Source of the DNA: Malacoraja senta
Taxonomy: Eukaryota
Assembly: GCA_038087875.1 (NCBI GenBank)
Contig: CM075992.1
Span: 11,720,001 to 11,784,000 of the forward strand
DNA length: 64,000 nt
Direction: 5' to 3'
Shown in pieces: positions 1-64,000 of the stretch. The notes under the pieces were generated by a model. The model was not told where the DNA came from. It worked only from the letters and a program-made list of their open reading frames with translations, and searched no databases. Each line of letters starts with the position of its first letter. Within the stretch, counting starts at the first letter, position 1. Position numbers and translations under genes: made by a program.

Positions 1-2190
1 ATACAATGCTTTAAATTGCCATAATTGACTCATCCAGTTAAATTTTAAATATCTATGATTATTACCATATACAGCCACACAGTAATATGCATCTTAAGAT
101 CTATGCTAGCCATATAGCATTTTCTTGAAATTGGCTGTATAGTATTGGCAAAACTCCAAAAAACTGTTTTTTATACTGTACAAAAAAGGGTTAAGACTTG
201 TCAGATCTAGAATAATTCTACACCTACCATCCTTATTTGCTCTAATAAATCACTTGGCATAAATTGGTGGTGATGGAGAACTGACTTCTTAATTATCCCT
301 TTTAGACAATATTTCATGTTCTGCCTCAATCTGCATATTCTCTTATTTTGAGAAATATGTGTCCGGTTTGAAATATGCTGAGTAGGAGAATCCAAATATG
401 GGTAGAATTCAATTCGAAACCCGACAATACTGCACAGTATAAATACATCAGATTGCCATTCTTTTAGGAAGAATTGTAATCTTCCTCAACTTGTAAGTGT
501 AAAACATTAATATGTCTCTTACAGAACCAGACCCCCTACCTCAGGGTTTGCCTATGGCAATTGTTATCTCCTGATCTTAGTGGAATATTGTAACCTCCAC
601 ATACCTCAGGAGGAGTGCCCCAATAACGCAAATATGGGAAAGACCGATTTGATCCTTCACTGTCCCCAGTCACCACACATTGGTAGGAAAAACTCCCTAT
701 GATTTGATCTGCCAATCACCGACAGCTTCATCGAGGTCTTTTACACTTTTTTGGCTAGATTCTTTCCAAAAAAAGATTTTAGGCAATTAAATATTAGATG
801 GTTTACAGAGCCCGCAAACTTAAGATATATGTTAGGTCTTATAGCACTTTTATAAATACAGTTTATTTGAAAGTACGCACTACTCATGAGTGCTAAGTCA
901 ACCTTGTTGTGATACAGATACGTGCTCTCCATCCTGGCCAAAGCCGTAATGCCTGACCAGCAATTTCAACACCCTCTGTCATTTTTTTTTCCACCGCTGA
1001 GACTGCTTGCAGTGCTCAATACTGCGGGTTTCATATTTTTTGACAGCTCATGCATGGTCAGAACCTGGAGCTGCTGGGAGAGCAAGTAATTTATTGACAT
1101 TGCTAATTTATATCCCATTGGTTCCCCTGATAGTTTTGGAACCACAAATGTTATATATTGTGCCAAACCTGGTCCTTTAGGCTCCGTTATTGGGCTCTGG
1201 TCCTCATATGATACGTCTCTGAATCTTTGCGTAAAATAATCCTCCTCATGGAGGGAGAGAATTGGCATCCTGCTTCAGGCGTTTCTAGCGCTGGCTCTCC
1301 CATAGGCCTACGCATAGTAAACCCTTTCCCAGGTGCTCGCCGCGCGGGCTCTCCTGTAGGCCCATGCATAGGCAGCCCTCTTTCAGGTGCTGCTGGCGCT
1401 GGCTCACCTGTAGGCCAACGCTTAAACTGTCTTTCTCCAGACATAGTTGGCGCTGGCTCTCCTGTAGACCAACGCATACAAATGCTCTTATCCAGGCATT
1501 GCTTACGCTGGCTCTCCTGTAGGCAAGCGCTGAGTCGGACCTTTCCAAGTACTCCCTGCGCTGGCTCTCCCTTAGGCCAATGCTGAGCCGGACCTTCATG
1601 CGCTGGCTCTCCTATAGGCCAACGCTAAGCCCGGACCTTCCCCAGGCATTCCCAGTGCTGGCTCTCCTATAGGCCAACGCTAAGCCCGGACCTTCCCCAG
1701 GCATTCCCTGTGCTGGCTCTCCCAACGCGGACCCGAATAGACAAAATGTCTGCCCGAGTCGGGGATCCTCCTGTCTGACTCCTCAGAGTCTACTGGCCAC
1801 CCGGCCTTTTGTCTCTTGCGCCCGAATGGCGCTACAACGGTATATTTTTTAACCGTATTTTAAAAGTCGATGGCCTTGCTGCCACCAACTCCTCAAAAGG
1901 GTGCCCGCTACTTGCAGACCCGCGGTCTTTCTCGAGTTTATCTGCGGTACTTGGGCCTCTAACATCCTTTCTCCATTCTGACTTGTGTTGTTCCAACTAC
2001 AAGTTCTCTGAAGAAAGTGACCTGAAAAACGTAAGTAAACACTTACCTTCAGGCTTTTTACTTCCCGGTTTGGAGGAGCTCTGCTCACTCCAAACACACG
2101 GTCGCTGCGCTATGCGTCTGTCGATATGATGCGTGTGCGGCTGGACGGGCTCTTCTTCACGTAGTCACTCACGTGACTCCGAAGTAAAAT
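1..2190 (-). mobile_element. DIRS1-like retrotransposon copy C (5' part, decayed, runs off the window)
   Basis: Terminus ctccgaagtaaAAT (2188-2190) matches the other DIRS copies; collinear with 39079-41234; gag and RT remnants. Confidence 0.9.
1288..1728. repeat. Minisatellite in the DIRS gag region, about 9 units of 42-56 bp
   Basis: Recurring core GCGCTGGCTCTCCTRTAGGCC; encodes repeated PxGEPAP on the minus strand. Confidence 0.85.
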
Positions 2191-2251
2191 CATCTTGCAA
2201 GTGGGTTTTTGTAGAACGCGCTGGTTTGGAACGTTGCATTTGCGGTCAATT

Positions 2252-5200
2252 TAGAAACATAGAAACATAGAAAGTAGGTGCGAGAGTAGACCACCAGGCC
2301 CATCGAGCCCGCACCGCCATTCGCTCATGGCTGAACACTAAACAGACACCCTTACCCACAAACAGTAGACACAAGACACAGAACACAAGACACTACCCTC
2401 CCCTTTATATCGCTATCACCCCTCTCCACCCCAAGAACCGCGTGATCTCCTGGGGAGGCAAAAAAACGGATAAAAACCCAGGTCCAATTCGGGAAAAAAA
2501 TCCGGGAAATTCCTCTCCGACCCCAATCCAGGCGATCGACACTTGTCCAGGAGATCACTCAGGTCTTACTATACTAACCATACCTAGGTCCATATCCCTG
2601 CCCTCTCCCCGTAGCCCCTTATCCCCTTGGCAGCTAAAAAACCATCTATTTTAGACTTAAATATATTTAATGTTTCTGCTTCCACTGCTCCCTGGGGCAG
2701 TGAATTCCATAAATTAACCACCCTCTGGGTGAAGAAGTTCTTCCTCATCTCAGTTTTAAAAGAGCCCCCTCTTATTCTACAACTATGTCCCCTAGTTCTA
2801 GTTTCCCCGATCATTGGGAACATCCTCGGTGCATCCACCCGATCAAGGCCCCTCACGATCTTATATGTTTCAATGAGATCGCCTCTCATTCTTCTAAACT
2901 CCAAAGAGTAGAGTTCCAGCCTACTTAACCTTTCCTCATATGTCAATCCCCTCATTGCAGGAATTAATCTTGTAAACCTTCGCTGCACTGCCTCCAGGGC
3001 CAGTACATCCTTTCTTAAGTATGGACCCCAGAACTGTACACAGTATTCCAAATGTGGTCTCACTAATACTGTGTACAGCTGCAGCAAGACCTCCGTGTTT
3101 TTATACTCAATCCCCCTAGCAATAAAGGCCAAAACTCCATTGGCCTTCCTGATTGCTTGCTGCACCTGCATACTAACTTTTAGTGATTCATGTACTACTA
3201 CCCCTAGATCCCTTTGCGTTGCATTACAACGCAGCTCCACCTCATTTAGAAAATAACTTGCCCTATCATTTTTTTCCCCAAAGTGAATGACTTCACATTT
3301 ATTAGTATTAAATTTCATCTGCCAAGTTGTTGCCCACTCACCTAGCTTATCTATATCCTTTTGCAGACTCTTCCTATCCTCCTCATCCCCTACTTTTCCT
3401 CCCATTTTTGTATCGTCCGCAAATTTTGATATATTACACTTGGTTCCCTCCTCCAAATCATTTATATAAATTGTGAACAACTGGGGTCCCAGCACCGACC
3501 CTTGCGGAACCCCGCTAGTTACCAGTTGCCATCCCGAGTATGAACCATTTATCCCCACTCTCTGCTTCCTATTTGTTAGCCAATCCTCTACCCATGCTAA
3601 TATATTACCCCCAATCCCATAATTTTTTATTTTTAGCAATAGTCTCTTATGTGGCACCTTGTCAAAAGCCTTTTGGAAGTCCAAGTATACCACATCCACC
3701 GGTTCCCCTTTATCCACCCGGGTTGTTACTTCCTCAAAGAATTCGAGCAGATTCGTTAAACAGGACTTCCCCTTCACAAAACCATGCTGGTTCTGTCCGA
3801 TGAAGTCATGTTTATCCAAGTGCCCCGTTAGTGTTTCTTTAATAATTGTCTCTAACATTTTACCCACCACCGATGTTAGACTAACCGGTCTATAGTTACC
3901 CGCCTTCTGTTTACTTCCTTTTTTAAATATAGGTGTTACATTGGCCATTTTCCAATCCACTGGGACCGTTCCTGCCTCCAGGGAGTTTTGGAAAATTATC
4001 ACCAATGCATCCACAATCCCCACCGCTATCTCCCTCAAGACCTTTGGATGTAATCCATCAGGCCCAGGGGATTTATCCTCCTTCAGTCTCATTAATTTCC
4101 CTAATACCACCTCCTTGGTGATCTTAATATTATTAAGCTCCTCCTTTCCTACCGCCCCCTGTTTATCCAGCGTTGGAATATTTTTTGTGTCTTCTATGGT
4201 GAAGACTGATACAAAATACTCGTTTAATGCCTTTGCCATTTCCATGTTCCCCACCAACAACTCTCCAGTCTCACCCTCCAATGGACCAACGTTCACCTTA
4301 GCTACCCTTTTTCTTTTTATATAGCTATAAAAACTCTTACTATTAGTTTTTATGTTGTTCGCTAAATTCCTTTCATAGTCTATTTTCCCCGTCTTAATTA
4401 ATCTCTTAGTTATTTTTTGCTGACCTTTAAATGCTTCCCAATCCTCTACCCTCCCACTATCTCTGGCTACCTTATATGCCCTTGCCTTCAGCCGAATACT
4501 ATCCTTTATAGTTTTACTGAGCCATGGCTGACTGTTCTTTCCCTTACCCCTTTTTTTCTTCATAGGAATACATTTTTCTTGAAGGTTATACAGTAGATCC
4601 TTAAACGTACACCACTGCTCATGTACCGTCTTATTCTTGAGTCTGCTATCCCAGTCAACTTTGATCAGCTCAGTCCTCATACCTTCATAATCCCCCTTAT
4701 TTAGACTAAGTACCCTAGCCTGAGTTTCAACCTGCTCCCCTTCTATTTGAATATGGAATTCGACCATATTGTGGTCACTTGTTCCCAACGAGTCCCTAAC
4801 TATGACATTTTTAATTAATCCTGCTTCATTACACAGGACCAGATCCAAGATTGCCTCCCCCCTTGTCGGTTCTGTGACATACTGTTCTAGGAACCCGTCT
4901 CTAATACATTCTATAAACTCTTCCTCTAGTCTACCCTGCCCAGTTTGGTTTGCCCAATTAATATGAAAATTGAAGTCCCCCATGATTACAGCAGTTCCCT
5001 TTTTACATGCGTCAACTATTTGCAGATTTATGTTCTGACTAACAGCGTCACAGCTATTTGGAGGTCTATAAATTACACGCACTAGTGTTTTTTTCCCCTT
5101 GTTATTCTCTATCTGTACCCAAGCTGTTTCACTATCCTGATCCTTCAACGCAATATCCTTCCTCTCTATTGCCGTTATTCCCTCCCTTATTAAAAGGGCC

Positions 5201-5495
5201 ACCCCTCCTCCCTTTCTTTCCTGTCTATCTTTTCTAATTGTCGAGTACCCCTCTATATTTAACTCCCAATCCTGATCCCCTTGCAGCCATGTCTCCGTAA
5301 TGGCCACGATATCATAACTATATATACTTAATTGCACCGTTAATTCATTTATCTTATTTCGAATACTCCGTGCATTTAGATACAGCACTTTCAGATGATT
5401 TTTACTACCCTTCCTTTCTGTTTTTGCCCCTTTTACATCTAGAGCTTTATCTTCACACATTCTGGATCCTCCTGTCACATTTTGATTTTCCGTTT
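2252..5495 (-). mobile_element. CR1 LINE with intact ORF2, 5'-truncated before ORF1
   Basis: (TTTCTATG)n tail at 2252-2274; uninterrupted endonuclease plus RT frame. Confidence 0.95.
2584..5460 (-). CDS. CR1 ORF2: APE endonuclease and reverse transcriptase
   Basis: LYLNARS, ITETWL, MGDFN, LDLVL, SDHN (endonuclease); YLDFQKAFDKV, GVPQGSVLGP, FADD (RT). The frame opens at 5547, but the first codons may come from flanking DNA. Confidence 0.93.
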   Translation of the reverse strand: MCEDKALDVKGAKTERKGSKNHLKVLYLNARSIRNKINELTVQLSIYSYDIVAITETWLQGDQDWELNIEGYSTIRKDRQERKGGGVALLIREGITAIERKDIALKDQDSETAWVQIENNKGKKTLVRVIYRPPNSCDAVSQNINLQIVDACKKGTAVIMGDFNFHINWANQTGQGRLEEEFIECIRDGFLEQYVTEPTRGEAILDLVLCNEAGLIKNVIVRDSLGTSDHNMVEFHIQIEGEQVETQARVLSLNKGDYEGMRTELIKVDWDSRLKNKTVHEQWCTFKDLLYNLQEKCIPMKKKRGKGKNSQPWLSKTIKDSIRLKARAYKVARDSGRVEDWEAFKGQQKITKRLIKTGKIDYERNLANNIKTNSKSFYSYIKRKRVAKVNVGPLEGETGELLVGNMEMAKALNEYFVSVFTIEDTKNIPTLDKQGAVGKEELNNIKITKEVVLGKLMRLKEDKSPGPDGLHPKVLREIAVGIVDALVIIFQNSLEAGTVPVDWKMANVTPIFKKGSKQKAGNYRPVSLTSVVGKMLETIIKETLTGHLDKHDFIGQNQHGFVKGKSCLTNLLEFFEEVTTRVDKGEPVDVVYLDFQKAFDKVPHKRLLLKIKNYGIGGNILAWVEDWLTNRKQRVGINGSYSGWQLVTSGVPQGSVLGPQLFTIYINDLEEGTKCNISKFADDTKMGGKVGDEEDRKSLQKDIDKLGEWATTWQMKFNTNKCEVIHFGEKNDRASYFLNEVELRCNATQRDLGVVVHESLKVSMQVQQAIRKANGVLAFIARGIEYKNTEVLLQLYTVLVRPHLEYCVQFWGPYLRKDVLALEAVQRRFTRLIPAMRGLTYEERLSRLELYSLEFRRMRGDLIETYKIVRGLDRVDAPRMFPMIGETRTRGHSCRIRGGSFKTEMRKNFFTQRVVNLWNSLPQGAVEAETLNIFKSKIDGFLAAKGIRGYGERAGIWT

Positions 5496-5902
5496 CCCCA
5501 TATCGGCAGGAAAAATACTGCCGGTTCGTATATTTACATAATGACATTTTCGCAACGTGAAATTTTCATTAAAGGCATCCTTAGAAGCAAGTTTATATAT
5601 AAAATAAACGGCTTTCCTTTACCTGTCCCATACATGAAATCCGTCCCCGTTGTCGGCGTTGACGGCTTTAGAAGATTATTTTTTATTTTCTACTGTTCGT
5701 AAAATATCCAATTTAAAAGAAACTTAATAAAATGGCAGTCGAAGCGATTACTCTTTAGCAGCTGAACAGCCTGACACACAACGATTGAATAGCCTGGAGA
5801 AACAAGGGATTTTAAACCCGCCCCCCTCTCAAAGGCGCAAAAGTCGCGCACACGGGCAGTGACAGAACTGCAGCGCCGCTGAAGGTAGGTTTTCTAACAT
5901 AC
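5496..5902. mobile_element. Probable DNA-transposon terminal fragment
   Basis: CpG-rich and non-coding; ends in TTTTCTAACAT, whose reverse complement ATGTTAGAAAA resembles ATGTTACAAAA starting the element at 17001. Confidence 0.35.
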
Positions 5903-6413
5903 CTACTGTAAGGAAGCAGACAAGACATCGAGATCAGAAACTAACCACGTGGCAGCTTGTCGGGGCCAGGGCACCTGCTGGCTTTGGCTGAGGCAGCAGA
6001 GAACTAATGTTCTCACGAGCAGGACACCAGCACATCAGCCCTGCCAACCCCCACCATGGCACAGCCGGCAACACCATGAGAGCCAACACAGACCATCACT
6101 GCACCTGGGGCTGTCTGAGGGGATAGATGGGGGCAAAGGGTGAGGAGAGCGAGTGTCTTGGTGTGAGGGGAACAGTTTGTGGGTGCAGTGAGTGGCCGCG
6201 TTGGAGGATGAATATTTGGGGGACACATGTTTACAGTTTGTGGGGGAGTGTGTGAACTAGTGTGGGGAGTGTGTGTGTCAGCATGTGTGACACTGAGTGG
6301 GTGGATATATGGCCAATGATGCAGGTTTGTATGTGGGTGTGTGGGAGGCAGTGTATGGGCTAATGTGTGGGGAATGGCTGGTGATGCTGTGTAGCACGAC
6401 GGTGTAACCTGAT

Positions 6414-6596
6414 CTAGGCGGTGTGGGCCATGGCCGGGCCAATGAGTGGAGCATTGGTCAGGTTCATTGGGATTTGGGTGGGTGAGTGCAGACTTGTGTA
6501 CAATTGTAGGGTAGTGTGTGAATGGAGTGATCCCCTTACTCCAACAGCCACAGGACAATGTGACATTGTGGATGTCAGAGAACGTGCTGCAGATCC
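6414..6596 (-). CDS. Candidate terminal coding exon of the ADGRE-like gene
   Basis: Strong pyrimidine tract ttttttcttttaccAG; phase-0 frame GSAARSLTSTMSHC...AHTA-stop; no recognisable homology, so tentative. Confidence 0.3.
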   Translation of the reverse strand, partial: GSAARSLTSTMSHCPVAVGVRGSLHSHTTLQLYTSLHSPTQIPMNLTNAPLIGPAMAHTA

Positions 6597-6624
6597 CTGG
6601 TAAAAGAAAAAACAATGACCAGGG

Positions 6625-6930
6625 AGGCACAGCACTGCAGCGGGTAGAGCCGCTGCCTCAGTGCCAGAGACCCGGGTTCGATCCTGACCTCAGGTGCTGT
6701 CTGTGTGAAATTTGGATGTTCTTCCTGTGACTGCATGGGTTTCCTCCGGGTGCTCCACTTTTCTCCCCGACCCAGACATGTTGGTTATTTGGCCGCTGTA
6801 AATTTGCCCTTAGTGTGTAGGGAGTGGATGCACAAATGGGATAACATAGAATATTGTATGAACGCGTGACCGATGGTCAGTGTGAAATCGGTGGGCCGAA
6901 GGGCCTGTTTCCTGCTGCATCTTTCAATTC
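6625..6930 (+). mobile_element. tRNA-derived HE1/V-SINE-like SINE
   Basis: B-box GGTTCGATCC, central V-like domain, CR1-type tail gggccgaagggcctgtttc. Confidence 0.8.
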
Positions 6931-7186
6931 TGTCAATCAAGATTGATTCTGGAAGATTCAGGTTCCCTCGAAGCGGATACAGCTAAAAGCAGCCCATTTA
7001 AGTAAGAGATACAGGTGAAAACAGGCCACGTAATGGGTACATGTCCTGATACTAGTCCTTGTTATAGTCACGTGTACAGAGATGTAGTGAGAAACGTAGT
7101 TGTGTGCTATTCAGTCACATCACACTGTACATGAGTATAACCACTCCCCCATGACAGACACGGCACCAGACTAATCGTAACCATAC

Positions 7187-7276
7187 CTGCGTCGATGAAG
7201 TTGACAACTCAGAGAATTTTGAGTCTTTCTTCAATCGGTACAAACGGTGGAAGAAGTTGGCGTACTCATCCCACAC
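7187..7276 (-). CDS. ADGRE-like adhesion GPCR, helix-8/C-tail exon
   Basis: tttcAG / GTATGG; 90 nt, phase 0/0; VWDEYANFFHRLYRLKKDSKFSELSTSSTQ continues the NKQ-VxxEY motif. Confidence 0.88.
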
Positions 7277-7859
7277 CTGAAAGACAAGGTGACATGGAGT
7301 GTTTACAATCCTGTCCACACCATTGCCAGTGGCCATTACATCAGGACTGTCCATGGAGTTCACAATCCAGGCCCCGAGTTGCTGGCTTCTGGCTGCCTCA
7401 CTCTCATTGCCAAAGCACAAGGCAAGAGATCAGCACCAGGACAAAGGGTCACTCCAGCTTTATCTGCAGTGGGTGGATTTGTCAGCCACACCACCCAGGA
7501 GGTTCCTGCTCCAGATTTCCACCCCGCACCTCACACCGTTCTCAGTTCCACAACTGAACTCAGTATTGGTGGCCCATGGTTGTTAATATCTGCCAGACCC
7601 TGGAACTTTGTGGCATCTACAGATTCCTCTGTGACATTCAGCTGTGTAGATATTGTGGTTAATAATGTTGTCCATCATTGTCATAGAGTCTAAGAAATGT
7701 GGAAACAGGCCATTCGGCCCACGATATCCATGCCAGCCAGTGGGCACCAGTTTTTCCCTTGGTTTCCACAATGCCATTGGATCACTTGATCAGGCAGCTT
7801 TATTAGACTTTGGTGAGGCAGCGTTTGGAGTATTGTGTGCATTTTCTTGCCTCCCCATT

Positions 7860-8760
7860 ACACAAATGGGCTTTGTGGAGGCTTTGTAAAGTGTGCAAAG
7901 GAGGTTTACATGAAAGATGCCTGGATTAGGCGGTATTTGTTACAGGGAGAGGTAGGACAGACATTGCTTGTTATTTTGCTGGAGGTTGTGGGGAGACCTG
8001 ATAGAAGTATATAAAATAATGAGAGGCATATATAGTGCAGACCGTCAGATACTTTCTCCTTGGAGGGTAAAATCAATTACTAGAGGGCAGAGCTTTAAGG
8101 TGAGAAGGGTAAAGTTTAAAGGAGATAGGGTGGTCAAGGACTTTGGTACATTGGCCTTCAACAGTCAGGGTATTGAGTATAGAAGTTGGAACATTATGTT
8201 AAAGTTGTACAACATGTTGGTGAGGCCACACTGTACTGTTTTCAGTTTTGGTCACCCTGCTCTAGGAAGGAGGTCACTCAGCTGGAACGAGTGCAGAGAA
8301 GATTTGCGAGGGTATTGCTAGAACTTGAGTGGGGTGAGATATAGCAAGAGGTTGTCAGGATAGGACTTTATTCCTTGGAGCACAGGCTGGCGAGGGTGAT
8401 CTTCTAGAGGTGTATACAATGATGAGGGGAATAGATAGGGTGAATTCACAGTCTTTTACCAGGGGAGGGAAATCAAGAACAAGAAAGGAACACATTTAAT
8501 GCCAGAGGGGCAAGATTTAATACAAACCTTAGGGGCAATTTTATCACACAGAAAGTGGTGGTTATATTGTATGAACTGTCAGAATAGGCAGCAGAAGCAG
8601 GTACTATAACTGCATTTAGAAGGCTTGGACAGGGACATGGATAGGGTAGGTTTAGAGGGATATAGTCCCAACGTGTTAATGGGACTAGCTTAGATTAGGC
8701 ATTCTGCTCAGCATGGATGAGTTGGGTCGAAGGGCCTGTTAATGCGCTATAAGACTGAGA
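7860..8760 (+). mobile_element. Decayed CR1 3' fragments
   Basis: GDLIEVYKIMRG and LVRPH remnants; CR1 3'UTR. Confidence 0.8.
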
Positions 8761-10260
8761 TGTGCGAGTCAGTTTTTTTTACACATGTGTGCTAAGTGTC
8801 TTGAATGAGTTGCCGGGTTTGGTGGTTCAGGCAGATACAATAGTGACATTTAAGAGCCTTTTATATATGCACATGGATATGCAGGAAATGGAAACAAATG
8901 GATTATATGAAGGCAGATCAGAGTTGGTCTTGGCAACATGAGGGTGTTGGCCATCTACATTAGTCCCACCTGCCTGCTTTTAGCCCATATCCCTTTACAT
9001 CCCTTTTAAATACATAATCATATCCATGCACCTGTCTAAATGTTTCATAAACCTTGTAATAGTAAATTAATCAACTACTTCCTCCAGCAGCTCGTTCCAT
9101 ATATCTACCGCCCTTTGTGTAAAAGATTTGCCACTCAGGATCTTACTCCCCTTCACCTTAAACCTATGTCCTCTTGTTTTTGATTCCCTTTCTCTGTGTA
9201 AAAGACTGCATTTACCCTATTTATTCCTCTCGTGATCTTATACACCTCTCTAAGATCATCCCTCATCCTCCTGTGCTCACAGGAATAAAGTCCTAGTCTG
9301 ATCAACCTCTCCCTGTAGCTCAGATCCTCGAGTCCTGGCAACAACCTCGTAAATATTTTCTGCACCCTTTCCAGCTTAACATGATTCCTCTAACAGGGTG
9401 ACCAAAACTGAACACAATAGTCTAAATGTGGCCTCACCAATGTCTTGAACAACTGTAACAAGACCTCCCAACATCTACATTCAGGCCAATGTGTTGAAAG
9501 CCTTCTTGACCACCCTATCTATTTGTGATGTCACTTTCAAGGAACTATGTTCCTGAACCCCTAGATCCCTCTGCTCTACAATACTTCCCCAGAGTCCTGC
9601 CATTCACTGTGTAGGTCCTGCACTGCTTACTTCCCCCATGCAACACCTCGCACTTACATTTATTAAACTTCATTAACCAATCTGAAGTTTCGTTCAGACC
9701 GAAAGGTCTGAATGACAATAAAGGAATCTATCTCTCTATCTATCTAATCCTCAGCCCATCTGCCCAACCAATCGAGATCCTGCTGCAAGTTTTGACAACC
9801 ATCTCGTTATCTACAATACCACCCTCTTTAGTGTCATCTGCAAACTTACTAACCATGCCTTGTACGTTCTCATCCAAATCATTGATACAAATGACAAACA
9901 GCACTGAACCCCGAGGTACACCACTGGTCACAGGCTTCCAGTGCAAAAAGCAACCTTCCACCATCACCCTCTGCTTCCTTCCCTGAAGCCAGTTTTCTAT
10001 TCATTCAGCTGGCTCTCCTTCTATCCAAGTTGATCTAACCTTCAAGAGCAGCCTACCATGCAGAACCTTGTCGAATGCCTTGCTGAAATCTATATATACA
10101 ACGTTTACAACTCTGCCCTCATCAAACTTTTTGGTTACATCTGCAAAAATCAGATTTGTGAGACATGATCTCCCACGTACAAAATCATGCTGCTGATTCC
10201 TAATCAGCCCCTGTCCGTCTCAATGCATGTATATCATCCCTCGAAATACTTTCTAGTAAC

Positions 10261-11069
10261 GCAAGACATAATCTAATCCAATTTAAAATTTTACATAGAT
10301 TATATTACTCAAAAACAAGATTAAATAAATTTTATCCAAATATATCGCCCATTTGCGATAAATGTTTAACCCAAGACGCAACTATAACACACTCTTTTGT
10401 TTCTTGTATAAAACTTCATGGATTTTGGAGTGATATGTTCGAAATATTTACAAAACTATTTAAGACAAAAATGGAACCCAATAATGAATTGATTATATTT
10501 GGGGTAATGGAAGACGGGAACAAATTGAGCTCATCTCAAAAGTCAATTTTTAATTATGGTTTAATAATAGCAAAAAAATTAATATTGAAATTTTGGAAAA
10601 ATACACCAATACCAACGCTCAAAATGTGGATTGCAAGTATGTTGGATACCGCACATCTTGAGGAAATGCGATTCCTCCTAATAGATAAATTTGACCAATT
10701 CATAACGAGTTGGTCTCCATTTGTCGTCTTTTTGGAAACATATGGTGCAAAACAGGTGTAAAAGCTAATCCGTGACTGCGGATGGTCAAGATTATAAATG
10801 ATCTCCTACTATTTTCTTTTCTTTTCTTCTCTTCTTTTATTCTCTTTCTTCTATTTTCTATGTCTCAACTTTCTTTTTTCATTCTTTATTTTTCTTTTTC
10901 ACACACTATATATCTCACATTTTTCTATTTTTCATTATCTAACTTTTTTCTTTTTCTTCTTTATTTCAAAAAATTAAAAAAAATAAGAAGCTGTACATAA
11001 AAGGTATTATGAAAATATGATTGTATACAATTGTACTTACTTCTAATAAAATAAAAATATTTAAAAAAA
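10261..11069 (+). mobile_element. 5'-truncated L1-clade LINE with an 18-bp TSD
   Basis: C-terminal QFKILHRLYY...CDKC...H...C zinc-knuckle region; AATAAA and A-rich tail; GAAATACTTTCTAGTAAC at 10243-10260 and 11070-11087. Confidence 0.9.
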
Positions 11070-11319
11070 GAAATACTTTCTAGTAACTTGCCAACCACAC
11101 ATGTTAGACACTGGCCTGTAGTTCCCTGGCTTTTCTCTGCAGCCCTTCTTAAAAAGAGGCTCAACATTTGCCATGCTCCTGTAATTTGGCACCTTCCCTG
11201 TATTTAATGACAAATCATAAATCTCAGCCAGGGCACCTGCAATTTCTTCGCTAGCTTCTCACAGTGTCCTTGTATAAATCTGATCAGGCCCAGGATATTT
11301 GTCTACCTTCATACCTCTT

Positions 11320-11645
11320 CGACCATAATACTGCCCTCAAGCCTTTCAACCGCCCCGATGTGGGAGTTTCGGTCACTCTGACGGGGGCTTTGATCGTCGC
11401 TGCGATCGCCCCGATTGCGGATGGTTTGTCTGCCCCGACCGCGGGAGAACAAAGAGGAAGAAGATTGAACTTTATTGCCCTCCATCACAGTGAGGAATGT
11501 GGAATCCACTGTGATGGATGTTTATGTTAACTTTTATGTGGCTGTGTGTCTTGTTGCTTTTCACTTGGTATGGCTGTATGGTAACTCAAATATCATTGTA
11601 CCTTAATTGGTACATGTGACAATAAACTGACCTTGAAACCTTGAA
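11320..11645 (+). mobile_element. Non-coding element with L2-type 3' tail
   Basis: tccatcacagtg/cactgtgatgga stem; tgacaataaa followed by (ccttgaa)n. Confidence 0.6.
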
Positions 11646-12715
11646 GACATTTCCATTGACTGCCCCAAGTTCCCCGGTGCTAATGTCTGTCTCCACAGTA
11701 AAAACTGAGGAGAAATATTATAGACCTTGCCCATCTCCTGTAGTTTCACACAGAATTGACCACTTTGATTCTTGAGGGTTCCCATTCTCACTACCCATTT
11801 TCCCGTAAAGTACTTATAAAATCTCTTGCAATTATTCTTAATATTATTTGTCTTTACACCACCCTTTCTGCCCTCCCGATTTCCTTTTTCAGCTTACTCC
11901 TCAACTCCCGAAATTCCACTAGGGATACACTTGATCCCAGCTGCCTATACCTGTCTCATGCCTCCTTACACTTGACCTGAGCCTCAATTTCTCACATAAT
12001 CCAAGCTGCCTTATGTTTGCCTGCGTTACCGTTCACTCTAACAGGAACATGAAGGTCATGGACTCTTGTCAGCAGACTTTTACAAACTTCCCATTTCTGG
12101 ATGGTCCTTTTCCTTCAAACAACCTTCTCAAACCAACACAAGCAAGTTTCTGTCTAATACCTTCAAAGTTGGCCTTGCCCCAATTTAGGATTTAAGTCGT
12201 GGGCCTACCTGGTCTCTACCCTTAACTAATCTCAACCTAATAGACAATGGCCGCTGGTCCCAAAAGGCTCATCCATGACCACTTCATCTACTTGTCCATT
12301 CCAATTTCCAAAGACAAGATCAAGCGTTGACTTCTCTGGAGAAGGGCTCTCTTTATATTGCCGGAGGAAATGTTCCTGAATACATTTGACCAATTCTACC
12401 CTGTCTAAACTTTTCGCACTATGATATTCCGTTAATATTTGATAAATTAAAATCCCGTTCTATGATAACTTTATTGGTCCTGTAGCTGCCATTTTCAATA
12501 AAGACGGGCATAGCTGGGGCCTATGTGAATGCCCATGGCTATACTGTTGACTTGAGTCCATAATTCTGGTGACTGTTCACAACGTGCTCGCCCACACAGG
12601 CCAGTCACTTGCCCAGCCTCATTCCCCAATGGAAGGTCCAGCATTGGCCTCTCTCTGGTTGGCCATCTACATACTGTTTGAGTGAACGTTGCTGAACAAA
12701 TTCAAGGGGACTTAC

Positions 12716-12884
12716 CTGCTTGTTAAGGAGGCAGTGCAGGATGAAGATGAACATTCCTTGCATGCTGTTGATCACAGTGAAGATGTAGGCCATGACAATT
12801 GTTTCCTTCTGGAAGTGCAACATGCCAAATATCCAAGTACATCCCAGGAGGCAGAGTTGAGCAACAGCAGTGAAGGTAAAGACC
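12716..12884 (-). CDS. ADGRE-like adhesion GPCR, TM6-TM7 exon
   Basis: ttttAG / GTAAGT; 169 nt, phase 2/0; [20 protein letters not shown]...[18 protein letters not shown]. Confidence 0.95.
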
Positions 12885-13701
12885 CTAAAACAAGAGGCAC
12901 AAGAAGCTGAATGCAAGACAATACTTTACTTTGTGTCACTCACTACAGTGCATACTTTAAGGTGTAATATAAACTTCCTGCTGCTTCTAGATCCTCTCTC
13001 TTTCAATTATTTGTGTTGACTGGGTTAAAATCCTGAAATCCCCACCAAACCAAACAGTGAGACTTCAATGCACAGACTGCAGCGATAGTGATATCAGCCA
13101 GTCAGCTGATACAATAAGTGAGCTATGACTTGTGGCACACCAAACATCAAAGGATTTATTGGAAAAGAAAAAATGATTATGTTGGCCTCTGCTGAGAAAT
13201 GTTTGTTTCAAACAGAATAATGCAAAGCTGATTCCTTCTCACACTGAGGTGTATCCAGAGAATGCCCATCCCCTAAACACATTCAGAAACCTCGACAGAT
13301 AACAGGGCAGGAATGGCAACTGAGTGATTCACATGCTTGACCTTCCACGTGTGGTATATAACCTATGACCCTGGAGCCGACAGTTCGCTCTATCTGGTCC
13401 ACTATATCTGCCTGATGTTATTTCCCCTTTTGATAAGTTTGGAAAGGGCCCAGCTATCAGTGCGTGAATCCCAAATCAGAACAGCAAACGGGAATGGCTT
13501 AGATGGGGCATCTTGGTCAGCTTGGACGAGTTGGGCCAAAGGGCCTGTTTCCATGCGGTATGACTCTAGGACCTGTCAGCACCAGCAGCTTCATGTGAAT
13601 AATGGGAAAAGGATGGGAATGGGACAAGTGCTGGCCATTTGCATGACCTGGATACCGTATCAACCAAGGAAGGTACCAGCAGCCACACCAGTTGTTCTCA
13701 C

Positions 13702-13793
13702 CTGATTTTCTTCAACTGGCCCATATCAGGATTGACACTTGAAAACTTTTCAGCCAGTTTCAACACAGTGATAATAAAAAATCCTCCATTGAC
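13702..13793 (-). CDS. ADGRE-like adhesion GPCR, TM5-ICL3 exon
   Basis: ttttcttggaAG / GTGAGA; 92 nt, phase 0/2; VNGGFFIITVLKLAEKFSSVNPDMGQLKKI(R). Confidence 0.92.
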
Positions 13794-13861
13794 CTTCCAA
13801 GAAAAGAAAAAGCCACATTATTCCGATTAAGACAGTGGTTTATTGAAATAATATTTTCTTG

Positions 13862-15070
13862 ATAATAGACAATAGACAATAGGTGTAGGAATAGGCCATT
13901 CGGCCCTTCGATCCATTCAATGTGATCATGACTGATCATCCCCAATCAGTACCCCGTTCCTGCCTTCTTCCAATATCCCCTGACTCCGCTATCTTTAAGA
14001 GCCCTGTCTAGCTCTCTCTTGAAAGTATCTAGAGAACCAGCCTCCACCGCCCTCTGAGGCAGAGAATTCCACAGACTCACAACTCTGTGAGTATAGGAGC
14101 AGGGAGGTTCTACTGCAGTTGTACAGGATTTTGGTGAGACCACACCTGGAGTATTGCGTACAGTTTTGGTCTCCTAATCTGAGGAAGGACATTCTTGCCA
14201 TAGAGGGAGTACAGAGAAGGTTCACCAGACTGATTCCTGGGATGTCAGGACTTTCATATGAGGGAAGACTGGGTAGACTCGGCTTGTACTCGCTGGAATT
14301 TAGAAGACTGAGGGGGGATCTTATAGAAACGTACAAAATTATTAAGGGGTTGGACAGGCTAGATGCAGGAAGATTGTTCCCGATGTTGGGGGAGTCAAGA
14401 ACAAGGGGTCACAGTTTAAGGATAAAGGGGAAATCTTTTAGGACTGAGGTGAGAAAAAACATTTTTTACACAGAGAGTCGTGAATCTCTGGAATTCTCTG
14501 CCACAGAATGTAGTTGAGGCCAGTTCATTGGCTATATTTAAGAGGGAGTTAGATGTGGCCCTTGTGGCTAAAGGGATCAGGGGGTATGGAGAGAAAGCAG
14601 GTACAGGATACTGAGTTGGATGATCAGCCATGATCATATTGAATGGCGGTGCAGGCTCGAAGGGCTGAATGGCCTACTCCTGCACCTATTTTCTATGTTT
14701 CTATGTTCCTCCGTGAGAAAAAGTGTTTCCTCGTCTCTGTTCGAAATGGCTTACTCCTTATTCTTAAACTGTGGCCCCTAGTTCTGGACTCACCCATCCA
14801 TCGGATCATGTTTCCTGCCTCTAGCGTGTTCAAACCCTTAATAATCTTATATGTTTCAATAAGATGCCCTCTCATCCTTCTAACTCCAGATTATACAAGC
14901 CCAGCCGCTCCATTCTCTCAGCACATGACAGTCCCGCCATCCCGGGAATTAACCTTTTGAAACTATGCTGCACTACATCAATAGCAAGAATGTCCTTCCT
15001 CAAATTAGGAGACCAAAACTGCACACAATACTCCAGGTGTGGTCTCACCAGGGCCCTATACAACTGCAGC
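13862..15070 (-). mobile_element. CR1 3' fragment carrying a nested, opposite-strand CR1 (about 14090-14706)
   Basis: [15 protein letters not shown] on both strands; plus-strand tail tttctatgtttctatg near 14690-14706. Confidence 0.85.
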
Positions 15071-15690
15071 AGATGTTATCTTTAATTCATTTCCATTTTT
15101 ATAGAAACATCTAGCAGTGCATAAATAGTTACATTTGGACATGTTTGCCTCTACATTGATCCTCAACAATCATTTTTAAAAAGACAGTTTGTTCGCTAGT
15201 GTGTCAGACGACATTCTGCCATCACTGTGCCTCCGCGGAGATCGTCCGCAATGCATGCCTCTCCGCCGCAAGTCAGTAGGTGGGCAAAAAGACAGTGATG
15301 TAGATATTACCGTAGTGTTCCATCAGCCCTGAGTGGATGACTTCAAATCTTCTCATATGCATTGTGAATCTACAAATATTTATGGACGGTCTAAAGATTT
15401 ATCACGAAAACCAGTGATAGACATAATCTTTACCATTGCTCTTTGGAGAACTTTCATCCAATCCGACACTGCTAAATATTAATACCCAAGATTACAGCAC
15501 AGGTTAATCTGACAGCAAGTTCAGTCGCTGTCACCATACCAGATCTGTGCCATGCTCCAAGGCCCTCAGTTCCTCCGACCTGCCATTCATGGTTGATGTC
15601 CTATCATCATTAATGGTTCCAAAACCCATCAGCTCACATTTTTCTGAATTCAACAGACATTCTCTCTGTTTCATATTTTCCCAAACTTAC

Positions 15691-15757
15691 CAGAATAATC
15701 ACACAGACTGGACCCAGGAAAGCCCAGAGAAATCCCGACTTTAGATCCAACCAACAA
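15691..15757 (-). CDS. ADGRE-like adhesion GPCR, 67-nt ECL2-TM5 exon
   Basis: ccccAG / GTAAGT; phase 2/0; (Y)CWLDLKSGFLWAFLGPVCVIIL. Confidence 0.95.
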
Positions 15758-17000
15758 CTGGGGAAAGAGTAACAAAATGTTGTTTCCAAATGACACTGTA
15801 AAATGTTTATACTTTGCACACACACAAGCGCACATGTACAGGCAGGCCGGCCTTAGGAGGTGCGGGGCCCAATTGGGAACAATTTTCATTGGAATATAAA
15901 TATATAATTATAAATGAGTCATATTCAGGCACGTGTCGTGAGTAATATGACAATCAGTCGGCTTTCAAAAATCTTAAACCGTGCATGCGCAGATTGTTCT
16001 CTCCGTAAAAATAAAAAATAAAAATAAATGAAGTAACAATTCAATTTGCCCAAGGCTTCCAAATCTCCTTCTGCATTACTGAATGGGTGGGGGGTGGAGG
16101 GTAGTGGCAGGTGGAAAGATGGTGGGGAAAACGGGAGCACACCGGGACAGGTTGAATCTGTTGTCATCTTATTGAATGACTATACTAGTTCAAGGGACCA
16201 ATTGGAGGAGAGTTCATTTCACAGCGTGTGGGGAGTCTAGCCAGGGGTAAAGTTGCGGGGAGGGCAGGAGCATTGAGAAGGAGGGGGTCGGGGTTCATGC
16301 CAGTAACCCACTCACTCACCGCTGCCGCGGCGCTCCGGGCGCGGAGCCACCGACATTGTGGCTGGGGAGGGAAGCAGCTCGCGTGGCTATGAGCGGCCGC
16401 CATCACCGGACAGGGGAACCAACTGCCATCTCAACGCCTTCTGCCGGCCCGCTCATCTCTGGCAGTGCTCTCCATCTAAACAGTGAGGGGACCAGCTCAA
16501 GAGCAAAGATCATAGAGCAGAGTCGGTCAGCGGGTGATGGATAACATCACAGTGGGCGGTGGAGCTTACTCCTGTGTCAACGCGAACAAGGGATCAATTG
16601 AGGTTACTCGCACTGACACATGGAGGAAGCTCCACCGCCCGTTGCCCAGTTATCCATCGCCCGCTGACCTGCTCTTGAGCTGGATGCTGGCATGATCCCC
16701 GACCCCCTCCTTCTCAATGCTCCTGCCCCTCCCCGCAACTTTACCCCTGGCCAGACTATCCACACACTGTGAAAGTAACTCTTTCACCCCCCCCCCCCCC
16801 ACAGCAGCGCTGTCCTTTTACAGCCTCTTCCCACTTTACAGCCGCTTCCCATCAGCTGCTAGTAATGAGGGATAGACTTGACTATCCCTCAGTACAGCAA
16901 CATTGTTCTTGATGTTGCTGTACTGAGGGATAACGAAGTCTATCTTTCTTGGCTGACAACCTAACCTTCGACCTCCAAGATGCAGGTACATTTTCTAGCA

Positions 17001-17880
17001 ATGTTACAAAATTTTGAGATTTTAAAAATCAAGTCTGCAATTTATCCCATCAGATAAAGCATAAAAAGAAGTTTAATTTGACACCCAATATTACAAAATT
17101 TATGGCCATTTTCATACTCAGAAATTAGCATCTTGTTCCCTATTGCTTTTCCATTCTCAACACAAAAGCTGTGATCGAGGACAGTCAAAAGCCCATAACC
17201 TTCTTAAAAATTAAGAGAACTGAGTGAAATGTTCAGTTATTATAGATTGAAGCATTCTGAAACAAATATAAAACAAATATAAAACATCTTACTTGGATGA
17301 CCTGAAATTAAAGCATATAATTAGTTAATTACCTAATTGTAGCTAATTACAAAATTGACCGTTGTGACGGAAATAGTAATAAACACCCAGACTGCCTTGA
17401 AAATTCAAAAATGTGATATTCTCAAGATCAGAACTTTAATATTATTGGATTATATGCTGGAAGTCCGTAACAGATAGGTAAATAAATTACAATTTCTAGC
17501 AATAGACCAGAGCAGTTGCTAGCTGGTACATTGGCATACCATAATCAATAGCATCATCATACTCCTCAGGTTGTAACCAATAAACAACTCTGTACACCTT
17601 GTTTTTCCTCAACTTTTCAATTTTGGCATTGTAAACTACAAGTTTTTGCTCTTCAAACCCCGCATGACATGCCTTTCTGCCCACTACTTTCCCATAAAGA
17701 ATGTCCTGTAGATTACATTTCTAAAGAAATGATTTTTTTTAAAAATAGCCTAAAGTATTCAAATAACAAACTAATTCCATTCACACAAGAATATAACATG
17801 ATTTTTAAATCTCACTGTCATGAATGTATATGCCAGATCAGTGATGGAAATGGGTTTGAGGAACTAGGGGTACGCTAAGG
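17001..17880. mobile_element. AT-rich probable DNA-transposon fragment
   Basis: Abrupt composition change starting ATGTTACAAAA; minus-strand protein-like remnant 17496-17684; family not identified. Confidence 0.35.
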
Positions 17881-17989
17881 TCTGTGAGGCTGAGGTTGGG
17901 AAGGAAGGAGGTGGGCGGGGGGGGGGGGGGGGTCGGGGGGGTCGGTAGACGCTATATGCCCCCCATGAGAAATGTTATCTAGCTCTGAA

Positions 17990-18955
17990 ATTGAAGATAG
18001 ATAAAAGGCTGGAGTAGCTCAGCAGGACAGGCAGCGCAGCGACTGGAGAGAAGACCCTTCTTCAGACTGAACTGAACACTCGTCGTTGAGAGTACTTGTG
18101 ATTGTCTGAAGAAGGGTCTCGACAAGAAACGCAACCCTCTCCCCATAGCCCCTGCCCGTCCCGCTGAGCCACCACAGACAGGGAGTTGAAGGTAGACACA
18201 GGGGGGTCCACCTTCAACTGCAGAGCCAAACAATAAACAGAGAGTGCTGGAGGAACTCAGCGGGCAAGGCAGCACCGGAGGGAACATATCACTTATTTCG
18301 CGAGCATTTCTAAACGTAGTTTCCAGTGACTGTTTGACGAAGTAACTAGCTTTGCCAGTAATACACAACGCACCACGTCTGAGGCAGGGTGTCCAACAGC
18401 GGAGGTCATGTTCACCGAAAACATTTATTATAAACGTGAAACCAACATACAAGGAAGGGTCCAAGGGTCACTGGGCCGAATAATGCTAGGCTACAGATAG
18501 ACACAAAAAGCTGGAGTAACTCAACGGGACAGGCAGCATCCCCGGAGAGAAGGAATGGACAATTGTTCAAACACGTACGGCAGCCGTCAAATGCACCACT
18601 CTCCTTCCACCAGCACCCTGCCTCCACAGTCTACCTTCGATGTTCCAGCATCTGCAGTTCCTTCTTAAACACGATATCACTTATCAAGAGCCGCCACGGG
18701 CCAGGACTCCCCCCCCCCTCCCACCCAACAGAAAGGAACCGCAGATGCAGCCGTCACCGCAAAACGTCGAAGAAGAATTGCAGATCATGGAAAATCGAAG
18801 GTAGACAAAAATGCTGGAGAAACTCAGCGGTTGAGGCAGCGAAGAAATAGGCAACATTTCGGGCCGTGTCTGAAGAAGGGTCTCGACCCGAAACGTTGCC
18901 TATTTCCTTGGCTGCATAGATGCTGCCTCACCCGCTGAGTTTCTCCAGCAAAACG
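17990..18955. mobile_element. Cluster of Penelope-terminal-repeat-derived palindromic elements
   Basis: Repeated gctggagtaactcagcgggacaggcagcatc and ctgaagaagggtctcgacccgaaacg in both orientations. Confidence 0.65.
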
Positions 18956-18987
18956 TCAATGGTTCCGGGAATGCCGAGGCAACAGGA

Positions 18988-19090
18988 TGAGAGAGAGGGA
19001 GTGAGAGAGCTAGAGAGAGACGAGATGGGGAGCGGGAGAGAGAGAGCGAGAGAGCAGAGAGGGAGGGAGAGAGTGAAAGACAGAGAGACA
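18988..19090. repeat. Degenerate (GA)n microsatellite
   Basis: Purine dinucleotide run. Confidence 0.85.
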
Positions 19091-19734
19091 CAACGTGGGT
19101 CGGTAGGTAAATTGAATGACTAACCTGCTGCACACCAAGAAGCTCACCAAGAAGAAGCCCTCAATCATGATGGTGAGCTTTAAGAAATTCTCAATGTGTC
19201 ATCAATGCATCGATCTACATTCCTCAGTAAATGAAATTGTGTTTTGAACAAGTATTAATGACGCCGCGTGAATTTTATTCAAAGGAACGGCGTCATTAAT
19301 ACTTGTTCAAAACACAATTACATTTACTGAGGAATGTGGATTGTTAACTACTGGCTGTGAACAAGTGCTACAGTAGTAGTTCACAAATCGTTTGTCTGAT
19401 GGCCGTGCAGCGGTTGTTATCCATGTTCGTATTCTAAAAAAAATCCGTATGGCGAATGTTTTTTCAAAATCTTTCTTTAAAAAGCGAATTTGTATTTCCC
19501 TACGAAATACGGAAAATTAACGCAGGGCTCCCCTTAGGCGTGGGGCCCAATTGGGAGAAATCGGTCCATTCGGCTTCAGGCCGGCCCTGTGTACAGGTAT
19601 GTTCCCACACCTTGCTGCTCAGACGGCCTCCCTGCCATGTGTGAGGCTCGGCAGGAATCGACTATTCCCGTCGTGTTTACATTGCTACCTCACTCAATTC
19701 TGTGTGGACCCATCTTGGCATTGTTGGTCTTCAT

Positions 19735-19950
19735 AATCATTATCATACTTTATTAGCCAAGTATGTTTTGCAACATACGAGGAATTTGATTTACCATACA
19801 GTCAGACCAATAAAAATCACCAAGACACACAAAATACATTTTAACATAAACATCCACCACAGTGACTCCTCCACATTCCTCACTGTGATGGAAGGCAAAA
19901 ACAAAGTTCAATCTCTTCCCTTCTTTGTTCTCCCATGGTCGCGGGCCTCG
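19735..19950 (-). mobile_element. Truncated copy of the L2-tailed stem-loop element
   Basis: Reverse complement of gccttccatcacagtgagg...tcactgtggtggatgtttatgtt. Confidence 0.55.
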
Positions 19951-20199
19951 AGCCTTCTGGTCTTTGTCCTTGTGCTGCAGGGAGTTGTGGCTGGGGAAGG
20001 GCTTTATCATTTTAGCTATATCCTTTCCCTTGATGATTGTTCAGTGACCTTACCCCATCCATCTCCACTTCACCCCTCGTATCTGCCTCTCAGTCTCCCT
20101 ATCCCACCCCAACTCACCTCACCCTGAGCCGCATGTGACCTCCTTGAGAACAAGTTGGGGCTGTTGGTGGAAAGCTCTTGTTCCATCCCTGGTAGACTA

Positions 20200-21155
20200 T
20201 ATTTACAATATACAACATATATTAACGATTTAGACAAAGGAATTAAATGTAACATCTCCAAGTTTGTGGATGACACAAATCTCGGTGGCAGTGTGACCTG
20301 CGAGGGGGATGCTATGAGGTGGCAGGGTGACTTGGATAGGTTGGGTGAGTGGGCAGATGCATGGCAGATGCAGTATAATGTGGATACATGTGAGGTTATG
20401 CACTTTGTTGGCAAAAACAAGAAGGCAGATTATCTGAATGGTGTCAGATTAGGAGAAGGGGAGGTGCAATGAGACCTGGGTGTCCTTGTACATCAGTCAC
20501 TGAAAGTAAGCATGCAGGTACAGCAGGCCGTGAAGAAAGCAAATGGCATGTTGGCCGTCATAGCGAGCGGATTTGAGTATAAGAGCAAGTTGGTTCTACA
20601 GCAGTTGTACAGGGGCATGGTGTATTGTGTGCAGTTTTGGCCTGCTAATTTGAGGAAGGACATTCTATAGAGGGAGTGCAGTGTAGGTTCATCAGGTTAA
20701 TTCGCGGGATGGCGGGACTGACAATGATGAAAGATTGGATCGACTGGGCTTATATTCACTGTAATTTAGAAGAATGAGAGGTTGTATTATATAAAACTGT
20801 TGAGGGATTGGACAGGCTAGATCCTGGAAAAATGTTCCCGATGTTTGGGGAGTCCAGAACCAGCGGCCACAGTTTAAGAAAAGGACTCATTTAGGACTGA
20901 GATGAGGAAAGACTTTTTCATCCAGAGAATTGTGAAATCATTGCATTCTCTGCTACAAAAGGCAGTGGAGGCCAATTCACTGGATGTATTCAAGAGAGAG
21001 TTGGATATAGGTCTTAGAGCTAATGGAATTAAGGGATATGGGGAGAAAGCATGGATGGGGTACTGATTCTGGATGATCAGCTATGCTCATATTGAATGGC
21101 AGTGCTGGCTCGAAGGGCCAAATTGCCTACTCCTGCACCTGTTTTCTATGTTTCT
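20200..21155 (+). mobile_element. CR1 3' fragment
   Basis: YINDLDKGIKCNISKFVDDT; tttctatgtttcta tail. Confidence 0.85.
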
Positions 21156-22113
21156 AGACAAACCACTGGAAGTTAATGTACTGGTGCAGGGGGCAGTCAG
21201 GTAGGCAAACTATGTTGCTTTGACCGCAAGAAAATTTTGTTTTAAGGCAGAACGGATAAGCCAGATAAGTACAGGCGAGTGAGCCTTTTGTCAGTGGTTG
21301 GGAAAATATTGGAGGGAGTTCTGAGGGACAGAATATATTTGGAAAGGCAGGATTGGTTAGGTGTGGTCAGCATGTATTTGTGTGGGGAAATTGTGATGGG
21401 GTTTTTCGAGGAGGCAACAGAGATTGATGAAGGAGGGCAGAAGATGTTGCCCATATGGACTTTAGCAAGACATTTGACAAAGCCCCACATGGTGGGCTGA
21501 TCCAGAAGATTAAGATGCAGAGAATCCAGAAGATTTCAGTACATTGGTCGCAGGCAAGTGGGTCTATTGTAGCTGGGACATTGTTGGCCGGTGTAGGGGA
21601 GTTGGGCTGAAGGGCCTGATTCCACACTGTATCATCCTATGACTCTGACTCTGTCTGGGGCATAAACTGGAGCCACATTGCGCTTGGTGAGAGGATGCAG
21701 AGGGTAATGGTGAATGAGGTGTTTCTGACTGGGTGTGTATAAAGTGTTGCACCATAGGGATAGGTGCTGGGACCTTTGTTTGTAGTAAATAAATAGGCAC
21801 GGCCTAGATGGATACAGCACTAAGGCAGGCAAATGGCATTCTTGTATTGTAGATGGATACATAGGTTGGCACAGACATAAAACATTGAACAAAGAACAGT
21901 ACATCACTGAAAGAGACCTTCATCCCACCATGTCTGCACCGATCATGATGAAAACATAAACATTCCCATCTGTCTGCACATGGTCTGTATCCCACCATTC
22001 CCTATCTTCTTGTGTATTTGTTTCAATGCCCATTAAACATGCTATCACATCTGCTTCCACCACCTCCCCTGCACAAAGTACCAGGCACCCACCACACGCT
22101 GAATATAAAGGAG

Positions 22114-22251
22114 TTAAAGAAGGAACTGCAGATGCTGGAAAATCGAAGGTACACAAAAATGCTGGAGAAACTCAGCGGGTGCAGCAGCATCTATGGAGCG
22201 AAGGAAATAGGTAACGTTTCGGGCCGAAACCCTTCTTCAGACTTTAATTCT
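22114..22251 (-). mobile_element. Short Penelope-derived insert with a 15-bp flanking direct repeat
   Basis: CTGAATATAAAGGAG at 22099-22113 and 22252-22266; hammerhead-like core on the minus strand. Confidence 0.7.
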
Positions 22252-23819
22252 CTGAATATAAAGGAGATCTTTTGTGGGAACAGGTGACCAAAACTGAACA
22301 CAATACTCTAAGTGTCTTGTACCAATGTCTTGTACAACTGCATTTTTTTAATAAACATCTTCGCTATCTATTATATCACCCAGTTCAGTGTCATCTACAA
22401 ACTTACTCATCATGCCTTCACAATTCTCTGGCATGTCACTAGTCACAGACCTCCATTCTGAATGAGAACCTTCCACCATCACCCTCTGCTTCCTTTCACA
22501 AAGCTAATTCTCTATCCAGTCAGTTGGCTCTCCCTGGATCACATATGATCTAATGATCCAGTGCAGCCTACTATACAGAACCTCATCAAATCTCTTGCTG
22601 AAGCCAATGTAGACAATGTCTGTGGCTTTGCCCTTTTCAGCCTCTTTGATTACTTAAAAATTTAATTAGATTGGTAAGTCACACTCTTCCATGTACCTAA
22701 CCATGCAGACTAGCCCTGATTAGCTCCTGTCTAATGCATATATATCCTATCCCTCAGAATACTCTCTTCCTTCGAGCCCTTCTTAAATAGAGACACACCC
22801 TTCAGCCTTGCGGCACCTCACCTGTGTGGTAAGGTGTTGGCACTCGAGGCCCTGAGCTGTAGGGAATGGTTGAGCAGGCTAGATCTTTATTCCGTGAAAC
22901 TCAGTAGATAGAGGGGTGATCTTGTGGAGGTGTATGACATCATGAGGGGAATAGGTAAGGTGAAAGCATATCTAGAGTTTATCTAGAGTACGAGAATCAA
23001 GAACCAGGCAACATTTGTTTCAGGTGAGAGGGGAAAGATAGGAACCTGAGGGGACTTTTCACAGAGAGGGTGGTGGTTACATACAACGGCCTGAAAGAGT
23101 GGATAGTTGAGACAGGTACTGTAATAAAATGTAAAAGACATTTGGACAGGTACATGGACAGGAGAGATGTACCAAACATGGACAGGTTGGACTAGTGCAG
23201 ATGGGGCATCTGGGTTGGCATGGGGTAGTTGGGCCAAAGGGCCTGTTTCTTTGCTGTATGACTCTCTGACTCTAATATCAACGCACCCTCCTGAATCTCA
23301 ACATCATCCATGCCCTTTGTCTTGGGGAATGCTAATGTTAAGTACACATTAAGAACCTTGTCCATTTCTCTGGCTTCAGGCATCAATTCCCACTTTTGTC
23401 CTGGAGTGGACCTACCGTTTACCAAGTAACCCTTTCTCTTTACATACAAAATGCCTGGAAACTCTCCTCGACCCTATTTGCCAAGCTCCTTTTACTCATC
23501 CTAATTCTAGTTTAAATATTTTCCTGATTTCATCGTATTCCTCAGGAACCATGACTGATTTCTGTTTCCTTTGATTGTGGGCCAAAGGTCCCATTTCTGT
23601 GCAGCACATCTCTGAATCTAAGACACAAATATGTGGGTGCATCAGCCAGGTTTCCATATCCAAGGAAGACAACACTTCCGACGTACTGAGTGAAATGAAG
23701 GTTCACCTGTTCGATGCCTGGAGCGAGACCTGCAGACTGGGCCTCTACTCTCCAGAGTTCAGAAGAGTTGGATAGAATAGATGCAAGGATAGTATTTCCC
23801 CTGGCAACCAGGGATCATA

Positions 23820-24170
23820 ATTAGAGTGGCTAATGAAACTGTTGCCTCAGTTCCAGAGACCAGGGTTTGATCCCGACTTTGGGTGATGCCTTTGTGAAGT
23901 TTGCACGTTCCACCTAAATCCACGCAAATTCCCTTTGGGTGCTGCAGTCTCCATCAACATCCCAAACACGTGTAGGTTGATAGGTAGCTGTAAATTATCC
24001 CATGAATGATAGCATAGAACATGGAACAGTACAATACAGGAATGGGACTTGGGGATCTGGAGCAGTTGATGGACATTTTGGGAAGAGAAAGAGGGATCAG
24101 TGTAGGATTGGGATAAATGGGTGCTTGATGGTTGACCTCATGGGATGAAGGGCCTGTTCCCATGCTGTAT
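23820..24170 (+). mobile_element. Decayed HE1/V-SINE-like SINE
   Basis: gggtttgatccc B-box; gaagggcctgttcc tail. Confidence 0.65.
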
Positions 24171-24478
24171 GTGGAGATGGGAAGAAATATCTTCACTTAG
24201 TGGGTGGAGAACCTTTGCAATCCTCTCCCCAAGTGGGTTTTGCAGGCTCAGTCGCTGAGTGTTTTCAGACAGAGATGGATATCCAGGATATGGGGAAAAT
24301 AGGGTCAGTGCAAAAAAATGGTCCTGAGGTTGTAGGTTGGTCAAGGTCCAACTGAATGTTAGAATAGGTGCAAGGGGTCGAATGGCCTCCTCCGGCAACC
24401 ATGTTTATTCCTGTCACAGAAACTCAATGTGCTCTGAGTGCAATGTCTGCAAAATAAATGTACAGTTTTCGTACTTAC

Positions 24479-24699
24479 TACTTGTCTGTTCCATATCCCT
24501 GGGAAAACACGGCTGCTGAGATGCCAACAGTAATCAGGGGGCAACCGTAGCCAAACAAGTACATGTACGTTGGTCTCATACTCTTTGCATTGAAGACTTT
24601 CACCAGCATGAGGTAAAGCTGCACACCTTCCATGAGCATCCAGGAAAAACAGGCCAGGAAGAAATAATGCAGGAATCCAGCGATGACGGCACAAAGATT
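24479..24699 (-). CDS. ADGRE-like adhesion GPCR, exon encoding TM3-TM4
   Basis: ttccAG / GTAAGT; 221 nt, phase 0/2; NLCAVIAGFLHYFFLACFSWMLMEGVQLYLMLVKVF...GYGCPLITVGISAAVFSQGYGTDK. Confidence 0.95.
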
Positions 24700-24744
24700 C
24701 TGGAAGTGATGCAAGAGAACAACAAGGGATTAATGAGCCTGAGC

Positions 24745-24900
24745 TGGGCTGCACAGGGTGGTAAACTGGCTGGTTCACTGGGTCGATTTACTGGGCCTGC
24801 GCGCTGAGTCAGTATATTGGGTTGGTATACTGGGCCGGTACACTAGGTCATTACACTGGATCAGTGCACTGGGCCAGGACACTTGGTTGGTTGTACACTG
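24745..24900. repeat. About 13-bp degenerate minisatellite (ACACTGG core)
   Basis: Repeated tacactggg-like units. Confidence 0.7.
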
Positions 24901-25100
24901 CAATTTCAGTTTAGTTTATTGTCACGTGTACCGAGGGACAGTGAGAAGCTTTTGTTACATGTTAACCAGCCAGCGGAAAGACAATACATGATTACAATTG
25001 AATCTGTTCACTGTGAGCCATTCACAGTGTGTGGATAAATGATAAGGGAAAAAAGGGATAATGCATTGGTAGGAAGATACATTTCACTAACCACTCAAGT

Positions 25101-25759
25101 TAAAGGCCTGTCGCACGAGTCTGCGGTCATTGGCGGCGAAACAGGAACTATCTACCGCTCCTGGGCCGCCAGAAACCGCGGGCTCGGTCAAACGCACAAT
25201 TCCGGGGCCGTGCGGCGTTGTTCCCAACACCGCACGGTGCTAAAATAAAACCAACACTGTTCAAAAATATTTTCCTACCGCACAGCCGCCGCCATTGATG
25301 CACGAGTGCGGCACGGCCGCCGCCACAGCCGCCGCCAGTGTGGCACGAGTGCGGCACGGCCGCCGCCACAGCCGCCTCCAGTGTGGCACGAGCGCCGTGA
25401 GTAGAACCTTCACCGCCACAGCCTCCGTCAGTGAGGCCCGTGTGCGGCACGGCCGCCGCCACAGCCGCCGCCACAGCGCCGCGATCAGCACGGCCGCCGC
25501 CACAGCGCCGCGATCAGCACGGCCGCCGCCACAGCCCCGCAGATCCGAAATGACGTCATCGCAGTCGGCCCGCCCATTTTTTTTACTTACCGCAAGCTCG
25601 TGGGACCAGCCGTACTTAGATCACTCGGCCCCCGCGCAGTATCCGTGTGGCGTTCCCGCGGCATAGGCTCGGCGCTCTCGCCGTTGCCGTGCGGTCCCTT
25701 CTACCGGCGACGCCACGCTTCACCGCCGATGACCGCAACACCGTGAGACAGAGCCTTTA
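25101..25759. mobile_element. PIF/Harbinger-like MITE with a CpG-rich internal tandem repeat
   Basis: About 38-bp imperfect TIRs (taaaggcctgtcgcacg... / ...cgtgagacagagccttta); TAA/TTA flanks; internal cggccgccgccacagc repeats. Confidence 0.7.
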
Positions 25760-26619
25760 GACTAACTGCCTGTAGTTTCCTATCGTCTCCCTTGCTCCTT
25801 TTCTAAAGTAGCATGGATTCTGTTTGGTCCCCTCCAAAGTGGCAACTCCATTATGTTGAATTCTGGAGACAGCATCAATGCACTCACTATTTTCACTGAC
25901 TTCCGTTGGTCTGTTTCCGTGCTGGATGACGTTCTGTAAGGTTTGTCGTTTATATTGATCAACGACTTCCTCATCACCAGACTGCAATCAGTCCAGATTG
26001 CAACAACACTTGCTCCTCGATGGCCATCAACACAGGGCACCTCAGGGCAGTGAGCTCAATCCCCTGCTCTACTCACTTATTTCTACTGTGAAATTCTTAC
26101 ATGGCAGCCATAACAGCTGTGTAAACACAGAACTCATAGGTAATACAACAAACAAAAGTTCAATAAATTACAAAAAAGCAACATTAGTGCAAAACAAAAA
26201 CTGAAATTACTTGGTGCAATCAAGACAGTTCATAGTTTGTAGTTTAGTTGGAGTTTGTAGTGTTCAAATGCCTGAAGGTTGTTGGGAAGAAGCTGTTCCT
26301 GAACAGCCTGAGGTCATAGTTTCAGACTCCCAAACCTTTTCACAATGGGGGAAGTGAAATGAGAGCGTGGCCAGGTGGTGTGGGTTCTTGATGATACTGG
26401 CTGCCTCTTTGAGGCAACGCCTCCTATAGATCACTTCAATGGTGGGGAGGTCAGTACCCATGATGGACCAGGCTGTGTTCACCATTATTGTGTTCTCCTT
26501 TGTTCCTAGGTGTTCAAATTGCCAAACCAGTCCATAACGCAACCAGTCAACTTCAGGAAAGCTAGGGATCCATGAACCTGTCTTCATTAATGAGGCAACA
26601 GAACAAAGAGTCAACAGCA

Positions 26620-26835
26620 GACACAAAATGCTGGAGCAACTCAGCAGGACAGGCAGCATCTCTGCGGAGGAGGGATAGGTGACATTTTGGGTCGAGACCG
26701 TTCTTTAGACTGAAGGGTCTCGATCCGAAACTTCACCTAGTCCATTTCGCCAGAGATGCTGCCTGTCCCACTGAGTTACTCCAGCATTTTGTGTCTACCT
26801 TCGATTTAAACCAGCATCTGCAGTTCTTTCCTACA
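26620..26835. mobile_element. Palindromic Penelope-derived repeat
   Basis: acacaaaatgctggag...ctccagcattttgtgt arms. Confidence 0.7.
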
Positions 26836-27036
26836 CAAAGTGTCAACAGCTTCAGGTTCCTGGATGTGTGTATCTGTGAAGGCCTGTCCTGGGCCCAGTG
26901 TATTGATGCATCACAAAGAAAACTCATCATTGTCTTTACTTCCTCAGTAGATTGAAGAGATTCCCTATGTTGAATACTTTTTTGAATTCTCTTCTGTGGC
27001 AGAGAGCTCTCTAACATGGAGTTATAGAGTCATACA

Positions 27037-27823
27037 GTGGCGGCGCTGCCTTGCAGCTGCGGCTCGCCTGCAGTCCGTTTGTCTTTTCTTTTTTTGTTTT
27101 CTTTTGTCCCGTTGTTGCGGTTTGTTTTGGTTTATTTTAGTTGTGTATGTGTGGGGGGGTGGGAGAAGCATGTTTTTTGGCTCTTCCTTCGGGGGGATGC
27201 GACCTTTTTTGCCGTATCCCCCGTCTCCGTCTCCGTCTGCGCTGAGGCCTATCGCGGAGCTGGCGGCCATCATCTGGGACCGACCTCGGGGCTCGGGAGG
27301 CAGAGCTGGCCGACTTCGGGGCTGTGGTGGCGTTGCGACCCGACTTCCGACCCGACTTCGGAGCCTCTGAGGCTCGGCGAGGGCCAGTGGACGACATTGT
27401 CGGGAGCTCGCAGGTCACAGGTTGGTGACCTGTTTTTCCGTAGCTCCCGCAACAACAGCTGCGTCCGCTGGACTGGAGAGAGGCAGCTTCGGCAGCTTCG
27501 ACCGCCCTGGGCCGCGGAGTTTGAACGGGCCCGTTCGGATTCAGCCGCGGGACTTACTTACCATCACCCGGCGGGGTCACAACATCGGAGGCCTGGATCG
27601 CCTCAGCGCAGAGGGAGAGCAAGGAGGGAAGAGACATGGACTTTGGGACTTTTTGCCTTCCATCACAGTGAGGAGGTGCCTGGTGGACTCACTGTGGTGG
27701 ATGTTAAACTGTGTTGAGTGTGTATTTTTGTAATTTATTCTACGTTATGACTGCAGGATAAACCATTTCGTTGCACTGAAAAGTGCAATGACAATAAATT
27801 GAATCAAAATCAAATCAAATCAA
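27037..27823 (+). mobile_element. GC-rich non-coding retroelement with L2-type tail
   Basis: Splits a CR1 tail with an ATACA duplication; ends tgacaataaa plus (aatca)n. Confidence 0.65.
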
Positions 27824-27909
27824 ATACAACATGGAAACAGGGCCTTCGGCCCAAGAGCATATTTCAAACAACTTGCTTCATCTGCACTAGTCCCATGAGC
27901 CAGTGATAA

Positions 27910-28690
27910 CAGAAAATAGACAAGAGGTGCAGGAGTAGGCCATTCGGCCCTTTGTGCTAGCACCACCATTCAGTGTGATCATGGCTGATCATCCAAAATC
28001 AGTACCCCGTTCCTGCCTTCTCCCCATATCCCCTGACTCCACTATCCTCAAGGGCCCTATCTAGCTCTCTCTTGAAAGTATCCAGAGAACTGGCCTCCAC
28101 CATCCTCTGAGGCAGAGAATTCCACACTCACAACTCTCTGTGTGAAAAAGTTGTTCCTTATCTCCGTTCTAAATGTCTTACCCCTTATTCTTAAACTGTG
28201 GCCGCTGGTTCTGGACTCCCCAACATCGGAAACATGTTTCCTGCTTCTAGCGTGTCCAATCCCTGAATAATCTTATATGTTTCAATAAGATCCCTTCTCA
28301 TCCTTCTAAATTCCAGAGTATACAAGCCCAGATGCTCCATTCTATCAACATATTACAGTCCCGCCATCCCGGGAATTAACCTGGTGAACCAACGCTGCAC
28401 TCCCTCAATAGCAAGAATGTCCTTCCTCAAATTTGGAGACCAAAACCGCACACAATATGTCAGGCGTGGTCTCACTAGGGCCCTGTACCACTGCAGAAGG
28501 ATCTCTTTGCTCCTATACTCAACTCCTCTTGTTATGAAGGCCAACATGCCATTCGCTTTCTTCACTGCCTGCTGTACCTGCATGCTTGCTTTCAGTGACT
28601 GATGAACAAGGCCCCCAGATCCCGTTGTACTTTCCATTTTCCGAACTTGACACCATTTAGGTAATAATCTGCCTTCCTGTTTTTGCCACT
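27910..28690 (-). mobile_element. CR1 3' fragment
   Basis: QQAVKKANGMLAFITRG...VRFWSPNLRKD. Confidence 0.85.
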
Positions 28691-29149
28691 TTACCCTCCT
28701 CTAAATCTTTCCCTTCCATGGCATATACATATAGTTATGTTTCCTGCCTCAACTACCTCCTCTGGCAGCTTGTTCCATATACCCACCATCCTCTGTGTAG
28801 AAAAAAATTGCCCTCAGGTTCCTATTGAATGTTTGCCTTCTCACCTTAAACCTATGTCATCTGGTTCTTGATTCCCATATTCTAGATAAAAGACTATGTG
28901 TTCATCCTAATTAAACTCCATTGGTCCACTTACCCAGATGATTATTGACAACCGTATTTACTATATGATACCACCTATTTTAATGGCATCTTCAAACTTC
29001 CTAATCATGCCTTGCATATTCTCATACAAATTGTTAATATAAACTACAAACAGAATGGGCCCCTCATCGATCCGTGAGGCACACACTCCCTGATCATACC
29101 CACAAAACCAATTCTATATCCAGTTAGACTCAAAAGGCTGGGGTAATTT

Positions 29150-29345
29150 CGCGAGTCAAACCGCATCTCTGGAGAAAAGGAATAGGTGACGTTTCGGGTC
29201 CAGTGTGAAAAAGGGTCTCGACCCGAAACGTCACCCGAAACGTCGCCTATTCCTTTTCTCCAGAAATGCTGTCTGACCCGCTGAGTTACTCCAGCTTTTT
29301 GTGTTTAACTTTGGTTTAAACCAGCATCTGCAGTTCCTTCTTACA
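29150..29345. mobile_element. Palindromic Penelope-derived repeat inside a CR1
   Basis: ggaataggtgacgtttcgggtc / gacccgaaacgtc...cctattcc arms. Confidence 0.7.
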
Positions 29346-30432
29346 CATTCTATATCCAGTTAGCTGGCTCTCCCTGGATCCCACGTTATCGAACCTTCCA
29401 GTGAAGCCTACGATGGAGAACCTTAGACGAGGCCCTGCTAAAGTCCATAGAGACTATTGATACAACTCTGCCCCCAACCTTGGTTATTTCATTAAAAAAA
29501 TCAAAAACAACCCCCACCATTCCAAATGCATCTTATCCCTCAAAATCCTCTCCTGTAACTTACCTACCACAGATGTTAACTTCATTAGTCTACAGTTCCA
29601 AGGTTTTTCTTTGCTGCTCTTTTTAAATAGTGGCACAACATTAGCCACCTTCAAGTCTTCTGGCACCTCACCCTTGTCTAATGATGATTTATATATCTTA
29701 GCCAGGGCTCTTGCAGTTTAATCTTCAGCATCCCAATGTATCCTTGTATATATCTGATTAGCACCAGGAGAGTTATCTACCTTCATACGTCATAGGATGT
29801 TTAGCCCTTCCTTGACTGTAATGCAACTGTCCATTAAGTTTCAAAGCTCCCAAGTGTTCATAAAACACAGATCAGTGCAGCACAAGGACAGGCCCTTCGT
29901 TACATGATGTCTGTGCTGAGCATGATGCCAAGACTATCCCTTATCTATCTGCGAATAATCCATATCCCTCCATTCCCTGCATATCCATATCTCCAGTCAA
30001 AAGCCTCATAAATGCCATTATTGTATCTGCCTCAACCACCGACCCTGGCAGTGCAATCCAGGCACTAACCACCCTCTGTGTAAAACAAAAGTTGCCCAGT
30101 GGATCTGCTTTAAATTTTGCCCTTTCACCTAAAAGCTATGCTCTCTAGTATTTGATTTCTTTCATCCTGGGACAAAGGTTCTGACTGCCTGCCCTATCTA
30201 TGCCTCTCATCATTTTATGTACATCCATCAGGTTTTCCCGCAGCCTCGGCATCCAGAGAAAACAATCCAAGTCTGTCCAACATCTCCATGTAGCTAATAC
30301 CCCCTAATCCTGGCAACAATCTGGTAAACTTCCTTTGCCCCCTTTCCAAAGCCTCCACATCGTTCCTGCAATAGGGCGACTAGAAATGCACACAATATTC
30401 CAAATGTGGCCTCACCAAAGTCCTATGAACTG

Positions 30433-31316
30433 GTGGGGGGGGCGCAGTCCTGTAGGTGTGGGGGGGGGGGGGGGGGCACCGTCCTGTATGGGTATGGCTG
30501 CCCAGCCTGCAGCTGTCTGTTTTCTCATCTCTTTTTTAAAATTTTTAGTGAGTCAAGTGTTTTGTTTTTGGAGGTCTATTCTTTTTTATGTGGGGGGTGG
30601 GGGAGGGGGGGTAAGGGGAAAACTGCTTTTCAGGGTCCTACCTGGTCGGGGAGGCGGCTTCCACCGAGCAGCAACTTTGACCCATCCTCGCGGCCTACCA
30701 TCGGGGCCTGGAACGGCGTTTCCTGTCGGGAACGGCCAGAACCTCGGCTTCGGGGGCAGCACATCGCTGGAGCGCTATCGCGGAGCGGGCGATGCCTTGC
30801 CCGGGTCACCGCGCTGGAACTCCGGTATGCTGGGACCGCCGATAAAAACATCGCGGAACTGCGGGCCTGTCGAGCGGCCAGCTGCGGGCGGCGGCGCAGA
30901 ACTTTACATCGGGAGCCTGGGATATCTTGCCGAGATCACCAGTGGTGGAGCTCCATCCAGCGCGGCCTGTCGGCTTCGGAAGCCGCGGTCTCAGGCAAGG
31001 AAGCGGCCGTTTCCAGTCATCCCAAGCCGCTGAGAGGATTATCCCGAAGCCGGAGCACCATCATCCGGCGAGAAGGGCCTGGAATATCGGGCCTCTATAA
31101 AGGCCTCAATAGGCCCGACAATGGGTGGACAAGGGGATGAGGACTGGACTTTGTGTCTTCCCTCATAATGGGAACCATTGGGGGGGGGGATGATTTTATG
31201 TTTAAATTTCTTTATTATTGTTATGTTGTATTGTTTTTAATGTGCTGCAAATTGCAATCCGCATTTCACTACACCAATTGGTGTATGTGACAATAATGAA
31301 CCTTTGAACCCTTTGA
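30433..31316 (+). mobile_element. GC-rich non-coding retroelement with L2-type tail
   Basis: Interrupts a minus-strand CR1; tgacaataa plus (cctttgaa)n tail; layout like 27037-27823. Confidence 0.6.
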
Positions 31317-31639
31317 AGCTGTACCATGATTTCCTGAGTCTTATACCCAATGCCTGACCTATGAGGAGACAAACGTGGTCGATAAGGGTAGGGTGGCGGA
31401 TGTTGTCTACATGGATTTTAGTAAGGTGAACTTGCACTTGGGCATTGTCTTCAGTTTAGGAAAGATTTCATTAAGCTGACGCAAGATAACAAAGTGGGTT
31501 TATGAAGATGTTGTTGAGACCCAAGTTCTAGAGCTACAGAGAGAGTTGGGCAGGCTAGGGCCTTAATCCTTGGAGGACAGGAGGCTGACGGATGATCTTA
31601 CAGAGATGTATAAGGTCATGGGGAGAAGATAGAGTGAAT

Positions 31640-31925
31640 GTTTAGTTGAGTTTAGAGAAACAGCATGGAAACAGGCCCTTCAGCTCACCGAGTCCACATC
31701 GACCATCGATCATCCCTACGCTAATCCTATGTTATACTACACACTAGGTGGAATTTACAGAAGCCATTCACGAACGTCTTTGGAATGTGGTTGGAAACCG
31801 GAGCACCCACATGGTCACAGGGAGAACGTACAAACTCCACAGAGACAGCACTCGTTGTCAGGATTGAACCTGGGTTTCCGGCGCTGTGAGGCAACAGCTC
31901 TAACGCTGCGTCACTGTGCTACCCC
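31640..31925 (-). mobile_element. HE1/V-SINE-like SINE
   Basis: Reverse complement B-box ggattgaacc; tttagag tail. Confidence 0.75.
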
Positions 31926-33169
31926 TGCACAGTTTTTTTTCCATCAGGCATTTGACAACTAGAAAGCTTAGGTTTAAGGACGGATGGGAAAGAGTTAATA
32001 GGAAACTGAAGGACAATGCTTTCACACAGAGGGTGCTGGATATATGGAACAAACTGCCAGAGGAAGTGGCGAGGCAGCATTTATGAAGCTCAATGTCCTT
32101 TTATAAACTGTGCTGGGTTGTAGCAGGCACCTGCTGCTGACCACGGTTCAGTACAATATGGGCGAGGACAACTTTCTCTCACTGGCCTTCTCTATCTCTA
32201 CAGCTGAGTTGGTTTGTGCGCACGTGTGGTTTTCACCAGTTCTGCTCTGACAGCTCTATATCTATGGTCTATTTTGAGATGCGGAGAAAGTGATGTTATC
32301 ATCCTGGGTGGACCAAACCATACACTAAATGAAACTTGCTACTTGCTGTAAAATCTTACAGATCGCTTCGAGAATGCAGAAAAAATGAAATAACAAGTAC
32401 TGAACCAGATCCTTTTATGATTCATCATGTTGCAGAATGACAACACATATCTTCATATATGTAGTACAGCTGATGTATAGAAACATTTCTGAATCACTCA
32501 CAGTAGAATTAAAGTAGTTCAACAATGTTTCTCACAGATCTTGGGACAGTTCAAGTCATGGAGTCGTAGAGTCGTACAGCACGGAAACTGGCCCTTCAGC
32601 CCAACTTCCCCATGAGTACCCAGATGCCCTATCTGCACTTGTTCGCATTTGGTCCATGTCCCTCGAAACCTTTCCTATCCAGGTATCTGTCTAAATTTTG
32701 TTCAAATGTTGTTACAGTATCTGCCTCAACTACCCCTCTGGCAGTCCAGTCTGCTCCATATATCTACCTCTGTCTGTATGAAAAAGTTGCCTTCCAGATT
32801 CCTATTAAATGCCCTCTAATCTGAAAATGATGTCCTCTGGTTTTTGATTCCACTACTCTGGGGAAAAGACTCTGTGTATTCACCTCTATTTCCCCCATGA
32901 TCTTATACACCTCCATAAGATCACCCTTCAGCCTCCTGCGTTCCAAGGAATCAAATCCGAGCCTGCCCAACTTCCCTCCATAGCTCAGGCCTCCAAGTCC
33001 TGGCATCACCCTTGTAAATCCTCTCTGCACTCTTTCCACCTTAACAACATCGATCCTATGCTGACAAAAACTGAACACAACTCTCCAAATGTGGCCACAC
33101 CAACATCTTGAACAATTGTAATATAGACACTGTCCCCTACTGCCAATTTATCTTTAAATCAGCTCCCAA

Positions 33170-33940
33170 GAGGAGGCTTTCCATCCTAGGATATCCGAGA
33201 TGTCCTCTTTCTGTCGTAAATGTGGATTCCCCCTGCTGTCATAGACAGATCCCTCACCTGCGCCTCCTCAGTGTCCCTTAGTTTTGCTCTTCCCTCTCCT
33301 TCTCCCCAGACTGAACAAGAATAGAGTTTCCCTGGTCCTCACCTTTCACACCACCAGCTTCAACATCCAACACATATTTTTCTGACATTTCCACCACCTC
33401 CAATGTGATCCCATGTAGTTACATCTTCCCATCTCCACCCCTTTCTTCCTTCCACAGATACAGCTCCCTCTTCTATTCCTTGGTTCACTCATCCCTTCCC
33501 ACCCAAATCACCCGCTTCCCAGGTACCTTCCCTGTAACAGCAGGAGATGTAACACCTGTCCCTATAGCTCTTCCCTCACATCAACCCTGGACCCCAGCAA
33601 TCCTTCCAGTTGAGATAAAGTTGAGTCATGTGACCAACCTCATCTTCTGTGTGTAGGAAGAAACTGCAGATGCTGATACACAAAATCATCACCCATTTCT
33701 TCTTTCCAGAGATGCTGTCTGTCCCGCTGAGTTACTCCAGCTTTTTGTGTCTAATTCTCTGTGTTCCAGATGTGGCCTCCTTTACATCGGCGAGACCAAG
33801 TGTAGAATCGTTTGACTGTTTCGCTGAACACTTGCGCTCGTATTAAACCATGGCCTACTGGATTTCCCAGTTGCTAATCATTTTATCTCCCCTTCTTGTT
33901 CCTACACTGACCTTTCTGTCCTGGGCCTCCTCTATCGCCA
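33170..33940 (+). mobile_element. Penelope-like element fragment (GIY-YIG endonuclease)
   Basis: RVSLVLTFH, PGTFPCNSRRCNTCP, CSRCGLLYIGETK and FAEHLRS remnants. Confidence 0.85.
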
Positions 33941-34313
33941 TCTGGTTCTTGATTCCCCTATGCTAGATAAAATACTATGTACTCATCCTAATTTTACTTC
34001 GGAGTTACGTGAGTGATTACGTCAATCGGCATGCGCGTCATTACATCTGTCGCATGGCGCAGAGACCAGCTCGGAGGACAGAGCTCCTCCAGCGGTAAGT
34101 TTAAAAAGCCTCAGGTAAGTGTTAAACTTAGTGTGAGGTCGGGCTTCTGCGCTTGTTAATTCTTGTTGCAGGAGGTCAAGTCCAAGCATGGAGAAGTCGT
34201 TGCGAGCAAAGCGAGTCGTTTAGAAAATTACCAAGGACCGCGGGATTGCGGGTAGCGGACGTCCGCCTAGCTCATCTACTGAGTCGCCAGTTGTTAAACC
34301 AGCGACCGCAGGC

Positions 34314-35350
34314 TTGGGGTCTGAGGACACCAGGGCTACGCCGGTAGGGCGTAAGGCCACCAGCAATTCTGCACGGCCGATAGACTCGGACGAGTCCGGT
34401 CGGGAAGGTTCTCCTCCAGGAAGAGATACCGTGTATGGGTGGTTATCGACAGTGGAGCACCTGTTGGGGAGGATGCTCCATCAAGAGCACAGGTCTCTCC
34501 AAGAGCCAGCGCCAGCAGCGCCTATTACAGGGCTGCCTAATGTCTCCCTCAAGGAGGAGGTGAGCATTCTGGGTCAGAACAAATCTGACGCCGACTCTGA
34601 GGGGTTAGCATTGGAGGCTGCCCCGAGGGACGAAAGTCATGAGCTGGAGGTCCCATTCCTGGCAGCGAGATTTGCCGTCCTGACAGATTCGGGAGAGCCG
34701 CTGGGTGAGGATTTGGCTGCCACAATAAATTATCTAGCCTCACACCAGCTCCAGGAGCTCACTATGGATGCAACAGCCCGGAGATATGATACACCGGCTA
34801 ATTGTATTTGGCTGAACATGCCAGCAGTAAATCATGCCATCTGGGGCCGCATGGGAGTAGGCATCAGGGCACCGGAGATTAAGTTGCAGAGGGTACTGAA
34901 GCTACTGGCTTCCGGCATTATGGCGTTTGGGAGGTCGGTGGATGGGGGGAACCGGTTTGAGATTCAGCAGGGTGCCCTGGCTCTCATGTGCATTGGGCAC
35001 TTTGAGATAAACTGCCTTAGAAAGAGCGCCATCAGCCCTACGATTAATCCGAAATTCGCTGCCCTCTGTACGCCCAGCAACGTCCAGCCCCCAAATCTTT
35101 TATTTGGAGAACACCTCGCGAAGTGGGTGAAGGAATTGGACGACGAGGCAAAGACTGTGGGGCTCATTAAAGTGCCAATCACCGGCAGACCCGTGCGGAG
35201 GCAGCAGCACTACAAGCGGTTTGCCGAAACCGGGGCCAGGCAAGGACTAAGTCGGCCATTCAATGTGCGCAACTGCCACACTCCTGCAGGAGCACGAACA
35301 ACTATGCCGTTTCCCACCAGAGCCAGGGGACAAAAAACTCCACTGGTAAC
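34314..35350 (+). pseudogene. DIRS gag-like ORF
   Basis: PANC..LNMPAVNHAIW...KLQRVLK...LRKSAISP..NPKF..LC...LLFG; runs in frame into the pol N-terminus. Confidence 0.75.
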
Positions 35351-35351
35351 C

Positions 35352-36209
35352 ATGGAGGTAGGTGGGTCTGGTGCTTGTAGAAACTTATTCAGTGAGAGTT
35401 ACCTACCAACTGGGGGGAGGTTACACTGGTTTCTAAAAGAATGGTATTGGATAACATCCGAATTGTTTATACTGCAAGCGATACAGGGGTTTAAAATTGA
35501 ACTAATTTCTAATTTGTGTCCACCTACACAACATTCACTGAGGAGGGCACTTGTTTTCTCACAAAAAGAGAATTTGGAGGTTCAGGCTGAAATTCAGAAA
35601 TTGTATCTCAAAGGTGTAATTGAAAAGACAGATTGGCAACCTCACCAATTTGTATCTAACATTTTCCTAGACCAAAGACAGATGGTGGTAGTCGGATCAT
35701 TTTGGACCTGATGGACCTTAATCCGTTTGTGCAGTATAGGCATTTCAAGATGGAAACTGTTGCCACTGCCAAGCAATTGGTTTCCAGAGGGTGTTATATG
35801 GCATGTATAGATCTTAAGGATGCATATTACTCAGTGCCTGTTCATAAAGACCAACGGAGGAATTTGAAATTTAGTTGGATGAGGCAGTTGTGGCAAGTTA
35901 AAGCACTGCCTAATGGGTTAACCTCAGCCCCTAGATTATTTACAAAACTGCTGAAACCAGCATTGGGGCTACTCCGGGTTCAAGGTCATATTGTAATGGC
36001 TTATTTAGATGATATCTTAATAATTAGGGAACTCGGGAAGCAGCTGGGTTATCTGTTTCCGCTGTTAAACTCATGTTTGAGAGTCTGGGGTTTCTAAGTC
36101 ATCCAACTAAATCAAATTTGATACCGGTTAAAGTTATTGATTATCTGGGCTTCACAGTTAATTCAACTCACATGTCTGTAACTCTACCCAAGGGCAAGAG
36201 ATTAGATTT
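35352..36209 (+). pseudogene. DIRS reverse transcriptase, 5' part (frameshifted)
   Basis: GGRLHWF, HFKMET, IDLKDAYYSVP, LPNGLTSAPRLFTK, YLDD. Confidence 0.9.
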
Positions 36210-39200
36210 AATAGTAAGATTAAACGAGAACTTACCAGTTTGAGGTTTGATCTTTATTTCATGAGGAGTTACGTTGAGGACGTGAATAACCCGTCCAGAC
36301 CGCACACGCGTCAATCTTCAAAGCAGCGGAATGAAATCACAGACAACAATTACTGAAGTATGATAGTAAGATACGTAAAGACTGGAACTACCAGCTTGAT
36401 CTTTATGAGGGTGGGAGCGGAGGGCACGTAGTCCCTCATCGTAACTCTTCATAAAATAAAGATCAAACCTCAAACTGGTAAGTTCTCATTTAATCTTACT
36501 ATTTTACTTCAGAGTCACGTGAGTGACTGCGTGAAGATTTCAAAGCTCTGTGATTTCACGCCGTAGATTCAAATCCAGGAGCTTACTGCATTGATTGACT
36601 CTAAATAATAAAACAATCAACAATGCACAACCACAACATGGATGCAACCAGTTAATGGTTAATTTATCACCATAATAGTAACCCCTTTATCACAAGAGGA
36701 ATATTTAATACTAAATCCAAAATACCACCACCAAATAACCACAGGTATTATAATCTCCTTATGGTAATACTTTTGAAATTCTTTCACTTATGCCTGCAGC
36801 CGCGAGGATATGTTCTATTAGAACATCCAATTCCTTGGCCATCAATGTTGATGGTGCCCTGGTGAAATAAGATTTAAATTTGTCAGTATCAATACCTGCA
36901 TCAAGCAACACCTGCTTCAGCCATTTTTTAAATAATCTGAACCGACACTTTCTTATGCAGCTATTTATGGCTAATAAAATACTGATACTGAACCTCTTTA
37001 AGGTTCTGGTGGCTTCAATCTAACATAGTAAATGTGATACCACACATAGACGTGGATCCTTAGGATATGCTGAAAACCCCAACTTACATCCTGTGATTCC
37101 AGGTCTACTCTGTTTAAGCAAATCATAGACATAGAACACAATAGTATCTGTTGCTCTTTCCATCATGTCTATTCCTAGTTTCTACAATGTTTGCACTCTC
37201 TGTGCTAAAACCAGTGCCCTGAGCTGGCCCACCTTAATGGTAATTCAAGCCAAGGACAGCACTGTAATAGGAGTCCATTAACGAATCATAACATATCTCT
37301 TACATTCCAGATTATTGTATACCTGTGTCTAGGAGGCTTAGAATTGAAAATTCCTTTCATAAATCTGCAGACCAAAGGGTGTAACCCTACAAGATTTTAT
37401 TCTGATTCCTCCATAGATATGCAGTAAAGGCACTCCTTGCAGTATTCATAGCACTATAGCTTAACTGCTAATAACATAAAGAGTTTACAGAAACTCTAAC
37501 ACTACTGATATGTCTATAGTGTGACATGTAATATTCTGCTTTAAGCAGAATATATCCCATTTCCTTATATAAGAAATGTACTACTTCTGGGTAATATCCC
37601 TCCAGGTTGCAATAATATCCACAGTACAATCTGATAGTCCTCTTCCGATATATGGCACTCCTTAGAATCTGCAAATCAACAAACCAATACGATTATGTAA
37701 AGGATGTGAATCATCAGTTATAGGGTGCACAAACTGATTAATTCTGTTTGGGAAATCATAAGAGGCTTTGTGATCATTTTTAACACCTGAGGGTACCATG
37801 GTTTTGTAGATCCAATCTGGTACCACCAATACTCCCGAAGCAGAGTCCTGTTTGCTCTTCTGTATATACTGTTAAATGAGACAAAATGGAGAAAATGTAT
37901 ACAAACATTCTTCCCCAATGCAGCGAGAAACATCCACCGCTATTGCCCCAGGATCAGGTTTCCATGACATATATTTAGGTAATTGGTTGTTAAGTCTGGA
38001 TACAAACAAGTCATCAATCGTGCAACAATATTATTAAATTTGTCACGATCCAACATCCATTCTGTATTATCATTGATTTACATGACCTTGAGTCTTCAAC
38101 TATATTAAATCTACCTCGTAGGTAGATTGCCAATCAAATATTTCTGGTAAACGCCAGGTCCAGATCACATTAGCCAGTCTAATAAAAGATTCTGACTCAT
38201 ACCACTCGAATGATTAACATACGTTCTATTCCGTAGTGTCAATCTAACCTAAACATGCAAACTTTGCATATAAGAGCAATAAGCTTTAGGCCATAAATGT
38301 TCCTAAAACTTTCATTAATGATCCCTTGTTATTGGATCAAAGGTACTTTCTTCACATTCCATGTTTCTCCACAGCTGGAAATACTTATAAGTATGACCTC
38401 AAATTAGAGCACTACAATTAGTGTGTAGCATAATGGAAGGTGTTCAACCAGAATCTCTCTGGAGGCATTTGAGACACTCCTGATTCATTATAATATTCCA
38501 GTAATAACTACAACCGGCAAATACATGGCCTGGCAAAATTGCCCTAAATTGTATTATCCATTCCTCTATCCATGCTTACTGTAAATGCTGATAATGCAGC
38601 AGTCTAAATTCTACAGCTGAAAATAAGCAATAGTTTGCAAAGTAGGCTTGCTTCCTGCCTAATTAAGGGTTGATGCTCTGTAATGAGCTTAATACAACTT
38701 CCAATTAAATGCCTAATTTAGGGTTGGTGCTCTATAATGAGCTTTATACAATGGTTGGTGCTCTATACTGAGCTTTATACAACTTCCAATTAAATGCAGC
38801 CTTAATCCATAGGCGGAATCACAAACATGTGTTCTCATTTAATGATGGAACCCAAATAATCAATAACTGTGTTTGGTAATTGTTTAGATTTATCTGGATG
38901 GTTAATAAATCTCCAAAGTGAGCTTGATCCTTAACACTCATGGTTCTGTTGTAGTCTGAATGTTTCCTACAACCAGAATATAGAAATAGGCCATTACCAA
39001 ATGGCCCTGAGTTCTTAGTAATGCTAAGAATAGATCCAACAACCTGGCAAATAGTCTCAGGGCTGAGACTAAACCTTAATACAATGCTTTAAATTGCCAT
39101 AATTGACTCATCCAGTTAAAATTAAAAATATCTATTATTATTTACCATATACAGTCACACAGTAAAATGCATTTTCTTGAAATTGGCTGCATAACATTGA

Positions 39201-41234
39201 CAAATGTTACCAACTGTATATTATACTGTACAAAAAAGGGTTAAAACTTGTCAGATCTAGAATAATTCTACACCCACCATCCTTATTTGCTCTCATAACA
39301 TATTTGGCATCAATTGATGGTGATGGTGAACTGACTTCTTAATCATCCCTTTTTCACAATATTTCATGTTTTGTCTGAATCTACATATTCTCTTATTTTG
39401 AGAAATATGTGTCCGGTTTAAAATACCTTAATAAGAGAAACCAAATATGGGTAGAATTATATTCTAAACCCCACAATACTGTACAGTATAAATAACAAAT
39501 TGCCATATTTTAGCAACAATTGTAATCTTTCCCAACTTGTAAGTGTAAAACATTTAATATGTTTCTTACAGAACCAGACCTCCTACCTCAGGGTTTGCCT
39601 ATGGCAATTGTTATCCCCTGATCTCAGTGGAATATTGTAACCTCCACATATCTCAGGAGGAGTGCGCCTACAACGCACATATGGGAAAGACCAATTTGAT
39701 CATTCACTATCCACAGTCACCACATATTGGTTGGGAAAACTGCCTTAATTTGATCTGTCAATCACACAGGTTCATTCCTTTTTTGGCTAGATCTTTCTAA
39801 ACAGATTATTAGGCAATTTCATTATTTGATGGTGTACAGAGCCCCCAAACCTAGGGTATATATTAGGTCTTATAGCACTTTTATAAATACGGTTATTTCA
39901 AAGTGCGCACTACACATGAGTGCTAATTCAACCTTGTTGTGATATAGACACACGCTCTCCATCCAACCTTTGGTCAAAAAGCCATAATGCCTGACCAGTA
40001 ATTTCAATACCCTCTCCCCCGCTGAGACTTGATTATAATGCTCAATACTGTGGGTTTCATATTTGTAGACAGCTCATACCTGGTAACAACCTGGAGCTGC
40101 TGGGAGAGTAAGTATTTTATCGACATAGTTAATTTATCTCCCAATGGTTCTCCTCATATTTTTGGAACCACAACTTTGATATATTGTGCCAATTCTGCTC
40201 CTTTGGGCTCTGTTATTGGGCTCCAGTCCTCATATGATTCATTTACTGAATCTTTGTATGAAATAATCCTCCTCATGGAGGGGTGAATTTACATCCAGCT
40301 TCAGGTGTTTCTAGCGCTGGCTCTCCCATAGGCCTACGCATAGTAAACCCTTCCAGGTGCTCGCCGTGCGGGCTCTCCTGTAGGCCCATGTATAGGCAGC
40401 CCTCTTTCAGGTGCTGCTGGTGCTGGTTCACCTGTAGGCCAACGCTAACTTCCAGATATAGTTGGCGCTGGCTCTCCTGTAGACCAACGCATAAAAAATT
40501 CCTTTAACCAGGCATTGTTCACACTGGCTCACCTGTAGGCCAGCACTGAACCGGACTTTCCCAAATACTCCCTATGCTGGCTCTCCCTTAGGCCAACATT
40601 GAGCCAGACCTTCTAAAGCCCATGCGCTGGCTCTCCTATAGACCAACGCTAAACCCGGAACTCCACCAGGCACTCCCTGCGCTGGCCCTGTAGGGACAAC
40701 GCTAAATCGGACCTTCCCCAAGCACTTCATATGCTGGCTCTCCTCTAGGCCAACGCTAAACCTGGACATTCCCCAGGCATTCCCTGCGCTTCCTCGCAAC
40801 GCGGTTCTAAATATAATAAACTAGCTACCTGAATCGGGGATCCTCCGGTCTATCTTTCTAGTCTACTAGTCACCTCTATTTCTTATGCGCACTAATGGCG
40901 CTACAACATTAAATATCTTTAGCCGTCTTTTAAAATTTAAAAAGGACGCCCGCTACTCACAGACCCCGCTACTCACAGTCTTACTTGAGTTCTCTGAAGT
41001 CCAACTCTAAAACCTTTCTTCATTCTGACTTGTGTTTTCCCCACTAGAAGTCTTCTGAAGAAATCGAACTGAAAAACGTAAGTAAACACTTACCTTCAGG
41101 TTTTTACTTACCGGTTTGGAGGAGCTCTGCTCACTCCAAACACATCGGCACTACGCTATGCATCTGACGATATGACGCATGTGCGGTCTGGACGGGTTCT
41201 TCACGTAGTCACTCACATGACTCCGAAGTAAAAT
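36210..41234 (-). mobile_element. DIRS1-like copy B, decayed ORFs, nested in copy A
   Basis: AAT at 36210-36212 and 41232-41234; ICR junction cttactATTttacttc at 36495-36510; YR, methyltransferase, RT and gag remnants without long ORFs. Confidence 0.93.
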
Positions 41235-42300
41235 TGAGGGCTGTATCAAGCTCATAGCAGAGCAATCACCTTCAATTAGGCATGTGGCCAGCTTGATTGG
41301 CAAATTGGTAGCAGCTTTTCCAGCTGCACATTATGGACCTTTGCATTACCAACACTTACAGAGGTCAAAGGTACAGGCACTAAGGAATCATGCAGGCCAT
41401 TACAGCAGACCCATGCAATTACCTACTGAAGCAATTGCTGAAATTCAATGGTGGATTAGGAACATTTCGGATTGTTCCAGCAAAAATTTGATTGAAGCAC
41501 CTTCAGTTGTTTTACAGACTGACATTAGTGCCCTAGGTTGAGGGGCTACTGATACCATCTCTAGCTGTGGGGGCAGATGGAATGTGCATGAGGCATTTAT
41601 TCTTCAATCACATGGAATTAATTATTTAGAGTTACTGGGAGCATTTTATGGGCTTAAGGCTTATTGTACCACCAAGCATCACTTACATGTTCAGCTTCAG
41701 ATTGACAACACACGGCAGTGGCGTATGTGAATTATATGGGTGGAATCAAGTCGCAATCTTGTGACAGATTGGCTAACCTTATTTTGCATTGGTGCATTAA
41801 AAGAAACATTTGGGTTTCAGCTGTTTACTTGCCGGGCAGGTTCACCATGCTGGCAGACACCAGATCACACAAATTCAATGACAACACAGAATGGATGTTG
41901 AATCATGAAGTATGTAATAATATTGTTGTTCAATATGGGATGCCACATATCAATTTGTTTGCATCCAGACTCAATCACCAGGTGCCAAAGTATGTTTCAT
42001 GGGAACCAGACCTGGGTGCAGTAGCGGTAGACGCTTTCTCGCTACATTGGGGAGGATTGTTTATATATGCATTTCCCCCATTCTGCCTCATCAGTCGGTG
42101 CTTGACTAAAATCAAGCAGGACTCCGCTTCATGAGTTTTGGTGGTGCCCGACTGGCCTACACAGCCATGGTTCCCTCTCATTTCGGACAATATAACTCAG
42201 CTAATTATGGTGGTTCCAACATGTCAACACCTATTGGTAAACCCTGTGACTGGAGATCAACACCTGTTGTATGCTCGTATTAATTTGTTAATTTGCAGGT
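41235..42300 (+). pseudogene. DIRS RT thumb, RNase H and adenine-methyltransferase-like domain
   Basis: LQTDIS..G.GA, INYLELLGA, IDNT, NLFASRLN, DAFSLHW, YAFPPF, VPDWPTQPWFP. Confidence 0.88.
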
Positions 42301-43273
42301 TTAAGGAGGCCATACCTGGGTCTGGGACTATCCAATCGGACCGTGGATATCATCACATCGTCCTGGAGAGATAGTACAAAAAGCAGTATCTCTCTCATGT
42401 CAGGAAGTGGGAGGCGTTTTGCTTAAAAGGGAACATTACTTACCACACAGTTTCCATCCCAGATGTGTTAGAGTTTCTCTCCAAATTGTATTTTGATGAC
42501 GGTCTAAGTCATAGTGCCATCAATACTGCCAGGAGTGCTCTGTCATCGTATTTATGTTTGGGGTCAGAACTAGAGTCTGTAGGATCTCATCCGTTAATAT
42601 TCCGATTTATGAAGGGTGTTTTTAATTCCAATCCCCCCAGGCCTAGATATACAGAAATCTGGGATGTCAGTGTGGTACTCATGCTGTTTCGACAGTGGGG
42701 TCCAGCCACATCCTTGTTTTTGTTAAAGATTACCTTGACGTTGGTTATGCTCATGGCGTTAGTGTCAGTGCAGAGGGTTCAGACTCTGCAGAAATTGAGA
42801 CTGGACAGGATGGTGTCATCTGGGAATGACGTTCTGTTCTACATATATGATCTCATAAAACAGAGCAGACCAGGGGTGTCAGGAGTCAAGCTTCTGCTGT
42901 CACCGTATCCCACAGATTTACGACTGTGTGTGGTGGCGCACTTGTGGTCTTATATTGAGGTCACCAAGGGCCTCAGAGGATCGGAAGTACAATTATTTGT
43001 TAGCCACAAAAAGCCACATGGGAAAGTGTCCGTCCAGACCATCTCAAGATGGCTGAAACAAGTATTGGTTTTGCAGGAGTTAATACTGACAATTTTAAAT
43101 CTCACTCCACCAGGGCGGCATCAACGTCAGCAGCGAGGGCAATGGACGTCCCTCTAGACCATATCCTCGCGGCCGCAGGATGGTCAAATGAACTGACTTT
43201 TCACCGGTTTTATAATAAACCACTTATCGAAACCGGGGTGTTCGCCCATTCTATTTTAAGTTCTGTTTCCTAG
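42300..43273 (+). pseudogene. DIRS tyrosine recombinase (frameshift near 43070)
   Basis: SAINTARSALS, PPRPRY..WDV, QRVQTL (catalytic R), HSTR, AAGWS, FHRFY. Confidence 0.9.
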
Positions 43274-44085
43274 CTTCCCCTGGGAGAGAGGGGTCGCTAT
43301 TGTATTTCTTTATTTGTTTGTGAATTAGAGCAACATGTTAATCTGTACCATGTTTCATTGTATTGCTCATTATTCACTCCTCCTGAGTCAACTGATGCCG
43401 TGTGAGAAACCTGGATTCGTATCTACGGCATGAAATCACAGAGCTTTGTATTCTTCACGGAATCACTCACGTGACTCCGAAGTAAAATAATAAGATTAAA
43501 CGAGAACTTACCAGTTTGAAGTTTGATCTTTATTTTATGAGGAGTTACAATGAGCGATTACGTGCCCACCGCTCCCGGCCCTCAATATTATAAAGGTCAA
43601 CTGGAAGGTCTGTTTTATATTCTTACTACAGTTACGTTTTATCTGTGATTTCACACCGCTGCTTTGAAGATTGACGCGCATGCCGACTAACGGGGTTCTT
43701 CACGTAATCGCTCATCGTAACTCCTCATAAAATAAAGATCAAACTTCAAACTGGTAAGTTCTCATTTAATCTTACTATTAAACTCCATTAATCTTTCCTT
43801 GGTCTACTTACCCGGCTGATTATTGACAGCCTTATTTACTATCTATGATACCACCTATTTTAATGGCATCTTCAAACTTACTAATAATGCCTTGCATATT
43901 TTCTAACAAATTGTTCATATAAACTTCTTCACACTGGTCTCAACCTGAAATGTTACCTATTCCTTCTCTCCAGAGATGCTGCCTGTCCCGCTGCCTGTCT
44001 ATCTTCGGTTTAAACCAGCATCTGCAGTTCCTTCTTACACACTAATGGATTGGTACATTGGGTTGTACACTGGATGATGCACTGG

Positions 44086-47000
44086 ATTTTACTTCGGTCA
44101 CGTGAGTGACTACGTGTAGAAGCCCCGCCAGTTCGCACGCACGTCATTACGTCATCCGCATGGTGAAGCACCGGACTGGCAGGCGCTCGCTCCTGCCAGC
44201 GGTAAGTTTAAACTACAGGTAAGTTTTGTATTTCTTACCTGGTTTTGATTTCTTGCAGGAACCTCTTTTTTACAGAGGTTTCCTGTCCGATATTTCGCGG
44301 AAGGCCGATGAGGGAACCAGCTATGGGCTGTGGGGAGACCCCGGTTCCGACCACGGAAGCGGGTAGCTGGTGAACGTCGGGTTCTCGATCCCAGGCACTG
44401 ACAATACGGTCAGTGACTTCCAGACGCTGTGGTTCCCGGGGAGGGGAAATCCAGCAGCAATGCAGCGCCCAGACCGCAGTGGTCCCCAGGATATGGGGTA
44501 AAACCAACCAGAACGGTCAGCCCTGGTGCCGGGAGGTTCCCCTCCGGTAATGTATAAAATTTGGAGGTTGGCCAGGAAGCAGGAGTTGTGTCAGCGCGGG
44601 CCTATGGGAGAGCCCGCACCAGCAGTGCCTTGGACAGGGCTGCTTCATGTTCATGCCGAGTCTGTGCAATGCTGGGCCTATGGGAGAGCCCGCGCCAGCA
44701 GCGCCTTGGACAGGGCTGCTTAATGTGGATGCCGAGTCTGTGGCAGCTCTGGGCCTATGGGAGAGGCCGCGCCAGCAGCACCTTGTAACAGGGCTACTTA
44801 ATGTCTCCCTCTTAGAGGTGGAGAGCATAGGGGGTCAGTATAAGTCTGACGCCGAGTCTATGCCAGCGCCAGCCTATGGGAGAGGCCGCGCCAGCAGCAC
44901 CTTGTAACAGGGCTGCTTGATGTCTCCCTCTTGGAGGAAGAGAGCATGCCGGGTCAGTGTAAATCTGACGCCGAGTCTGAGGGTTTAGCCATGGAGCATA
45001 CCCCAAGGGATGAAGGGCACATGTCAGAAGTACCATTCCTGGCAGCAAGGTTTTCCATCCCAACACAATGCAGTGAACACCACTATCAGGGGGATATTAG
45101 AGCCAGCCGCCGAATCTTCTATTCAGGTAAGACCTATTCAACAGGCAAAACCTGGAGGACGAAGCACAAGCTGCTGGACCAATCAAGGCCAACGTCAAGC
45201 AAAGCTTCATCGTTTCGGCGACAACGCACCCCACGTATTCATCGGCAGTAAGCGGTTCACTGAAGCTGGTGGCAGCATGAAAGCTGGCCAGAGGTTCCAC
45301 GCACTCTACCAGTTCTACTCTACAGCTATGGGACCACTTACAAGTTAGTAATATTTACACTTGGTTGTACAATACACAAATGGTAAGACATTGTCATCTA
45401 CCTAGAGGCATCTAACCATGTAAACAGGACAATGCTAGCATTCCAAGCAGGTTGGAATTGGGCCAGAATTGCGTTTTGAGGCAGGCTCAGTATTTTGGCC
45501 AGAATTGCCTTCGACACATGCTAGAAATATGGGCAGAGTTGTCTTTCAAGTCAGACTCAGAATTGTGGCCAGAATTGTCTTTCGAGACAGGCTCAGAATT
45601 ATGGCCAGAGTTGTCTTTTAAGACAGGTCAGAATTATCAGATAGGCTCAGTATTATGGCCAGTATCTTGCAAAACAGGATTGGAAATCGGGCCAGAGTTG
45701 TCGTTCAAGGCACGCACGAAATGGTGGTCTGTTCATTATGAAAGATGGCTGATTAACAACTGATTTCATAGGGTATTCCCATTTACAGCGATCATTGGAG
45801 GTGTTTGGAGGAGGCAATTGCTATGATCAGGCAATGATAACAATATGATGACAATATAGCATTCAAAGCGGACTACTCAGAGTTCGAAAACACTTGTCAT
45901 GTCTTGCCTGGATGATATTTTAACGCTGTATTTTGCTAAAATCCACTGTTTCAGTCTCAAACTATATTTGAGAAATTGGGCTCCTCTATCCAGTTAAAAT
46001 TAAGTTGTTACCAAATAGACTTGTTGGTCATTGGGATTTACCTTTAGCTATTAATTGGCCTATGACTCCACCCTGGGCAACAGGTTGGAGTTAATAGAAA
46101 CCTGTAACAGCCTTGTTGTTATAAAGCAGCCTTCTAATCATTAAGACTAATTGGCAATATATTAGCTGTGATTCAGCTGTGCAAATGGGAGAACAGACAT
46201 CATGCTAAATGGCAAACTCTAAAGTGCCATGTAGGTCATTGTTAACACACCTATGCTATTACCAGCTGAAGCTACCAAAGTGACAATGATGGACAAACAG
46301 TATTCAGCATTGCTCCAGTAGTTTGGTCAGTAAACATTTCAGTAATATTGCAAACTGATGCTAATGGCCCTAACGTGGGAAATTGTGAATATCATCTCTA
46401 GTTTGGTGGATGAGATTTGCATGAGTTACCAGTTCTTCAGTTATTGGTATCAACTATCTATAGACCCTATGTGCATTCTATGGGCTAAAGAGTGATTGAG
46501 CGAATATGCATAATCTGCATGCTCAACTTCAGGTTGATACACTATGATGGTGGCATATGTTAGTCACATGGGTGCAATCAAGTAAAAGTATCCTGTAATA
46601 GTGTACCTAATCTCATTTGCCACTGGTGTGTACAGATCAATGACAACACAGAATGGGTGTTGGATCAGAGAGTATTTATGAAATTCTGGTTCAATGGAAC
46701 ACCGAATATCAATATGTTGGTTTTCATGCTTATTCACAGGTTGAAAAAATATGTGGCTTAACAGTGGCGAAAGATACATTCTCGCTATAAGGAGGAGGAA
46801 TGGTCTTTAATGTCTTCCTCCATTTTGCCTCATCAGTCGGGTCTTCAAATAAAGTCATCAAGATCCCGCTTTAGGTTTTTCCTACTGTCTGTTTGGCCTA
46901 TGCAGCTTTGATTCCCGATTTTGTCGGGAATAATAATACAACCTTATACGGTTATTCTAAACGTAACTTTGCAGGTTCAGCCTGTGGCTCGGGAAATCAG

Positions 47001-48446
47001 CCTTTGCATGCTAAAATTAATTTATGTTCTGCAGATTCTGAATAGACTGCCCCTACGGCTTGGGTGTCACACCTATCCTTGTATGTGTTCACTCCAGAGT
47101 GCTGGGATAGCACCAAAAAAGCAGTACATTTCTTCTTCAGGAGATGGGAAGCGTTTTGTTTAATGCTAATGTTACATTTAAAACGTTACAGATTACTGAC
47201 GTCTTGGAGTTCATTTTAAATGGTCTTTTGACAATAATTGACAAACGGGACCCACTCTGTCGGGTTCACCCCCAGATATCAAGTTTGTAAAGGATATCTT
47301 TCACACAAGTTCTCTCAGGACAAGTACAATGCAGTATGGGATATTGACATTGTGTTAACACTATTTCACCAGGGGGCTCCAGCTACATCCTTAGCTTTGG
47401 CCGGCTCTCATTAGGCAGTTATCCTCCTGGCGCTTGTTTTAGCGCAACAGGTTCAGTCGCTACATAATTGCGACGGGACAGGATGATTACATATGTAAAT
47501 AATATATATAATATTTATGCTTATAATTAAATTAAGCAGAGCGGAAGGGGTGTCAGGTCTCAAAATAGATCAAGGCATACCCAGGGACCTTTGGTTATGT
47601 GAGGGCACACATATACGACAATACATCAAGGTCATCAAGAGCCTTCGAGGCTCTGAACTAGCAATGCTTGTTAGTTACAAAAAACTTTATAGGAACGTAT
47701 CTGTTCAGACCATTTCCAGGTGATAAAATTGAGTTTGATTTATGCAGGAGTAGATACTGATTTCCAGATCTCACTCCACCAGGGCTGCTACAAAATCAGC
47801 AGCAAGGGTTATTTACGTTCCGCTGGACCACATCCTAACGGCTGCAGCATGGTCAAACGAACAAATTTCCAAACATTTTATAATAACCCATTGCCAGACC
47901 AGGGGTATTTGTCAACTATATTTTACGTTCTATTTATAGTTTCCATCCGGATGAGAGGTGTTACTATTATTATTACTTCATTTAACAGCATCAGCATGTT
48001 TTAAATCTATGTCATGTCTGTATGCCTTATGAATGTTTCCCTCATCTGTCAATGAAGCAGTTGTGGTTGTGTAGACTCGTTTCTCACGGCATGAGATCAC
48101 AGAGCTTTGAAATCTTCACCTAGTCACTCACGTGACTCCGAAGTAAAATAGTAAGATTAAACGAGAACTTACCAGTTTGAAGTTAGATATTTATTTTATG
48201 AGGAGTTACGATGAGGGATTACGTGCCCTCCGCTGCCAACCCTCATAAAAGTCATCTGGTAATTCTAGTCTTCTCTAAATCTTACTATGTCACTTCAATT
48301 ACTGTTATCTGTGATTTCACACCGCTGCTTTGAAGATTGACGTGCGTGTGGGCTGGCGGGGCTTCTTCACGTAATCCCTCATCGTAACTACTCATAAAAT
48401 AAAGATCAAACTTCAAATTGGTAAGTTCTCATTTAATCTTACTATG
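44086..48446 (+). mobile_element. DIRS1-like copy D, decayed ORFs, intact ends
   Basis: Starts ATTttacttcgg; ICR at about 48113-48225; ends aatcttactATG; YR remnant SVQTISR. Confidence 0.92.
45455..45710. repeat. About 33-36 bp tandem repeat inside DIRS copy D
   Basis: ggccagaRttgtcttt...caggctcag units, about 7 copies. Confidence 0.8.
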
Positions 48447-48603
48447 ATACACTGGACCATTATGCTGTCGGGGCCAAAGAGTAGCATATGTTGAATGCAG
48501 TAATGAACAGTGATGTGGCTCACTGCCCATCCTGGTGTCGTGCACCAAGGCCTGTTCCTGAGTGAGATCACCAGGAGAAGTGGACACCATTTTCTTCACC
48601 TAC

Positions 48604-48804
48604 CCGATATTCAGTCTTGTCCATTCCAAAGATGATCAGCAGTTCTGCCAAAAAGAGGCTGATGCACAGGTGAGTGTGGATGGTGGTCCTGATACTTTTA
48701 AGGGCCCCACACAGGGTGAAGGTGAGGACTGACAGCGCAAGGCAAACCAGAGAGACAAGAACGCCGACCAGAGTGATCAGACGCAGATTGTGAGCATCAT
48801 TCCC
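48604..48804 (-). CDS. ADGRE (EMR/CD97)-like adhesion GPCR, exon encoding TM1-TM2
   Basis: ctttAG acceptor and GTAGGT donor; 201 nt, phase 0/0; translates GNDAHNLRLITLVGVLVSLVCLALSVLTFTLCGALKSIRTTIHTHLCISLFLAELLIIFGMDKTEYR, with the adhesion-GPCR TIHxxLCxSLFLAE motif. Not in the ORF track. Confidence 0.93.
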
Positions 48805-49199
48805 CTAAAGAGAAAAGAGCCATTGTAAATGAGGGCAATGTTTGAGGCATTCAGACAAACACATGAACAGTGGGGATGGCTGGTTACAGACCACATGTGG
48901 GGGATGTGTGGTTTAAATTGGTATTACGATCGGCACTGACTTTGTGGCTGCAGAACCTGTTTCTGCAGTGTTTTAAATTCTATTTTCATGAATTCCATTC
49001 ATACAAAGTTCATCCTTGAAACCATACCTGAAAAATAGCCAAGGTTAACAGAAATTAGAATGAATTAATCTTTTTCAGGCTGTAAGTCTGCAACGAGGGT
49101 GTATTCAGGTCAGTTCTTGGATTAGGCTAGTTGGAATTTATATTAATGACCTGGGGGCGAGCACTCAGTGTCATGTTTGCCGATATGATTATAATAGAT

Positions 49200-49528
49200 T
49201 TTAGTTTTGTTTAGAGATACAGCATGGAAACAGGCACTTCGGCCCACCGAGTCTGCGCCGACCAGCGATGTCCGCACATTAATGCTATCCTACACATACT
49301 AGCGATAATTTACACTTATACCAAGTATACAAACCCAAGACAATTAACCTGCAAACCTGTACGGCTTTGTAGTGTGGGAGGAAACCGAAACTCGGAGAAA
49401 ACCCACGTGGTCACGGGGAGAATGTACAAACCCCGAACAGACTGCACCCTTTGTCAGGATCAAACCCGTGTCTCTGGTGCTGCAAGCGCTGTAAGGCAGC
49501 AACACTACCGCTGCACCACTGTGGCGCA
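49200..49528 (-). mobile_element. HE1/V-SINE-like SINE
   Basis: Reverse-complement tRNA-like head and tttagaga tail. Confidence 0.8.
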
Positions 49529-49539
49529 GATGAAATAAG

Positions 49540-52363
49540 ATGCTGAATTATGTTTGGACTCTGCAGCAGGAGAGACTCCAGGATTGTGTGTTACCTCCCT
49601 GGTGCTAGGGTCCAGGACGTCACGGAGCGGCTGCACCACAACCTCAAGAGTGAGGGGTAGCAGCCGGATGTTGTTGTGCATAACCATATTTAATCATATA
49701 ACCATATAACAATTACAGCACGGAAACAGGCCATCTCGGCCCTTCTAGTCCGTGCCGAACACTTCCTCTCACCTAATCCCATTTACCTGCACTCAGACCA
49801 TAACCCTCCATTCCTTTCCCGTCCATATACCTATCCAATTTATTTTTAAATGATAAAACCGAACCTGCCTCCACCACCTTCACTGGAAGCTCATTCCACA
49901 CAGCTACCACCCTCTGAGTAAAGAAGTTCCCCCTCATGTTACCCCTAAACCTCTGTCCCTTAATTCTCAAATCATGTCCTCTTGTTTGAATCTTCCCTAC
50001 TCTCAATGGAAAAAGCTTATCCACGTCAACTCTGTCTATCCCTCTCATCATTTTAAAGGCCTCTATCAAGTCCCCCCTTAACCTTCTGTGCTCCAAAGAA
50101 TAAAGACCTAACTTGTTCAACGCTTTTCTATAACTTTGGTGCTGAAACCCCGGCAACATTCTAGTAAATCTCCTCTGTACTCTCTCTATTTTGTTGACAT
50201 CTTTCCTATAATTTGGCGACCAAAATTGTACCCCATACTCAGAATTGGCCTCACCAATGCCTTGTACAATTTTAACATTACATCCCAACTTCTATACTCA
50301 AAGCTCTGATTTATAAAGGCCAGCACACCAAAAGCTTTCTTTACCACCCTACCTACATGAGATTTCACCTTCAGGGAACTATGCACAGTTATCCCTAGAT
50401 CCCTCTCTTCAACTGCATTCCTCAATTTGCTACCATTTACCTTGTACGTCCTATTTTGATTTGTCCTGCCAAGATGTAGCACTTCACAATTATCAGCATT
50501 AAACTCCATCTGCCATCTTTCAGCCCACTCTTCGAAATGGCCTAAATCTCTCTGTAGAATTTGAAAATCTACTTCATTATCCACAACACCACCTATCTTA
50601 GTATCATCTGCATACTTACTAATCCAATTTACCACACCATCATCCAGATCATTGATGTATATGACAAACAACAGTGGACCCAACACAGACCCCTGAGGCA
50701 CCCCACTAGTCACCAGCCACCAAACTGACAAACAGCCATCCACCATTACTCTCTGGCATCTCCCATTCAACCACTGTTGAATCCATCTTGCTACTCCACC
50801 ATTAATACACAACAATTGCACCTTCTTAACCAACCTTCCATGTGGAACCTTGTCAAAGGCCTTACTGAAGTCCATATAGACAACATCCACCGCTTTACCC
50901 TCATCAATTTCCCTAGTAACCTCTTCAAAAAATTCAAGAAGATTAGTCAAACATAACCTTCCAGGCACAAATGCATGTTGACTGTTCCTAATCAGACCCT
51001 GTTTATCCAGATGCTTATATATATTATCTCTAAGTATCCTTTCCATTAATTTGCCCACCACTGACGTCAAACTAACAGGTCTATAATTGCTAGGTTTACT
51101 CTTAGAACCCTTTTTAAAGCATGTTGGCACAAATGATATACGTCGGAAGAGGAAGGAGGTTCTGCAACAAGAATTTACGGAATAGAGTATAAGACTGAAA
51201 AGCAGTGCCTGCAGGGTAGTGATCTCAGGATTGCCTCCAGTATCTCGTGCTAGTGAAGGTAAGAATAAGAAGACGGGGGAAATGAATGTGTGGCTGAATA
51301 GGTGGTGCAGGGGGCAGGGTTTCTGGATAATTGGGATTTCTTCCGGGGCAGGGTTGCAAAAAGGGGATGGTTTGCAACTAATAAAGGGGACGGGTTGCAC
51401 CTAAACGTAACCAACATCCCAGCGGGAAGGTTTGCTAATGCTACACGGGAGGGTTTAATCTCGATTGGCAGGTGGGTGGGATCTCGTGCAGGACATGACA
51501 CTGAGAGGCTAGAAGTTGGTATGGAGGATGGTGTGTGAAAGGTTAGTGGGCAGAAAAGGCAGGAGAGCGAGGAAGAAGGGTTGGTTTAAACTGCGCGTAT
51601 CTTATTGCAAGGGTCCTGACTGGTAAGACAGATGAGCTTAGGGCATGGATACGTACGAGCGACTGGGACGTTGTAGCCATGACTGAAACCTGGTTAAGGG
51701 AGGGACAGGACTGGCAGCTCAATATTCCGGAGTACAGGAGCTTCAGGAGAGACAGGGGTGAGGAGAAAAGAGGAGGGGGGATTGCATTGTTGGTTAAGGA
51801 GGATGTCACGGCTGTGTTCAGAGGTGACATTATTGACGGTTCATGTTGTGAGGCTATACGGGTGGTGCTGAGGAACAAGAAAGGGATGATCACCTTGTTG
51901 GGGGTGTACTACAGACCCCGAATAGTCAACAGACCCCGAATAGTCAATAGTTAGAAGAACAAATGTGCCGGGAGATTGCAGACTGCTGCAGGTCAAATAA
52001 GGTTGTTGTAGGAGGGGATTTCAACTTTCCCAATAGAGACTGGGAAAATCATAGCGTGAAGGGTTCAGATGGGGTCCAATTCCTCAGGAGTTTTCTTAAG
52101 CGGTATGTGGAGGCCCCTACATGTGAGAGGGCAATGCTAGATCTAGTATTGGGAAATTGGGAAGGGCAAGTTAATGAAGTGTGTGTGGAGGAGCCTTTTG
52201 GGACCAGTGACCACAGTTCGATTAGGTTTAAGATAGTTATGGATAGGGACGGAGAGGGTCCATGTGTTAAAATGATCAACTGGGGTAAGGCCAATTTGAG
52301 AGAAGGTCTCGCTCAAGTTAACTGGAGCAGGTTATTAGATGGGAAAGGAGCATCAGCCAAGTG
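49540..52363 (+). mobile_element. CR1 5' part (ORF1 esterase-like plus ORF2 endonuclease), split by a younger CR1
   Basis: CYLPGARVQDV...DVVVH|VGTNDI...VVISGLPPV; MTETWL, GGDFN, SDHS. Confidence 0.85.
49682..51118 (-). mobile_element. Younger 5'-truncated CR1
   Basis: RT frame FKKG...YADD; (TATATGGT)n tail; GCAT duplication at 49678-49681 and 51119-51122. Confidence 0.9.
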
Positions 52364-52376
52364 TTTTTTTTTTAAA

Positions 52377-52690
52377 CTATGGGGAGATTCCACCTCTGAC
52401 TGAGAAGATCAGAATGAGAAGGATGAGGCTCGCTGGTCACTACCACCACCACCCAGAAATGCCAGCAAACAAGGTTATGTTGTGGGAACCCACCCATGGA
52501 AGACGTGACCCGGGACGGCCAATCAAGATGATGCTGTACACGTTGATGGAAGACACATGTGTAGAGACAAAAGAGGAGCTTGCCAGCTGCATGGAGGACA
52601 GAGATGTGTGGTGTGTCCATCACCGGGCCCGTCGAAAACCAGCACCTGTGACGGATGCATCACTAATGTTTTCAATGATGATGATGATGG
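52377..52690 (+). mobile_element. RTE-clade LINE 3' end
   Basis: YGEIPPLTEKIRMRRMRLAGH...GRRDPGRP...MEDRDVW; (GAT)n tail. Confidence 0.85.
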
Positions 52691-53076
52691 ATGGCAGAAG
52701 ACAAAGAGTGGCAATAAACGGGGCTTTTTGTGGTTGGATGAAAGTGGAATTCTCTGCCACAGAAGGCAGTGGCAGCCAATTCACTGGATGTTTTCAAAAG
52801 AGTTAGATTTTGCTAATGAGAAAAGTGCAATCACTCTGACAGTGGGAGATTGAGGAACAGATACATAGGCAGTTTACAGAAGGATGCAAAAGCAACAAGT
52901 TGGCGTTGTGGGTGATTTTATCTTCCCCAATATTGACTGGGAATTGCTCAAAAGCTTCAGATGAGGTAGAATTTTCAGGTGTATCAAAGAGTATGTAGAT
53001 AGTCCAACTCAAGGGGGTTCCAGGTTGCCTGGTGTTGGGAAACAAGCTTGGCTGGGTTATTAAATTAAAATATTAA

Positions 53077-53390
53077 GGGGCAGCACAGTCTCTCAGCAAT
53101 AGAGTTGCTGCCTTACAGCGGCAGAGATCCAGGTTCAATCCTGACTACGGGAGTTGTCTGTATGGAATTTGTACGTTTGTAATTTGTACGTTCTCCCTGT
53201 GACTGCATGGGTTTTCTCTGGATGCTCCAGTTTCCTCCCACACTCCAAAGATGTACATGTTTGTAAGTTAATTGGCTTCTGTAAAGTGTAAATTGTACCT
53301 AGTGTATAGGATAGTGCTAGTGTACGAGGTGATCGCTGACAGTGGGTCGAAGGACCTATTTTCCTGCTGTATCTCTAAAGTCTAAAGTAA
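53077..53390 (+). mobile_element. HE1/V-SINE-like SINE
   Basis: GGTTCAATCC B-box; tctaaag tail. Confidence 0.8.
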
Positions 53391-54124
53391 GGTCACTGGT
53401 GTTTCAGTGAAAGAGTATTTTGGGAACAGTGATCATAACTGCAAAGGTATTCAGATAGTTATGAATAAGAATAAGTCTGGACCTTGTGGTACGGTACTAA
53501 GTGGGGTTAGATGCATGCAGCATCTGCTAGGGAAAGTATATTGGAACCATCGGTTATTGTGTAAATCCACATCTGACATGTGGAAGTGGTTTAAAGACCA
53601 GCTGACCAGAGCTCAGGACCATATGTTCCAGTGAGGATGAGACATAGGATGGCAAGGTATGGGGGAACCTTGGATCATCAAAGAGGTTGCAAATTTGGTC
53701 AAAAAGAAATAGGGAGCTTATGTAAGGTTGAGAAAGATAAAATCAGACAGGAACTTTGAGGAGTATAAAGCCACGAGGAAAGAAGCAGGCAATTAAAAGC
53801 TCCAAAAGGGACAACAAAATGGTATTGGTGAGTAGGAATAAAGGAAAATCCTGGGCTTTTTATATGTATATTACATATAAGCAGATAACTGGATATAGTA
53901 GCTGGTGAAGGCTCAAAGGTGGATTTATGCTTGAAGGATATAGATGAGATACTTAACAAGTACTTTGCATCTGTTTTCACCAACGAGAAGGACGTGGAGG
54001 ATAGTGAGATCAATGTGGAGAATACTAATACACAGTGGCACAACTGGTCAAGCTGTGTCAGGAACAGTGCCAGAAACCTTGGTTCGATCCTGACCGAGGG
54101 TGCTATCTGTGAGGTTCATATGTT

Positions 54125-55860
54125 AACAAGTTCTGGGAACACAATTAGGCCATTCCGCCCATTAAGTCTACTCTGCCATTCAATCATGGCTGATCTGTTT
54201 TCCATCTCAACCCCATTCTACTGCCTTCTCCCTATGACCTCTGGCATCCTTACTAATCAAGAATTTGCCAATCTCCACCTTAAATATACCCGATTTAAAG
54301 TGGCAAACTCTGCTTTAAAGTGGCAATGAATTACACAGAGTCACTACCCTCTGACAAAAGAAATTCTACCTCATCTCCTTTGTAAAAGTACATCCTTTTT
54401 TTCTAAGGCTGTGCTCTCTGGTCCTAGACTCTCCAACTCGTGGAAACATCCTCTCCACATCCACACGAACCAGACCACTATTCGATGTTTCAATGTCCCC
54501 CTCATCCTAGATAATACCTCAGGACTGCTCACACGTTGTTGGTAGCATGGTTCAGTTATCAGGCAATTGAACCATCCCACCAACAACTAGTCCAGATCTA
54601 CTATCTACCTCATTGGAGACACTCGGACTATCTTTGATCTGACTTTACTGGACTTTATCTAGCACTAAACATTATTCACATTATTCCCTTTATTGTGTAT
54701 TTGTACACTGTAGGTCGCTTTATTGTAATTATATATTGTCTTTCCGCTGACTGGTTAGCACTCAACCAGCTTTTCACTGTACCTTGGAACACATGACAAT
54801 AAAGTAATCCTTCTAAACTCCAGCGAGTACACGCCCAGTGCTTGTCATCATACATTAACCCAATCATCCCCTGGATCATTCTCATAAAACCTCTGACCCT
54901 CCAATGCCAGCACATCTCTCCTCAAACAAGGGACACAAAACTGCTCACAATACACTGACAGTGCCGCATAAAGCCTCAGCATTGCATCCCTATTTTTATA
55001 TTCTAGTTCTCTGGAAATGAATGCTAACATTGCATTTGCTTTCCTTGCTACCAATTCAACGTGCAAATTTACCTTTTGGGAATTCTGCTCCAGCATTCCC
55101 ATGTCCTTCCGCACCTCCACTTTCTGAGTCCTCTGCCCATTTAGAAAATAGTCTACTACCAAAGTATTCCTACTCCCAAAGTGCACGACTGCACACTTTG
55201 CTATGCTGTATTGCTTCTGCCACTTCTTTGGCCACTCTCTCAACCTATCCAAGACCTTCTGCAGAATCCCTGCCTTGCTGTCCCTCCACCTATCTTCGTG
55301 TCATCCGCAAACTTAACCGCAAAGCCTTCAATTCCTTCATTCAAATCATTATTATACAACGCAAAGTCTAGCGGCCCCAAAACCAACCCCTGCGGAACTC
55401 CACTAGTCACTGGCAGCCAACCAGAGAAAGCCCCCTTTATCCCCACTCTTTGCCTCTAAAATCTTAAAAACCATTGAAGTCAGGCTAATCGGCCTATAGT
55501 TTCCCCTCTTATGCTTCGTAGCCTTCTTGAATAGTGGAGTAACATTTGGAATTTTCCAGTCCTCTGGGACCACTCCTGACTCTAGTGATTCTTGAAAGAT
55601 CACCACTAATGCCTCCACAATCTCTAATGCTATCTCTTTTAGAACTGTGGGGTGTTGTCCATCTGATCCAGGTGACTTATCCACCTTCAGACCTTTCAGC
55701 TTCCCAAGCACCTTCTCTTTAGTAACAGCAACTCCACTAACTTCTACCCCCTAACTCTCTTGAAATACAGACATGTTGCTGGTGTCTTCTTCTGTAAAGA
55801 CTGATACAAAAAACGTATTTAATTCATCTGCCATTTCATTATTCCCCGTTATTACTTCAA
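54125..55860 (-). mobile_element. Decayed CR1 with an L2-type insert (about 54530-54805)
   Basis: DKSPGSDG, SGVPQG, KFADDTK. Confidence 0.8.
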
Positions 55861-56399
55861 AGAACATTATTACAAAGAAGGGAAGTCGAGGTAATCCAGG
55901 AAATTCTAGGCCTGTGAACCACACGTCAGAACTTTTTTCGCAGGGTGGAAATGTCAAAAACTAGATGGCACAGCATTAAGGTGTGAGAGGCCTTAACATC
56001 TTAAGTTTAATGGAGATGTTTGGGGCATGTTTATTACACAGAGCGGTGGGTGCCTGAAACACACTAGTGGTGTGGTGATGGTGGTAGATATGATTTAATC
56101 ATATGGCATTAAATATGGCATTTAAAGGCTTTTAGATAGGAACACGATATGCCGAGAATGGAAGGATATGGATCATGCTCAGGCAGAGGAAATTTGGTTA
56201 AGCATCATGCTTGGCATGGACATTGTGGGCCGAAGGGACTGTTCCTGTGCTTCTAATACTCCAGGTGCTGCCTCACCACTATGATGGACCATAGTCAAAG
56301 ATCTCCCTTATTTCTAAACATAAACATTTTTGCAATAAGGGCCAATGTGCTATCTTGCCTTCCTAACTACTTTCTTCAGCCTGCTAACGTTTTAACGCT

Positions 56400-58780
56400 G
56401 ATCGTCCCCTATCAATAACCCGTGCCTGCCTTCTCCCCATATCTCTTGACTCCACTAGCCCCTAGAGCTTTATCTAACTCTCTCTTAAATCCATCCAGTG
56501 ACTTGGCCTCCACTGCCCTCTGTGGCAGGGAATTCCATAAATTCACAACTCTCTGGGTGAAAACGTTTTTTCTCACCTCAGTCTTAAATGACCTCCCCTT
56601 TATTCTAAGACTGTGGCCCGTGGTTCTGGACTCGCCCAACATTGGGAACATTTTTCCTGCATCTAGCTTGTCCAGTCCTTTTATAATTTTATATGTTGCT
56701 ATAAGATCCCCCTCATCCTTCTAAACTCCAGTGAATACAAGCCTAGTCTTTTCAATCTTTCCTCATATGACAGTCCCGCCATCCCAGGGATCAATCTTGT
56801 GAACCTACGCTGCACTGCCTCAATCACAAGGATGTCCTTCCTCAAATTAGGAGACCAAAATTGTACACAATACTCCAGATGTGGTCTCACCAGAGCCCTA
56901 TACAACTGCAGAAGAACCTCTTTACTCCTATACTGAAATCCTCTTGTTATGAAGGCCAACATTCCATTAGCTTTCTTCACTGCCTGCTGTACCTGTAAGC
57001 CAACTTTCAGTGACCGGTGTACAAGGACGCCCAGGTCTCGCTGCACCTCCCCCTTACGTAACCTAACCCCATTGAGATAATAATCTGCCCCATTGTTTTT
57101 GCCGCCAAAGTGGATAACCTCACATTTATTTATATTATACTGAATCTGCCATGCATCTGCCCACTCACTCAACCTGTCCAGGTCACCCTGCAACCTCCTA
57201 ACATCCTCTTCACAGCTCACACTGCCACCCAGCCTTGTGTCATCCAGAAACTTGCTAGTGTTGCTCCTAATTCCCTCTTCCAAATCATTAATATATATGG
57301 TAAACTGTTGCGGCCCCAACACCGAGCCTTGCGGCACTTCACTCGCCACTGCCTGCCATTCTGAAAGGACCCGTTCACTCCTACACTTTGCTTCCAGTCT
57401 GCCAACCAATTTTCTATCCATGTCAACACCCTACCCCTAATTTTAGTCACCAGTCTCCCGTGCGGGACCTTATCAAAGGCTTTCTGAAAGTCTAGATACA
57501 CTACATCCACTGGCACCCCTTCATCCATTTTACTTGTCACATCCTCAAAAAATTCCAGAAGATTAGTCAAGCATGATTTCCCTTTCATAAATCCATGTTG
57601 ACTTGGGCTAATCCTTTTACTGCTATCCAAATGCCCCATTATTACCTCTTTAATAATTGACTCCAGCATCTTTCCCACCACCGAAATCAGGCAAACTGGT
57701 CTGTAATTCCCCATTTTTTCTCTCGCTCCTTTCTTGAAAAGTGGGATAACATTAGCTATCCTCCAATCCACAGGAACTGATCCTGAATCTATTGAACATT
57801 GGAAAATGATCACCAATGCGTTCACTATTTCTGGAGCCACCTCCCTGAGGACCCTGGGATGCAGACCATCAGGTCCAGGGGATTAACCGTCCTTCAGTCC
57901 CATTAGCCTACCCAATACTATTTCTCGCCTAATGAAAATGTCTTTCAGTTCCTCTAACCCCTTAGATCCTCTGTTCTCCAGTACATCTGGGAGATTGTTT
58001 CTGTCTTCCTTAGTGAAGATAGATCTGAAGTACCTATTCAACTCTTCTGCCATTTTCTTGTTGCCCATAATAATTTCACCCGTGTCTGCCTTCAAGGGAC
58101 CCACAATTGACTTTGCTACTCTTTTTCCCTTAACATATCTAAAGAAGCTTTTACTGTCCTTCTTTATATTCCTGGCCAGCTTCCGTTCCTACTTCATCTT
58201 TTCAGCCCATATTGCCAGTTTTGTTTCCTTCTGTTGTCCTATGAAAGTTTCCCAATCCTCTGGCTTCCGGCTACTCTTTGCTGTGTTATACATCTTTTCT
58301 TTTAGTTTTATTCTATCCCTAACTTCTCTTGTCAGCCACGGTTGCCTCCTACTCCCCTTAGAGTCTTTCTTCCTTTTTGGAATGAAATGATCCTGCGTCT
58401 TCTGGATTATGCCCAGAAATTCCTGCTATTGCTGTTCCACCATCATTCCTGCTATGATCCCTTTCCAGTCTACCTTGGCCAGCTCCCCTCTCATGCCTTC
58501 ATAGTCCCCTTTGTTCAACTGCATCACTGACACTTCCGATTTAACGTTCTCCTTCTCAAATTGCAGATTAAAACTAATCATATTATGATCACTACCTCCA
58601 AGTGGTTCCTTTACCTCGAGTTCTCTTATCATATCTGGTTCATTGGACAACACTAAATCCAGAATTGCCTTTTCTCTGGTCGGCTCATTACAAGCTGCTC
58701 TAAGAATCCATCTCGGAGGCATTCTACAAACTCCTTTTCTTGGGGTCCTGAACCAACCTGATTTCCCAGTCTACCTGCAC
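56400..58780 (-). mobile_element. CR1 ORF2 with frameshifts and deletions
   Basis: PTREKAILDLVL, SDHN, YLDFQKAFDKVPH, LVRPHLEYC. Confidence 0.9.
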
Positions 58781-59464
58781 ATGACTTCTCTACTTCCGTC
58801 ATGGAACATATACAAAACATTGAACATACAATAGTACAGCACAGGAACTAGATCTTCCGCCACGAAGTCTGTGCCTAACATGATGCCATGAGCAACATAT
58901 CTGCCGACATAATCCATAATCCTCCATAGCCTGCACATCCATGTGTTTATCCATAAGTCTCTCAAGTGCCACCTATCGCAACTGTCTCCATCTCCACCCA
59001 CGGCAACTTGTTCCAGGCACCCACCATCCTTGAGTAAGAAAAGCCTTGCCCCACACATCTCCTTTAAACTTAGTCCCTCTCACTTTAAAGCTATGCCCTC
59101 TAGTATTTGAAAATTTCCATCCTGGAAAATAGGTTCTGACTATCTCCCCTATCTATGCCTCATTTCCAACTCTCCTCCATTTAGATAATGTTCTACCTTT
59201 GAATTCCTCTTCCAGTGCTACATTTCAGAGGGAGTTAGATGTGGCCCTTGTGGCTAAAGGGATCAGGGGGGTAGGAGAAAGGCAGGTACAGGATACTGAG
59301 TTGGATGATCAGCCATGATCATATTGAATGGCGGTGCAGGCTCAAAGGGCCGAATGGCCTACTCCTGCACCTATTTTCTATGTTTCTATGTTTCTATGCA
59401 TGACCTCACACCTTCCACATTAAACTCCATTTCCTAACTTTTCATTCTTCAATCTCTCTGTAGA

Positions 59465-61045
59465 GTCAGAGTCATAGAGTCAAAGAGTGATACACTGTGG
59501 AAACAGGCCACTACCCTGGGCTTGGTCCATATCCCTCCAAACCTGTCCTTTCCATGTACCTGTCAAACTGTTTCTTAAACAATGTGATAGTCCCAGCCTC
59601 AACTACCTCCTCTGGTCCATACCCCGACCACCCTTTGTGTGAAAAAGGTACCCCTCTGATACCTATTAAATCTTTTCCTCTTCTTCTTGAACCTATGTCC
59701 TCAGGTCCTTGATTCCCCTACGCTGGGCAAAAGACTCTGTCCATCTGCCGATCTATTCCCCTCTTATACACCTCTATAAGATCACCCTTATCCTCCTGTG
59801 CTCCATGGAATAAAGACCCAGCCTACTCACCTCTCCCTATAGTTCACACCCTCTAGCCCTGGCAACATAAATCTTTTCTGAACCCTTTCAAGCTTGACAA
59901 TATCTTTCCTATAACAATGGTGCCCAGAACTGAACACAATATTCAAAATGCAATCTCACAAACGTCTTATACAACTGCAACATGACCTCCCAACTTCTAT
60001 ACTCCATACTCTGACTGATGAAGGCCAAAGTGCCAAAAGCCTTTTTGACCACATCTACCTGTGACTCAACCCTCAAGGAGCCATGCACCTGTACTCCTTG
60101 ATCCCTCTGCTCTACAACACTACCCAGAGACATACCATTTATTGTGTAGGTCCTGCCCTTGTTCGATGTCCCAAAATGCAACACTTCACATTTCTCTGTA
60201 TTAAATTCTATCAACCAATCCTCCGCCCACCTGGCCAATCGATCCAGATCCTGCTGCAATCGTTCACAACCATCTTCACTTTCTGCAAAACCACTAACTT
60301 TTGTATCATCAGCAAATCTTGCCCTGTCTGTTCTCATCCAAAGCATTGATGTAAATGACAAACAATAATGGGTCCAGCACCGAACCCTGAGGCACACCAC
60401 TAGTCACAGGCATCCAGTCTGAGAAGCAATCTTCAACCATTACCCTCTGCTTCCTTCCATGAAGCCAATTTGCTATCCATTCAGCTATCTCTCCTTGGAT
60501 TCCATGCGATCCAACATTCCAGAGCAGCCTACCACGCGGAACCTTGTCGAACGCCTTATTGAAGTCCATGCACACAACAGCTCGGCCTTCATCAACATTT
60601 TTGCTTAAGTCTTCAAAAAAATCAATCATATTTGTGAGACACGACCTTCAACATACAAAACCATGCTGACTATCCCTAATCGGCCCTTGTTCATTCAAAT
60701 GCCTGTATATCCAATCCCTCAGAATACTCTCCAGTAACTAACCAATTACAGATGTTAAGCTCACCGGCCTATAGTTCCCAGCATTTTCCCTGTAGCCCTT
60801 CTTGAAAAGAGGTAAAACATTTGCCACCCTCCAGTCGTCCGGTACCTTTCCTGTATTTAAGGACAACTCGTAAAATTTCAACCAGGGCTCCTGCAATTTT
60901 CTCTCTAGTTTCCCACAATGTCCTCAGATATATCAGATCAGCCCTGGAGATTTGTCTGCCTTCAAACACGACGGTACATTCAGTACTTCTTCAACAGTAA
61001 TGCTGGCTGCTCTCAAGACACTTCTAGTGACTGCTCCAATTTCCT
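59465..61045 (-). mobile_element. CR1 RT and 3' end
   Basis: SGVPQGSVLDPLLF, FADDTKV; (gactct)-type tail near 59465. Confidence 0.85.
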
Positions 61046-61076
61046 AGTTTAAAAGGAAAAGACCACATCACCAACG

Positions 61077-62005
61077 CCCATAGGGAAGGGCATTGGTGAT
61101 GTGGTCCCTCCAACTGACATTTTGCACTTTACTGAGCATTTGGGTTTATGTACCATCGAGAGAATTGGACAGTGCTCGAGTGAGAGTCCATGCCTCACAC
61201 CCGTACAATAATATGGTCTCTACAGTTACATGCAAGAATCTCAGTTTGAGACCCTTAGTCCATTAGTAATTCTCCGAGCTTTGCACCCATGCTCCCAGGT
61301 ACTTGAAGTTCTCTACTTTCTTGAAAGTTGCACCGCCACTGGTCTTGAGATGCTCATGGTCACCAACGTTGAACGCCATGTACTCCGTCTTCTTGGTATT
61401 GAGGTGGAGGCCCACTTTCTCGCACTCCGTCTCGACCCTGCCGAGCAGCTCCCGTGCCTCCCTAATCTGGTCTGACAGCAACACGATGTCATCAGCAAAG
61501 TCGAGGTCTGACAAGTTGACTGGCCCGATTCTTCTCGAACGCCTTGGGGTGATTGTGAAGCCGAGGTCCTCATGTTCCTTGAGCGCCTGCCTCATGGCAT
61601 AATCATGGACAATAATGAAGAGAAAGGGTGCCAGCGTGTCTCCCTGTAAGACCCCCACGAGGATCTCGAACATTTGGCTCTCGCCATCCGGGGTGACAAC
61701 TTTGGCCGTGGTGCCCAAGTGCATATCCTCAATTGCTCTAAGGACATGAGGAGGGATACCGTAAGCCTAAATCCTCATCATTTTACATCGATGAATCGAG
61801 TCAAATGCCTTCTTGAGGTCTATGAAGGTTAGGACGGCCGGCAGGTTGTTATTCTTCACCTCCTCAATGATTCTTCGGGGGGCAAGGATTTGTGTGACCA
61901 TGTTCCTCTTCTCTCTGAAGCTGTTCTGATTGCAACGTAGCTTCGGGTTGATAGCAACCCTAATCAGGTAGAGAATCAAGCGGTTGTAGACCTTGGCCAA
62001 GACAC
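61077..62005 (-). mobile_element. RTE-clade LINE, RT region
   Basis: FIDLKKAFDSIHR, GVLQGDTLAPFLF, DFADDIVLL, FKYLG, LLYGCEAW. Confidence 0.9.
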
Positions 62006-62007
62006 AG

Positions 62008-63115
62008 GTCGGGGGGAAGTTCCCCCCGCTACGGGTACCATGTAATCCCATGCTACCTGCTGCATGGTCGGATAGTCGGCCCCACCTGCTTTGCCAGGTG
62101 AGGAGGGGGCTGCGGACCCCCAGCAGGACCAAAAACAAGACCTGTCAAAGGTCGGATGAACTCCTAGCGAGCCAACGGCCATCCACACTTCAGTAGAAGT
62201 TGCGATCACTGTCGTACATAGCATTGTAATGAACGATGATAAAGCACACACACCAAAATCCTATACTTCCAGCGGCAGGAACTTTGCAGCTGTTCGAGGT
62301 TCTGGCCCATCTGGGCACCATGATGATGGGTCTTTAAACCCTGGATACACCCCGGGGAGGGATCAGTCTGACTTCAGGACTACAGCGGTTGCACCCGTTC
62401 TAAAGGGCAAGAAGTTATTGATGTTTTCATCTTTCAACGCTTTAACTATTCGTGAAGAGTCAAGGTCTACCGAGATGGCAGCGTGTAGTCGGTGATGCAG
62501 GGTTGATGTCCTGGGCATTCAAGAGCATCGTCGTGCCCACCGAGACATGGAGATCAGGTTTGACAAAGCGGATGGCATGGACCTCATCACATGGTCAGCG
62601 TGGAGAGGTCCTGTAAACAACTCTGCTCAGGGAGGAGTGGGTCTGCCATTGAGTCGGAGAGCAAGAAGCGCGCTGCAGGGTGTCCACTCTGTCAGTCCTC
62701 GAGTCCTTATTGCTGAGTTTAGTGGTAACCCTGTCACCACTGTTATAGTATGCTACTCCCCTCACAACAGCAGCCCTGAGGCCAAAGTGGAACAATTCTA
62801 CTCTGTCCTCCAAGTTGCGATGGAGTGAGTACATGTGCACAATTTTCTGGCTGTGCTTGGGGACTTCAATGTCCGCCTCAGACTGGAGGATGCCTGTTAC
62901 ATCTATCACACTGGTGACACTAACCGGAATGGTCAACAACTAGGTGGCTTTCTCCAGGAGTATAGAAACCTAGCAGCCAACATCATGTTCAAAATGCACC
63001 AAGGAAAGCTGTGGACACATCAGGACCGGTGCACAGAAGAAAAGCGCCAGCTAGATTACATCCTGGTGCAACGTAAATGGCACAACAGTGTCATGGACGC
63101 TGAAGCGTACAGCAC
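62008..63115 (+). mobile_element. RTE-clade LINE, 5'UTR and endonuclease (inverted relative to the RT part)
   Basis: LGIQEHR, GGVG, YSPHN, LGDFN, NRNG, QLDYILV. Confidence 0.85.
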
Positions 63116-63254
63116 AATCCGGGTGTCTGGAGCCGTAAGGCAGCAACTCTACCCTTGCATCACTGTGCCAGCCCTGTGTTATTGGCAAACTTACTATCCA
63201 ACCAATCTATGTTAATGTCCAAATCATTTATGTATATCGCAAACACCAGGGCGG

Positions 63255-63580
63255 CAGGGTGGCGGCCTTACAGCATAGTTAGAGTTGCTGCCTTACAGCG
63301 CTCGCAGTGCCGGAGGCCCAGGTTCGATCCCGACTATGGGTGCTGTATGTACAGAGTTTGTACGTTCTCCCTGTGGCCTGCATGGGGTTTCTCTCAGATC
63401 TTCGGTTTTCTCCCGCATTCCAAAGACGTACAGGTAAGTAGGTTAATTGGCTTGGTAAATGTAAATGTATTCCTAGTGTGTAGGATAGTGTTAATGTGCA
63501 GGGATCTCTGGTTGCCATGGACCCGGAGGGCCGATGGGCCTGTTTCATAACTGCATCTCTAAACTAAACTATAAATTAAA
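63255..63580 (+). mobile_element. HE1/V-SINE-like SINE
   Basis: GGTTCGATCCC B-box; (ctaaa)n tail. Confidence 0.8.
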
Positions 63581-64000
63581 CACAGATGTCCCAGCACAGT
63601 TCCCTGTGGAACACTATTGGTCACAGGTCTCCAGCCACTCCCCATAACCCTCTGTCTCCCATCAGTAAGCCAGTTAAACCTCTTCCTGCCTGTCCATCCT
63701 TGAAGATTTACTGCTCATAACCTCTATCTTCCCATCACTTCTTCCATTTGCAGATCCTCTGCCCTGGTTACCACAGCTGTGCACAGTTTTTCCTTCCTTT
63801 ATTTAAAAATGATCCAGTGGCATTAGAGACAGTCGAATAAATAGTTAATTGTATTATGCAGGAAGGAACTGGATATGCTGGTTTACACTAAAGATCGACA
63901 CAAAATGTTGGAGTCACATCGCACCCTTCCATATCTCTATGTCTCCCTCTCCTCTGACTCTCAGTCTGAAGAAGGGTCACAAACTGAAACAACACCCATT

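Follow-up and report, generated by a model that had tools for sequence, protein, structure and literature searches.

The 64-kb window, by which we mean the whole stretch of Malacoraja senta DNA analysed here, holds four DIRS1-like copies (D, A, B and C, in order of position), which account for 25.5% of its length and one of which, B, lies nested inside another, A (Table 1). The interiors of A and B are only about 66% identical, placing them in separate families; D is a relative of B, with 88% identity over aligned columns. In the available extract of the literature, DIRS1-like elements are 4-6 kb long and combine ITRs, the gene order gag-RT/RH-MT-YR and two internal complementary regions (ICRs) that overlap on a 3-bp circular junction (PMC3266345), an anatomy from which the copies in this window do not differ.

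Table 1. Coordinates of the DIRS1-like copies and their parts within the 64-kb window
Feature	Positions	Strand	Remarks
Copy D, relative of B	1-2190	-	Truncated by window edge; 5' flank differs from that of B
Uninterrupted paralogue of the repeat targeted by A	28858-29045	+	Single ATT at 28910-28912
Copy A, outer DIRS1-like copy	33991-43779	+	ATT at each end; 4767 nt once B is removed
A gag open frame, running into first ~85 pol codons	34224-35711	+	gag called by position
A pol, left part with RT core	35412-36210	+	RT core matches Pfam RVT_1 (E 2.5e-13); two frameshifts, near 35665 and 36033
A pol, right part	41233-42299	+	Stops 41541 and 42134; frameshift near 41714
A tyrosine recombinase (YR)	42301-43264	+	59% identity to P0122 (PF00589); HSTR motif retained; 2 frameshifts
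A ICR	43454-43564	+	Core 43486-43488
Copy B, inner DIRS1-like copy	36210-41234	-	5025 nt, full length, inside A; every ORF broken, sense frames free of stops for at most 89 aa
AAT core, 3' end of B	36210-36212	+	ATT on the strand of B
B ICR	36434-36537	-	Circle-junction core 36501-36503
B YR remnant	36749-37655	-	7 stops, 6 frameshifts; HxxR is YFTR (HSTR in A)
B pol remnant	37668-39400	-	15 stops (7 within insertions), 14 frameshifts
Tandem duplication in B pol remnant	38665-38797	-	
B gag remnant	39799-40153	-	Tandem repeats upstream, about 40314-40790
AAT core, 5' end of B	41232-41234	+	
Copy C, adjoining A, decayed	44086-48446	+	5' end ATT, 3' end ATG

Copy A contains RVT_1, to which B adds a pol remnant that aligns at 37-44% through its lesions, and the YR of A is located 3' of pol, the DIRS1-like order. 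Its gag gave no match in a Pfam search. Downstream of the RT core we found no Pfam match to RNase H and only a weak one to PF12237 (E 0.04); A pol can be aligned, at 48%, to a full pol as far as its end, and PF05869 or PF12237 occurs in several of the RT homologues. Judging by motifs, we take the right part of A pol to comprise regions for the RT connection, RNase H and a methyltransferase-like domain; B presumably entered after the RT core and before the RNase H-like region. The YR has 103 homologues, most of them with PF00589, including a named one from Leucoraja erinacea (65% over half the YR); its integrase SAM-like domain scored E 9e-5, below Pfam's cut-off.

Read on their sense strands, all four copies start with ATTTTACTTCGG, A and B end with TCTTACTATT and C ends in ATG, while left and right ITRs match at 45 of 63 columns in A, 38 of 42 in B and 43 of 51 in C. 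In each of the three complete copies (A, B and C) the ICR is complementary to both ends with a 3-bp overlap, the 3' end running into the 5' end over a single ATT. DIRS1 ends are given as NTT, most commonly ATT, and several tabulated elements have a start that matches the junction and an end that differs (PMC3266345, in the part available), so unequal ends like those of C are also known; TTT termini are recorded in Xenopus (PMC9210276, in extract).

The junctions of copy B and its empty site

The AAT boundaries that the initial annotation had set for B proved true to the base: the two sides overlap by exactly 3 nt, and the letters past this overlap differ on both sides. The left frame of A closes with TTA at 36208-36210 (tail TLPKGKRLDL) and the right frame opens with ATT at 41233-41235 (head IEGCIKLI), both junction codons being natively present in the window. 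The further claim that excising B restores the host pol frame exactly holds for the local phase, with the TTA and ATT codons in frame with ORF 41221-41541, but was overstated for pol as a whole, which a frameshift-aware alignment without B finds still broken at five other places (three frameshifts and two stops).

Uninterrupted relatives of A, compared in two ways, carry neither an extra nor a missing base at this site, so the outcome that the initial annotation had named as refuting did not occur. Contigs of four public runs from three studies were aligned on 35200-42400 at 85% likeness, and all four runs contain a joint from 36209 to 41232 that skips 5022 nt, with three letters fitting either side. 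Such contigs number 2, 1, 1 and 1 per run; on their shorter side they extend 27, 45, 63 and 44 nt, of which 27 nt falls below the 31-letter bridging rule, and all joints are flagged 'between: not known'. Contig set X6 additionally has two nearby joints, skipping 5021 and 5055 nt in one contig each, which we read as variant copies. At the protein level, the flank peptides of A were aligned separately, in place of an RNase H profile across the join, to the best 120 of 1071 homologues; both sides could be anchored in 113 of these, with an offset of 0 in 109, +1 in 3 and +2 in 1, and a second anchor within the same best 120 of 1071 gave zero offset in 96 of 103.

Individual homologues concur with this picture. 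P0001, the closest among the matches listed, reads KRLELIEGCMKL across the site, and in a frameshift-aware alignment to P0005 the left flank of A stops at residue 286 and the right flank begins at 287; a profile search returned 2185 matches, and the two inspected at the junction, P0001 and P0224, both agree. A word-indexed search with the right flank retrieved none of 112 candidates. Copy C has a single AAT at the homologous site (46093-46095), in a noisy alignment. Copy B itself was dropped as an uninterrupted control: its tandem duplication begins at the homologous spot, so that the left flank ends at 38789 and the right aligns from 38706.

Cores, targets and a model of integration

The same trinucleotide stands at both ends of A and of B (ATT/ATT), each with an empty site containing a single ATT and no other duplication; in the empty paralogue of the target of A, the flanks are exact on both sides. 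Copy C, bounded by ATT/ATG, lies among tandem 12-nt units ending in GGATG, with ATT on the left and ATG on the right. This arrangement suggests that the left core of C is element-derived and the right core target-derived, a difference that could also stem from a later point mutation.

According to the available part of PMC3266345, DIRS1 integration is modelled as recombination of the 3-bp circle junction with an identical genomic triplet. That the circle junction in the ICR has just one ATT fits such a recombination between circle core and target core and, along with the contig joints and homologue offsets, supports the base-precise nested insertion proposed initially. The route through circular cDNA and YR had, however, been called established, and is only a model, unproven even for DIRS-1: the extract of PMC7192593 describes the ICR as essential and needed only for the RT route, DIRS-1 cDNA as mostly linear and single-stranded with a circle junction that was not amplifiable, and YR specificity as still to be investigated. 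On this model, B would have integrated into an older A when YR joined the ATT of the B circle junction to an ATT in A pol, leaving one ATT at each end of B and otherwise no change.

Copy A contains 233 ATT/AAT sites, and the flanks beyond the 5' terminus agree at only 0.36 across 209 contigs in set X3; nothing here shows homing to a preferred site, and one event cannot show preference. A context of A-ATT-AAA around the core, common to A and B and lacking in C, was considered as a target preference post hoc and set aside. Local clustering of DIRS copies is possible, judging from one selected window. Gypsy/DIRS1 elements are reported to make up 2.5-3.7% of batoid genomes (10.64898/2026.10.27.761883, in extract). 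Scans of metagenome contigs and viral contigs for the terminal motifs gave 0 matches.

Lesion load and the state of B at insertion

Because B sits inside A, it can be no older than A at this locus. Its pol nevertheless carries 29 lesions in 504 aligned codons versus 5 in 623 in A, and its YR 13 in 301 versus 2 in 321, which amounts to 42 lesions in 805 codons versus 7 in 944 (ratio 7.0, p 9e-9); leaving out the seven stops inside insertions gives 35 in 805 for B, still an excess of about 6-fold by hand calculation. Mismatches between termini and ICR, on the other hand, number 7 of 107 in B versus 6 of 114 in A (p 0.78). Younger than A yet with 6-7-fold more lesions, and with termini equally preserved, B most likely was coding-dead when it inserted and would have been mobilised in trans, the nesting order together with the lesion excess placing its loss of coding capacity before insertion, as in a non-autonomous element. 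Selection acts on termini and ICR, and they are a poor measure of age; the argument from nesting needs no clock and is independent of the indels discussed below, whether shared by B and D or private to B, but assumes that A has not been refreshed by conversion.

Between B and its relative D, differences are spread evenly across the three codon positions (14/14/14 in pol, 40/28/32 overall), whereas those between A and B show a third-position excess of 1.4-1.7x, which counts in favour of a B already coding-dead. Of the 18 indels shared by B and D, 14 have lengths that are not multiples of three. These comprise four at the boundary of gag and pol, one next to a deletion confined to B, and nine that offset one another in four sets; in gag the frame then stays free of stops to about 35240, and in pol a -1/-2 pair brings back the phase after ~13 scrambled residues. 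Since the gag indels compensate, we dropped the shared indels as proof of a dead ancestor, and the common ancestor of B and D may still have been translated. Private indels number 16 in B versus 4 in D over about 1.2 kb, which makes some of the damage particular to the branch of B.

Among related contigs, the frameshift of B at 38075 is opposed by an extra base in only 17% (X6) and 5% (X7) of contig depth, and the other listed indels of B by a differing state in 6% to 71%, with 71% at 38246 and 59% at 41100 in X6; short contigs under-report indels, and these shares fit subfamilies gathering lesions. As a separate observation, depth over 39538-40983 of the B interior is 0-83 in X3 and X5, and the interior is covered in X6 and X7, contig depth being evidence neither of absence nor of copy number; from this gap the B lineage might be restricted to certain lineages.

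The ICR of A matches the 3' end of B at 93% over 69 nt, and the last 370 nt of the two copies agree at 83%, against 66% inside. With termini and ICR so nearly shared, the cis signals would permit trans-mobilisation. We infer from these comparisons that the B lineage had lost its pol and YR coding capacity before insertion and that its RNA was probably copied and inserted in trans by the proteins of an intact DIRS element, which would recognise termini and ICR that hardly differ among families A, B and C. Of the families in view, A is simply the least damaged and, as such, a candidate source of the helper; no intact helper element was seen within the 64-kb window. Taken as a whole, this account, in which YR inserted a coding-dead and trans-mobilised B into A, appears to us distinctly probable.

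Alternatives, precedents and implications

The lesion contrast could also have arisen after an intact B had arrived, through gene conversion refreshing A or through faster decay of B. The imbalance of private indels between B and D and the AT-rich pol of B (GC 0.35 versus 0.40-0.43 in A) are in keeping with such a history, but it needs a 6-7-fold rate gap within one locus although the termini and ICR of B decay no faster than those of A, and at least one B frameshift is common to most of the contig depth; we consider it unlikely. It is also quite improbable that YR cut an old, decayed genomic copy out as a DNA circle, which gave B on reinsertion without reverse transcription: the same ATT/ATT ends would be expected and the old interior damage explained, but the ICR of B, needed only for the RT route (PMC7192593, in extract), is as intact as that of A, and the whole B interior is covered by many related contigs in X6 and X7, fitting copying.

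Both junctions between A and B are bridged by no contig among those listed, so the nested arrangement rests on the assembly, and the damage of C consists mostly of 1-2-nt deletions (13 frameshifts and 1 stop in its YR), a pattern possible from long-read error. That the nest or the damage of B is an artefact of assembly or polishing is very unlikely all the same, given that both breakpoints lie exactly at element termini with a shared core, that many of the stops in B are substitutions and that contig pieces come close to the B interior, for example with 5 differences over 173 nt, or 9 over 146 nt. It is hardly credible that a staggered cut produced a classical target-site duplication of 3 bp: a 3-nt direct repeat around A and B and empty sites with one copy are in keeping with it, but ATT forms part of the ICR junction of the element itself in all three complete copies, 5' ends are ATT in all 4 and the two cores of C differ.

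Nests of this kind have precedents: the reported insertion of DIRS-1 into DIRS-1 in Dictyostelium (Cappello 1984; PMC5633606) and a DIRS-in-DIRS insertion asserted for zebrafish (PMC5941688), both cited from extracts, likewise place one DIRS copy inside another, whereas here host and guest belong to families ~66% identical and the core is only 3 nt. Relative to the DIRS1-like elements in the available part of PMC3266345, the copies in this window are decayed, and the B lineage appears to spread without coding capacity. Non-autonomy too has parallels in TOC1 of Chlamydomonas, a non-autonomous DIRS-order element (10.1101/2022.06.16.496473), and in the name DIRS-N1, used for a zebrafish element (PMC5400779), again as far as the extracts go. 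Compared by description and name only, these resemble the mobility proposed for B, in trans through retained terminal signals; B would differ in keeping a full-length, colinear and ruined gag-pol-YR interior. The N in DIRS-N1 stands for non-autonomous. A literature search for DIRS in skates, or for a ruined but full-length DIRS1 lineage whose age is set by nesting, found only TOC1 and the name DIRS-N1, and the Goodwin and Poulter papers, Repbase or supplements may describe such cases; the available part of PMC8498967 contains nothing on amplification of full-length dead DIRS. DIRS-in-DIRS nesting, ATT ends and non-autonomous DIRS-order elements are already known, and there is no new mechanism here.

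The insertion documents the DIRS integration model cleanly in a natural setting: the ICR has a single core, as does the empty site, and two are present after insertion. Copy C offers a hint as to which of the cores is element-derived and which target-derived, and the nest orders events without a clock. If B arrived dead, a ruined copy was still mobile, which would bias age estimates and counts of 'degenerate copies' for vertebrate DIRS, and termini and ICR would be pointed to as sufficient cis signals. More tentatively, and as a possibility we would rate somewhat short of even, a full-length coding-dead lineage B may have been copied serially, gaining lesions between rounds and parasitising the proteins of family A, with DIRS copies piling up locally. 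If true, such nests would date helper against parasite and define the minimal cis signals for vertebrate YR retrotransposition.

Element density and neighbouring repeats

A quarter of the window is occupied by four DIRS copies, and the outer DIRS1-like copy A and the decayed DIRS1-like copy C lie only 306 nt apart (end of A to start of C, 43779–44086). The window also carries an intact-looking 993-aa open reading frame (ORF) with endonuclease and reverse transcriptase (RT), at 2584–5565 on the minus strand, from a LINE of the CR1/L2 type; many fragments of this element are found elsewhere in the window.

Flanks, cores and internal tandem repeats

A tandem repeat with a 12-nt unit is split by copy C (44065–44088 and 48444–48458), whose two cores, the trinucleotides at the element ends, are unequal (ATT/ATG); this mismatch hints that the element supplied the 5′ core and the target the 3′ core. 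The right flank of A holds 11 additional nt (43790–43800), 10 nt past the core, that are missing from the empty-site paralogue, an uninterrupted repeat copy like A's target. Within B, the copy nested in the pol gene of A, a tandem duplication (38665–38797) starts a few bases from the homologue of B's own insertion site in A, a closeness that is probably coincidental.

Expansions of tandem repeat units, 5′ gag region
Copy	Position
B	40314–40790
D (B relative, cut by window edge)	1288–1723
C	44589–45060

Frame offset and lesions at matching pol positions

A −1 offset recurs at one and the same pol position in three copies (A 35665, B 39294 and D 247), and is common to A and B/D despite their separate families. 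The site lies at a T-run, and the called ORF of P0001, the closest pol homologue, starts just upstream of it. The offset may represent either a slippage hotspot or a programmed shift.

One Trp residue of the reference pol protein (P0005 residue 389) corresponds to a stop codon in both A (41541) and B (38399), and A (41714) and C (46543) share a frameshift at an identical reference residue. Since the extra base at this A/C frameshift appears in only about one-quarter to one-third of the depth of contigs from public sequencing runs, family A may also be spreading with lesions.
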